DNA of 37,733 nucleotides from a virus (lineage: Duplodnaviria; Caudoviricetes). Each line of letters begins with the position of its first letter. Within the stretch, counting starts at the first letter, position 1. The stretch is from the IMG/VR virus record IMGVR_UViG_3300031963_000413, positions 1-37,733 of that record; one strand, written 5' to 3'. The notes under the pieces were generated by a model. It was not told the DNA's origin. It made no database searches and was given only the letters and a program-made list of their open reading frames with translations. Of the stretch, positions 1 to 37,733 are shown piece after piece. The position numbers and the translations under genes were made by a program.

Positions 1-905
1 CTTAATTGAGCATCAATTGATTCAAACGATTGAATCGTATACGATGCGTTGCTCACAGCACCTGTTAAGTTTCTGTTTGTTTTCAAGATGCCATTCACAT
101 CAGAAACAATTAATGTATTTGTGCTTGGGCTCCAAGAATCAACGAATGCTGTTGCATTTGCTGCTCCTAGTGTGATGCCATCATACACCAACTCACCAGT
201 CTGATATACACCAGAACCAGTTGACATAGTCATTGCTCTCTTATTCTCTGTATCAAATACAGAATTAAATGTATTCGCAGTAACTTTTCTGATAATATCG
301 CGAGAAATAATTGGACCGAACATATAACCTTTTGCGGTAAATGTTAGTGTCCAAATTAATACACGAGTTGTGTCTCCGCTTCCTAAATCATCAACTTCGT
401 AAGAAACGTTTTGAAGAATAAATGGCACATCGACTTTTTGGTCTGACAGTCCAATAATATCAATTGTTAAATTATAATCTGGATTAAAATATGGTAAAAT
501 TTGTTCTATAATCTGAGTGCCGTCTTCAGTATTGCGAACATAAATGTTAAGCGCGAATTCAAAATTATATGGCGTTGTTCGTATTGATTTTACTGTCGTA
601 CTTGACTCGGGTGAAAAACTTTCGGCAAATAAATTTCGTTTGCGAAGTGGGTCATATGCAATAGAAGTTAATTCAAAACTCATACGTGGCAATGTAATCT
701 GGACTTCTTTTGTAAGTTCAGGATCTTGCGTTATACGTTGATAAAATTTTTCTTTTTGTGAATATTGCAATGGAACATTAATACGTTCAATTTCTTGCGT
801 TCCCGCTTTGTTATATCGAACTAAACGAATGTTATTAAACAATGTTCCAAACGCAACAACCATTTTGCGCGTAACACGATGATAAAAATGGACGCTAGAT
901 AGCAT
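1..905 (-). CDS. gp15: Tail sheath stabilizer/terminator gp15-like protein (3' end truncated by window edge)
   Basis: Not in the ORF track. Manual translation from ATG at 905-903, overlapping the gp14 stop (TAATG), gives MLSSVHFYHRVTRKMVVAFGTLFNNIRLVR...VPLQYSQKEKF...ITLPRMSFE...PYNFEFALNIYVRNTEDGTQIIEQILPYFNP, typical T4 gp15 motifs. It follows gp13-gp14. Confidence 0.92.
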   Translation of the reverse strand, partial: MLSSVHFYHRVTRKMVVAFGTLFNNIRLVRYNKAGTQEIERINVPLQYSQKEKFYQRITQDPELTKEVQITLPRMSFELTSIAYDPLRKRNLFAESFSPESSTTVKSIRTTPYNFEFALNIYVRNTEDGTQIIEQILPYFNPDYNLTIDIIGLSDQKVDVPFILQNVSYEVDDLGSGDTTRVLIWTLTFTAKGYMFGPIISRDIIRKVTANTFNSVFDTENKRAMTMSTGSGVYQTGELVYDGITLGAANATAFVDSWSPSTNTLIVSDVNGILKTNRNLTGAVSNASYTIQSFESIDAQL

Positions 906-1792
906 TATGGTTCACCGAATGGATTTAGTTCAGTAAAATCAATAATATTGTCTGCTTCTTCTTCAATTCTTTCGTTATCTTCCATCGCTTCATTATTAAC
1001 ATTGCGAAGAACTTCTGGTGCTTGATGCAATACCCATTGAGCATTACTACTGTTGCCTTTAACAGCCGTCCCGCCTGTAAATGCTCCAAATATATTTCGA
1101 ATTTTCAATTTACGAGTAGGAAGATCCCATTTAGCAACAACACCTTTAGCAGTAGCAGTAGCAAGTGAGCTGCCTTGATACACGACTTCATACTTGGTAA
1201 ATGTGCCGCTGCCACCAGCGTTAACATCTAGTTCTAGTGCATAACCCTGAACGTCGCCAATACGATCAATTTCTTCAGTTCCAGTTTGAAGTAATTCGCC
1301 ATTGTATTTGAATGCTTCAATAGTCAATCCGTACATATATGGATTTCTCGAATCGCGACCCAACTGGAAAAAGTTTTTTTCTTCTTCAACAAATTTAATT
1401 TCCATCAATTTAAATTGAACAGGAAGATAAATCAAATCGCCTTCTTTAGGTACGTGCCACCCACTTCCCATCATTCGACTTACTTGGCTTTCGAATCTTC
1501 TTCTGGCAACACAAAGTCTTGCTGTTTCTTGAATTTCTAAACCGAATTTACTAAAAAATTCTTTATTGCCTTCATAATCTTGAAACGACTCAAGGTACAT
1601 TTCAAGTTTAATTGCTCTGCGATACATTTTGACTGGATCATCACCAAATAGTTCGCCGATATATGACTGCGACTCTCTTGGTAAATAGTAAACGTCTATG
1701 CCATGATTACGAATAGACTCGATGATTAGATCTTCGAGTAAATTTTGTTCATGAATGGCTTTTTGATTGTTAAAGTATACGCTAGTTGCCAT
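905..1792 (-). CDS. gp14: Neck protein gp14
   Basis: EQNLLEDLIIESIRNHGIDVYYLPRE, FSKFGLEI, PKEGDLIYLP, FFQLG and terminal DFTELNPFGE motifs; lies between gp13 and gp15. Confidence 0.93.
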   Translation of the reverse strand: MATSVYFNNQKAIHEQNLLEDLIIESIRNHGIDVYYLPRESQSYIGELFGDDPVKMYRRAIKLEMYLESFQDYEGNKEFFSKFGLEIQETARLCVARRRFESQVSRMMGSGWHVPKEGDLIYLPVQFKLMEIKFVEEEKNFFQLGRDSRNPYMYGLTIEAFKYNGELLQTGTEEIDRIGDVQGYALELDVNAGGSGTFTKYEVVYQGSSLATATAKGVVAKWDLPTRKLKIRNIFGAFTGGTAVKGNSSNAQWVLHQAPEVLRNVNNEAMEDNERIEEEADNIIDFTELNPFGEP

Positions 1793-1793
1793 T

Positions 1794-2552
1794 TTATCCT
1801 ACTAGGAATGGTGTTGGTTCTTCGTATGTATCGCGAAGTTTAATTTCAAGTTTTTCAACTTCGACCGAAGCCTCATCATAAATTTGTTGACCATTAATGA
1901 TCAATCCACCAGGAAGAACGTAGTTGCCATATTTCTTTAGGTTTGTTCCCCATTGTTGCTTAAACAATGCGGTTGTGTATTCTTTTAGCCAAAGATCGTT
2001 ATATGTTTTGCTATATGTTTCTTCATCAACGACTCTAAATCCCTCAAATGCCATATAATTGCCAACATTAAATTTACCCCAATCTGTAATGACTGTAAGT
2101 TTATTAACATTTTTATTGTATGTGTATGGCATTTCACCAGTAACAATCATATCCAACATCGCTAAATGTTCGCGCGCAATAACGTAGTATGTGTAAGATG
2201 AAGAAGTAAGGTTGTAAAAGTCGTTCAAGCGCAACTGATAGTTAATGTCAAACATATTAAAACCAGTTGAGGAAGTTGAACCTACTGTAGATCCAGTAAA
2301 AGCAAATACTCTAGAAACACCAGTAATGTTATCGCATAACTTAAGATAACCATTAAGAATATCAGCGTTGGTTAGTTTTTGAGCCAAATATACTCTTTCG
2401 GTGCCATCATAATGATAAATTTTAAAGTGCTGCAAAGCATCGTCGATACGATCGTCTAGTTGGTCGTCGTCGACGTTAATATCAACAACTGGGAAACCGA
2501 GTTTGCGGAGGCAGTAGTCTTTAAGTTGAGTTCGAGTGCTAGGTTGCGCCAT
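1794..2552 (-). CDS. gp13: Neck protein gp13
   Basis: LKDYCLRKLGFPVVDINVDDDQLDDRIDDALQ and WLKEYTTALFKQQWGTNLKKY...LPGG motifs; upstream GAGAGG Shine-Dalgarno. Confidence 0.95.
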   Translation of the reverse strand: MAQPSTRTQLKDYCLRKLGFPVVDINVDDDQLDDRIDDALQHFKIYHYDGTERVYLAQKLTNADILNGYLKLCDNITGVSRVFAFTGSTVGSTSSTGFNMFDINYQLRLNDFYNLTSSSYTYYVIAREHLAMLDMIVTGEMPYTYNKNVNKLTVITDWGKFNVGNYMAFEGFRVVDEETYSKTYNDLWLKEYTTALFKQQWGTNLKKYGNYVLPGGLIINGQQIYDEASVEVEKLEIKLRDTYEEPTPFLVG

Positions 2553-2575
2553 TTAGAACCTCTCTAATTATTGTA

Positions 2576-2583
2576 TATTTAGT
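2576..2583 (-). promoter_or_regulatory. Putative T4-type late promoter (ACTAAATA) upstream of gp13
   Basis: Variant of TATAAATA about 24 nt upstream of the gp13 start; the TAAATA core recurs at similar spacing before five other genes. Confidence 0.6.
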
Positions 2584-3329
2584 TACTCTACCAGTTGACC
2601 ATTTCTGGAATCATAAACCCTATTAGGGTCCATGTGCGCAAATTGCTCCCAGTTTGGTTCTCCAGGCTCTATCCTTTTACCCACAGTTTCTTCTCCAATG
2701 TGGTGAATTAGATTCTCGCCGTTGGGACCTTTAAGGGTTGCAGCATACATTTGATGAAAGAAATTTAAATACACCATCACCATACCCTCATTAACGTTGA
2801 ATTTCCAGTACTCTCTGAAGGAGTATTCGAGTATGGATTTACGGTACAGGGAAAAAATAATGGGAAATGTTTTGACGTTTTTAGAGTACCAGTAGTTGCC
2901 GAACGGTATATCACCTTCTTCAATTTTCGTTTCTTGTTCGTGGAAATACCATGGCTGGCGTTGCAATACAACAGAAGCCATTTTACAATCTGATTCTAGG
3001 CAATTGATCATATCATCAATTCGTATTCTGCGGTTTAAAAGCACATCGTCTTCTTGATGTAAGATATAGTCGTAATCTTGCTCCTTGAGCCAGTCAAAAA
3101 ACGCACTCCAATTTACAGAAAGACCTAAATTGGTCTCATTGAATGTAACATTAAACCCATAAACCTTAGAAACTAAATCAAATATGGCAGGATTACGGTT
3201 TCTTGGATAATCGTCTATGATTAATTTGTCAACTGTATGGTCACCATAATCCAACTTGTTCAAGGATTCTAGCGTCGGAATCAAATACTTGATCCGATTA
3301 GTTGAGAACATTACATGAAGAATCTTCAT
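2583..3329 (-). CDS. Glycosyltransferase, GT-A fold (GT2-like)
   Basis: N-terminal beta strand followed by STNR, then LIIDD, NLGLS and an acidic YILHQEDDV (DxD-like) motif. Confidence 0.72.
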   Translation of the reverse strand: MKILHVMFSTNRIKYLIPTLESLNKLDYGDHTVDKLIIDDYPRNRNPAIFDLVSKVYGFNVTFNETNLGLSVNWSAFFDWLKEQDYDYILHQEDDVLLNRRIRIDDMINCLESDCKMASVVLQRQPWYFHEQETKIEEGDIPFGNYWYSKNVKTFPIIFSLYRKSILEYSFREYWKFNVNEGMVMVYLNFFHQMYAATLKGPNGENLIHHIGEETVGKRIEPGEPNWEQFAHMDPNRVYDSRNGQLVE

Positions 3330-3886
3330 TAGTATTCGGTATTAAAGAAAAAGGTTTGGAACAATCTACCGTTTTTTGAATTACTTCCGAAATAGTCCAG
3401 GGAAGCGTGATAAAGATTGCCTCTGTACATCACAATACGATTGTATTTGTTAGCAACATAATCAGTTTGTTCCCATTTAGTATAATCATATCCATCATAT
3501 TGCGGGCTATTATTATCTTGGCGTTCGTATTCTTTTGTTTCTTTATAGCGATACAACGCAGTTCCTGAAGATAATGGCGCATCTGGGGTTAGATAACAAA
3601 CTGCCGCCCAAGTATTAAAACTGTCAGCATGAATCCAAGTGCGATCTTTCGCAGTACAAATTTGAAATGCGCCAGTATATCCAGAGTCTTCGAACCAATG
3701 AGTAATCTTACCACCAGCATTCTGAATAATCCATTGCATGGATGCTTTTAAATCATCAGGAAGCCATGGTTTTGTTCTGAGACCAGGGTAATTGCCTGAA
3801 ACTTCAAATGGCTGTGAAAGCGCAAATGCTCGAACGTCATCAGGATTTTGATAAAAATCGTCAGTAATAATCAATGATGTTTTCAT
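3329..3886 (-). CDS. 2OG-Fe(II) oxygenase-like protein (DUF6445-like)
   Basis: DDFYQNPD..R, YPGLRT, WIHAD (HxD), LYHAS (distal His) and GRLFQTFF (Arg) fit the facial-triad pattern. Confidence 0.75.
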   Translation of the reverse strand: MKTSLIITDDFYQNPDDVRAFALSQPFEVSGNYPGLRTKPWLPDDLKASMQWIIQNAGGKITHWFEDSGYTGAFQICTAKDRTWIHADSFNTWAAVCYLTPDAPLSSGTALYRYKETKEYERQDNNSPQYDGYDYTKWEQTDYVANKYNRIVMYRGNLYHASLDYFGSNSKNGRLFQTFFFNTEY

Positions 3887-3893
3887 ACTTTAC

Positions 3894-4646
3894 CTAATAA
3901 TACATAAATCGACCAGATGTCCCATCCCAACCAGATACAATCCAGTCGGTTTCAATCACATCGGCTTCAAACGGTCTTGTAAAATAATATGACAATGTTT
4001 CTATGTCATAATGCGACATCTTAGAATTATTTAGAAGATTGACAGTGGCTTCATTAATATCAATAAACTTATCCAACTGAGAACTGCCAAACCCATATAA
4101 CACAGTACAATACTGATGCAATCGGTTATTATTTTGACAATTTCTACGATCTACAAATTGATATTTCCAACTGTCATTCCATTCAAAATTTAATGGGCGC
4201 TTGAAAAATATTTTATTTTTATTTTTCTCTGTGAATAGAGAATTGTTTAAATTGAAATAAAAATACCGACCAGTTGCCTTTAAGATATAATCATATTGTT
4301 GTAATTGTTTTTTGTTATGTTTAAGATATGTGTTGAGTAGCAAAGACTCGCAAAGACTTTTGTTTGGGTGAGAGTTAACTATCTCATGGGCTTCCACTGA
4401 TAATTGTTTTAGTTGGACAAATTCTACATTCCTAAGATGACTCAAGGTTATGATATACTCATAAACATCTTCGGACGAATCTACAATTACAATTTTTGTA
4501 TTTGGTAAACTATTTTGTAAAGAATTAACTGTAAATATAGTTTGCCTTAATCTTTCTTCTGCGTCAAATTTAGATCGTGTTGGGCTGTAAGTAAAAGTTC
4601 CTGGTCTTGGGCTGATTGACGATCCAACAACTACAAGGTTATTCAT
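3894..4646 (-). CDS. Hypothetical protein, probable glycosyltransferase-like
   Basis: IVIVDSS and YDYILKATGRY motifs resemble nucleotide-sugar transferase-like proteins; translationally coupled within the GT cluster. Confidence 0.45.
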   Translation of the reverse strand: MNNLVVVGSSISPRPGTFTYSPTRSKFDAEERLRQTIFTVNSLQNSLPNTKIVIVDSSEDVYEYIITLSHLRNVEFVQLKQLSVEAHEIVNSHPNKSLCESLLLNTYLKHNKKQLQQYDYILKATGRYFYFNLNNSLFTEKNKNKIFFKRPLNFEWNDSWKYQFVDRRNCQNNNRLHQYCTVLYGFGSSQLDKFIDINEATVNLLNNSKMSHYDIETLSYYFTRPFEADVIETDWIVSGWDGTSGRFMYY

Positions 4647-5634
4647 AAAATTGATTCTTGATTACTTTATCTAAATACTGCTTATGCTTTAAATGCACCA
4701 TTTCATCAGAAAAATTTAATCCCCATCCACGACAATCAGATGATTCAATTTTGTCTATTGAATTCATAGCAGTTAATAATGATTTAAAATCTCTAACTCT
4801 GTATCCTGTTTTGCCTTCCACCACAGTTTCAGTAAATCCGCCCCAATCAGTTGTGATTGATGGTGTGCCAGATAGATTTGCTTCGATGACCATGTTACCG
4901 AATGGCTCAACATAATGCGTTAATCCGATTAAACACTTTGCTTTACGCATCAACTGTTTTCGTTGTTCAGCATCAGCAATGCCAAACATCGTAACATGAT
5001 CTGGAGTTTTGTTGTATCCTAAACTCTGCAACGATCCAGGACCAGCAATAATAAGTTTTTTGCCTAGCCTTTCTGTTGCTTGAATTGCAAGATGAACACC
5101 CTTTTCTTCAACGACTCTACCAAAATACAAAAAATAATCATCTTTAAAATCACAATATTCAAACTCACTAACTGTAAATGGATTTGGAATTACTGCATCG
5201 AACCAAGAAGGATTCATGAGCATCCCACGCTCACCATAAAAGAAATGCATGTTAGCATAAGAAGTAAACACGCGATATGGCGCAAATATTCCATTGGCTC
5301 TATATCCAATAGATGGTTCAACTGGTTTGCAATTTGGATTCATTTCGCAAGCAAGTTGATTATCAACTCCAAAAAAACAAGCAATTATATCTCCATCGCT
5401 TGCTCTTTTACGAATTTCTTCACCAGCAATTTCATTGAAACGTTTTATTTCTGTTGGTGTTGTTGGAATATCAACATGTTCACACTCAACCTGTGCGCCA
5501 GGAATTCCATAGTGAATCATATGGAAATGCTGAGAAAGATGCTGGATATATTTGTATGTGTGAACAGCAAAAGGATCAACGCGATTTGTTAATCCTGTAG
5601 GTGTGCGAGGATTCCCCAATACATGAACTTTCAT
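4639..5634 (-). CDS. Glycosyltransferase family 4 (GT-B, Glycos_transf_1)
   Basis: YFLYFGRVVEEKGVHLAI and the EPFGNMVIEANLSGTP (E-x7-E) signature, then TTDWGGFTETV. Confidence 0.9.
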   Translation of the reverse strand: MKVHVLGNPRTPTGLTNRVDPFAVHTYKYIQHLSQHFHMIHYGIPGAQVECEHVDIPTTPTEIKRFNEIAGEEIRKRASDGDIIACFFGVDNQLACEMNPNCKPVEPSIGYRANGIFAPYRVFTSYANMHFFYGERGMLMNPSWFDAVIPNPFTVSEFEYCDFKDDYFLYFGRVVEEKGVHLAIQATERLGKKLIIAGPGSLQSLGYNKTPDHVTMFGIADAEQRKQLMRKAKCLIGLTHYVEPFGNMVIEANLSGTPSITTDWGGFTETVVEGKTGYRVRDFKSLLTAMNSIDKIESSDCRGWGLNFSDEMVHLKHKQYLDKVIKNQFYE

Positions 5635-5660
5635 AACAAACTCAAATTACCAATATAAAA

Positions 5661-8600
5661 TTATTTAGCATCCTTCATTGTCAAGGTTCCCCAGTACGTT
5701 GATCCACCATCATAGGTGATAAACGTCCACAAGTCACGTGCATTTGATGCTACTGTAGCAGGCGGTATAGCACCACCAGCCCAATAAACAGTGTTAGCAA
5801 ATGTTGGGTATCTTCCACCAGTTCCATCTTGCAATAATAGTAACGTAAACAATTGACCTGTTCCTGATGAAGGAGCATTGGTAAATGTAAATGCTACGTT
5901 TGCAGTCATAACATGACGGAAATAATTTGAGTCTGTAAGATTTACAGTATTTGCGCCATTCGTATTAGTATTAGCAACAATAAAATCTTTGACTGCTTTT
6001 AGTGTTGCGCCTTCGTTTGGTCCTGTTGGACCTTGTGGTCCCTGTGGTCCCTGCGGTCCTTGAGGACCAACAACACCCTGCGGACCTTGAGGACCTGTAA
6101 CACCCTGCGGACCTTGTGGACCAGTGTCACCTTTATCACCAGTGCGCACAAATGTCATCGTTACATTTGCGCCATTAGGGAATGATGTTACACCAGTTGT
6201 GTGGTCAACAGGAATAAAGAAGTAATCTGCAACATGATCATGCAGACCAGTTATATTAAAGAATGCAAAATTTAAAACGTTTGCGGTATTCGCAATTTTA
6301 AATGTTCCTTTAATACTTGATGTAGAATCGTCAATCGTTTGCAAATAATTAAACACATTTGCGCCGTTGTCGTCAATAAAATCAAGTATCATCGTATTTG
6401 CTGTTGAGAAATCAGCACTGTCAAATTTAACGTTTGCGGCACCTGGATCAGTGTTTGCAGTATTTGTTAAGTACACAAACTCAAAGGTTGCGCCACCGAA
6501 TTCACCAGTATCACCCTTCAATCCTTGTGGACCCTGTGGACCCTGTGGACCTGTGTTTCCTTGTGGACCCTGTGGTCCAGTTGAACCATTAGAACCTGCT
6601 GGACCTTGTGGTCCTTGAGGTCCAGTCACTGAGTCACCAGTTGATCCGATAGGACCTTGTGGACCCTGTGGACCCTGTGGTCCTTGTGGACCAACAGGAC
6701 CAACATCACTGATGTTGATTGTTCCAGCCATTGACGAGTGGAACTGGCAAACATAATACAACACGCTTGGTGCATCATATGGAACAGCAAATGTAATTGT
6801 ACCAACAGCAACACCACCATTTGTTATTCCATTGGTGTATATGTTTCCAGAACTATATGCCCCAGAAACTGTTTGAATCCAAAATGGATGACCAGAAGCA
6901 TTAACACTAAATGTATAGGTAAATCCACGCAACAGATTCAATGTCGGATTATTTGAACCATCAATTACATAAGCACTTGCGCCGCTGTTTGTGACTGTAT
7001 AATTTCTTGCGCCAGTAGCACCCTGTGGACCCTGCGGTCCTGTTGATCCTTGCGAACCTTGTGGACCCTGAGGACCCTGAGGACCAGCAACAGTTGATGC
7101 ATCACCCTGTGGACCTTGTGGACCTTGTGGTCCAGCATTACCAGTTAATCCTTGTGGACCCTGAGGACCCTGAGGACCCTGCGGACCTGTTGAACCTTGT
7201 GCGCCTTGAGGACCCTGAGGACCTGTTGATCCAGCAGCGCCTTGTGAACCCTGAGGACCTTGTGGACCTTGCGGTCCAGCATCACCTGTTAATCCTTGAA
7301 TACCTTGAGAACCTTGTGGACCTTGCGGACCTGTCACGGAGTTTCCTTGCGGACCTTGAGGACCCTGAGGACCAGCAACAGTTGACGCATCACCCTGTGG
7401 ACCTTGTGGACCTTGTGGACCCTGAGGACCAGTATTACCTGTTAATCCTTGAATACCTTGTGCGCCTTGCGGACCTTGTGGACCTTGAGGACCTTGAGGA
7501 CCAGGAACAGTTGATGCATCACCTTGCGCGCCTTGAGGACCTTGTGGACCCTGCGGACCTTGTGGACCAACAACACCTTGTGGACCTTGAGGACCTGTAT
7601 TTCCAGCAGGACCTTGAGGACCTTGTGGACCTGGGTCACCAGTGCTGCCTTGAGCACCCTGCGGACCTTGTGGACCAAGTGGACCCTGCGGACCTGCTAC
7701 ACCCTGCGGACCTTGTGGACCCTGAGGACCAACATCGCCTTGCGGACCTTGCGGACCTTGTGGACCTATCGCTCCTTGAGGACCCTGCGGACCCTGTGGA
7801 CCAGTTGTTCCTTGAGGACCCTGCGGACCTTGAGGACCAACGATAGGACCAGCGTCAATCCAAGATGAAGTTCCAGAACTCCACACATACAAATGACCAT
7901 CAGCGGTAACAATATATGCATCGCCATCCGATGCACCGCCAGGAAGATTTCCCACAGTTAATACTGTGCCAAGAACTGTGATGCCAGTTCCTGTTGCTCC
8001 AGATGGACCAGATGGACCAGCAACACCCTGTGGACCTTGAGGACCTTGCGGACCTGCTAATGATGGACCTGTTGGACCTAAAGCACCTTGCGGACCTTGA
8101 GGACCTTGTGGACCTAGATCGCCCTGATTACCTTGCGCGCCAATTAATCCTTGTGGACCCTGTGGACCCTGTGGACCCTGTGGACCTGCTACGCCCTGCG
8201 GACCTTGTGCTCCAGTAACGCCTTGTGGACCTTGAGGACCTTGCGGACCAGTTTCGCCTTGATCGCCTTTCGGACCCTGAGGACCAATACTTCCTTGAGG
8301 ACCTTGTGGACCTTGCGGACCTGTAACAGAATTTCCTTGTGGACCTTGTGGACCCTGTGGTCCAGGAACAGTTGATGCATCACCTTGTGCGCCTTGAGGA
8401 CCTTGCGGACCAAGTGGACCTTGAGGACCAACAGCACCTTGTGGACCTTGAGCACCAGTTGAACCTTGCGCGCCTTGAGGACCTTGCGGACCAAGTGGAC
8501 CTTGAGGACCAACAGCACCCTGAGGACCTTGTGGACCAGCATTACCTTGCGCACCTTGTGGACCTTGAGGACCAGTTGAACCTTGTGGACCCTGCGGACC

Positions 8601-8918
8601 TGCTAATCCTTGAATGCCTTGTGATCCAGTTACACCTTGAGGACCTTGAGGACCAGTTGAACCTTGTGGACCCTGCGGACCAGTAACTGATGCGCCTTGC
8701 GGACCAGAAGGACCTTGAGGACCAGCGACAGTTGAATTAGCACCACTTGGACCACTAGGACCTTGAGGACCTAATACGCCTTGCGGACCAGAAGGACCTT
8801 GCGGACCTTGAGGACCTGTCGCGCCACTGGGACCTTGAGGACCTGTAGAACCATCTGGACCCTGAGGACCTTGTGGACCTTGTGGTCCTGCAGCGTATGT
8901 AATGCCAATTGTCGTCAT
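5661..8918 (-). CDS. Collagen-like (GPQ)n fibre protein with inserted globular domains and C-terminal fibre domain
   Basis: Long G-X-Y runs dominated by GPQ; three globular inserts including a cupredoxin-like domain; C-terminal ~115 aa homologous to the C-terminus of 16279..17832. Confidence 0.9.
5662..5669 (-). promoter_or_regulatory. Putative late promoter (GCTAAATA) upstream of the GT4 cluster
   Basis: TAAATA core about 28 nt upstream of the GT4 start, overlapping the end of the collagen gene. Confidence 0.5.
7021..8889 (-). repeat. Degenerate 9-bp tandem repeat encoding Gly-Pro-Gln triplets (main collagen block)
   Basis: Plus-strand units ggaccttgt/ggaccctga/ggaccttgc, interrupted once by a globular insert (~7845-7995). 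Shorter blocks lie at ~6510-6700 and ~6020-6140. Confidence 0.95.
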
Positions 8919-9250
8919 TTCGTTACCTGTGGATTAACTGTTATAATACCTTCGAACATTCTTGTTGTTGCATTCGAAGTATCAATTTGTTTAATATCAA
9001 ACACATAACGACCTGCTTTGATATTTGCAGTCGATGCGGAATTGAGAGAAAATCGCACATTACCATTCGCAGCATTTACTACTGAAACAGTTAAATTTGC
9101 GGTTGCGCTGGTAGAATAGAATGATTTGCGCATAGATGATGAAAAGGTGTATCCTGCAACGTTGATTACGCTGCCATCATCTCTTCGGACTACGATATCG
9201 AGATTAAAATCTGTGCCCTGATCGAGGTCTACTTCTACAAATTGCGCCAT
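8915..9250 (-). CDS. Small virion structural/adaptor protein (BppU-N/Ig-like beta sandwich)
   Basis: DQGTDF...KAGRYVFDI...[15 protein letters not shown] pattern seen in T4-like phage structural proteins; 4-bp ATGA overlap with the collagen gene. Confidence 0.6.
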
Positions 9251-9275
9251 TTAGGAATTCCTGAATTTATATGGG

Positions 9276-9283
9276 TATTTATT
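9276..9283 (-). promoter_or_regulatory. Putative late promoter (AATAAATA)
   Basis: One mismatch to TATAAATA; intergenic, about 26 nt upstream of the 9250 start. Confidence 0.6.
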
Positions 9284-9313
9284 AATATTGGAATCCTTCG
9301 ATTCAGTCACAAA

Positions 9314-10273
9314 CTAGGTTCTGTCAGGCACCTCCCAATCCACCACAACTCCTGGGTTTGGTGTGATTGCTCTGGAGATAGCGCGGTTTTCTAATTTTCT
9401 ATTTATATAATCAACCCCTGTAATCTTGCGATAATGTTCAAGTTGATCTTCAGATAAAGAGTAAATGTAATCAATAATCTCTTTCTTAGAACGATTATGA
9501 TTCATTTCCAGTTTTTGCGGATCTGCAACTGGGTTGATAGTTTGTTTGGTATCATGGCTGCCAGAACGGACGTAATGATACACGCGGATTCTTCTTTGGT
9601 GGTAAATATGGTATCCAGCCAAAATCGTGCTAATAACGAATATTTGCTCTTCGCCTTCAAAGAAGATTTTGGTATTATATCCCACATCTTTAATCCAACT
9701 TACTGGCATAAAGAAGTTGCCAGCGCAAATATGAATAGATGGAGTTACATGCTCAGTTGCAGAAACCCAAGGACCATGAGCGTGGAGACGGAGATCTTTA
9801 TCGAATTGAAAATATCCTAACTTAACAGTGATGTCATCTGTTAGGGTGTGTTTAATAATTCTGTTTTCTTCAAGATCAAAGTTTTTTGTGCCAGCAGTTA
9901 AAACAACTTTATCTGTATTGGCGATTTTTCGAGCATCATTGTAATCTAGAATTAACTGGTGATCCCAATCTTTGTCGAACAACATATGAGAATCAATTTG
10001 ATATTGAAACTCTTCGTCGTAGATTTGCATTGAATTGATACTTCGCGCCCAGACTACTCCGTCAGAGAACTCAGGATCAATGCGTTTATATCTAATTCTA
10101 GGATGTTTAACTAGATCAGGGTTTGTAGTTTGTAAACTGTTCTCAAGTTTAGTTTGCTCAAACACACCATATGTGATTTGGTTTCTACCTGATTCAGTAT
10201 CAAGTAGACTCTGTATAGTTGGTGCTAATAACTTGTCTCTATAAGAACATATGTTTACAAATATTTTAGCCAT
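9314..10273 (-). CDS. GT60-like polypeptide/hydroxyproline GlcNAc transferase (Skp1 Gnt1-like, Pfam 'GlcNAc')
   Basis: IFVNICSYRD, GVFEQ, GVVWARS, QIDSHMLFDKDWD and FFEGEE motifs match the I-F-x-x-I-x-SYRD / DSH / F.GEE signatures of this family. Confidence 0.8.
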   Translation of the reverse strand: MAKIFVNICSYRDKLLAPTIQSLLDTESGRNQITYGVFEQTKLENSLQTTNPDLVKHPRIRYKRIDPEFSDGVVWARSINSMQIYDEEFQYQIDSHMLFDKDWDHQLILDYNDARKIANTDKVVLTAGTKNFDLEENRIIKHTLTDDITVKLGYFQFDKDLRLHAHGPWVSATEHVTPSIHICAGNFFMPVSWIKDVGYNTKIFFEGEEQIFVISTILAGYHIYHQRRIRVYHYVRSGSHDTKQTINPVADPQKLEMNHNRSKKEIIDYIYSLSEDQLEHYRKITGVDYINRKLENRAISRAITPNPGVVVDWEVPDRT

Positions 10274-11013
10274 TATTCTACTTTCTTATTGAGTGTATAC
10301 TTTTTACGAATCATATAATACTTTCTGTAAAAATTAGATTCGTGGAACCATTTTAATATTTTGTTATAATCGTCTTGCTCTTGAGTAACAGCACCATAAC
10401 TCGCAACTATTGTTTTATCAGTAATGAATGGAATTATGTGCAAAATAGGATCACCTGCTTTGATTTCTAATTCGCATTCTCGTTTAGGTGAGCAAATAAA
10501 ATTAACTGTTGTGAAGCCTTTGTAATCTACAACTCCTGGATACACATAAAGATCATCTAAGAACGTAGAGTGATAAAACGCTGGCATCACAAGTGCTGAA
10601 ATATTACCATTACCATGAATTTTCCATGCTCCAGGAAAATTTAAAATTGATGGCTGAACGCCACCTTGAGGCGCAAAGATTCCATCAACAATGCCTATGT
10701 CCATATATTGTGGCTGACCCAGAGGGGTTTGACGTTTTTTAGAATCTTCTCCAGCGTTTCCAACTACACCAACAAATCCTGCTTTGTTTGCTTTGATATG
10801 AAAATTGCTCCAAGCAGGAATAATATATCCTATTCTAGCATAGTCATGCATACCAGGACATTTAGGGAAATTGTAATTATCAAACTTTTTTTCTTGATGT
10901 TCTTTAAATGGTTTTAAATCTTTAGCAAGAATAGGCGGATAATGCGGATAAACTACTTTAGATTTGTCCACAAACTCAAGATCTGGTTTATCTTTTTTTA
11001 AAAAATTAAACAT
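10273..11013 (-). CDS. Hypothetical protein, paralog of 11016..11750 (possible DUF6065-like)
   Basis: KCPGMHDYARIGYIIP, PGVVDY and IKAGDPILHIIPF align with the neighbour's RCLPLLDAMSLGFTIP, SAMVDT and IPAGTPLVTAIPI. Confidence 0.6.
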   Translation of the reverse strand: MFNFLKKDKPDLEFVDKSKVVYPHYPPILAKDLKPFKEHQEKKFDNYNFPKCPGMHDYARIGYIIPAWSNFHIKANKAGFVGVVGNAGEDSKKRQTPLGQPQYMDIGIVDGIFAPQGGVQPSILNFPGAWKIHGNGNISALVMPAFYHSTFLDDLYVYPGVVDYKGFTTVNFICSPKRECELEIKAGDPILHIIPFITDKTIVASYGAVTQEQDDYNKILKWFHESNFYRKYYMIRKKYTLNKKVE

Positions 11014-11015
11014 AA

Positions 11016-11750
11016 TTATTTCTTCTCTCTCAATTCATAAGTATAGTAGTGCGTTCTATTATTTTGAATTCTGCCTATTCTTTCAACAGTTTTAAACTCA
11101 CTTTGCGTAATTGGTCGAACTACAGGCTTCTTCTCAAACGAATTTCGTTTGATTGGTATAGCAGTAACTAATGGTGTGCCTGCAGGAATGTGAACATCAG
11201 CATCAAATATATTTAACAACGCAGGAAAATTAACTTCTTTAGGATATTTGTCCGTATCAACCATTGCGCTTAAACATGTAAACGGTTGATCAAAATGATT
11301 TAGTGGGCTAATGAATAGCGTTGACCAACCTGGTGCTGTTTTAATGATCCATCGATTTAAAAATTTTAGCGGATTACCATGATTAGGTCTTGCTGCGTTT
11401 GGACCACCAACTTGATCAGCAGTATGAAACTCGCAAACTTTAAGACCAGGAGGATTAATCACATCTATTTGACTATTATTATGATTACTACGAATGTGGA
11501 GATCGGCACAAATAGGAATAGTAAATCCTAGCGACATCGCATCTAATAACGGTAAACAACGTTTTGCTGACATTGCTTTGTTACCAAATGAGTCACGATC
11601 ATCACCAAACGTTGGCTCAAGGTTCTTAAACCAATCAGGAAGATGTTTAACAGCAGCTCTTGGCTCAGGGATAATACCAACCAAATCAGGATGACAATAA
11701 AACTCTATGATTGGATTATCCCAAAACTTGAGTTTTTTAAATGTTACCAT
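11016..11750 (-). CDS. Hypothetical protein (possible DUF6065-like beta-fold family)
   Basis: PDWFKNL, KRCLPLLDAMSLGF, WIIKTAPGWSTLF and IPAGTPLVTAIPIKR; overlaps the upstream oxygenase gene by 7 bp. Confidence 0.6.
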   Translation of the reverse strand: MVTFKKLKFWDNPIIEFYCHPDLVGIIPEPRAAVKHLPDWFKNLEPTFGDDRDSFGNKAMSAKRCLPLLDAMSLGFTIPICADLHIRSNHNNSQIDVINPPGLKVCEFHTADQVGGPNAARPNHGNPLKFLNRWIIKTAPGWSTLFISPLNHFDQPFTCLSAMVDTDKYPKEVNFPALLNIFDADVHIPAGTPLVTAIPIKRNSFEKKPVVRPITQSEFKTVERIGRIQNNRTHYYTYELREKK

Positions 11751-12346
11751 GTATTTTTACCCATCACCCAAGCAACCAACGATTTTCGAATACCAGAAGT
11801 CACTGGTCGAACACGATGTGGCATTTTGGAATCAAAGAAAATCACATCACCAAGTTCTGGTTTAGCGAGAAATGGTTCATCAACACGACCATTTAATACG
11901 CACTCAAACTCACCGCCTTCATATTTGCTTGGGTCAGTAAGAACAATAGTTGCGCTGATTTTTCTTTCAAATGGAGTTGACAAATTTGATGCATCAACAT
12001 GCCAATCATAATGTTGTTTGTCTTTAGACTTGTAAACAGTGTATTGAAAATTTTCAAAACCATCAACATCATACATAAAATGATCATAATTGACGGCAGA
12101 AACTAAACTAGAAAATTTTTGATAAAGCCAATCTGAAGTTTGGTCATGCATAATCCACATGACTTCACTATCACGAGTTTTTTTGTTGACTTGACCCTTA
12201 CCTGTCCCAGCGCCGACGGCACCTTTTTGAAATTTTTGCAGGTCTTCTAGGTCTAGGATCTTTTCTATTTCGTCTTTGGTAAATGCTTTTGTAGCAACAC
12301 AAAAACGATTCAAAACACGAGCATAACGTTGCACTGGATACGGCAT
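11744..12346 (-). CDS. 2OG-Fe(II) oxygenase, PKHD/prolyl-4-hydroxylase-like
   Basis: YDWHVD (HxD), RKIS, YEGGEF and PHRVRPVTSGIRKSLVAW (His...RxS); upstream GAGG Shine-Dalgarno. Confidence 0.9.
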   Translation of the reverse strand: MPYPVQRYARVLNRFCVATKAFTKDEIEKILDLEDLQKFQKGAVGAGTGKGQVNKKTRDSEVMWIMHDQTSDWLYQKFSSLVSAVNYDHFMYDVDGFENFQYTVYKSKDKQHYDWHVDASNLSTPFERKISATIVLTDPSKYEGGEFECVLNGRVDEPFLAKPELGDVIFFDSKMPHRVRPVTSGIRKSLVAWVMGKNTW

Positions 12347-12384
12347 AAAATAAACCTCAAAAATAACGAAATCAAATTATAACT

Positions 12385-12392
12385 TATTTATG
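12385..12392 (-). promoter_or_regulatory. Putative late promoter (CATAAATA) upstream of the oxygenase-GT60 operon
   Basis: One mismatch to TATAAATA; intergenic, about 39 nt upstream of the start codon. Confidence 0.55.
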
Positions 12393-12426
12393 AAACTTTG
12401 TAAAGTATATTTGTACGACTTTATAC

Positions 12427-14436
12427 TTACTCAAGTTTGATGACAATTTGTCCACCAGGAGGAACAGCAACAGCAAGATTATCAATTGGAAATGAATCAT
12501 ATGGAACAACTGTTTCTGGAATAGTTGGAGCCACAGTTGAGATTGGTCCACCTGGGAAGTATACGCCAAGAATAGTTTGCGCTTGCCCAACATTTCCTGG
12601 TGTATATGCTGTAATTGGGCGACCTGTTTCTGGTTGATTAGCAATTGGGTATGCTATGTTGTAGTTGGTGCTATAGTTGACGCTATATGCAGTAACTGGT
12701 CTAGATGCTTCTGGTTGATTTGCTACTGGATATGCAATATTATAATTGGTATTATAATTGATCGTGAATGCAGTCGCTGGCTGATTAGCAATCGGCTGGT
12801 TAGCAACTGGATAAGCAACATTATAATTTGTGTTATACAAAATACTATATGCTGTTGCTGGTTGGTTAGCAATAGGATACGCAATATTGTAGTTTGTGTT
12901 GTAAAGAATACTGTACGCAGTCGCAGGTTGGTTAGCAATTGGCTGATTAGCAACAGGATACACAGTATTATAATTTGTAGAATATGCAGTAACTGGTCTA
13001 GATGCTTCTGGTTGATTTGCTACTGGATATGCGATGTTGTAATTAGTTGAGTACGCAGTAACTGGGCGTGACGCCTCAGGTTGACTTGCTACTGGATACG
13101 CAACATTGTAGTTAGTATTATAGAGAATCGTGTACGCAGTAACAGGTCGACCAGTTTCTGGTTGGTTAGCAATTGGATATGCAACGTTGTAATTTGTGTT
13201 GTAGAGAATAGTATATGCTGTCGCAGGTTGGGTTGCGATAGGATATGCTACGTTGTAATTCGTTGAGTATGTAATCGAATATGCAGTTGCAGGTTGGTTG
13301 GCTATAGGATATGCAACGTTGTAGTTTGTATTGTAATTTGCGTTGTTACCACCAGCAGGAGTGCAAACAAAATTTGCTGTATAATACACCTCAAATTCTG
13401 GATAGAAGTTATAATCGATTGAATAATATGTGAATGGTGTGGGGCATGAACCACTTCCATTATAATTTCCTGATGTATTGAATGCTCCATAAAAATTATC
13501 AGAATAATATTCATTCGCATACCAGTTAAAACTTGTCGCTGGATTGTAACTTGCGATTGGTTGGTTGGCTACTGGATATGCAATATTATAATTCGTTGAG
13601 TATGCAGTAATCGGTCTTCCAGTTTCAGGTTGGTTGGCAACTGGATAAACAGTATTGTAATTTGTAGAATATGCTGTAACAGGTCTAGATGCCTCGGGTC
13701 TATTCGCAACAGGATATGCAGTATTATAGTTAGTTGAATATGTGATGCTATAAGCAGTCGCTGGTCTTGATGCTTCAGGTCTATTTGCTACTGGATATGC
13801 AACGTTGTAGTTCGTGTTATAGAGAATCGTGTAAGCAGTGATCGGCTGATTAGCAATAGGATACGCAACGTTATAGTTGGTATTATACAGAATAGTGTAT
13901 GCAGTAATCGGCTGATTGGCAATAGGATACGCGACGTTATAGTTGGTGTTATAATTTGTGCTGTAAGCAGTTGCAGGACGCGATGCTTCTGGTCTGTTTG
14001 CTACTGGGTATGCAACATTATAGTTTGTAGCCCAAGCAGTAATAGGTCTAGATGCTTCTGGCTGTGTTGCAATCGGATATGCAATATTATAGTTGGTGCT
14101 GTAGTTTGTACTGTATGCAGTTGCAGGACGAGCTGCTTCAGGTTGTGATGCGATCGGATATACTGTATTGTAATTTGTGTTGTACAGAATACTGTACGCC
14201 GTCGCTGGTTGATTAGCAATTGGCTGATTTGCGATCGGATAAACAGTGTTATAATTTGTTGCATACGTGATTGCGTATGCTGCAGCCACTGGATCATTAC
14301 CCGTTCCAGCGCGCCCAGATATGGTTCCCTTGAATTGACCATATGGAATCGTAAGGTTTCCAGGGGCATTGAACGTGGTAACTGCTCTGGCTGCACCTAA
14401 AATCCAAGATTTTGATAAAATTAATGGCTTTGACAT
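12427..14436 (-). CDS. Tyr/Asn/Pro repeat protein A: predicted hairpin fibre/adhesin (10+10 repeats around a central tip)
   Basis: Short N domain, 10 repeats, ~72-aa unique aromatic-rich segment, 10 repeats, short C domain. Paralog of 14477..16273. The function is inferred. Confidence 0.75.
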   Translation of the reverse strand: MSKPLILSKSWILGAARAVTTFNAPGNLTIPYGQFKGTISGRAGTGNDPVAAAYAITYATNYNTVYPIANQPIANQPATAYSILYNTNYNTVYPIASQPEAARPATAYSTNYSTNYNIAYPIATQPEASRPITAWATNYNVAYPVANRPEASRPATAYSTNYNTNYNVAYPIANQPITAYTILYNTNYNVAYPIANQPITAYTILYNTNYNVAYPVANRPEASRPATAYSITYSTNYNTAYPVANRPEASRPVTAYSTNYNTVYPVANQPETGRPITAYSTNYNIAYPVANQPIASYNPATSFNWYANEYYSDNFYGAFNTSGNYNGSGSCPTPFTYYSIDYNFYPEFEVYYTANFVCTPAGGNNANYNTNYNVAYPIANQPATAYSITYSTNYNVAYPIATQPATAYTILYNTNYNVAYPIANQPETGRPVTAYTILYNTNYNVAYPVASQPEASRPVTAYSTNYNIAYPVANQPEASRPVTAYSTNYNTVYPVANQPIANQPATAYSILYNTNYNIAYPIANQPATAYSILYNTNYNVAYPVANQPIANQPATAFTINYNTNYNIAYPVANQPEASRPVTAYSVNYSTNYNIAYPIANQPETGRPITAYTPGNVGQAQTILGVYFPGGPISTVAPTIPETVVPYDSFPIDNLAVAVPPGGQIVIKLE

Positions 14437-14460
14437 GTTCGCTCGCTACAACCGCAAAAG

Positions 14461-14468
14461 TATTTAGC
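14461..14468 (-). promoter_or_regulatory. Putative late promoter (GCTAAATA) between the two repeat-protein genes
   Basis: TAAATA core in the 40-nt intergenic gap, about 25 nt upstream of the start. Confidence 0.55.
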
Positions 14469-14476
14469 GATTCGAA

Positions 14477-16273
14477 TCACTCAATCTTTACGATGATTTG
14501 TCCGCCAGAAGGAACCTGTACTGGGTAATTTTCATTATCCTTGAAGTCCCAATAATTAACAACAGTTTCAGGCACAGTTGGAGCAAGCGAGGCAACATCA
14601 CCGCCTGGGAAATACACACCTAGCACATTTGTTGGTGTTCCAGGCGCACCAGGAATATAAGATGTGAGCGGTTGGTTAGCAATTGGCTGATTTTGTATAG
14701 GATATACGACATTATAATTTGTGTTGTAGTTTGTTGACCATGTGGTAATTGGTTGGTTGCCAACAGGATAGACAATATTGTAATTTGTATTATAGTTTAC
14801 TGAGTATGCTGTAGCAGGCTGATTGGCGATAGGTCGATTTCCTTCCACTGCAACTACGTTATAATTCGTTACCCATGCTGTTGCTGGTTGGTTTGCTATT
14901 GGCTGATTAACTACTGGATATACAACGTTGTAGTTGGTGTTGTAGTTTGTGGTGTATGCAGTTGCTGGCTGATTAGCAATAGGTTGTGCAGCAATCGGAT
15001 ATGAAATGTTGTAATTTATGTTATAATTCGTAACCCATGCATTTGCAGGCTGATTAGCAATAGGTTGACTGCCGATAGGATATGAAATGTTATAATTAGT
15101 AGTATAATTCGTTACCCATGCAGTAATTGGCTGATTGGCAAGATTTTGTTGACTGATTGGATAAGCAATATTGTAGTTGGTGTTATAGTTTGTTTGCCAA
15201 GTTGTTGCTGGTTGGTTTGCGATTGGCTGATTAACTACTGGATATACAACGTTGTAGTTGGTGTTGTAGTTTGTTTGTAATGCAGAATAAAAAATTTCAA
15301 TATAACCCGATGTTGGATCTCCTGGTAATGGGCTTCCAAATTCGTCTCTAATTGCATTAGCGTACATACTAACAGGATCTGGCAAATTTGTATTTGTGCC
15401 TAATGAATCCCATAAATTTGTGCCATAATTTCCCGATGTTAACTGTATGGGATATTGCGAGAATTGGTAATCAGCCCCGCCTACCCAATATGATGCAGCC
15501 CAATCTACATTACCGATTGGCTGATTTCCGACAGGATATGCGACGTTGTAATTAGTATTATAATTAGTTACCCATGCTGTTTCTGGCTGATTTGCTATTG
15601 GCTGATTAACTACTGGATACACAACATTATAAAATGTTGCATAATTCGTTACCCATGCTGTTGCTGGTTGATTAGCAATAGGTCTGTTTCCAGTGCCATA
15701 GACAATATTGTAAAAAGTGACGTAATTAGTTGAATATGCAGTTGCTGGTTGATTACCAATAGGTCTGTTACCTTCAACTCCGACAGTGTTATAGAAGGTG
15801 ACATAGTTTGTCACCCAAGCAATTGCTGGTTGATTGTCTATTGGACGATTTTCAATAGGATATACGACATTATAATTCGTGTTGTAATTAGTTGAATATG
15901 CAGTTGCTGGTTGATTTCCGATTGGATAAACAATATTATAATTTGTACTATAATTTGTAACCCAAGTTGTTGCAGGCTGATTCGCAACAGGTTGATTAAC
16001 TACTGGATATACTACATTGTAGTTTGTAATCCAAGCAGTAGCAGGTCTATTGGCAATAGGTTGAGTCGCGACTGGATACGCAACATTATAATTTGTATTG
16101 TAATTTACTGTATAAACTGCAGTAGGAACGTTACCAGAACCACCGCGACCAGAAACAGTTGCAATGTGTCTTCCGTAATCTATGAAAAGATTAGTTGGTG
16201 AATTGAAGGTCTGCGTACCGCGCGAAGGACCTACGATCCAGGATTTTTCTAATGTATCTGGTCTACGTGCCAT
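14477..16273 (-). CDS. Tyr/Asn/Pro repeat protein B: predicted hairpin fibre/adhesin (8+8 repeats around a central tip)
   Basis: Same architecture as 12427..14436; shared termini KSWI.G...TFN.P.NL.I.YG...SGR.G.GN and LGVYFPGG...PETVV...VP.GGQI..K.E. Confidence 0.75.
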   Translation of the reverse strand: MARRPDTLEKSWIVGPSRGTQTFNSPTNLFIDYGRHIATVSGRGGSGNVPTAVYTVNYNTNYNVAYPVATQPIANRPATAWITNYNVVYPVVNQPVANQPATTWVTNYSTNYNIVYPIGNQPATAYSTNYNTNYNVVYPIENRPIDNQPAIAWVTNYVTFYNTVGVEGNRPIGNQPATAYSTNYVTFYNIVYGTGNRPIANQPATAWVTNYATFYNVVYPVVNQPIANQPETAWVTNYNTNYNVAYPVGNQPIGNVDWAASYWVGGADYQFSQYPIQLTSGNYGTNLWDSLGTNTNLPDPVSMYANAIRDEFGSPLPGDPTSGYIEIFYSALQTNYNTNYNVVYPVVNQPIANQPATTWQTNYNTNYNIAYPISQQNLANQPITAWVTNYTTNYNISYPIGSQPIANQPANAWVTNYNINYNISYPIAAQPIANQPATAYTTNYNTNYNVVYPVVNQPIANQPATAWVTNYNVVAVEGNRPIANQPATAYSVNYNTNYNIVYPVGNQPITTWSTNYNTNYNVVYPIQNQPIANQPLTSYIPGAPGTPTNVLGVYFPGGDVASLAPTVPETVVNYWDFKDNENYPVQVPSGGQIIVKIE

Positions 16274-16278
16274 GAATA

Positions 16279-17832
16279 TTATCTAGCGTCTTTAACAGCA
16301 AGTGTGCCAATATAGGTCGCGCCACCGTCATATGTTGTAAATGTCCAGACATCTGTTCTTCCAGCAGCGGAAGTTGTTGCTGGAGGCACTTGCCCACCAG
16401 CCCAATAAACAGTGTTACTCCAAGAAACAGTTTTACCACCCCCACTACCTTGGATAACCACCAATGAAAACGTCATAGCAGTTCCTGATGGTGGTGCGTT
16501 GGTGAAGTTAAACGTTGTACTACCAGACAAAGTATATCTGAACCAGTTAGAATTAGCAAGGTTTGCTGACACAGTTCCTGAAACAGTGCTAGTGTCTAAG
16601 AAATCCTTGACAGACTTCATTGTTCCTGTGATGTTACCAGAAGTATTGATTTCACCAGTTACAGTTAAGTTTGCAGCAGTTAAATTACCAGTGTTTAGAG
16701 GTGCTGGTAGTCCATTTGCTAGGAAATTCCAAGTATCCGTAATATCATTCCAAAACAATTCAGCGTTACCAGAAACAGCAGAACGCTGCACTCGAATTGT
16801 TCCGTTGCCGTCTGTTGTTGCACCGAAGCGTAGGATATACTTGTCATCAGCAGTTGTTGCTGGTGCTTGGATTGGATCAATTACAGTCAATGTTGTGATT
16901 GTAGCATTGATCAAATTAGCATTCGCAATATTAGCAAGGCTAACTACTGCTAGATTATTTGTTTGAGTTCTATTTGAAACAACGAGGTTCCCTGATGTTG
17001 TGTTTTGTGTAACAGCAAGATTTCCAGTTGATGTATTTTGAGTTACAGAAAGATTACCAGAGAACGTATTTTGAGCAACAAAAGCATTACCAGTAAATGT
17101 GTTCCAAGTTACACCGAGATTAGAATAAAGATTTGCGTTGCCTGTAACTTCTAGTCTTGATCCAACGTTAACATTTCCTGTGACATTGGCACTAGCAAAA
17201 AAGAATGTATTTGGCGTCACTTCAAACGTTGCAGCGCCATGAGTATTTGCTACATTAACATGGTTGCCAAAGAAGTATGTGTTTGGCGATACGTTAAAGC
17301 GAGCATCAGCAGTTGTATTTGAAACTCTTACTTTCTGCGATGAAATCGTTGTATTTGATTCAACGTTAAACGTGCCACCTGCTTGCGTATTTGAGATTAC
17401 GACATTTGATGCCGTGATTAACGTATTTGAAGAAACGTTGAATGTGCCGCCAACAGTTGCATTTGAAATGCTTACGTTTGTTGCATAGATAACTGTGTTT
17501 GTATTAATCTGATACAAGTCAGTAGCACCCATGCGGCGATAGTGAATATCACCAGCATCAACATATAGGTGATTGGTTGAGTTGTCTAATTCGACGTTGA
17601 ATACTGTTAGAGTTCCGTCGATATTTGTGTCATCAGCGACATCAAGAATAACACCGCCAGTAGTATTTGCGATTCGAAGATAACCCTCGTTGATCGTCAC
17701 ATTTCCGCGTGGCTTTACAAAGTTGCCGCGAGTAATTTCGTTCACATCATTTGCAACAAGATTGTCATTAATACGCCATTGATTAAACGTATTTGATGTG
17801 CTAATAATTGCAACGTTAATTGTATTTGCCAT
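16279..17832 (-). CDS. Tail fibre-like protein (beta-repeat shaft, conserved C-terminal domain)
   Basis: N-terminal NTFNQWR motif typical of T4-like fibre proteins; repeats such as GNLSVTQNTSTGNLAVTQNTTSGNL; C-terminus homologous to that of the collagen fibre. Confidence 0.7.
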   Translation of the reverse strand: MANTINVAIISTSNTFNQWRINDNLVANDVNEITRGNFVKPRGNVTINEGYLRIANTTGGVILDVADDTNIDGTLTVFNVELDNSTNHLYVDAGDIHYRRMGATDLYQINTNTVIYATNVSISNATVGGTFNVSSNTLITASNVVISNTQAGGTFNVESNTTISSQKVRVSNTTADARFNVSPNTYFFGNHVNVANTHGAATFEVTPNTFFFASANVTGNVNVGSRLEVTGNANLYSNLGVTWNTFTGNAFVAQNTFSGNLSVTQNTSTGNLAVTQNTTSGNLVVSNRTQTNNLAVVSLANIANANLINATITTLTVIDPIQAPATTADDKYILRFGATTDGNGTIRVQRSAVSGNAELFWNDITDTWNFLANGLPAPLNTGNLTAANLTVTGEINTSGNITGTMKSVKDFLDTSTVSGTVSANLANSNWFRYTLSGSTTFNFTNAPPSGTAMTFSLVVIQGSGGGKTVSWSNTVYWAGGQVPPATTSAAGRTDVWTFTTYDGGATYIGTLAVKDAR

Positions 17833-17835
17833 GTT

Positions 17836-18063
17836 TTATTTCTCGCCGCCAACGGCTTTTAAAATTTGCCCTAACATATTTTTGATATCAGAAACTTCTG
17901 ACTTCAGATTATTTATCTCTGATTCCACATTCTTTTGTCTGCGAATCTCAGCTATTTTTTGTTGATGCTTAACAACTGCAGACTTGTTTGTATTTAATAA
18001 CGCAAAGTTGTTCATATCCTTCACGAAATCCATATTATCTGACACTCTTGCTTTATCTTCCAT
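17836..18063 (-). CDS. Small coiled-coil hypothetical virion-associated protein
   Basis: Probable start at ATG 18063 (MEDKARV), just after the upstream stop; heptad segment EINNLKSEVSDIKNMLGQIL. Confidence 0.65.
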   Translation of the reverse strand: MEDKARVSDNMDFVKDMNNFALLNTNKSAVVKHQQKIAEIRRQKNVESEINNLKSEVSDIKNMLGQILKAVGGEK

Positions 18064-18064
18064 A

Positions 18065-21000
18065 TTATCCCTCAGGAACAGCAATAATTCTCAAGTTGCG
18101 AACTTTAGGAACAATTGACGCATCGCTGGATGTTAAACAAATTTTAACTTGGAAGTTTTTGAATGTTCCACCGATAGGATATGAAATACCATTTTCAGTA
18201 TAGTTGATTCTATTTTCTTCCAACGAAGGACGGAATTCTAACCCAACTAATGTTTGTGCGTTGCGCGAAAATACTTCTTTGACTTTGTCCATACGAAGCC
18301 AGCTCTTATCTGAAATTCTATCTGGATCATCTGAGGAAAGAACTTTGTAGTATACTTCGATGCCGCAAGCTGTTGGTAAAATCGCATCCATAAACACGCG
18401 AATATCACCTGACTCAAATCCATCACCGAGAACGATTTCGCGAGTAATGTACTTGGCTAGGATATTGCCGCCGTTCTTACCTGTTTCACCAGACACTAGA
18501 GCAACAGCTTGTACTGCTGATGCAGCATTACCATTTGCGATAGTCATTGTTGGTGATTCTAGATATCCCTTACCAACTGTTGTTATAACGATATGACTTA
18601 TTGTGTTAGAGCCGTCGGTATTTGCTACAGCAAATCCTGTTGCGCCACTACCATTATCGTTTGCGTTATTGGTAATTGTGATGTTATAGAAACCAACGTT
18701 CCAGTTATTCGCATAGAACGTTTGACGATATAGTTGAGCAAAGTTATTAAGTGATGTATTTGATCCACCAACAATAGAGTTGCCGCTATTTGCGTGGGCA
18801 TTATATCCTGCACCAACGTTGGTGATTGAGATATCGCTATTACTTAAACCTGCATTGTTAATGCCGAAGGTCACAGCAGCGACAGACAAACGCTCAGTAT
18901 TAACAATTGGCGAAACGTCTGGGTTACTTGATGACATTTGAACAGTCATTACGAAACTATTTGCATTTCCGCGTTCAATCACACGACGATTTAAGAACGT
19001 TGCTGAAGATTCTTTACCAGAACGATCGAGCAATGTGCCGTATTCAAGAGCAACGTGTGGTGTTAAGAATACACCAGCGTTTTCTAGTGTTCCATCAATC
19101 GCATACTTACCCTTTAGATTGTAATCAACAATACCAACTGGGAATCGTAAATCTGATGACATCAACATAACACGATCAACTAATGTATTTGCTGTTGGCG
19201 TTTCATCAAGACTAAACGTTGCCGTACCAGCAGATTCAAAGACTGCTTTATTTAATACGAACATTAGGTCTTGATTTTGATATGGCGTCCAAGTTGATGA
19301 GTTTTGTGAGCGGAAGAATGAACCAGCATATGGTTGCTCTGAGATACGACGTGCTGGTGTTATACCTAGAACATCTGTTCCCAACTCAGCAATCCAAACT
19401 TCATAGTCTGGGGAATCTGATCCAATCACAATAGCATATTCACGATTTGGTTCTAAGTATACTGGGTCATCAAATGTAAACTTTGTGACAGTTGCGACAT
19501 TTGATGTGCTTGGAACTTCAGAGATCTTTACATCTTTTGATTGTAATGTTTTCGCAGCCAAGTAGTTCTTTGTTGGATAACCATTTTGAACTTCGGCAAT
19601 CTTAACTGTAACAGGAAGTTGTAAAGACCCACGTGAAATTAATTTAGAATTTTGGAAATACTGCGCAACTGATGGCTTACTCTTAAAGAACAAGTCAATT
19701 GAACTACAGAAGATACCATAATCCTGCTGATTTCCGTTTGGCTTTGGCGTAAAGAACGTTTGAGCCAACCCGTCTCCAAGAGGAATACGTGGTGTTGTGG
19801 ATGCTGTTGAACCAGTAACAGGAGACTTTGTTGCAGATCCATTAAAGGTTCTATCAGCAGGAGAAACTGGTGCGACTGGAATATCAGCAAAAGTTTCTGG
19901 AAGAGGTGGTAATACAGGAGTCGTTTGAATTCTCTGTGTTTGTTTTAATATACCACTTGCCGCATAAGTTGCTGCTGCGCGCATTTTGTAATCAGGATCA
20001 TTAAAGCGAGCAGTATCTGTGATCGTAAAGACACGATCGCCAGTTTTAAACTTAAACGTTGGGTATGATGGAATATGGAAAATACCAGCAAGAGTTCCGT
20101 ACTGATCAACTTCGAAATTACCGATTGAGTAGTGCGTGTTTGTTGTTGGAGTAAATGATAATGCGCTGTTTAATACAGCTTGTGCGCCGCTGATTGACAC
20201 AACACGACGCAACTCACCAACACCAGTTCCTGTTGTGAAGTAAATCAAATTACCGTTTGCAGGATTATTTCCGCTGCTCGTCACCAACATGACTGTTGAT
20301 GTGTTAGGAGCAAGAGTATTAGCAATTACACCAGAGCGATGGATGAATGAACTTACGTTGATATTAACAGAAGTGTTTGTGACGCTACGAATAAAATTAT
20401 TTGAAGCGATGCCGAGTGTGTTGAAGTCGTTAGCAGCAAGAGGTTTTGCTGCAGGGTTTGATGCGTTCCACATTTGAACAAGAACATTTGATCCAGCAAC
20501 ATTTGAGTTTGCTACAATGTTACCGTCCATAGGCTCAATAGCAATAGAACCTGCACCACCAACATTGAAGAATCGAACGACGCCTTTAAACGTCGCAAGA
20601 TCATATCTGTTTGTTCCGCTGGCTGTCTGATAGATAATGTCGCCATCTTTATAATCAGAACTCATTGACGAAAGAACATTAACACCAACTGCATCTACGT
20701 TTAGGTTGATGTAGTTTTGGTTAACGTAAAGAATATTTTCGCCTGAAGTGGCAATAACAGTCGCAAAAGCATTATTTCTTTGCGGAGCAATAACACCTTC
20801 GCCAGGATAAAAAGAATCAGAAGTTTGGAAATCTGTTACAGAAACAACATTACAATTTGCGTACACTGTACCACTGCTTACGTTTTCAATAAACAATTGA
20901 GCAGTTTCATCAAAGTCGCCGCTTAACCGACGAATAATGATTGTTGAGTTAGCAGAATAAAATGCTTCAATGCGACCATTAAAGGTGTTAACAGTATTTG

Positions 21001-21274
21001 ATGTTCCTTGGAAAACAATATCTGTTTGTGCGTCATTCGCAGAAGTAGTGATCGTGGTAGAATTATTTCGACTTACTGCGATAATTTTTTTAGAATCAAG
21101 AAGCAATCTTCCGCCAGCCTGACAAAAATTATTAACTGCGACGTCATCGAAGAATAACTTTGCAAGAGTATATGGCATAAGATTATGCGCAGTAAACTCA
21201 ACATCGTTATATCGAATGTATGGAATTAGACTTGTATCTACTACCAATTTACCAAAATTAGTTGTAATTGCCAT
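18065..21274 (-). CDS. Large structural protein corresponding to the C-terminal part of DUF4815/VrlC-like proteins
   Basis: LIPYIR, LAQTF, SSIDLFFKSK, FTFDDPVYL...EYAIV, QPYAGSFFRSQNSSTWTPYQNQDLMF and terminal PKVRNLRIIA motifs. Confidence 0.72.
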   Translation of the reverse strand: MAITTNFGKLVVDTSLIPYIRYNDVEFTAHNLMPYTLAKLFFDDVAVNNFCQAGGRLLLDSKKIIAVSRNNSTTITTSANDAQTDIVFQGTSNTVNTFNGRIEAFYSANSTIIIRRLSGDFDETAQLFIENVSSGTVYANCNVVSVTDFQTSDSFYPGEGVIAPQRNNAFATVIATSGENILYVNQNYINLNVDAVGVNVLSSMSSDYKDGDIIYQTASGTNRYDLATFKGVVRFFNVGGAGSIAIEPMDGNIVANSNVAGSNVLVQMWNASNPAAKPLAANDFNTLGIASNNFIRSVTNTSVNINVSSFIHRSGVIANTLAPNTSTVMLVTSSGNNPANGNLIYFTTGTGVGELRRVVSISGAQAVLNSALSFTPTTNTHYSIGNFEVDQYGTLAGIFHIPSYPTFKFKTGDRVFTITDTARFNDPDYKMRAAATYAASGILKQTQRIQTTPVLPPLPETFADIPVAPVSPADRTFNGSATKSPVTGSTASTTPRIPLGDGLAQTFFTPKPNGNQQDYGIFCSSIDLFFKSKPSVAQYFQNSKLISRGSLQLPVTVKIAEVQNGYPTKNYLAAKTLQSKDVKISEVPSTSNVATVTKFTFDDPVYLEPNREYAIVIGSDSPDYEVWIAELGTDVLGITPARRISEQPYAGSFFRSQNSSTWTPYQNQDLMFVLNKAVFESAGTATFSLDETPTANTLVDRVMLMSSDLRFPVGIVDYNLKGKYAIDGTLENAGVFLTPHVALEYGTLLDRSGKESSATFLNRRVIERGNANSFVMTVQMSSSNPDVSPIVNTERLSVAAVTFGINNAGLSNSDISITNVGAGYNAHANSGNSIVGGSNTSLNNFAQLYRQTFYANNWNVGFYNITITNNANDNGSGATGFAVANTDGSNTISHIVITTVGKGYLESPTMTIANGNAASAVQAVALVSGETGKNGGNILAKYITREIVLGDGFESGDIRVFMDAILPTACGIEVYYKVLSSDDPDRISDKSWLRMDKVKEVFSRNAQTLVGLEFRPSLEENRINYTENGISYPIGGTFKNFQVKICLTSSDASIVPKVRNLRIIAVPEG

Positions 21275-21289
21275 GTATTTTTCTACCCT

Positions 21290-24200
21290 TTAATTTCTGT
21301 CATAATTAAAATCTTCAAGATCTCCGCGACCACCACCGCCGCTTAATTGCGCATCAGTAAATCCACTGATACCACCACTGAATGAATTATCTAGTACGAT
21401 TGGTGGTGTAACTGTTGGATTTGGTGATGGTATTGAGTCTGGTTCAACTGTAAATACTGTTGGTGGATAACTTGGAGCCCATAGGTTATCTCCGCCTAGT
21501 GTGCCACCAAATTGCCACAAATTTCCATAAAAACGAGGAATACCACCCCACCATGGATCATAACTGAATATAATAGGTGGGTCAATAATTTCCAATACAG
21601 GTGGTGGTTCTGGTTCTGAAGGAATGATTGGAATTACTGGAGCAGGTGGTGTTGGTGGTGTAACAACAACATCATCATCTCCAGATGGAGCTGGTGGATC
21701 GCCACCAGGAGTTGTAATAATAACTGTGTTAGCATTACTTGTTGGTGTTGGAAGAGTTGGTGGCGAAGGTGGCTCAACAACTGTTTCTCTGATCACCGTA
21801 GTATGTTCAATAATTCTCTCAGGAACTGAAATAATTTCTGGTTTGAGATCTTCAGCTGACCAGTAATCTGTATCTGGCGTCAATGAAATTGATCCATTAA
21901 ATTGACCGAATAAGAATGGCTGGACGCCAACGCCCTTGTTAGAAACAAGTCCCTGAGAAATTGCTGGTGTTTCAGTAAATTCTAGGGAAACTGTTTTCTT
22001 ATTCAAAGTTGTATTTGTTAAGTTTGTTTTCTTAAACCCAATAGGCGTGATCTTCATTGTTGGAAGCATAAAGCCATTTTCTAGAGCAACTTTAAAGTCG
22101 CTCGACTTAAAGTCAGCAATATTAAAGTTTAAGAAATTCTCGCCAACAATACCATACTTCTCTTTATCAGTACCATCTTCATATTGAGTCTTGTCTGACA
22201 TAGCAAGTTTTTCAACATTGTTTAGTGATACGAAGAACTCAACTTTTTGTAGACGTTTCTCAATCGAAGAAATATCCTTCATTGTGAAACGGCGATTCTC
22301 AACATACTTTGTTTTAATCTCACGAATATCAGCCACATATGGTGGGAGATATAGTGTGTACAATGTCATTGCGTCATCTAGATCTTCAGGAGGTAGTGGT
22401 CTTGGAGCAGACTTACCTTGAATGACGCGGAATTCTTTATCCTTTGATAGCACCAACTTGTCAATGCGAGGTAGATAATAATCTAATGACAATTCCGTAA
22501 CTTCATCTGGTGATGGAAGATTTGGAACTGTTAGAGTCTCAGCTGTATCGCCGATTGGTCTAGTTGGACGGAAATCTAAACAATCGCGCAAGTAATATAC
22601 TTTGCCTGTTGACGATGTGTAGATAGGGATTGCTCCGCTCTCATATTGATTTTGCGAATATGAGTCTACAGAGAAGAATGATACGTTTGCGCCAGCAACA
22701 TAAACATGCTGATAGAAATCCACATGCACCAATAATTTGGCGCTTGGACTATCGTAACCAGCCTTAAGAATAAGTTTAGCGTGATCATACACATCATCTC
22801 GTTGACCATAATCAACATAAAAACGCTCAGTCACGTCAGTGACATTGTTTACATCAGGTAAGTGAGTTGTGTTACCTGCAAGAACTTTGCGAACTTTAAC
22901 AACGTCTGGGACAAACAATGATATTGAATCGCCAGGACGTACAGTATTAAATGTCACATCGGTTAAGAAAACTAATCCAGCCGCCACATCAACATTCGCA
23001 ACTACACCATAATTTGGCACAGTTACTGTTGTGTTACCGCTTGGGCTGCTTGGGTATGTGAAGTTAGTTCTTGTGCCAACAAAAGTTGTATTGCTAAAGA
23101 AATTCTTTTTACGAATCTTATCCTCAGCATCATTTTGTTTCACATTAATTAAAATATCAACTTTAAGAATATCAGGAACATATGTGTCTACTGTAACTGT
23201 TGTTGCTGGAGATCCGATAGTTACATTAGCAGCAGTAAGCTGAAGAATAGAACCATTTGGATAACTTGTATTTCCATTATTGTCACGGACAACAACAATC
23301 AAATTATCTTGAATAGCCGCAGTAGAATCAGAGAACGGAATAGTTTCAAACGTTTCTAAACCAGCGCCTTGAGCCAATGCGAACTGATTTGCTGTACCAG
23401 TATTTGAACGATTTAAAATAATTTTATTATAATTGTAGTCAGAATTATTAAGTGATGCGCGTTTAATATAGTTTCCAGGAAGCTGGAAAATTAATCCGTT
23501 GCGCAATTTATCTTCAATAACAGTTTCGCCGCCAACATATTGAGATTGGATAGAAATATTCATTGAGGCATTAGCGCCAGCAATAAGAACATTTGCAACT
23601 GAAGGTCCAGCAATAAATGATTCTGCATGCGCCATATCAAAGTCTAATTGCACAACTGAGTTTACGTCAGCGATACCATTATTATCGAACGCAGAATCTA
23701 GGAATGCTGTTTTAGTCGTGCCGTCATATCGTTCAATTGTTCTTGTTTGACTGGATACGTTTTGATTATATGCAGTTTGAACAAATACTTGAAGTGGGTT
23801 TGTTGAAGAATTTGTGCCAACAATTGTTTGAGTAAATTCTGTATTGACGGTTAAGAAATCCCCAGCAGCATTAACGGAAATTACTTCGCGAACATCATTA
23901 CCCACGCGAATTACTGAACCGACGCTAACATTTGCACCGCTGAATACACTTGCTACAGCAGAATTAGCGTTCAATCGATAAGATCCAGCAAACACATTTG
24001 CTACTGCGACATTAGGGATAGCATCTAAACGAACAGGCAAAATTGTTACTGAGACGTTGCGATAAGCATTATTGTAGTCTGACATTTTATCTTGGAATCT
24101 AATGGTGTTAGCATTCGAAGACGCAGCAGCAACTTTTACCACCTTCGGATCCATGTTAATTTCTGACATGTAAAGAGCATAGACGCCATTCGAATCTCTA

Positions 24201-25471
24201 ACAGCATCAAAAGCATCAGCTGTTGAGCGAATAAAGTTTTTCACACGAACTGAGCCGATACGAGTATTTTGGTATAACTGTGCGTTTGCTGATGTGCCAA
24301 GACCAACGGCAACTTTGGATGTGTCTACGCAGTGTACATCAATCTTTTCTAATGCAGCAATATTAATAAATCCGTTGCTGGAACCACGAAGCGCTGTAAC
24401 GTATACAAAATTGCCATAAGAAATATCTACGTCTGTGTCGACAAGTGATTTAACATCTGACGGTGAGCGTGGTTTCGGTGCATCAATCTTTAGAGTTCCG
24501 ATTGTTTCGAACTCAAATCCCTTAACATAAGCCTTACCAGGCTCAATTGAAATAGTATAATTGTTTGCGTCTGTGCCATCTAATAAAGATGCGCGGAATG
24601 GCTTAACTGTATAATCTCCAGACTCATCAAACGTGCGACGAGCAAGTGTTTTCTCAAGTTCTGCATAAATTGGATACTTAACTTGTTTGGTGACTGCACC
24701 ATTTTCTACGCGCATCAATTCGAAAAACTTTGATTCGTCAACAACAGTGTCAAGTGGACGAGTTGAGAGCGTTAAATTAAACTGATAACGATCAGCGCCA
24801 GGAGCCTGATAGTTAAACGAACCTTGTGCTGGATCAAGTAGAGTTGAATCGACGTCGCTATCAATAAAGTCGTCGCTGATCTCTAGACCAATTTTAACAT
24901 TTGCGCTGGTTGTATATGCAGAAACAACTGCAGTTTGATCACCGACTTGGACGAAGAATCCGTCAGCGTAGAATACGCCTTCGTTGATTGAGACAACAGT
25001 ACCAAAACCAGTTGCGTTGGAAGCAATCAACTGAGCACGAGTTGTAGTGCCAGCGATTGTAACAACATCACCATCTGTGAATTCGTTACCAGTAATATAA
25101 CGAACTAATAGAGTTGGAATGCCGTCAGTAGGGAAGTATGTGGTTAATACTTTAGCCTGAACTGTGCCAGCTGTGTTTCTAATTACAGTGCCATTAAATT
25201 CTTCAATTTCAATGTCAGCATTCTCAAACGTTTCTAGGAGTTTAAGATACTTAACTTTATTATCAAGAGTTAGATTACCACCGATAACGGGAGAACCGTC
25301 TTGGAAAACGTGATCGCCAAATTGTTTAATTTGATTTTGTAGAATAGACTGAATTTGCGTCAATTCGCGCGCCTGCACAGCCTTTCCAGGCTTGAACATA
25401 ATGCGCATATAGTTATTATCTAATGCGTTTTGCGCAAAATCGTCGTTGTAAGGATCAATATTGAATTCCAT
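21290..25471 (-). CDS. DUF4815/VrlC-like large baseplate/tail structural protein (N-terminal part)
   Basis: PYNDDF...FKPGKAVQARELTQIQSILQNQI, APGADRY, LARRTFDESGDY, PGKAYVKGFE, YYLPRIDKL and RRFTMKDI motifs; follows gp8. Confidence 0.8.
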   Translation of the reverse strand: MEFNIDPYNDDFAQNALDNNYMRIMFKPGKAVQARELTQIQSILQNQIKQFGDHVFQDGSPVIGGNLTLDNKVKYLKLLETFENADIEIEEFNGTVIRNTAGTVQAKVLTTYFPTDGIPTLLVRYITGNEFTDGDVVTIAGTTTRAQLIASNATGFGTVVSINEGVFYADGFFVQVGDQTAVVSAYTTSANVKIGLEISDDFIDSDVDSTLLDPAQGSFNYQAPGADRYQFNLTLSTRPLDTVVDESKFFELMRVENGAVTKQVKYPIYAELEKTLARRTFDESGDYTVKPFRASLLDGTDANNYTISIEPGKAYVKGFEFETIGTLKIDAPKPRSPSDVKSLVDTDVDISYGNFVYVTALRGSSNGFINIAALEKIDVHCVDTSKVAVGLGTSANAQLYQNTRIGSVRVKNFIRSTADAFDAVRDSNGVYALYMSEINMDPKVVKVAAASSNANTIRFQDKMSDYNNAYRNVSVTILPVRLDAIPNVAVANVFAGSYRLNANSAVASVFSGANVSVGSVIRVGNDVREVISVNAAGDFLTVNTEFTQTIVGTNSSTNPLQVFVQTAYNQNVSSQTRTIERYDGTTKTAFLDSAFDNNGIADVNSVVQLDFDMAHAESFIAGPSVANVLIAGANASMNISIQSQYVGGETVIEDKLRNGLIFQLPGNYIKRASLNNSDYNYNKIILNRSNTGTANQFALAQGAGLETFETIPFSDSTAAIQDNLIVVVRDNNGNTSYPNGSILQLTAANVTIGSPATTVTVDTYVPDILKVDILINVKQNDAEDKIRKKNFFSNTTFVGTRTNFTYPSSPSGNTTVTVPNYGVVANVDVAAGLVFLTDVTFNTVRPGDSISLFVPDVVKVRKVLAGNTTHLPDVNNVTDVTERFYVDYGQRDDVYDHAKLILKAGYDSPSAKLLVHVDFYQHVYVAGANVSFFSVDSYSQNQYESGAIPIYTSSTGKVYYLRDCLDFRPTRPIGDTAETLTVPNLPSPDEVTELSLDYYLPRIDKLVLSKDKEFRVIQGKSAPRPLPPEDLDDAMTLYTLYLPPYVADIREIKTKYVENRRFTMKDISSIEKRLQKVEFFVSLNNVEKLAMSDKTQYEDGTDKEKYGIVGENFLNFNIADFKSSDFKVALENGFMLPTMKITPIGFKKTNLTNTTLNKKTVSLEFTETPAISQGLVSNKGVGVQPFLFGQFNGSISLTPDTDYWSAEDLKPEIISVPERIIEHTTVIRETVVEPPSPPTLPTPTSNANTVIITTPGGDPPAPSGDDDVVVTPPTPPAPVIPIIPSEPEPPPVLEIIDPPIIFSYDPWWGGIPRFYGNLWQFGGTLGGDNLWAPSYPPTVFTVEPDSIPSPNPTVTPPIVLDNSFSGGISGFTDAQLSGGGGRGDLEDFNYDRN

Positions 25472-25481
25472 GAATTTCTAC

Positions 25482-27482
25482 CTAGAATGAAAGTACGATC
25501 TTAATTTGATCAATTTGGTTATCTTTACGGACTATATTCGTTCTATTTTCAGCATAAATCAAATCACCGCTAAAGATTCTAAGGTCCGAGTTAGCGATTT
25601 CAAGGATCGGAACCGATGCACCTGAAGTCACGCCCTTAATAATCTGTTGCGCAGTAAACGTCCCAGTAATGTTATTTATGTACAAATAATTATCGCCTGG
25701 AGCCCAATGAGCAACATTAGCAACTGCAGTTGCGGTCTCAATTTCGCTTCCAAGATACACGGTTTCGTCGTCTCTAAAGTTGGTAATTCCTGGATCGGCA
25801 ACCAATAAGCGAGTAGATAGACGATAATTGGTTGCATTTGCATAAAATGCGCCATTAGCCACCCATGGGTCTTGTAAAACACCGACTTGATTAAAGTCGA
25901 ATGTATTTGTAGAATCGCTCATTGGGATAGTATCGTTTTCTGTATCGCTGAACTCAACTGTAATCATTAAACTATGAGCGCGCAATTCGGTAACTGGGTC
26001 AGAGCCATGACCACCATGAGGTCCAATTTGAATATCAAAAGCGGCATTTGAGCGTGTAACTACAGCAATTTGACTATTCATATTGCTAAACGCAGTATTC
26101 ACAGTCAAATATGTTGAATTGACCACCGTCACAACATTTCTGGATTGACCATCAACCGTGATGATATCATTAGTCTTAACATTACCAACGAAATATGTCA
26201 AGTTTGATGTATTGCCAGTTACTACTGCCCCAGAAACGTTGACAGTTCCTGCTAATGACAAACTTCCTAATCTATTAGGATCATTTACTGTAATTGTACC
26301 ACGAGTATAATTATTGCCACCATTTAAAATTGTTACGCTTTGAATACTGCCATCAACAACCTTGGCATACAAGTTAGCACCTGCGCCATCTGTTCCCGTT
26401 ACAGTTAAAATAGCAGCTGTGTTGCTGTTGCCACCATCAACGAAACCAGAACCACCCCAAAGAACATTAACAACATCGATTCTACCATCAACAGCAGCTG
26501 TAGTAACAGCTGGATCAGAAACAACTGGCATCCACTTATTAGTGAAGAATTTTTGTTTTAGTCCAGGCGGAATGGTATAGAGATACTTCCACTTATATCC
26601 GTCTGCTGTTTGAATAAACGCATTCTCAGGCAATTGACCGTCGATGTCAATAGTAGGTTCAATGGTTGAGTTTGCATAACCGTTGTTGAACAAACACTTA
26701 AAGACCTGGTCTCTTGTGTTACGAACATAGAATGTATTTGCAGTAAATGGGAATGTATTATCTTTTCTAGAGATAGTTACGTTTGAATTTGAATATGTTA
26801 AGTTAGCATTCAACGAAATAACTTTATTACTTAATACAGAAATTACTTCGCGCGTATCTTCTCCGATTACAATAACATTGCCGCTTTCTACATTACCGAT
26901 AAATGCTGCGCTGTTAGCAATAACAATTCTAGCATTTGCTATTTTAGTGATAGATGATCCAGTATTAACATTGGCAAATGCGCTGTTTACAATTAAATGA
27001 TCGTTATTAGTTACTGTAACAACAGACTTAATTGAAGAGTTTACAGAAATTAAATCGCCAGGAAATACAAAGGTTAAGAACGAAGTGCCATTTCCGACTA
27101 CAACATTAGAGCCAGATATATTAGCAGTTCCTGACAAAACTGTATTAGCATTAGAATTTGCTGTTCCTAGATTAAAATAATCTAGATATGAAAATAACTC
27201 AATATTATCTTCGTAAGAATCGTATTTTGTATTGACCGCCCAATCAACACGCGAAACTACTGGTTGAACATCAGCTAATTGGATTTTTTTAGCGCCAACC
27301 ATATTACGATAAAATTGGTTGCGTTCATTTGTGGTCCAAATAATGTCAGGAATATTGGCAGAATTACTGCCGAAATCTAATGCGCGTCCAATAAAAATAA
27401 ATGTATTGGCATCATTGATAAAATGATCTTTAATATCATTAATCAAGAAGTTACTGAATAATGGTGTGAGTAAAGATTTCAT
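25482..27482 (-). CDS. gp8: Baseplate wedge subunit gp8-like (enlarged)
   Basis: FYVRN...VFKCLFN, DGYKWKYLYTI, WMPV, GGHGSDPV.EL and terminal YAENR..I.R...Q...IKIVLSF motifs; follows gp6-gp7. Confidence 0.85.
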   Translation of the reverse strand: MKSLLTPLFSNFLINDIKDHFINDANTFIFIGRALDFGSNSANIPDIIWTTNERNQFYRNMVGAKKIQLADVQPVVSRVDWAVNTKYDSYEDNIELFSYLDYFNLGTANSNANTVLSGTANISGSNVVVGNGTSFLTFVFPGDLISVNSSIKSVVTVTNNDHLIVNSAFANVNTGSSITKIANARIVIANSAAFIGNVESGNVIVIGEDTREVISVLSNKVISLNANLTYSNSNVTISRKDNTFPFTANTFYVRNTRDQVFKCLFNNGYANSTIEPTIDIDGQLPENAFIQTADGYKWKYLYTIPPGLKQKFFTNKWMPVVSDPAVTTAAVDGRIDVVNVLWGGSGFVDGGNSNTAAILTVTGTDGAGANLYAKVVDGSIQSVTILNGGNNYTRGTITVNDPNRLGSLSLAGTVNVSGAVVTGNTSNLTYFVGNVKTNDIITVDGQSRNVVTVVNSTYLTVNTAFSNMNSQIAVVTRSNAAFDIQIGPHGGHGSDPVTELRAHSLMITVEFSDTENDTIPMSDSTNTFDFNQVGVLQDPWVANGAFYANATNYRLSTRLLVADPGITNFRDDETVYLGSEIETATAVANVAHWAPGDNYLYINNITGTFTAQQIIKGVTSGASVPILEIANSDLRIFSGDLIYAENRTNIVRKDNQIDQIKIVLSF

Positions 27483-27489
27483 TTATTCC

Positions 27490-30400
27490 TCAATATGCTG
27501 TAAGAGTCACGACCGTAAATCCGTGATCCTCAATCCCTAAATTTGGAGCAACAAGATAAACAAGATTAGAAACGTTTGCGTTATATGCAATATTTAATGT
27601 CATTGTATTACCAGAAACAGAAAGAACATTTGCGTTTTGACTTGTTGCTCTCTTGTATAGTATTTTACCTGACATGTTTGATGAAGAAGTGGCGTTCACA
27701 TTCATTACAGTATTATTAGCAATATTTATTACCTGTTTTAACTGCCCATTAATCATAACAATATCGTTTGCTTTTACTTCGGTCAAGAAATTAGTTGAAA
27801 TTCCAACAACCAACGTATTAGTTGTAAATACTTGAACTGTTCCAGTTTGCGCGCCCATGACGTTTGCAGCTGCAATGTTAAATGATACGTTGTCGCCAGC
27901 CTGTACCATTTCATAAACGCCATTTGTATTTCCATAAACAACCAATGTTGTATTAGCGAGTTTATATACTGCTTGGGCTGTTGATGTATAATTTAGATTT
28001 GCGTTCACTATCAAGTGATTGGCGTTTGTAACAGTAATAACTTCACGAATTTCATTGTTTACTTTAATTAAATTATTTGCGACTAGTTGCGTATTGAATG
28101 CAGCACCAGTGCCAACAACCACATTACTGTCTGTTGTGGTTGCAGCAACCCCAGTAAGAGTTGTAAATTGAACATTACTCTTAACTAATCCTTGACCAGC
28201 ATATATAAAGTCGCCATACACTTCTAGTTGAGTATTGCTAATTACATTTGAAACAATGCGAGAAATAGGTAAGCGAGTTGAATCTATAACGATAAACAAA
28301 TCGCCAACATTTACGCGAGTATTTGAATAATTAATGCTGCCAACATTAGGCATAAACAATGTTGAATTACCAATTACAACATTTGAATACGAGTTTAGTA
28401 TTTGGACATTCGACGTGCCATTACCTGGCATAATCAAATCTACGTTAGCGAATACTGGGATTTCTCCGCTCTTTTCGTTCTTAACGACAGTTTTAGAAAT
28501 GAGTTCCAATCCTGTTGGGTGAACAATATTTTTAATTGGTGTTTCGAAATCAACCAAATTTTTCTCTGATTGAACAACATAAGAGAAGTTGTGGTAGATT
28601 GTATCGTCTTGTAGAACTTTATCTGCGCTAACGAATCCGTCTGTATTCAAGAAGAAGCCGTTAAATTCAATCAATCCATTCGCAAATTGGGCATTTGCTC
28701 TAGCCCGACCATTACCGTAATACATTGGATTTGGTAAACCACTAGCAATTACTGTAGATGGATATTGTGATGGTGCAGACACATTTGCTGATGTATTTAC
28801 ATTACAGTAAACACCATTTGCTGTAATTAAGTCAATAGTTTTATTAATTGCGCCAGAGAAGTTATAAAGGCGCAATAAACCAGTGTTGGCATTATACGAT
28901 TTTACATTAGCGCGGAACGTTGAACTGGCTAACGAAGCTCCTTGGTAAATAATTTCGGTTTCTGTGAACGTGTTTGCTTCAGGAACAGGGTTAATGATAA
29001 CATCGACGATCTTTAACGATACGTTAGGGTTTGCGACATAATCGTAACCACGATAAATTAAACGAATATCTCTTACGCGACCGACAGCGCTTGTTTCAAT
29101 TGTGTGTTCTTCGCCATCACCAAACAAATACCCTGTAAGAACAGCATTTGCACCACCGCTAGATTGTACTGTAATTTGTGGTCTGGCGTAATATCCTTCG
29201 CCGCGATTATCAAGTACAATTGATGTGATTGCACCAGTTCCACTTACAGTTTGAACGTAACCATTTGCTTCGTATCCGCGACCACTAAATCTTAAACCAT
29301 CACCAACTGTATATCCGTCACCGCCATTGTTAATATAAACGTGAGCGATTAATCCAAGATCTTTAAATGTTTGCCAATGTGTTTTCTTTAGAGCCTTTTG
29401 AGAACTGTAACTGTATTGCTCAGAAAGATGTGTATCGTAATGAGATGAAACGTTAATATCTGGCTCACTTCTAAATCCTGCGCCACCATTTAATACTGAG
29501 ATTAATGCAACACCGCCAGTGTTAACAGTATCAAAATCAAGACACTGAATAATCATACTGTTAGCATTTGCAGGAACAGGATATGTTGTAACAGAATTAA
29601 ACGCAAAAGACTTTGATGTATTTTTCGTATTAATTTGCGAACCAGTTAAAACAGTTGTGAGTGGACCTGTGTTAGAAATATCATATACTAATAGTCCACC
29701 AGTGTTTGCGCTAACACCACCAAGACCAAAAATAGAGTTGTTTGGCGTTGCAATTTTTGCTGTAAATAGCGCATCTGTAAAGTTTGTTCCATTCGCCCAA
29801 ACTTCTTCAAAATTATTATACGGATCATCTTGATCATTTTCAGTTACATTGATTAATGCATTGAACGTGTTAACAGTAAATGCAGCATAGTTTGCATTAC
29901 CGATATCCGTATCAGACAAATAATCGATTACCGTCTTATCATAAGTAATTGGTTCTAAGAAATTTAATTGACTATTTGATGTGCATGCAGATGAGTTCAA
30001 CTGCAATACACGCAAATCTGTTGATAGATTTGCATTAGGATCGTCGCCGACTGAACGATAGACGATCGTTTCTGTGTTGGAATATAAACGATAACCATAT
30101 CCTGGGAAGATCATGGTTACTGCTTCAATAGATCCTAGTGTGACATTGCCAACGACAGCAGCAGCATCATTTGCTTCTGCAGAATTACCTAATCCACCAA
30201 CAATAACAACAGGGTCGCCGATGTTATATAACAAACCGCGACGGCGCTGTTGTGGATCAGTTCTGATATTTGAATCAACGCGAATATTAGAAAGAGTGCC
30301 AATAATGCGCTCATTAAATACTCTTGAAACGCCATTTGCGTCGACGTAGTTGATCTCAATTAACTCGCCATTGTTGAAATACTTTTTGATGTTGGAGATA

Positions 30401-30996
30401 TAAATCTCCATAATCTCACGACCATTTGTTGGGTCGATATTTCTATTTGCCGATTCAACAATACAAGTAGCACCAGACTCTGTTCCGTACACCAATCTTT
30501 TTTCTAATAGATTGACGTCAACATTTTTATTAAATTCAGTAACAGTGATTCTGAATGCGCGTGGTTTAATCCATTTACCGTCAGATGTTTTTAAAATTTC
30601 TTCTTTTGGATAAGTAATTTCAACATCTTCATCAAATAATGCTTTAAATAGCCAACGTACTGATTCGTCACTGCCTTTTTTGCTATAAAATTCTCTTGCG
30701 CTTTTGAGAATTTTCTCAGTGCTTAGAGAAGTATTTTCTGGGAAATAAGGCAATAATTCTTGTTTAAAATACTTGATAAACTCTGGTGGAGTTTGATCGA
30801 TATCGCGATAATTCTCAATACCCATTGCATGGTAAATTGTGTTACCAGCTGTATTAGAAATACCATTGGCTGAATTATTTTCTAGCCAAGTGTAGTATAA
30901 CTCTACGAATCTTTTGAATTTAGGGTGATCGGCATTAACAAAGTCTGGTAATTGAGACTCGACTAATCCCGAAATAGTTTTTACAGAATCAACCAT
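27490..30996 (-). CDS. gp7: Baseplate wedge initiator gp7-like
   Basis: QLPDFV...F..FVELYY.WLE, FYSKKGS..S...LFKALF, ILKTSDGKW and LQDDTIYHNFSYV...VHPTG motifs; lies between gp6 and gp8. Confidence 0.8.
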   Translation of the reverse strand: MVDSVKTISGLVESQLPDFVNADHPKFKRFVELYYTWLENNSANGISNTAGNTIYHAMGIENYRDIDQTPPEFIKYFKQELLPYFPENTSLSTEKILKSAREFYSKKGSDESVRWLFKALFDEDVEITYPKEEILKTSDGKWIKPRAFRITVTEFNKNVDVNLLEKRLVYGTESGATCIVESANRNIDPTNGREIMEIYISNIKKYFNNGELIEINYVDANGVSRVFNERIIGTLSNIRVDSNIRTDPQQRRRGLLYNIGDPVVIVGGLGNSAEANDAAAVVGNVTLGSIEAVTMIFPGYGYRLYSNTETIVYRSVGDDPNANLSTDLRVLQLNSSACTSNSQLNFLEPITYDKTVIDYLSDTDIGNANYAAFTVNTFNALINVTENDQDDPYNNFEEVWANGTNFTDALFTAKIATPNNSIFGLGGVSANTGGLLVYDISNTGPLTTVLTGSQINTKNTSKSFAFNSVTTYPVPANANSMIIQCLDFDTVNTGGVALISVLNGGAGFRSEPDINVSSHYDTHLSEQYSYSSQKALKKTHWQTFKDLGLIAHVYINNGGDGYTVGDGLRFSGRGYEANGYVQTVSGTGAITSIVLDNRGEGYYARPQITVQSSGGANAVLTGYLFGDGEEHTIETSAVGRVRDIRLIYRGYDYVANPNVSLKIVDVIINPVPEANTFTETEIIYQGASLASSTFRANVKSYNANTGLLRLYNFSGAINKTIDLITANGVYCNVNTSANVSAPSQYPSTVIASGLPNPMYYGNGRARANAQFANGLIEFNGFFLNTDGFVSADKVLQDDTIYHNFSYVVQSEKNLVDFETPIKNIVHPTGLELISKTVVKNEKSGEIPVFANVDLIMPGNGTSNVQILNSYSNVVIGNSTLFMPNVGSINYSNTRVNVGDLFIVIDSTRLPISRIVSNVISNTQLEVYGDFIYAGQGLVKSNVQFTTLTGVAATTTDSNVVVGTGAAFNTQLVANNLIKVNNEIREVITVTNANHLIVNANLNYTSTAQAVYKLANTTLVVYGNTNGVYEMVQAGDNVSFNIAAANVMGAQTGTVQVFTTNTLVVGISTNFLTEVKANDIVMINGQLKQVINIANNTVMNVNATSSSNMSGKILYKRATSQNANVLSVSGNTMTLNIAYNANVSNLVYLVAPNLGIEDHGFTVVTLTAY

Positions 30997-30997
30997 A

Positions 30998-33067
30998 TTA
31001 CGATTCTACCACCGCATTAATTGCTGTAGAAATTGCGCTAGGATCTGTTGTATCTAGTGTTACAATTCTATTGCGAACTGACGAGAAAATTTTCTTTGCT
31101 GGTATCGCTTTAAGAATAAGAGTTCCAAAAGGATCAGAAACAGCAGTTGGTGCAAAATTATTTAACGTTACTATGCCATTCAAATAATCTATTAAACCAA
31201 TATTATCGTTTAATGTTTTCTTAACATTTTGTGTGTCGAAATAATAAATCTTTAAACGACCAATACGACCTTGAAGACTTGCGCGAACAAGTGCACCTGA
31301 TCCACCACCACCGCTGACTGTTACTGTCGCAGATGTATAGCCTGTGCCAGGGTTTGTTATCTCAACTCGTTTCAATGCACCATTTACAATTAATGCTCGA
31401 GCTGATGCACCTGTTCCATCACCATCAATTGAAACTGTTGGCGTTGAAACATATCCACTGCCACCAGTAAGGACTTCGATACTCTCTACACCAGTAAACG
31501 ATTGAAGAACTTCTTCGATAAAACAATTTCTAGTGATGCCAGCATCATCTAGATATGAGAATGATGGCGTAGAAATAAGTCTTTCAGCAGTTGTTCCTTG
31601 TTTTAATTCAGTACCAAAGTCTAAACTATAACTTAATGATCTCGTAACGTCTGGTGCGAATCGCTTTTCAAGATACACTCTAACATCATTACTCGTAATT
31701 GAAGGATCAGCATCATCAATTGCTCTTGACAACTGAGAAATTTTGAATGACGAGTTAAATGTATCAAGATTATTGATAGCAAACGATTTAATTGCAGAAA
31801 TTACTGCCGCATCGATCTCATTTGCTGTTCTATTTGTCTTTGTTGGGTCAAAATTTACGTCTACAGCGACATTTACATAGTTGTAATCAGCTTCAACGTA
31901 TTCAGGTGTTACTGTTAACATTGAAAATGGCTTAATGATTGAATTTTTTACGAATTCAACCTCAGTTACCGTAATTTCATACCCACCAAGTGGTTTTGCT
32001 GTAAAAAACACTTTACCAAATACTGGTGGAATGTTTTCTTCACCACCCCAAACGTTTACAGCCTCAAAATATGGGTACTCGCGATTAATAAGAGCGATAT
32101 AATCGTTCTTTGTGACCGCACGATTTTGAGCGATAAATGATTTTGGTGCTGTAAAGCGAATTTTCTCGATATCTTCTTCGGCTGCACCTGATGAAGACGC
32201 GCTAACCAAAGTCACAGCGACGTTTGCGTTGTTTAGAATAGTATCAAGTGGTTTAAATTCGCGTAAATTGTTACCAGCGGAACCAGATGTGATCAAGTAA
32301 GAAACAACTACGATGTTGCCATTGATTAATGCCTTACCAATTACACCATCACCGAAGTAAATTTGATATTTGCCGTTTTTATTTTCTTCAAGATAATAGA
32401 CTGTAGCGTTTTCATCAACATCAGTGGCGTCTTGAGCAAGAATATATGTTTCTTGATTGGCGTTTTGTGCTGATTTTTGCACTTTTATTTGAATTGTTGA
32501 TGTATCAATGCCAACATCAGGTAGTTCAAAAATTTGTTTTGGGTTTGTTTGAGCATCATAGGTAAAAGTGATGCCGTTTGGCTGACCTTCTTTAAGTTCT
32601 AGATTCTCAACAACGAATAACCCAGATGATAAATTCTTAGAAACAACTCTGGCTGATGGATTCACGAAAATATAGTTAATACCATCTTTAGATTCTGATG
32701 CAAATCTGGTAAATCTTGGAACTGAAATAGAACTGTTTGCGTCATTTGCGACTGGAGTGATAGTTAGATTGACCAATGCTCTTGGCGCGATACGTGAACG
32801 AGGAACATATCCTAGTAATTTTGCGTGTGAGACTACTGATCCGCGTTTGATAGCAGTGTCGATAAACATCTCATTGGACACCATGTTCAAATAGTATCCC
32901 ATATAATGAGTATTGTATGCTAGGACGTCTAAGAGAATGGCTAGACCAGAACCTTCGAAATCATAGTCGCTAAACTCTGACTGAGATTTCATAAAGTCCT
33001 TAAGATTGGATTTGATTGCATCGAAATCCAACTCGGCAACTTTTAGTTTTGAATCAACATTTGCCAT
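30998..33067 (-). CDS. gp6: Baseplate wedge subunit gp6
   Basis: ELDFDAIKSNL, DYDFEGSGL..LLDVLAYNTHY, YFGDGVIGK, AQNRAVTKNDY and WGGEEN.PP.FGKVF motifs. Confidence 0.95.
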   Translation of the reverse strand: MANVDSKLKVAELDFDAIKSNLKDFMKSQSEFSDYDFEGSGLAILLDVLAYNTHYMGYYLNMVSNEMFIDTAIKRGSVVSHAKLLGYVPRSRIAPRALVNLTITPVANDANSSISVPRFTRFASESKDGINYIFVNPSARVVSKNLSSGLFVVENLELKEGQPNGITFTYDAQTNPKQIFELPDVGIDTSTIQIKVQKSAQNANQETYILAQDATDVDENATVYYLEENKNGKYQIYFGDGVIGKALINGNIVVVSYLITSGSAGNNLREFKPLDTILNNANVAVTLVSASSSGAAEEDIEKIRFTAPKSFIAQNRAVTKNDYIALINREYPYFEAVNVWGGEENIPPVFGKVFFTAKPLGGYEITVTEVEFVKNSIIKPFSMLTVTPEYVEADYNYVNVAVDVNFDPTKTNRTANEIDAAVISAIKSFAINNLDTFNSSFKISQLSRAIDDADPSITSNDVRVYLEKRFAPDVTRSLSYSLDFGTELKQGTTAERLISTPSFSYLDDAGITRNCFIEEVLQSFTGVESIEVLTGGSGYVSTPTVSIDGDGTGASARALIVNGALKRVEITNPGTGYTSATVTVSGGGGSGALVRASLQGRIGRLKIYYFDTQNVKKTLNDNIGLIDYLNGIVTLNNFAPTAVSDPFGTLILKAIPAKKIFSSVRNRIVTLDTTDPSAISTAINAVVES

Positions 33068-33068
33068 G

Positions 33069-33461
33069 TTATCTTATCCGTTCTAAGAAAAATGAGACCG
33101 TAATCGGCTCTAGTGTATTGTTTACGAAGAAGGTGATGTAAACATCGTAACGCTGATCTTCGTAGTTTGGCGCTGCAACAACTTCTTGAATCGTGACTCT
33201 AGGCTCATAGTTCCGAATTGTTTCGAAGATCATATCCTGGATAATCGAAGTTGTTACATTGTCGATTGGTTCAAACAGTAGTTTCTTAAGGTTTGATCCA
33301 ATATCAGGGTTGAATAGTCGCTCATAGTGAGAGGTCAGGAGTAAATTTCTGATCGAAGCAGCAATTGCGTTTTCGTTTAATTTCTTAGACACGTCCTTGG
33401 TAACAGGATGCGCTGTAAAATTAAGGTCTAGATCAGAAAATTTACGTGCAATTAGCGACAT
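33069..33461 (-). CDS. gp25: Baseplate wedge subunit gp25
   Basis: FSDLDLNF..HPVT.D, AI..SIRNLLLT...ER.FNP..GS and I.NYEPRV motifs. Confidence 0.95.
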   Translation of the reverse strand: MSLIARKFSDLDLNFTAHPVTKDVSKKLNENAIAASIRNLLLTSHYERLFNPDIGSNLKKLLFEPIDNVTTSIIQDMIFETIRNYEPRVTIQEVVAAPNYEDQRYDVYITFFVNNTLEPITVSFFLERIR

Positions 33462-33488
33462 TTGTTATTCTAGGCTGATTATTTGATA

Positions 33489-33496
33489 TATTTATA
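33489..33496 (-). promoter_or_regulatory. T4 late promoter consensus TATAAATA upstream of gp25
   Basis: Exact consensus on the minus strand about 28 nt upstream of the gp25 ATG. Confidence 0.75.
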
Positions 33497-34670
33497 CTTC
33501 GCTATACGAAGCATCTAGTCCAGCTGTAAAGGTGCCTTGAGTTAAATCAATGTTGTAATCGACGTTTACAGTGATAGAAGTTGGCATTCCAATCAACTTT
33601 AGGAACTTGCAAAAGTCGAAATTGATCCATTCAGTGAGCGCTGATAGTCCGATTTTCTCGAAGAATTTGACAACTTTTTGCATCCATTTTTTAAGTAAAA
33701 ACTCTGGCCAATCTTCTCCGAAATCTCTTGCAGCTTCAGTATAACGATTAATTTTTTCCTCTGGGCTGCGAATAAAATCGTCAATATCCCCACCGATAAT
33801 ATCCAATAAACTGTATCCAGCAATATTAATGGATTCTAGTTTGTCGATAATTTCTTGGTAGATTCTTAGTCTAACTTCTTCTGCAGCTCCCTCAGCTTGA
33901 GCCTTGAGAGAGCCGATTAGCGAATTAATGATGCCCTCAACGCCGAGATCTAGAAGCACAGGTAAAGGTGGTAATCCTAAAGTGTCCCATATTGTCTTAA
34001 ATTTGCTAATTAATCCAGCCATAGCGGTGTGAATTATTTTTATCGCGCCTTTCTTGACCATTGACATAATGTAAGACCAGACGCCCTGAGCCTTGATCTC
34101 TTTCGAATAGACGCCCAACTTACCTTCATAAGACTTATATGCGTCTGGCACCAGAGCACCTAACGAATCAACCTCATCCACAATCTGCTGTTTTAAACTG
34201 GCTCGATAACTTGCGCTGCTAAATAACTGAACGATGTCAATGTTAATACCTAATACTGGAATAGAAAAACTTATTGGCAAAACGTTATTGATGATCTCCA
34301 TAATTTTCGCTTGGACGTAAAGATGATATTCCTGCGTCAGAGCAGTCATCTTTCGCTCCCACTCATCGTCGGGGATTTTTAAACTTTTATAGTATGGTTT
34401 ACTGGCAGAAATTGGAAAATTGCCCAGAGCCTTATCAACTTTTTCGAGAATCTCGCGAACCTGTTCAGCTTGGGCTTCAATCGGAGCGATCTTATCGTAC
34501 AACGCCTCGCGGACTGCCTGTTCTACATTTGGACCATCAATCTGCGCACGAATTTTCTCAGCTTCTACTTGCAGCTGCGATGGGATATCTTCAATCTTAA
34601 CAAAAATATTTGCTAGATCAGCTTTTGTTGGAAGCAGAGTTCCATTACAAGGAATACTAAACTCAGCCAT
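33492..34670 (-). CDS. Hypothetical alpha-helical protein between gp5 and gp25
   Basis: Long ORF overlapping the gp5 end; probable ATG at 34670; amphipathic helices; no family recognised. Confidence 0.7.
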   Translation of the reverse strand: MAEFSIPCNGTLLPTKADLANIFVKIEDIPSQLQVEAEKIRAQIDGPNVEQAVREALYDKIAPIEAQAEQVREILEKVDKALGNFPISASKPYYKSLKIPDDEWERKMTALTQEYHLYVQAKIMEIINNVLPISFSIPVLGINIDIVQLFSSASYRASLKQQIVDEVDSLGALVPDAYKSYEGKLGVYSKEIKAQGVWSYIMSMVKKGAIKIIHTAMAGLISKFKTIWDTLGLPPLPVLLDLGVEGIINSLIGSLKAQAEGAAEEVRLRIYQEIIDKLESINIAGYSLLDIIGGDIDDFIRSPEEKINRYTEAARDFGEDWPEFLLKKWMQKVVKFFEKIGLSALTEWINFDFCKFLKLIGMPTSITVNVDYNIDLTQGTFTAGLDASYSEV

Positions 34671-36228
34671 CACCAGTCGTCTTTGTTTCAGTCAATGGAT
34701 AAATGTGTTTACCGATAACTGTTTTAACAGCATCGACTGCCTTTTTCGGCAACAGCTCTGGGTCTATGTTAAACTCAAGATTTTTTGCGATCGCTTTATC
34801 GCTAACTTCGCCAAGTTTATTTGTAACCGTTGCTTTTAGATTGTCCTTAAGAGACAAAATTTGCCCCTTTGTTTGATTGGCTGTAGTTTCAAGATCAGAA
34901 AGTTTTTGTTGAATCTCACCGAGAGGAGTTTTACCAGCAAAATCTTGTAGAACTTTATCTGCAGCAGCTGTAACTTTCGAGAACACATTGCTGATTGTAG
35001 CAGTTAATCCGCCGCCCAATGCCTTACCGATTGTTGATCCTGCCGTTGTTTCAGCAACACGCTGAGCAGTTATAGTGACTTCTTCCAATCCATCAGAAGC
35101 TGCAGCTGCAACTGCAGTATTTGCAGCTGCTTCAGTTGCTGCTGTTAAATCTTCGACGTTTGGTACAACGCCACCACCAGACAATCCTGCACCAGAAGCA
35201 GATGTTGCGGAACCTGATTGCATATTAATCTGAGCAGCAGGAAGATCAATAATAGCACCCTGAAGTGCTGCGTTTTGACCCTTGAGACTGAGTTTCTTGG
35301 CAGAAGTCATGTTGCCGACGCCGCCAGACTTGATATTCAAATCTGACGTAGATTCGACAAAGACTTTCTTACCCTTCATTCGAATGTCGCCGCCTGCTGA
35401 CATATTAATGCCGCCTGCGACTTCGACGTTCATATTTCCACCAACCTTTAAATTACAATCACCACCGACTGTTACTGAACATTTGCCATTGATGTAAACA
35501 TAATCCGAGCCCATCACAAGTTCATAGTTATCTTTTACGACTTTGTGGACTTCGTTGCCTTCTTTATCAATTTCAAAAAAAGTTCCCTTACGATGCGCTA
35601 GATGGATACGCTCTTGTCCTGGAGTATCATCGAACTCAAGAGCATGACCTGATTCTGTTTCAAGCGCATTATTGTATGGATAAGTTGGATTAAACGCAGG
35701 AGGTGGTTCTGCCCAAGAAACACCACCAGCTGAAACAATATTTTTCTTGAGGTTTTTCTTGCGCGTGGCAATTACAGTAGAATCAGTTTTGCCTCGAGAA
35801 AGTCTGTTGGTCGTTTGTTCCTTTAGGTACTTACCTTTTGGATATGCTTCAGCAGGATCATCTGGTTTATTTGGCGCAGAACCAAAATTTGTTCTTGGAT
35901 CGCTAAAACCTTTTTGGTAATCTGGTTTACCATCTGGCTTCCCTGGTAACACACCCATGATTGCTGGGTTTTGGGCGTTATACCCGTCAATAAAAAATCC
36001 AAACACCATGTCACCTTCTTTTGGTGTATACATGTTTGGATTATTAACTGGGATTACTGGGTGCGCCCATGGTAGAGCATCAGTAGGAATAAGTTCTTTC
36101 TGATCATTGTGCCAACCAAAACAACGCACGCGAACGCGACCAAGTTGTTCTGGATCATTGCGGTCTTCAACAACCCCAATCCACCAGATAAAACCTTCAA
36201 GTCCAATAAAGTTTTTTTTGGCTGACAT
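34663..36228 (-). CDS. gp5: Baseplate central spike gp5-like (OB fold + beta helix, no lysozyme domain) with C-terminal extension
   Basis: WWIGVVEDRNDPEQLGRVRVR (Gp5 OB fold), YPYN...ESGH..EFDDTPG.ERI and V.G....V.G beta-helix repeats. Likely ATG at 36228 (TGATG overlap). Confidence 0.9.
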   Translation of the reverse strand: MSAKKNFIGLEGFIWWIGVVEDRNDPEQLGRVRVRCFGWHNDQKELIPTDALPWAHPVIPVNNPNMYTPKEGDMVFGFFIDGYNAQNPAIMGVLPGKPDGKPDYQKGFSDPRTNFGSAPNKPDDPAEAYPKGKYLKEQTTNRLSRGKTDSTVIATRKKNLKKNIVSAGGVSWAEPPPAFNPTYPYNNALETESGHALEFDDTPGQERIHLAHRKGTFFEIDKEGNEVHKVVKDNYELVMGSDYVYINGKCSVTVGGDCNLKVGGNMNVEVAGGINMSAGGDIRMKGKKVFVESTSDLNIKSGGVGNMTSAKKLSLKGQNAALQGAIIDLPAAQINMQSGSATSASGAGLSGGGVVPNVEDLTAATEAAANTAVAAAASDGLEEVTITAQRVAETTAGSTIGKALGGGLTATISNVFSKVTAAADKVLQDFAGKTPLGEIQQKLSDLETTANQTKGQILSLKDNLKATVTNKLGEVSDKAIAKNLEFNIDPELLPKKAVDAVKTVIGKHIYPLTETKTTGDG

Positions 36229-37520
36229 CACTTACCCTTCTTGGTTAACACATTAATACCATCTTTTGCTTCTGGTAGAGATTCAGCAAACGAGTCAGCA
36301 ACTAACTCAACAATAGACTCAAATGTGTCCGCATTAAATTTATGATTGATAGAGGCAACAAGATATCTAGCAGTTCTATACTCATCTAACTTTTTACCGC
36401 TAGAATCTGCGCTCTCGAATGCAGGGAATTCATATTCTACAACATCACCTGCTTTTAATACAATGTCTCCAGGAATTACAATCTGAATTCTGAAATGATT
36501 TAACAATGACATATGCATTGCTCTTGGCATCATCCAATTTTTAACATCATTACTTTTCTCTGAAGCAGTATCGTTGATTGACAAATAAGTTCTAAAGAAA
36601 GAATATGGGGAGTTAAACAACGTTTGGTTTTGAGAATTTTTAAACGAATTTACTGGTTTAAATTTATTCAGTAGATTTCCCTGCGCTTCTGCTTGCAGTA
36701 AACTGTAGTCTATATTCTCAAACTTTTGACTAAAGATGTCAATAGACAATAAACGGGAAGAAAATGATCCATTAGATATGGATGTGATCATATCAAAATC
36801 ATTAATGATATTAAACTTATCAATTGAATCTTTATTGAGAGCAGGATCGCGATTAGTATTCTTCAACTCATACTTTAATGTTTTATACGATTTTTGTTTG
36901 ACTAAAGTTTGCAAAGAAGTTAAATTAAATCCATCTTTGTTTTCGAAGAAAAAATAACAAAACTTTTTCTGATCATAACCACGCGCAGTCACCCATTGAA
37001 TTGCCTCAAGAGGTCTATATCCTGGGATAACAAGATCAAATGAACCAGAAGTTTCTTCTAAACTTGCTATTCTTTGCGGATCAACTTTAAGTTCGTTGAT
37101 TAGTATGTCATTAACTATATTTCGTATTTTAGTAGACTTATATGATTTACTTACGATCAATGACTCAGAAGAAATCATTTCGTCTGAACAAAAGTGAATT
37201 AGGTATACTTGACCTGAATCCGTTGATGGGCGACGATCAGAGACTTTATAAACTCTGAATAATCTCTCAAGCGGAAGATTTAATCCAGGTTTGTCAATAG
37301 AAATCTTAAGATATTCATTACCACACATATAAAAATTGGTAAACACATCATTACCATCATTGATAAGGATGTTCCCACTCATAACTGATGCGTAGATGTC
37401 TTGGAAGATTTGCATCTCCAAGAAAATATTTCGCAAATCTACTGTTTGCCCACCAGAATTAATTAGCTCGAGACTCTTAATGTCATAGTCTTTTGAGCCA
37501 TATAAACCATTTTCAGCCAT
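36228..37520 (-). CDS. Probable baseplate hub protein (gp27/GPD-like)
   Basis: Position between gp53 and gp5; YFFFENKDGFN...L..L, IPGD..LKAGDVV and YLVASINHKF motifs typical of hub proteins. Confidence 0.6.
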   Translation of the reverse strand: MAENGLYGSKDYDIKSLELINSGGQTVDLRNIFLEMQIFQDIYASVMSGNILINDGNDVFTNFYMCGNEYLKISIDKPGLNLPLERLFRVYKVSDRRPSTDSGQVYLIHFCSDEMISSESLIVSKSYKSTKIRNIVNDILINELKVDPQRIASLEETSGSFDLVIPGYRPLEAIQWVTARGYDQKKFCYFFFENKDGFNLTSLQTLVKQKSYKTLKYELKNTNRDPALNKDSIDKFNIINDFDMITSISNGSFSSRLLSIDIFSQKFENIDYSLLQAEAQGNLLNKFKPVNSFKNSQNQTLFNSPYSFFRTYLSINDTASEKSNDVKNWMMPRAMHMSLLNHFRIQIVIPGDIVLKAGDVVEYEFPAFESADSSGKKLDEYRTARYLVASINHKFNADTFESIVELVADSFAESLPEAKDGINVLTKKGK

Positions 37521-37733
37521 TACTCATTAGGCTCCTAAATTCATCTTCAACTCTTTGAACGAATTTTTCATCAAGAAGTTTAATCTGTCGCTTTTTTTCG
37601 TTCTCATTCACTTCATATGTGTAGTTTGACACTGCTCTATTGACAGTTGTAATCTTAAGACTGTAGTTTGGATAAGCAATTGTTTCTGTGCTGACAACCA
37701 AAGAGGTATCTGCTGTTCCAGGTAATGTTGCAG
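37513..37733 (-). CDS. gp53: Baseplate wedge gp53-like, C-terminal fragment (5' end outside window)
   Basis: VSNYTYEVNENEKKRQIKLL matches the gp53 C-terminal motif; the frame is open to the window edge. Confidence 0.75.
   Translation of the reverse strand, partial: ATLPGTADTSLVVSTETIAYPNYSLKITTVNRAVSNYTYEVNENEKKRQIKLLDEKFVQRVEDEFRSLMSNG

What the first reader, a model, noticed from the sequence alone, without database searches (positions are those of the whole stretch)
12601..14280. A protein 'reverse complement': repeat arms of protein A are mirror-complementary in module number
Seen: each repeat parses as AYx + n x (xxYx) + xxYP + m x (xxxxP) + xT. Arm 1 (n,m) is (2,2)(2,2)(2,2)(1,2)(2,1)(2,1)(2,2)(2,2)(1,2)(1,1). 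Arm 2 is (1,1)(2,1)(2,2)(2,2)(1,2)(1,2)(2,1)(2,2)(2,2)(2,2). Reading arm 2 backwards and swapping n and m reproduces arm 1 in all 10 repeats (the innermost pair depends slightly on where the tip boundary is drawn). Inference: the chain folds back on itself like a nucleic-acid stem-loop, with 4-residue Tyr modules zipping against 5-residue Pro modules. The N and C termini would form one base domain and the central segment the tip. About 240 aa per arm allows a stalk of up to roughly 80 nm if fully extended. Fold-back needles are known (T4 gp37 tip), but I do not recognise this two-module architecture.
Basis: partly seen in the sequence, partly recalled or inferred. Interest (0 to 1): 0.95.

Follow-up and report, generated by a model that had tools for sequence, protein, structure and literature searches.

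The report
Mirror-coded fold-back phage fibre protein
A freshwater phage gene encodes a protein whose two repeat arms match block by block when one is read backwards through a four-letter pairing rule, so the chain likely folds back into a long stalk that would hold a swappable tip, probably the part that recognises the host.

Summary
Confirmed, and stronger than reported. Protein A (12427-14436, minus strand) parses into four module types. Arm 2 read backwards with T-T, Q-Q, Y-P pairing reproduces arm 1 over 54 consecutive modules (9 of 9 full repeats; 1 arrangement in 756). Module subtypes pair too: I-x-Y modules face E-x-x-R-P modules in 14 of 14 testable positions of A and in 393 of 405 across relatives. 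Paralog B next door obeys the rule with another pattern (7 of 7). Relatives of 260-850 aa gain or lose units in both arms together (arm-length rho 0.95, n=93). A distant branch uses different repeats with its own complementary alphabet (87 of 92 modules). AlphaFold models place the N- and C-termini in one beta-sandwich but leave the stalk unresolved, so the contacts are inferred, not seen. The tips are mosaic and mostly carry cysteine pairs. The gene directly follows a fibre gene in 17 of 21 loci. No Pfam, PHROG, PDB or cultured-phage match, and no paper found. Fold-back tips are known (T4 gp37); I found no register-setting complementary repeat code described. This scan noted the same family three times before on other genomes.

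The parts
12427..14436 (-). Gene for protein A, 669 aa
   Evidence: no Pfam or PHROG family
14287..14436 (-). A: N-terminal half of the base domain (aa 1-50; conserved K-[TS]-W and YG motifs)
   Evidence: alignment; pLDDT about 90 over aa 11-50; coordinates
13543..14286 (-). A: arm 1 (aa 51-298), 10 repeats, 55 modules
13357..13542 (-). A: variable tip (aa 299-360), two Cys, predicted beta strands
12601..13356 (-). A: arm 2 (aa 361-612), mirror complement of arm 1
12427..12600 (-). A: C-terminal half of the base domain (aa 613-669; LGV-x-x-PGG motif)
   Evidence: alignment; pLDDT about 90; co-aligns with the N half to single domains
14477..16273 (-). Paralog B, 598 aa: same base, arms about 15518-16123 and 14654-15274 with a different pattern that obeys the same mirror rule, unrelated Cys-free tip about 15275-15517
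   Evidence: (7 of 7 repeats)
16279..17832 (-). Upstream tail-fibre gene, 517 aa; its C-terminal domain is the candidate docking site (inferred)
   Evidence: phrog_7760 and phrog_9017 tail fiber; a homologue of its last 105 aa directly precedes the family gene in 17 of 21 loci
11744..12346 (-). 2OG-Fe(II) oxygenase directly downstream
   Evidence: PF13640; directly downstream in 22 of 23 loci
9314..11750 (-). Two phrog_7084 genes (one with DUF6065) and a GlcNAc-type glycosyltransferase that follow the oxygenase
   Evidence: PF19541, PF11397, phrog_7084; ORFs of like size follow in most loci, by length only

Best explanation
Protein A is a phage repeat protein whose two arms are mirror complements in a four-module code, and it likely folds back on itself: the termini are predicted to form one beta-sandwich base, the arms would zip antiparallel into a thin stalk of up to about 70-80 nm, and a swappable central tip probably binds the host. 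Shown in sequence: the code (T-T, Q-Q, Y-P, with subtype pairing), its conservation through paired gains and losses, the mosaic tips, and the position after a fibre gene. Predicted: the split base domain. Inferred: arm-to-arm contact in mirror register, probably with stalk tyrosines packing on prolines of the opposite strand; the irregular module order leaves one fully matched register and so stops slippage between near-identical repeats; the base caps the C-terminal domain of the upstream fibre, as gp38 caps gp37; the tip is the receptor-binding part. Whether partners are within one chain or between chains of a side-by-side oligomer is open.
For: Mirror match 9 of 9 in A, 7 of 7 in B, 13 of 13 in L007 A, 10 of 10 in L006 B; L019 pairs three Y with three P. 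Among 42 proteins with 5 or more comparable units: 295 of 403 units match by the mirror rule against 207, 146 and 144 for the rival rules and 128 by shuffling; without the 8/9-mer clade 200 of 228. Subtype pairing at position-matched modules: A 11/0/0/3 (Fisher p 0.003) and ITY with ExGRP 3/0/0/8 (p 0.006); family 393 of 405 against 332 +/- 5 for within-protein shuffles and 218 of 270 when shifted one unit (relatives are not independent). A private module pair occurs twice in L003 B, both times at mirror positions. Paired length changes: P0008 vs P0003, L017 vs P0027, L067 12+12 vs L070 11+11 full units. Arm lengths rho 0.95, 89 of 93 within 25 aa. Second chemistry: 87 of 92 modules in 16 proteins, classes set after seeing L039 and L042. 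In two models 74-101 residues of the N and C segments align jointly to single jelly-roll domains in most rows. Tips: 49 clusters in 93 proteins, shared across different stalks and bases; 194 Cys in tips against 5 elsewhere. Gene context.
Against: Neither AlphaFold model resolves the stalk (pLDDT about 30-40), so no contact was seen. Four of 93 relatives have clearly unequal arms (P0002, P0036, P0040, P0045). Six more of the 99 tokenised gave no tip: five tipless, one cut short. Three of 16 in the second chemistry differ by two or more units. Assembly collapse is the likely cause (P0040 and P0045 share base and tip but have 1+3 and 2+1 full units) and was not tested. In the 18-protein 8/9-mer clade none is a perfect unit-level mirror under my tokeniser, though module counts are close. 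A crude anchor count over the broad family is only moderately balanced (rho 0.51; 26 of 46 within one). Nothing here shows that the protein is in the virion, docks on the fibre or binds a cell; the host is unknown.
Confidence: 0.7

Rival explanations
1. Head-to-tail swapped dimer or ring: chains run extended, arm 1 of one chain pairs antiparallel with arm 2 of another, each base domain is built from two chains, and the variable segments sit in mid-rod.
For: The same mirror rule follows; sequence alone cannot separate intra- from inter-chain partners. Single-chain models leave the stalk unresolved.
Against: Single-chain models fold the base from both termini with pLDDT 80-95. In a distant branch the gap between the arms is 8-30 aa, which suits a turn. 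Mosaic Cys-paired segments of 50-130 aa suit an exposed end.
Confidence: 0.12
2. The fold-back stalk is right but the job is not receptor binding: a whisker or capsid decoration, a glycosylated shield, or an assembly aid for the neighbouring fibre.
For: The genes lie between baseplate-wedge and neck genes, where T4 has both short fibre and fibritin (recalled). An oxygenase and a sugar transferase travel with it. No binding or virion data.
Against: Tip hypervariability and exchange against a conserved base and stalk are what host-range proteins show (PMC9608196 and PMC6851490, passages read). The direct link to a fibre C-terminus holds in phages of different gene order.
Confidence: 0.15
3. The symmetry is a by-product of DNA duplication, gene conversion or mis-assembly, with no structural meaning.
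For: Repeats are more alike at DNA level than codon shuffles give (longest exact repeat 51 nt against 17-35), so recombination among units goes on; some records look collapsed.
Against: All DNA repeats of size are direct, and direct copying gives parallel order, which fits worse than mirror order (146 vs 295 of 403). It cannot swap Tyr modules for Pro modules or pair subtypes. Independent assemblies agree.
Confidence: 0.02

Closest known systems
T4 long tail fibre gp37 receptor-binding needle (D10 knob, D11 stem and tip)
   Same: Each chain runs out from a knob, turns at a small tip and returns, with both termini at the knob; the tip binds receptors (PMC9603124, passages).
   Different: 20 nm from 216 residues (811-1026), an interwoven trimer at the end of gp37 itself. 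Its stem is held by His-bound iron (recalled); A has no His. No modular repeat code is described for it in what I read. No sequence match in the PDB.
TNF-like plus glycine-rich receptor-binding scaffold (Pam3 gp24, ALK; Pfam PF21722 Gly_rich_2)
   Same: A beta-sandwich from which long loops run out to a hypervariable distal tip (PMC9608196, passages). Pam3 gp24 aligns to the modelled base at Z 3.8 (rmsd 4.0, 81 aligned, 18% identity) and Z 4.6 (rmsd 3.7, 81 aligned, 21%); that is the highest identity of the 50 rows. The Atlas ranks a PF21722 cluster first by structure for a short relative (TM 0.38, under its bar).
   Different: No polyglycine lattice: one giant hairpin insertion instead of six Gly-rich loops. 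Profile comparisons with gp24 are not significant (E 0.06-0.28) and no Pfam hit.
gp38 adhesin of S16 and T2-type phages
   Same: A separate gene product that caps the fibre end through conserved Trp and carries hypervariable segments (PMC6851490, passages). The family here has one invariant N-terminal Trp and follows a fibre gene.
   Different: No three-helix attachment bundle with three Trp and no polyglycine sandwich; docking here is inferred only.
Bovine ultralong CDR-H3 stalk and knob
   Same: A stalk carrying a disulfide-rich binding knob out of a beta-sandwich (PMC8602281, abstract and outline only).
   Different: Unrelated in origin, a loop of some 50 or more residues, no repeat code. 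An analogy only.

Membership tests
T4 gp37-type needle | Chain runs out and back, both termini in one proximal domain | tested here: inconclusive
   Termini co-fold in two models; stalk unresolved
T4 gp37-type needle | His-x-His metal sites in the stem (recalled) | tested here: not met
   No His in A, one in the base of B
T4 gp37-type needle | Sequence homology to gp37 tip | tested here: not met
   Profile of 27 short members finds nothing in the PDB at E up to 1; no PHROG hit for A or B
T4 gp37-type needle | Interwoven homotrimer | not testable with these tools
   Oligomeric state is open; needs experiment
Pam3 gp24 / PF21722 Gly_rich_2 | TNF-like beta-sandwich interrupted by the insertion | tested here: inconclusive
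   Z 3.8-4.6, tied with many jelly-rolls; Atlas lead under its bar; hhalign E 0.06-0.28
Pam3 gp24 / PF21722 Gly_rich_2 | Polyglycine lattice of glycine-rich motifs | tested here: not met
   9 Gly in 562 residues of arms and tip of A, no Gly runs; no PF21722 hit in A, B or 25 short relatives
gp38 adhesin (S16 type) | Three-helix N-terminal bundle with three Trp | tested here: not met
   One conserved Trp; no helix of 4 or more residues in either model
gp38 adhesin (S16 type) | Separate product that caps the fibre tip | not testable with these tools
   Gene order fits (17 of 21 loci); binding not tested

The most novel reading that the evidence does not exclude
A new class of repeat protein in which the fold is set by long-range complementarity rather than by packing of neighbouring repeats: a small alphabet of peptide modules pairs antiparallel like bases in a stem-loop, the order of modules is a register code, length is tuned by paired insertions, and at least two different alphabets evolved on the same base domain. 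It would be a programmable, sequence-addressable peptide zipper tens of nanometres long that displays an exchangeable binding knob.
Probability: 0.6. Interest if true: 0.92.

Novelty: categorically new. Interest (0 to 1): 0.82.

Why it matters
Known repeat proteins fold by contacts between neighbouring repeats (recalled). Here sequence alone shows selection for pairing between repeats up to about 550 residues apart, with readable rules, compensatory changes and more than one alphabet. If the structure confirms it, this gives a natural design rule for orthogonal peptide zippers and length-tunable rods, and a candidate family of host-range proteins in uncultured freshwater phages that Pfam, PHROGs and the PDB lack. 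The claim is cheap to test with module-swap mutants. Counted by function alone it is a new variant of fold-back fibre tips; the novelty class given rests on the code.

Tried and rejected
Structure: AlphaFold2 of A with 63 sequences and of short member P0054 with 27 sequences in register both left the stalk below pLDDT 50; no coordinates or contacts were returned. A three-copy complex job on P0054 gave no verdict and counts neither way. Fold searches gave no clear family: best Z 4.9 and 5.3; viral library no E below 0.03, with several glycine-rich-domain entries only at E 0.8-2.5. The Atlas had no usable hit for P0054. Sequence: no hit among 50,697 annotated phage records for A or for short relative P0160; no Pfam or PHROG family of note for 25 short relatives; no PDB sequence match for the family profile, and only one E 0.2 hit for the fibre C-terminus; no long fused form among 105 hits of 119-2000 aa, weak evidence by the tool's own note. 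Scans of the metagenome and prokaryote-genome collections with the C-terminal alignment did not run, so prophage copies and the host were not examined. One script stopped part-way. Rejected: DNA inverted duplication; parallel or solenoid order; avoidance of DNA identity between repeats (the opposite was found). Literature: nine searches listed no paper on this family or on a complementary repeat code; the library lacks most subscription papers and I read no supplements.

Full report
Setting. The window is a single 37.7 kb contig carrying the tail region of a T4-like myophage on the minus strand: gp5, gp25, gp6 and wedge genes, a 517-aa fibre, proteins B and A, an oxygenase, two phrog_7084 genes, glycosyltransferases, a collagen fibre and the neck genes. 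Of 18 public runs holding 93% or more of the words of 12000-16400, 14 are labelled freshwater metagenome and 4 fungus metagenome; 5 may be the source. A and B match no Pfam or PHROG family, and A matches no annotated phage record.

The observation. It is clearer as four modules: T (xTAYx, 5 aa), Y (xxYx, 4), Q (xxYP, 4) and P (xxxxP, 5). A tokeniser seeded on A and trained on 99 full-length proteins (104 collected, 5 of another chemistry set aside) recovers them. Reading arm 2 backwards with T-T, Q-Q and Y-P gives arm 1 for 54 modules without a break. With the ambiguous innermost repeat dropped, 9 of 9 repeats match, against 5, 6 and 5 for three rival rules; the exact chance is 1 in 756. DNA offers no explanation: one chance-sized inverted pair, otherwise direct repeats of 60-87% identity. 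Contigs from two runs of different studies reproduce the gene.

A second layer. If the pairing is physical, partner modules should covary. They do. To remove the bias of position within a repeat I compared only outer Y modules with their partner outer P modules. In A, all 11 Y modules that start with Ile face an E-x-x-R-P module and all 3 others face IANQP; among the 11, the 3 ITY modules face ETGRP and the 8 others EA[SA]RP. Across relatives 393 of 405 such pairs agree, against 332 +/- 5 (maximum 353) when partners are shuffled within each protein and 218 of 270 when shifted one unit. These proteins are related, so the family count is not 405 independent events.

Replication. Paralog B has another pattern and matches 7 of 7 (1 in 42). 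Other patterns match 13 of 13, 10 of 10 and 7 of 7, and L019 pairs three Y with three P. Of 99 proteins, 92 parsed automatically, one more with a hand-set tip, and six gave no tip. Of 93, 55 keep an unbroken mirror to within two modules of the tip. Among the 42 with five or more units, 16 are perfect and 295 of 403 units match (rival rules 207, 146, 144; shuffle 128). Without the 18 proteins of a clade rich in 8- and 9-mers, none of which is perfect under my tokeniser, it is 16 of 24 and 200 of 228. Three of the eight imperfect ones were inspected: two are variant modules at the expected place, among them a 12-residue bulged P in L007 B; L003 B has a private pair used twice at mirror positions, besides two units that do differ. 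Arm lengths span about 20-340 aa with rho 0.95; 89 of 93 are within 25 aa. Close relatives differ by one unit in each arm. The exceptions (four unequal, five tipless, one cut short) may be assembly collapse; this was not tested.

A wider family. A profile of the C-terminal 63 residues finds 121 representatives at 50% identity (a few weak ones are unrelated). They keep both terminal segments but carry other repeats. In one branch 10-mers face 11-mers and two special 10-mers face each other: 87 of 92 modules in 16 proteins, 8 of them perfect and equal in count, with the classes set after seeing two members. Either class can lie in either arm (L039 against L042 and P0154). A 19-mer branch has 12+12 and 11+11 full units with the same odd unit sixth from the base in both arms. 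Over the broad family a crude anchor count is only moderately balanced (rho 0.51, 46 of 54 scored), so the strict code is shown for two branches, not all.

Structure. AlphaFold2 models of A and of a 280-aa member give pLDDT 80-95 over most of both terminal segments and below 50 for the stalk. In both, the first and last T modules are strands, as T-T pairing predicts. Structural alignment spans both termini and, in most rows, places 74-101 residues on single jelly-roll domains, more than either half holds, so the models fold the termini together. The fold family is unresolved (best Z 5.3). Pam3 gp24 is among the tied rows, with 18-21% identity, and the Atlas points to PF21722 below its bar; profile comparison with gp24 is not significant. 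The base may thus derive from the TNF-like glycine-rich scaffold with the polyglycine loops replaced by one hairpin; this is a lead. The anti-diagonal contacts were not obtained.

Tips and context. The 93 tips fall into 49 clusters; A and B have unrelated tips, and one tip type appears on different stalks and bases (B's tip is 63-71% identical to tips of the 8/9-mer clade but 16% to that of its closest base relative). Tips hold 194 of 199 Cys, an even number in 72 and none in 15. The family gene directly follows a homologue of the fibre's last 105 aa in 17 of 21 loci and directly precedes the oxygenase in 22 of 23, also in phages with another gene order.

Mechanism. Shown: the code, its compensatory evolution, mosaic tips, gene linkage. 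Predicted: split base. Inferred: antiparallel zipping in mirror register; Tyr-on-Pro packing (each Y module has one Tyr and each P module one Pro, Q has both, and T faces T with an aromatic on each side); a single best register that prevents slippage; about 54 rungs of 13-15 angstrom, so at most 70-80 nm; docking of the base on the fibre end; receptor binding by the tip. I put 0.7 on this whole reading, 0.12 on an extended swapped dimer, 0.15 on fold-back with another job and 0.02 on artefact.

Comparison. It works like the T4 gp37 needle (out-and-back chain, termini at the knob; PMC9603124, passages) and is placed like a gp38 adhesin (PMC6851490, passages), but fails the defining features tested for both, and lacks the polyglycine lattice of Pam3 gp24 (PMC9608196, passages). 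The bovine stalk and knob is an analogy (PMC8602281, abstract and outline). Nine literature searches found no description. Three earlier notes of this scan describe the same family on other genomes and one the enzyme cassette; they are unchecked AI notes and are not counted as support.

Verdict. Real, not chance, and richer than first reported; structure and function still need experiment. Interest 0.82.

Noticed in passing
window 9314-12346: A 2OG-Fe(II) oxygenase, two phrog_7084 (DUF6065-like) genes and a GlcNAc-type glycosyltransferase follow the family gene; the oxygenase is next in 22 of 23 loci. They could modify the Pro- and Asn-rich stalk; no chemistry was tested.
   Followed up: partly
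window 16279-17832: The 517-aa fibre ends in a 105-aa domain conserved at 36-90% identity across phages with different gene orders, always just before the family gene in the 17 loci where it was found; it has no solved relative at E below 0.2.
   Followed up: partly
window 5661-9250: A 1085-aa collagen-repeat fibre preceded by an LtfC-like 111-aa gene; the only GC-rich part of the window (54-56% at 7001-9000).
   Followed up: no
L039:5935-6765, L041:5392-6198, L042:5362-6192: The same base domain with 10/11-mer repeats and a gap of only 9-19 aa between the arms, in phages with a different gene neighbourhood: the smallest test cases for the zipper.
   Followed up: yes
L067:2365-4314 and L070:3339-5174: A single self-complementary 19-mer repeat, 12+12 and 11+11 units; the tip resembles, by eye, tips of L003 B and L006 B, which have a different stalk.
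   Followed up: partly
L044:4732-6198 and proteins P0113, P0115, P0147: Members whose middle is far larger (about 225 aa in L044) or seems to hold extra Cys-containing segments within the arms, perhaps side knobs or nested hairpins.
   Followed up: no
protein P0044: Its N-terminus is of B type and its C-terminus of A type with no tip: a collapse or deletion across the two tandem genes.
   Followed up: no
window 12427-14436: Repeat units are more alike at DNA level than codon shuffles predict (82 repeated 20-mer positions against a mean of 15), so recombination between units seems to go on while the mirror order is kept.
   Followed up: partly

Follow-up and report, generated by a model that had tools for sequence, protein, structure and literature searches.

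Several described systems come close to the protein studied here. In the needle of the T4 long tail fibre protein gp37, the collar domain D10 is formed by residues 811-881 and 1010-1026; in domain D11, the stem is formed by 882-931 and 960-1009 and the receptor-binding tip by 932-959 (PMC6957217). The needle is six-stranded, antiparallel and intertwined (PMC9659904). In the streptococcal antigen I/II proteins SpaP and BspA the chain also runs out and back: the A and P regions intertwine into a stalk of more than 50 nm with a variable domain on it, PxxP pockets hold the side chains of Tyr residues, and a seam of Asn residues is present in BspA (PMC7732690). The glycine-rich fibre tips consist of a small β-sandwich with strands that run on into long loops and with a far end that is hypervariable (PMC9608196).

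Protein A is encoded in the window, the whole 37,733-nucleotide stretch of virus DNA analysed here. Like gp37, it is nested in its layout and predicted base, with a tip inserted in a stem and the stem inserted in a split base. However, the gp37 stem has about 50 residues per arm and seven His-bound irons, whereas each arm of protein A has about 248 residues and no His. The arms of protein A are also built of repeats, vary in length among relatives and carry modules under a pairing rule, and there is no sequence match to gp37; protein A would work like the gp37 needle but is not a member of that family. The predicted out-and-back stalk of protein A and its Tyr-Pro and Asn chemistry have counterparts in antigen I/II. 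In antigen I/II, however, one arm is α-helical and the other proline-rich, whereas both module types alternate in both arms of protein A, which has several interchangeable pair types, and homology is not expected. An alanine-rich heptad helix facing a PxxP arm is absent from protein A, whose arms are alike in composition and module set (11% Pro in each, Gly at most 1%), and so are C-terminal Ig-like domains and LPXTG; the protein ends instead in a 57-residue half of its base. Unlike Gly_rich_2 (PF21722), Pam3 gp24 and S16 gp38, it has no polyglycine loops and bears a single giant insertion instead. PF21722 had no match in the 8 + 17 relatives scanned; the base of protein A may derive from glycine-rich fibre tips, which is a lead only. 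The out-and-back layout thus has precedents in the gp37 needle and antigen I/II. A literature search that fell short of most subscription-only papers found no description of this family or of such a pairing code, and no precedent was found for a modular pairing alphabet over hundreds of residues.

Gene Setting and Layout of Protein A

The window is a minus-strand run of T4-like structural genes, including baseplate hub and wedge genes (gp5, gp25, gp6 and gp8-like), large tail proteins without an assigned role, and neck and tail-completion genes. According to Pfam and PHROG annotation, the protein A gene sits amid baseplate, fibre and neck genes (table 1). At least 97% of the words of the window were present in 18 of the 24 listed sequencing runs; 16 are labelled as freshwater metagenomes, and 17 may be the source of the window. 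Two RNA runs contain 5-9% of the window words. Protein A comes from a T4-like freshwater phage that has not been cultured. In runs X9 and X18, short contigs with related repeats occur at far greater depth than the phage of the window, which indicates that more abundant relatives with the family are present in the same samples.

Table 1. Features of the window around protein A (coordinates are positions in the window)
Feature	Position	Strand	Basis or remark
PHROG tail-fibre match, 517 aa	16279-17832	-	PHROG; directly before the repeat-protein pair B, A
Paralogue B, 598 aa	14477..16273	-	ORF; base as in A; 8+8 units that mirror each other; tip unrelated to that of A
Protein A, 669 aa, fold-back fibre-like	12427..14436	-	ORF; homologues with the same layout
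A: N-terminal half of split base, aa 1-50	14287..14436	-	Family conservation; AlphaFold2 pLDDT 59-83 for aa 11-50
A: outgoing arm, 10 repeat units, aa 51-298	13543..14286	-	Parse; mirror and code tests
A: tip, aa 299-365, 67 residues, variable, Tyr/Phe-rich, two Cys, predicted β	13342..13542	-	pLDDT 73-84
A: returning arm, 10 repeat units, aa 366-612, reverse-order complement of outgoing arm	12601..13341	-	Parse; mirror and code tests
A: C-terminal half of split base, aa 613-669, 57 residues	12427..12600	-	Conserved; pLDDT 72-87
2OG-Fe(II) oxygenase (PF13640), first gene of linked cassette	11744..12346	-	Pfam
phrog_7084 protein, also DUF6065	11016-11750	-	PHROG and Pfam
Second phrog_7084 protein	10273-11013	-	PHROG
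GlcNAc-transferase family protein (PF11397)	9314..10273	-	Pfam
LtfC-like gene, precedes collagen-like fibre	8915-9250		
Collagen-like fibre, 1085 aa	5661-8918		

Each repeat unit consists, in this order, of a spacer (ATAYS-like), one or two Tyr modules (xxYx, 4 residues), a turn (VAYP-like, 4 residues) and one or two Pro modules (xxxxP, 5 residues). Neither protein A nor paralogue B belongs to a Pfam or PHROG family. Protein A had no match among 50,697 GenBank phage records, whether the whole protein or the C-terminal base was used as a query, and profile A1 had none among the sequences of solved structures. Two IMG/VR contigs (L001 and L002) encode an identical protein A, and in run X1, which may be the source of the window, three overlapping contigs cover 12300-14908 with 1 differing base; contig joints that stem from related repeats at relaxed similarity were left out of account. 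On these two grounds an assembly artefact was rejected as the origin of protein A.

The stretch at 2583-5634, between the collagen-like fibre and the neck genes, encodes two glycosyltransferases (GT2 and GT1), a DUF6445 protein and an unassigned 250-aa protein. In related loci, copies of the collagen-like fibre that look complete differ in length.

Complementarity between the Two Arms

The antiparallel register that the initial annotation had derived from module counts was reproduced, the block counts of the two arms mirroring each other at 20/20 positions. Under this register the 14 outer pairs are those it had listed: ILYN opposite EASRP seven times, ITYS or ITYA opposite ETGRP three times, TNYS, TNYN or VNYS opposite IANQP three times, and INYN opposite EAARP once. 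A 15th pair, ANYN opposite IASYNP, lies at the tip end. Every ILYN, ITYx, EASRP and ETGRP has its partner whichever arm it occupies, as had been claimed (7 ILYN with 7 EASRP, and 3 ITYx with 3 ETGRP), and the matched modules are split between the arms as 3/4 for ILYN, 4/3 for EASRP, 2/1 for ITYx and 1/2 for ETGRP.

Shifting the register by one unit lowers the agreement to 13/18 for the counts and 3-5/11 for the code. The best parallel register gives 14/20 count matches and 6/12 code matches, and parallel registers were rejected because both kinds of match are lost. Local hairpins, in which a Tyr module would face the Pro module of the same or the next unit, were also rejected, as the code within arms is obeyed in only 3/10 and 1/8 cases. 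The observed arrangement is rarely reached by shuffling (P = 1.5×10−4 when modules are shuffled; P = 4×10−4 for the count mirror when units are shuffled). Moreover, only 2 of 1440 permutations that preserve the counts reach the observed score (P about 0.0014), which shows that the match in module identity adds to the match in counts, as the initial annotation had proposed. A strongly non-random complementarity thus exists at the protein level between the arms of a probable phage fibre. In paralogue B, inspected by eye, all three TFYN modules lie opposite Pro modules in which Ala, Ser or Gln replaces Asn at position 3.

The Pairing Code among Relatives

Searches for relatives returned two overlapping sets of 35 and 74 proteins, and also 23 viral loci, some of them duplicates. 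The loci mostly carry two tandem paralogues, and full-length repeat-rich members have 279-854 aa. PF16350 matches in the relatives were below the curated cut-off. A strict parser fits 40 of the 59 proteins with at least 4 units, the other 19 being irregular; after the removal of two fragments (L009 and P0071) and of three proteins with clearly unequal arms (P0002, P0042 and P0044), 35 remain. Block counts mirror each other in 370/379 cases in these 35 members and in 213/313 and 215/317 under one-unit shifts, although pooled counts overstate independence because the set includes close orthologues.

Five rules, IL:ExS, IT:ExG, IN:Ex[A/T/N], TN:[I/V/L] and IV:ExS, are obeyed in 248/263 informative pairs and broken in 15, the rules having been drawn from the same data on which they were tested. 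The inner pairs, which had been described as less informative, are informative across the family, where INYN or VNYN faces E-type modules in 17/17 cases. A coupling map was drawn up for 94 unit pairs of 16 proteins, with shuffling confined to the same protein and count class. Its peak joins Tyr-module position 2 with Pro-module position 3 (Yo2-Po3, z = 11.5), and spacers are coupled with spacers too: Asn at position 2 of a spacer is opposite Ser at position 5 of its partner in 28/29 cases.

Among 166 orthologous paired sites, 13 vary in class; both arms have changed at 10 and one arm at 3, one of these three being a product of the class boundary between V and T. Examples of two-sided change are ILYN:EASRP to INYN:EAARP and ITYS:ETGRP to ILYN:EASRP; several such changes could arrive through one recombination event. 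At one site in the L007 group the relatives have INYN:EQARP, INYN:EQGRP and ILYN:EQGRP, a series that looks as if it included a wobble intermediate.

Of the proposal that opposed modules obey a peptide pairing code, the core is upheld: the covariation is specific to the antiparallel register, lies at the amino acid level and is kept by two-sided changes in relatives. The part stating that the code fixes the register is unproven, given the 15/263 mismatches and the members with near-uniform repeats yet equal arms (L017, P0027, L027 and P0089). Unequal arms are found in P0002, P0042 and P0044, in P0046 (by eye) and in 4 of the 16 proteins with a second repeat alphabet (see below). Four records (P0057-P0059 and P0076) have no tip and consist of the base plus one or two units; P0057 is an apparent join of a B-type start to an A-type end. 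The tipless records may be collapsed assemblies or real deletions, and we suspect repeat misassembly behind these records and the unequal arms.

Amino Acid and Nucleotide Signals

Similarity between blocks is correlated with similarity between their partners at the amino acid level (Mantel r = 0.73, P = 3×10−4) and uncorrelated at synonymous sites (r = 0.03, P = 0.37). The same contrast recurs among 8 proteins, with P < 0.05 for amino acid covariation in 7/8 and for synonymous covariation in 0/8; synonymous distances are high (0.27-0.60), at which very old co-duplication could be erased from the synonymous test. Ten inverted repeats of 12-24 nt were found, none of them centred on the tip at about 13440, and paired modules use varied, non-complementary codons. 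A mirror in the DNA was rejected for want of an inverted repeat around the tip.

Structure Prediction

AlphaFold2 gave pLDDT 82-94 for the N-terminal part of the base in the 279-aa relative L018. In both L018 and protein A the chain ends are confidently predicted, as is the tip in protein A, and the arms have pLDDT 20-47; we infer contact between the arms from covariation alone. Alignments of the L018 model with single small β-sandwich domains span residues 13-279, and both ends therefore form one domain in the model. VIA-align gave a best Z of 5.2 for this model, which is at background level and does not imply a novel fold. The structural leads towards a TNF-like β-sandwich base, to the phage fibre tips Pam3 gp24 and Bxb1 9d93_Qa, are weak: 7ypx_A has Z 4.1 and 9d93_Qa Z 4.3, both with 17% identity, aligned across an insertion and in the range of unrelated matches. 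As to a collar fold like that of gp37, the matches to the base are weak and jelly-roll-like only, with no Pfam match. Foldseek found nothing in the PDB at E ≤ 0.001, and a BFVD Foldseek match at 1.6×10−4 was discarded (TM 0.09, in a model mostly of low confidence). The ESM Atlas offered no usable match for protein A; a feature match of 0.85 links the relative P0178 to a Gly_rich_2 cluster, and all Atlas leads are below 0.9. A three-copy prediction of L018 scored 0.00, with the partner fold uncertain, and carries no information on the oligomeric state.

Tip Exchange and Linked Enzymes

Tips vary independently of bases. When 60 proteins are compared in 1770 pairs, a base identity of 90% or more goes with a tip identity below 35% in 61 pairs, and a tip identity of 60% or more goes with a base identity below 70% in 13. 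L004 and L005 have bases of 100% identity and tips of 27% identity; in DNA they share 95-99% identity across most of the two arms, and their tip sequences are unrelated. Crossover mapping between relatives shows high identity inward from both ends that is lost near the tip, with breakpoints that are not resolvable. A conserved base with an independently varying tip is the pattern of receptor-binding modules, and the tip of protein A probably binds the host. The inner arms and tip would form a self-consistent nested segment, so that two crossovers at paired sites could alter both the tip and the length in one step.

The tip of paralogue B resembles tips carried by another type of stalk, at 68-74% identity (P0023, P0024 and L014 734-2260). 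Many tips of the family have a CP motif and a second Cys, and the tip of protein A has two Cys, which hints at a disulfide bond in a domain exposed on the virion.

In 23/23 loci (some of them duplicates) the fibre gene is followed by the oxygenase, two phrog_7084 genes and the GlcNAc-transferase; in the second search the oxygenase comes after it in 11/12 loci, one of which is the L018 contig. This contig has a second oxygenase and DUF6065 pair upstream. The Skp1-type hydroxyproline GlcNAc pathway offers a parallel, as here too a proline-rich protein is linked to a 2OG-Fe(II) oxygenase and to a PF11397 GlcNAc-transferase. We hypothesize that the linked enzymes may hydroxylate and glycosylate the stalk prolines, with the collagen-like fibre as an alternative candidate substrate.

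Interpretation and Alternatives

Covariation that is antiparallel-specific, at the amino acid level and two-sided is what one would expect if opposed modules were in physical contact. We consider it likely, with a probability of roughly 0.8, that protein A is a tail-associated fibre of a T4-like phage whose reverse-matching arms would run out and back side by side, rather like the strands of an RNA hairpin, between a small base made of the two chain ends and an exchangeable tip. A 4-residue Tyr module would then lie against a 5-residue Pro module, the one extra residue per pair forming a bulge or a polyproline-like stretch. Turns would face turns and spacers would face spacers about local two-fold axes, which would make each unit self-complementary in layout. 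The code could be a fit of side chains that is strongest at two places: where Tyr-module position 2 meets Pro-module position 3 (Leu or Val with Ser, Thr with Gly, Asn with Asn, Ala or Thr), and where Tyr-module position 1 meets the partner's Glu..Arg or Ile..Gln. A change in one arm might be tolerated as wobble and compensated later. An extended chain, at about 3 Å per residue, would give a stalk of roughly 75 nm. We lean slightly to three chains bundling into a six-stranded needle like that of T4 gp37 over a free two-stranded monomer. The code would act above all as a constraint on packing. A further role against slipped registers is plausible at somewhat less than even odds, as the register could be set by the folded tip and base without it, and the code may amount to no more than a trace of local packing.

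Covariation is blind to whether a contact lies within or between chains, and antiparallel pairing could instead join the arms of neighbouring chains in an oligomer, so that the code governs chain-chain assembly; the six-stranded, intertwined gp37 needle offers a model (PMC9659904). However, in the predicted models the base combines the two ends of one chain and the tip is formed by one chain, which would hold the arms of a chain together at both ends. We regard pairing between chains as rather unlikely on its own, and in a six-stranded bundle it is compatible with the fold-back reading. The same contacts could also belong to a head or neck whisker, or to a non-virion scaffold for the linked modifying enzymes, rather than to a receptor-binding tail fibre. 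The protein matches no fibre family, neck genes and a collagen-like fibre lie nearby, and the enzyme cassette is the tightest linkage; but the aromatic tip is hypervariable and exchangeable on a conserved base, the gene pair comes directly after the PHROG tail-fibre match, and there are weak leads to glycine-rich fibre tips. These make a whisker or scaffold the lesser possibility, and an unlikely one.

It is improbable that the pattern is a historical by-product, in which units were duplicated or exchanged in matching sets for equal arm length and modules agree by ancestry, with no selection on pairs. Nested segments including the tip are indeed exchanged between phages, and the high synonymous distances (0.27-0.60) would allow an old co-duplication to be erased. 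Yet synonymous covariation is absent in 8/8 proteins, modules of one type stand in either arm, each facing its proper partner, two-sided changes are also found at base-proximal sites between unchanged pairs, and even this account requires arms that lie side by side. A cause in the nucleic acid (an inverted repeat, an mRNA stem or template switching) is hardly credible: the gene is repeat-rich and its pattern mirror-like, but the absence of a tip-centred repeat among the ten and the varied, non-complementary codons of paired modules contradict it.

Taking the fold-back fibre reading further, a phage-fibre superfamily might consist of polypeptide duplexes with a modular orthogonal alphabet (Leu:Ser, Thr:Gly, Asn:Asn/Ala and, in relatives, aromatic:Gly) that determines how the arms align along about 250 residues and accepts wobble pairs. 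Like an RNA stem, such a duplex would evolve through compensatory change and nested exchange, and with a redesigned alphabet, arms made separately could be brought to hybridise into rods of a set length. We offer this only tentatively and doubt it in its full extent. The pairing rule gives exact single- and double-swap predictions on how long repeat proteins find their register, and it would supply a natural parts list for length-tunable protein rods. It also defines an unannotated family of probable host-recognition proteins in freshwater phages, its fibres possibly decorated by phage-encoded enzymes.

Other Repeat Alphabets on the Same Base

A profile of the C-terminal half of the base found 122 proteins, one per cluster at 50% identity, and the 38 matches inspected carry varied Asn/Pro/Tyr/Gly repeat inserts. 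One subfamily of 16 more distant relatives, 12 of them equal-armed, uses a second alphabet in which xx[YF] repeats lie opposite four-letter repeats in 65/65 cases. In the 12 equal-armed proteins xF[ST] faces xGx in 11/11 cases, and the Phe can sit in the outgoing or the returning arm; in one additional pair the first two types are reversed. Mutual information between opposed repeats is 0.82, against 0.13 for the null and 0.07 for the shifted register. Aromatic-glycine cross-strand pairing is a parallel to the xF[ST]:xGx rule, and the literature search found no publication on it. The repeat spacing of L032 (4941-6533) mirrors about the tip at 17/17 positions, and that of L028 (3876-5441) mirrors likewise.

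The L032 locus is without the oxygenase cassette. L024-L027 (5001-5831) and L030 (1226-2824) have an asymmetric alphabet, with an Asn-Pro-Tyr arm and a Gly-Gly-Asn arm, and in L030 the two arm types are in swapped order. A third alphabet on the same base, in P0012, P0014, P0015, P0018-P0025, P0033 and L014 734-2260, consists of 8- and 9-residue YNxxYP repeats, apparently in similar number on each arm.

Follow-up and report, generated by a model that had tools for sequence, protein, structure and literature searches.

The product of gene B (14477..16273, minus strand; 598 aa) is probably a fibre or adhesin whose stalk pairs with itself, a hairpin in which one chain supplies a shared base, two zipped arms and a swappable, probably host-binding tip. 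Its open reading frame lies in the window, by which we mean the whole 37,733-nt stretch of viral DNA that was analysed, and it has no family in Pfam, PHROGs or NCBIfam; the same is true of its paralogue, gene A (12427..14436, minus strand; 669 aa, with 10+10 units and a two-Cys tip). We demonstrated a mirrored order of repeats, a residue-level pairing code, matched insertions and deletions, exchange of tips, and a conserved gene context, the last of which makes it probable that B is located in the virion and binds the host. What appears to be new here, judging by the sequences, is an undescribed construction rule in the class of phage receptor-binding fibres and adhesins, and no description of the family was found in the literature searched (listings, without subscription papers or bioRxiv supplements).

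Family conservation and a model of a homologue delimit the two halves of the base domain of B, the N-terminal half at residues 1–48 (16130..16273, with one invariant Trp) and the C-terminal half at residues 536–598 (14480..14668). Enclosed between them, again on the minus strand, are a first arm of eight repeat units (15503..16129), a non-repetitive central tip without Cys (residues 258–333; 15275..15502) that lies within an exchanged cassette, and a second arm of eight units (14669..15274). Each unit consists of a 4-aa linker ending in an aromatic residue, one or two 4-aa modules ending in Tyr, a 5-aa turn, and one or two 5-aa modules ending in Pro, and is written here as its pair of module counts. 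A preliminary description had proposed these 8+8 arms, and our parse bore them out with coordinates differing by no more than 12 nt. The unit strings also agreed: arm 1 reads (2,2)(1,2)(2,1) followed by five (2,2), and arm 2 reads five (2,2) followed by (1,2)(2,1)(2,2), which in both the unit parse and the pair list is the reverse of arm 1 with the two counts of each unit swapped. An independent parser that uses only the spacing of aromatic residues and prolines recovered this swapped-reverse rule at 15/15 comparable counts, compared with 10/14 for a tandem register and 10/14 for reversal without the swap. Contigs of two sequencing runs that were not flagged as source tile most of B with 0–1 differences, none of them spanning the gene.

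Taken alone, the mirror of B is weak evidence, because its sole informative block, (1,2)(2,1), is its own swapped reverse and could in principle be produced by a direct copy; by unit order, the exact chance is p = 1/56, against 1/7560 for A. Four relatives (L003, L007, L063 and L065) have the first five units in common with B, which indicates that the pattern of B was inherited. It had been claimed that the two paralogues obey the rule independently, and this is right insofar as A and B belong to different supported clades of a base tree of 37 rows and have undergone different expansions, but their grammar is shared by descent. The accompanying claim, that the arms are under selection for antiparallel pairing, is well supported through the family, with little added by B alone. 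On its own sequence, B would thus count as modest evidence for pairing, and it is the family that carries the case.

Searches for the family yielded 43 proteins, 85 loci with some overlap and 123 cluster representatives, at least one of the latter (P0142) being unrelated. The metagenome scan used B alone as the query and covered 37 of 64 parts, and four of the loci (L001, L002, L062 and L076) show a 100% match to the whole of B and do not count as independent of it. The first collection comprised 76 distinct proteins, and in the 73 of full length 517 of 555 counts agreed in the mirror register, as opposed to 255/477 in the tandem register and 286/547 after reversal without the swap. Many of the misses were parser offsets or non-canonical modules, and the mirror of L003 B is complete when read by eye. 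Protein A agreed at 19/19 counts. For 22 cleanly parsed proteins, picked afterwards because they were in register and drawn from related homologues whose counts are not independent events, the mirror register held at 264/266 counts, compared with 83/184 to 147/228 when the arms were shifted by 1–2 units. A later check under the same parser rules covered 18 new proteins, which are relatives of the first set and represent no new lineages; the 10 with comparable units were mirrored at 106 of 108 counts. We listed 14 mirrored patterns of at least four units, several of them with unequal numbers of (1,2) and (2,1) that are nonetheless mirrored exactly, and direct copying cannot produce such patterns. 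The parser was unable to read a subfamily with 8-residue repeats and other stalk chemistries, and no counts come from them. Searches elsewhere gave no usable feature match in the ESM Atlas (structure rows at TM 0.30 or less), chance matches only by sequence in the PDB, and, with a short homologue as the query, no match among GenBank phages, where no cultured phage carries a member.

The facing modules are also matched at the level of residues. Covariation was assessed over 430 facing pairs with shuffles inside protein and slot, and is by its nature blind to whether pairing is within or between chains. Position 2 of the Tyr-ended module covaries with position 1 of the facing Pro-ended module (z 19), as do the third positions of the two modules with each other (z 18), so that the covariation of modules, which the preliminary description had allowed might vanish with more homologues, persisted once these were added (z = 18–19). 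Ile-Leu modules stood opposite Glu-x-Ser-Arg-Pro in 42/43 cases (13 proteins; 18/18 in later loci), Ile-Thr modules opposite Glu-x-Gly-Arg-Pro in 26/28 (11 proteins; 29/33 in later loci), and Ile-Asn modules opposite a Glu-led module in 69/75, whereas Thr-Asn modules faced a Glu-led module in only 1/277 (1/113 in later loci). Turn-turn covariation was weak family-wide (best z 3.5), as was that between linkers. An extra module pair in L003 and L063 is present in both orientations.

Within B itself, all of the correspondences pointed out earlier were found again. The three Phe modules (TFYN) of arm-1 units 5–7 lie opposite the only Pro-type modules of arm 2, three in number, that have no Asn in position 3, the deviant turns of arm-1 units 5 and 6 (TVGV and IVYG) opposite the two Ser-bearing turns (ISYP), and the Glu-led module of unit 5 (EGNRP) opposite the single Ile-bearing second module (INYN). 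The Phe modules adjoin each other and need not represent three independent events. The Glu-led module of arm 2 (EGNRP) was correctly named as an exception, as the pair list shows, and a second one had been missed, the deviant turn of arm-2 unit 6, which faces an ordinary turn. The last module of arm 1 (IGNVD), taken previously for a degenerate repeat, forms the first part of the imported tip cassette. The placement of Phe opposite residues other than Asn is consistent in B and L005 (7/7) but fails at 3 positions in the nearest relatives of B, with Phe opposite Asn at three places in L003 and L063 (by eye), and would best be described as a tendency with exceptions.

Changes in stalk length provide a further line of evidence. 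In six cases, close relatives differ by paired indels in both arms (23+22, 50+49, 18+18, 22+23, 18+18 and 8+8 residues), including L080 and L078, which are 98% identical (23+22), A and L063 (50+49), and L003 and L063 B (18+18); the one-residue offsets are predicted by the swap. As evidence to the contrary, differences confined to one arm were seen in four pairs (L058/L059, P0163/P0008, P0029/P0037 and L075/P0004), and arms are uneven in P0001, P0160 and P0161 (3+8 or 3+7 units) and in P0007 (5+2). Collapsed assembly of near-identical repeats would yield one-armed variants and cannot yield matched indel pairs, though the variants may also be real phages. Forms in which arm 1 is joined to arm 2 without a tip (L066:858-1724, L074:1913-2728, P0046 and P0056) are probably collapsed assemblies, or else possibly real recombinants.

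The same base also carries other stalk chemistries, among them a 10/11-residue pair, whose 10-residue member lies in arm 1 and 11-residue member in arm 2 of L038–L041 and P0054, and the reverse order in P0096, P0129, P0136 and P0144. An 8-residue self-similar repeat forms the inner stalk of L006:734-2260, P0002, P0003, P0012, P0014, P0020 and P0026, and indels in this subfamily are also paired (8+8). P0151 (780 aa) combines an N-terminal base half and a stalk-like region with a C-terminal Hint/AXH-like domain that replaces the usual base half. Another unusual gene, L017:847-4581, is followed by DUF6065 and 2OG oxygenase genes and encodes a 1245-aa glycine-rich protein with an N-terminus that resembles the mirror base (hhalign probability 86%); with its two poly-Gly regions, it resembles a polyglycine-type out-and-back chain, a possible link to glycine-rich fibres.

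At the DNA level, we found 11 short pairs of inverted repeats, none of them in mirror register. Synonymous identity between mirror partners was 0.53 in B and 0.43 in A, with a background of 0.44–0.48, and the two copies of the odd block in B, which share 71% of their amino acids, had a synonymous identity of 0.50 against a background of 0.46–0.48, showing that these copies are not recent. A recent duplication or a DNA inverted repeat as the cause of the mirror was ruled out by the background-level synonymous identity and the repeat scan.

The tips evolve separately from the bases. Four pairs of proteins have a base identity of 0.98–1.00 and a tip identity of 0.16–0.24. The tip of B is 68–70% identical to those of L006, P0002 and P0003, proteins with stalks built mostly from a different repeat type, and 14% identical to the tip of its nearest base relative. 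The exchanged cassette (15232–15551) starts in the last unit of arm 1 and has 79% nucleotide identity to L006, L064 and L069. Exactly two Cys were present in 40 of 69 tips, and none in that of B. Judging by these identities, lineages exchange their tips. Two crossovers, one in the repeats on each side of the tip, would move the tip and inner units together and could change both arms at once, and unbalanced recombination products would be purged.

According to Pfam and PHROG annotation, the genes of the window, all encoded on the minus strand, belong to the baseplate, fibre and neck region of a T4-like myophage. At least 92% of sampled window words occur in 20 public runs from 16 studies, mostly freshwater metagenomes and 9 of them possibly the source; no RNA run was among the listed runs with window words, and raw reads from two runs gave 0 and 10 recovered reads, too few to judge. 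Genes B and A sit between a tail-fibre gene directly upstream of B (16279..17832; PHROG tail fibre) and a cassette that comprises a 2OG-Fe(II) oxygenase directly downstream of the mirror genes (11744..12346; Pfam), two DUF6065/phrog_7084 genes (10273..11750; Pfam and PHROG) and a GlcNAc-type glycosyltransferase (PF11397; 9314..10273; Pfam), all on the minus strand. Enzymes of the PF11397 family act on hydroxyproline. The upstream tail-fibre protein ends in a conserved domain of approximately 115 aa (PF26209 in homologues, by precomputed annotation), and a gene with this domain precedes the first mirror gene in 26 of the 32 distinct loci that leave room for it upstream, being missing in the other 6. 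The oxygenase comes directly after the last mirror gene in 32/34 loci, and a glycosyltransferase is near the mirror genes in 25 of 31 loci with room; these associations persist in phages whose other genes differ. The protein of 16279..17832 is a possible attachment partner of B, and the oxygenase a possible candidate modifier of the stalk.

Several other features of these neighbourhoods were noted. The fibres at 16279–17832 and 5661–8918, one of them collagen-like, share the same C-terminal conserved domain, so that this one phage window holds two fibres with the conserved end domain and two mirror genes. More glycosyltransferases (PF00534 and PF00535) and a DUF6445 gene occupy 1794–5634, flanked by the collagen fibre and the neck genes. 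In L038–L041, L058 and L059, the oxygenase is followed by a sulfotransferase-like gene, and no GlcNAc-type transferase was observed.

Structure prediction was informative for the base. The AlphaFold2 model of B from its single sequence was unusable (pLDDT 37), with local strands at low confidence, while a model of a 299-aa homologue, based on 95 rows, had an all-beta base with pLDDT values of 94–98 for residues 11–50 and 84–98 for residues 231–299, and 36–66 in the arms and tip. The homologue model has its first strand at residue 20, with no N-terminal helix of at least four residues and no helical bundle. Alignments of the base model to solved beta-sandwiches span both halves but are weak (best Z 4.8); they include trimeric TNF/C1q domains and the fibre protein gp24 of Pam3, the latter a weak match (Z 3.5, rmsd 3.5, 88 residues, 26% identity) that aligns across both sides of the gp24 insertion. 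Foldseek searches of the PDB and BFVD with the base model gave no E under 0.001, the weak BFVD rows being rich in "glycine-rich domain" proteins; gp37, gp38 and ALK were absent among the 50 best fold matches listed, and when 95 members were compared with Pfam at E up to 1, no glycine-rich family was among the matches. The homologue model makes it likely that both termini fold into a single shared base domain that is weakly TNF-like, and the fold matches suggest kinship to TNF-like and glycine-rich fibres as a lead. When the short homologue L038 was predicted as a complex with its upstream fibre-end domain in three copies, the score was 0.61, with one control at 0.67, which speaks neither for nor against an association. 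We infer the contacts, geometry and length of the stalk from the sequences, the stalk being at low confidence in both models.

Other explanations of the mirror can be weighed against these results. If the units folded locally, as short hairpins or a solenoid, the arms would be just similar in length; the (2,2) units are self-complementary and the low-confidence single-sequence model does contain local strands, but in the same 22 proteins that mirror at 264/266, local hairpins agreed at 149/272 counts around turns and 85/228 around linkers, and we consider this very improbable. Duplication and gene conversion, acting on self-complementary blocks, might instead have left the mirror as a by-product, without any selection for pairing at long range. 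The odd block of B, self-complementary and present once per arm at 71% amino-acid identity, is what such a process could leave, and one-armed variants do occur. Yet the patterns with unequal (1,2) and (2,1) are mirrored exactly, the six indel pairs match to the residue, residue classes covary in the mirror register only, and there is neither an inverted DNA repeat nor a recent copy. The mirror-register code, the paired indels and the unequal mirrored patterns largely refute this explanation, to which we give hardly any credence.

A different arrangement of the strands is harder to set aside, as all sequence results would fit equally well if the arms paired antiparallel and in the same register between the chains of a trimer, forming a six-stranded needle like the tip of T4 gp37 on a trimerizing TNF-like base, and thus a fibre of its own. 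The weak base matches to trimeric TNF/C1q domains and to gp24 of Pam3, a trimer (PMC9608196), are in its favour, as is the same nested plan of base, stem and tip in gp37 (PMC6957217). We nevertheless regard it as unlikely: His residues that could form metal sites are absent from the arms, which offer only about 3% Phe+Trp for a core, the homologue model indicates that B is missing the N-terminal helical docking domain of gp24, and the gene lies behind a fibre gene like that of gp38, which is monomeric (PMC6851490). The stalk could also be real and the protein no adhesin, serving as a virion decoration, spacer or decoy with a tip that varies for other reasons, such as escape from host recognition. 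The absence of a known family for the tip of B, a host-binding role that rests on context, and a conserved oxygenase/glycosyltransferase cassette that could indicate a modified surface filament are all compatible with this, but swapping of tips between lineages on identical bases is the known pattern of host-range modules, and the gene is linked to tail-fibre genes in phages otherwise unlike; we judge such a role distinctly unlikely.

In the self-paired adhesin that we favour, the chain of B would run out and back, with its termini forming a small beta-sandwich base, its arms zipped antiparallel into a thin stalk, and its tip at the distal end. Each four-residue Tyr-ended module would lie against a five-residue Pro-ended module, turn on turn and linker on linker, with each aromatic ring diagonal to a proline and the position-3 side chains in contact, Asn with Asn, and Leu, Thr or Phe with Ser, Gly or Ala. 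Irregularity in the order of units would set one register in an otherwise slippable repeat, and with approximately 205 residues in each arm we estimate a rod roughly 60–70 nm long if extended. By analogy with gp38, which caps gp37, the base probably docks at the end of the neighbouring trimeric fibre, and the adjoining oxygenase and glycosyltransferase may modify the stalk.

A bolder reading, for which we would give slightly less than an even chance, is that the family constitutes a protein "reverse complement": a two-stranded rod of one chain, tens of nanometres long, in which four or more complementary module pairs are read as base pairs would be, the order of units determining the register and their number the length. 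It would evolve like an RNA stem, through compensatory changes, paired indels and nested cassette exchange, would have arisen anew on the same base in several repeat chemistries, and would cap a fibre and be hydroxylated and glycosylated by the neighbouring enzymes. Most of the receptor-binding fibres known from phages are trimers or else short folded adhesins, and the family suggests another fibre design, a chain that zips on itself via a readable module code. Since the sequence predicts all facing pairs, the idea is directly testable. If true, it would provide a new repeat fold on which current predictors fail, a protein instance of RNA-like compensatory evolution, natural rods of tunable length that take a plug-in tip, and, for uncultured phages of fresh water, a list of tips that bind hosts.

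For comparison with known systems, we drew on PMC9608196, PMC6957217, PMC6851490 and PMC12143355. The tail fibre gp24 of the cyanophage Pam3 (PDB 7YPX) is a trimer with a TNF-like and a glycine-rich domain (PMC9608196). B would resemble it in having a small TNF-like sandwich, extended out-and-back segments along the fibre axis and a hypervariable tip. In gp24, short Gly-rich loops, six in all, make up a lattice, and there is a helical docking domain at the N terminus as well as a chaperone, whereas B has a single 490-residue insertion with arms of 2% Gly, a stalk of Asn, Thr, Tyr and Pro, and a separate 76-residue tip. In the needle of the T4 long tail fibre gp37 (D10–D11), the receptor-binding tip is inserted in a two-armed stem (PMC6957217), and the nested plan of B is similar, with a base from both ends of the region, a two-armed stem whose pairing is predicted, and an inserted tip. 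The stem arms of the gp37 needle are non-repetitive and 50 residues long, in a trimer with seven His-bound irons (PMC6957217); B, in contrast, has 205-residue repeat arms of variable length with a module code, and His is absent from the arms of both A and B. No sequence or fold match of gp37 to the family was among the matches listed.

The adhesin gp38 of T-even phages, as in the S16 gp37–gp38 assembly, docks by three Trp on a helical bundle, combines a beta-helix with a polyglycine sandwich, and is encoded by a separate small gene whose variable distal segments determine host range (PMC6851490). B is likewise encoded by a separate gene directly behind a fibre gene (26/32 loci) and has an exchangeable, hypervariable distal part, but it has one invariant Trp, no helical bundle and a long stalk. 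The stalk-and-knob of bovine ultralong CDR H3, in which a two-stranded stalk presents a variable and often disulfide-bonded knob, is comparable as an analogy and not a homology; that stalk is short and non-repetitive, and the tip of B, without Cys, is unlike the disulfide-bonded knob. Failing the defining features of these systems, namely His sites, a Gly lattice and a Trp bundle, the B family would by analogy work like the gp37 needle or the antibody stalk, and sits in the genome like gp38.
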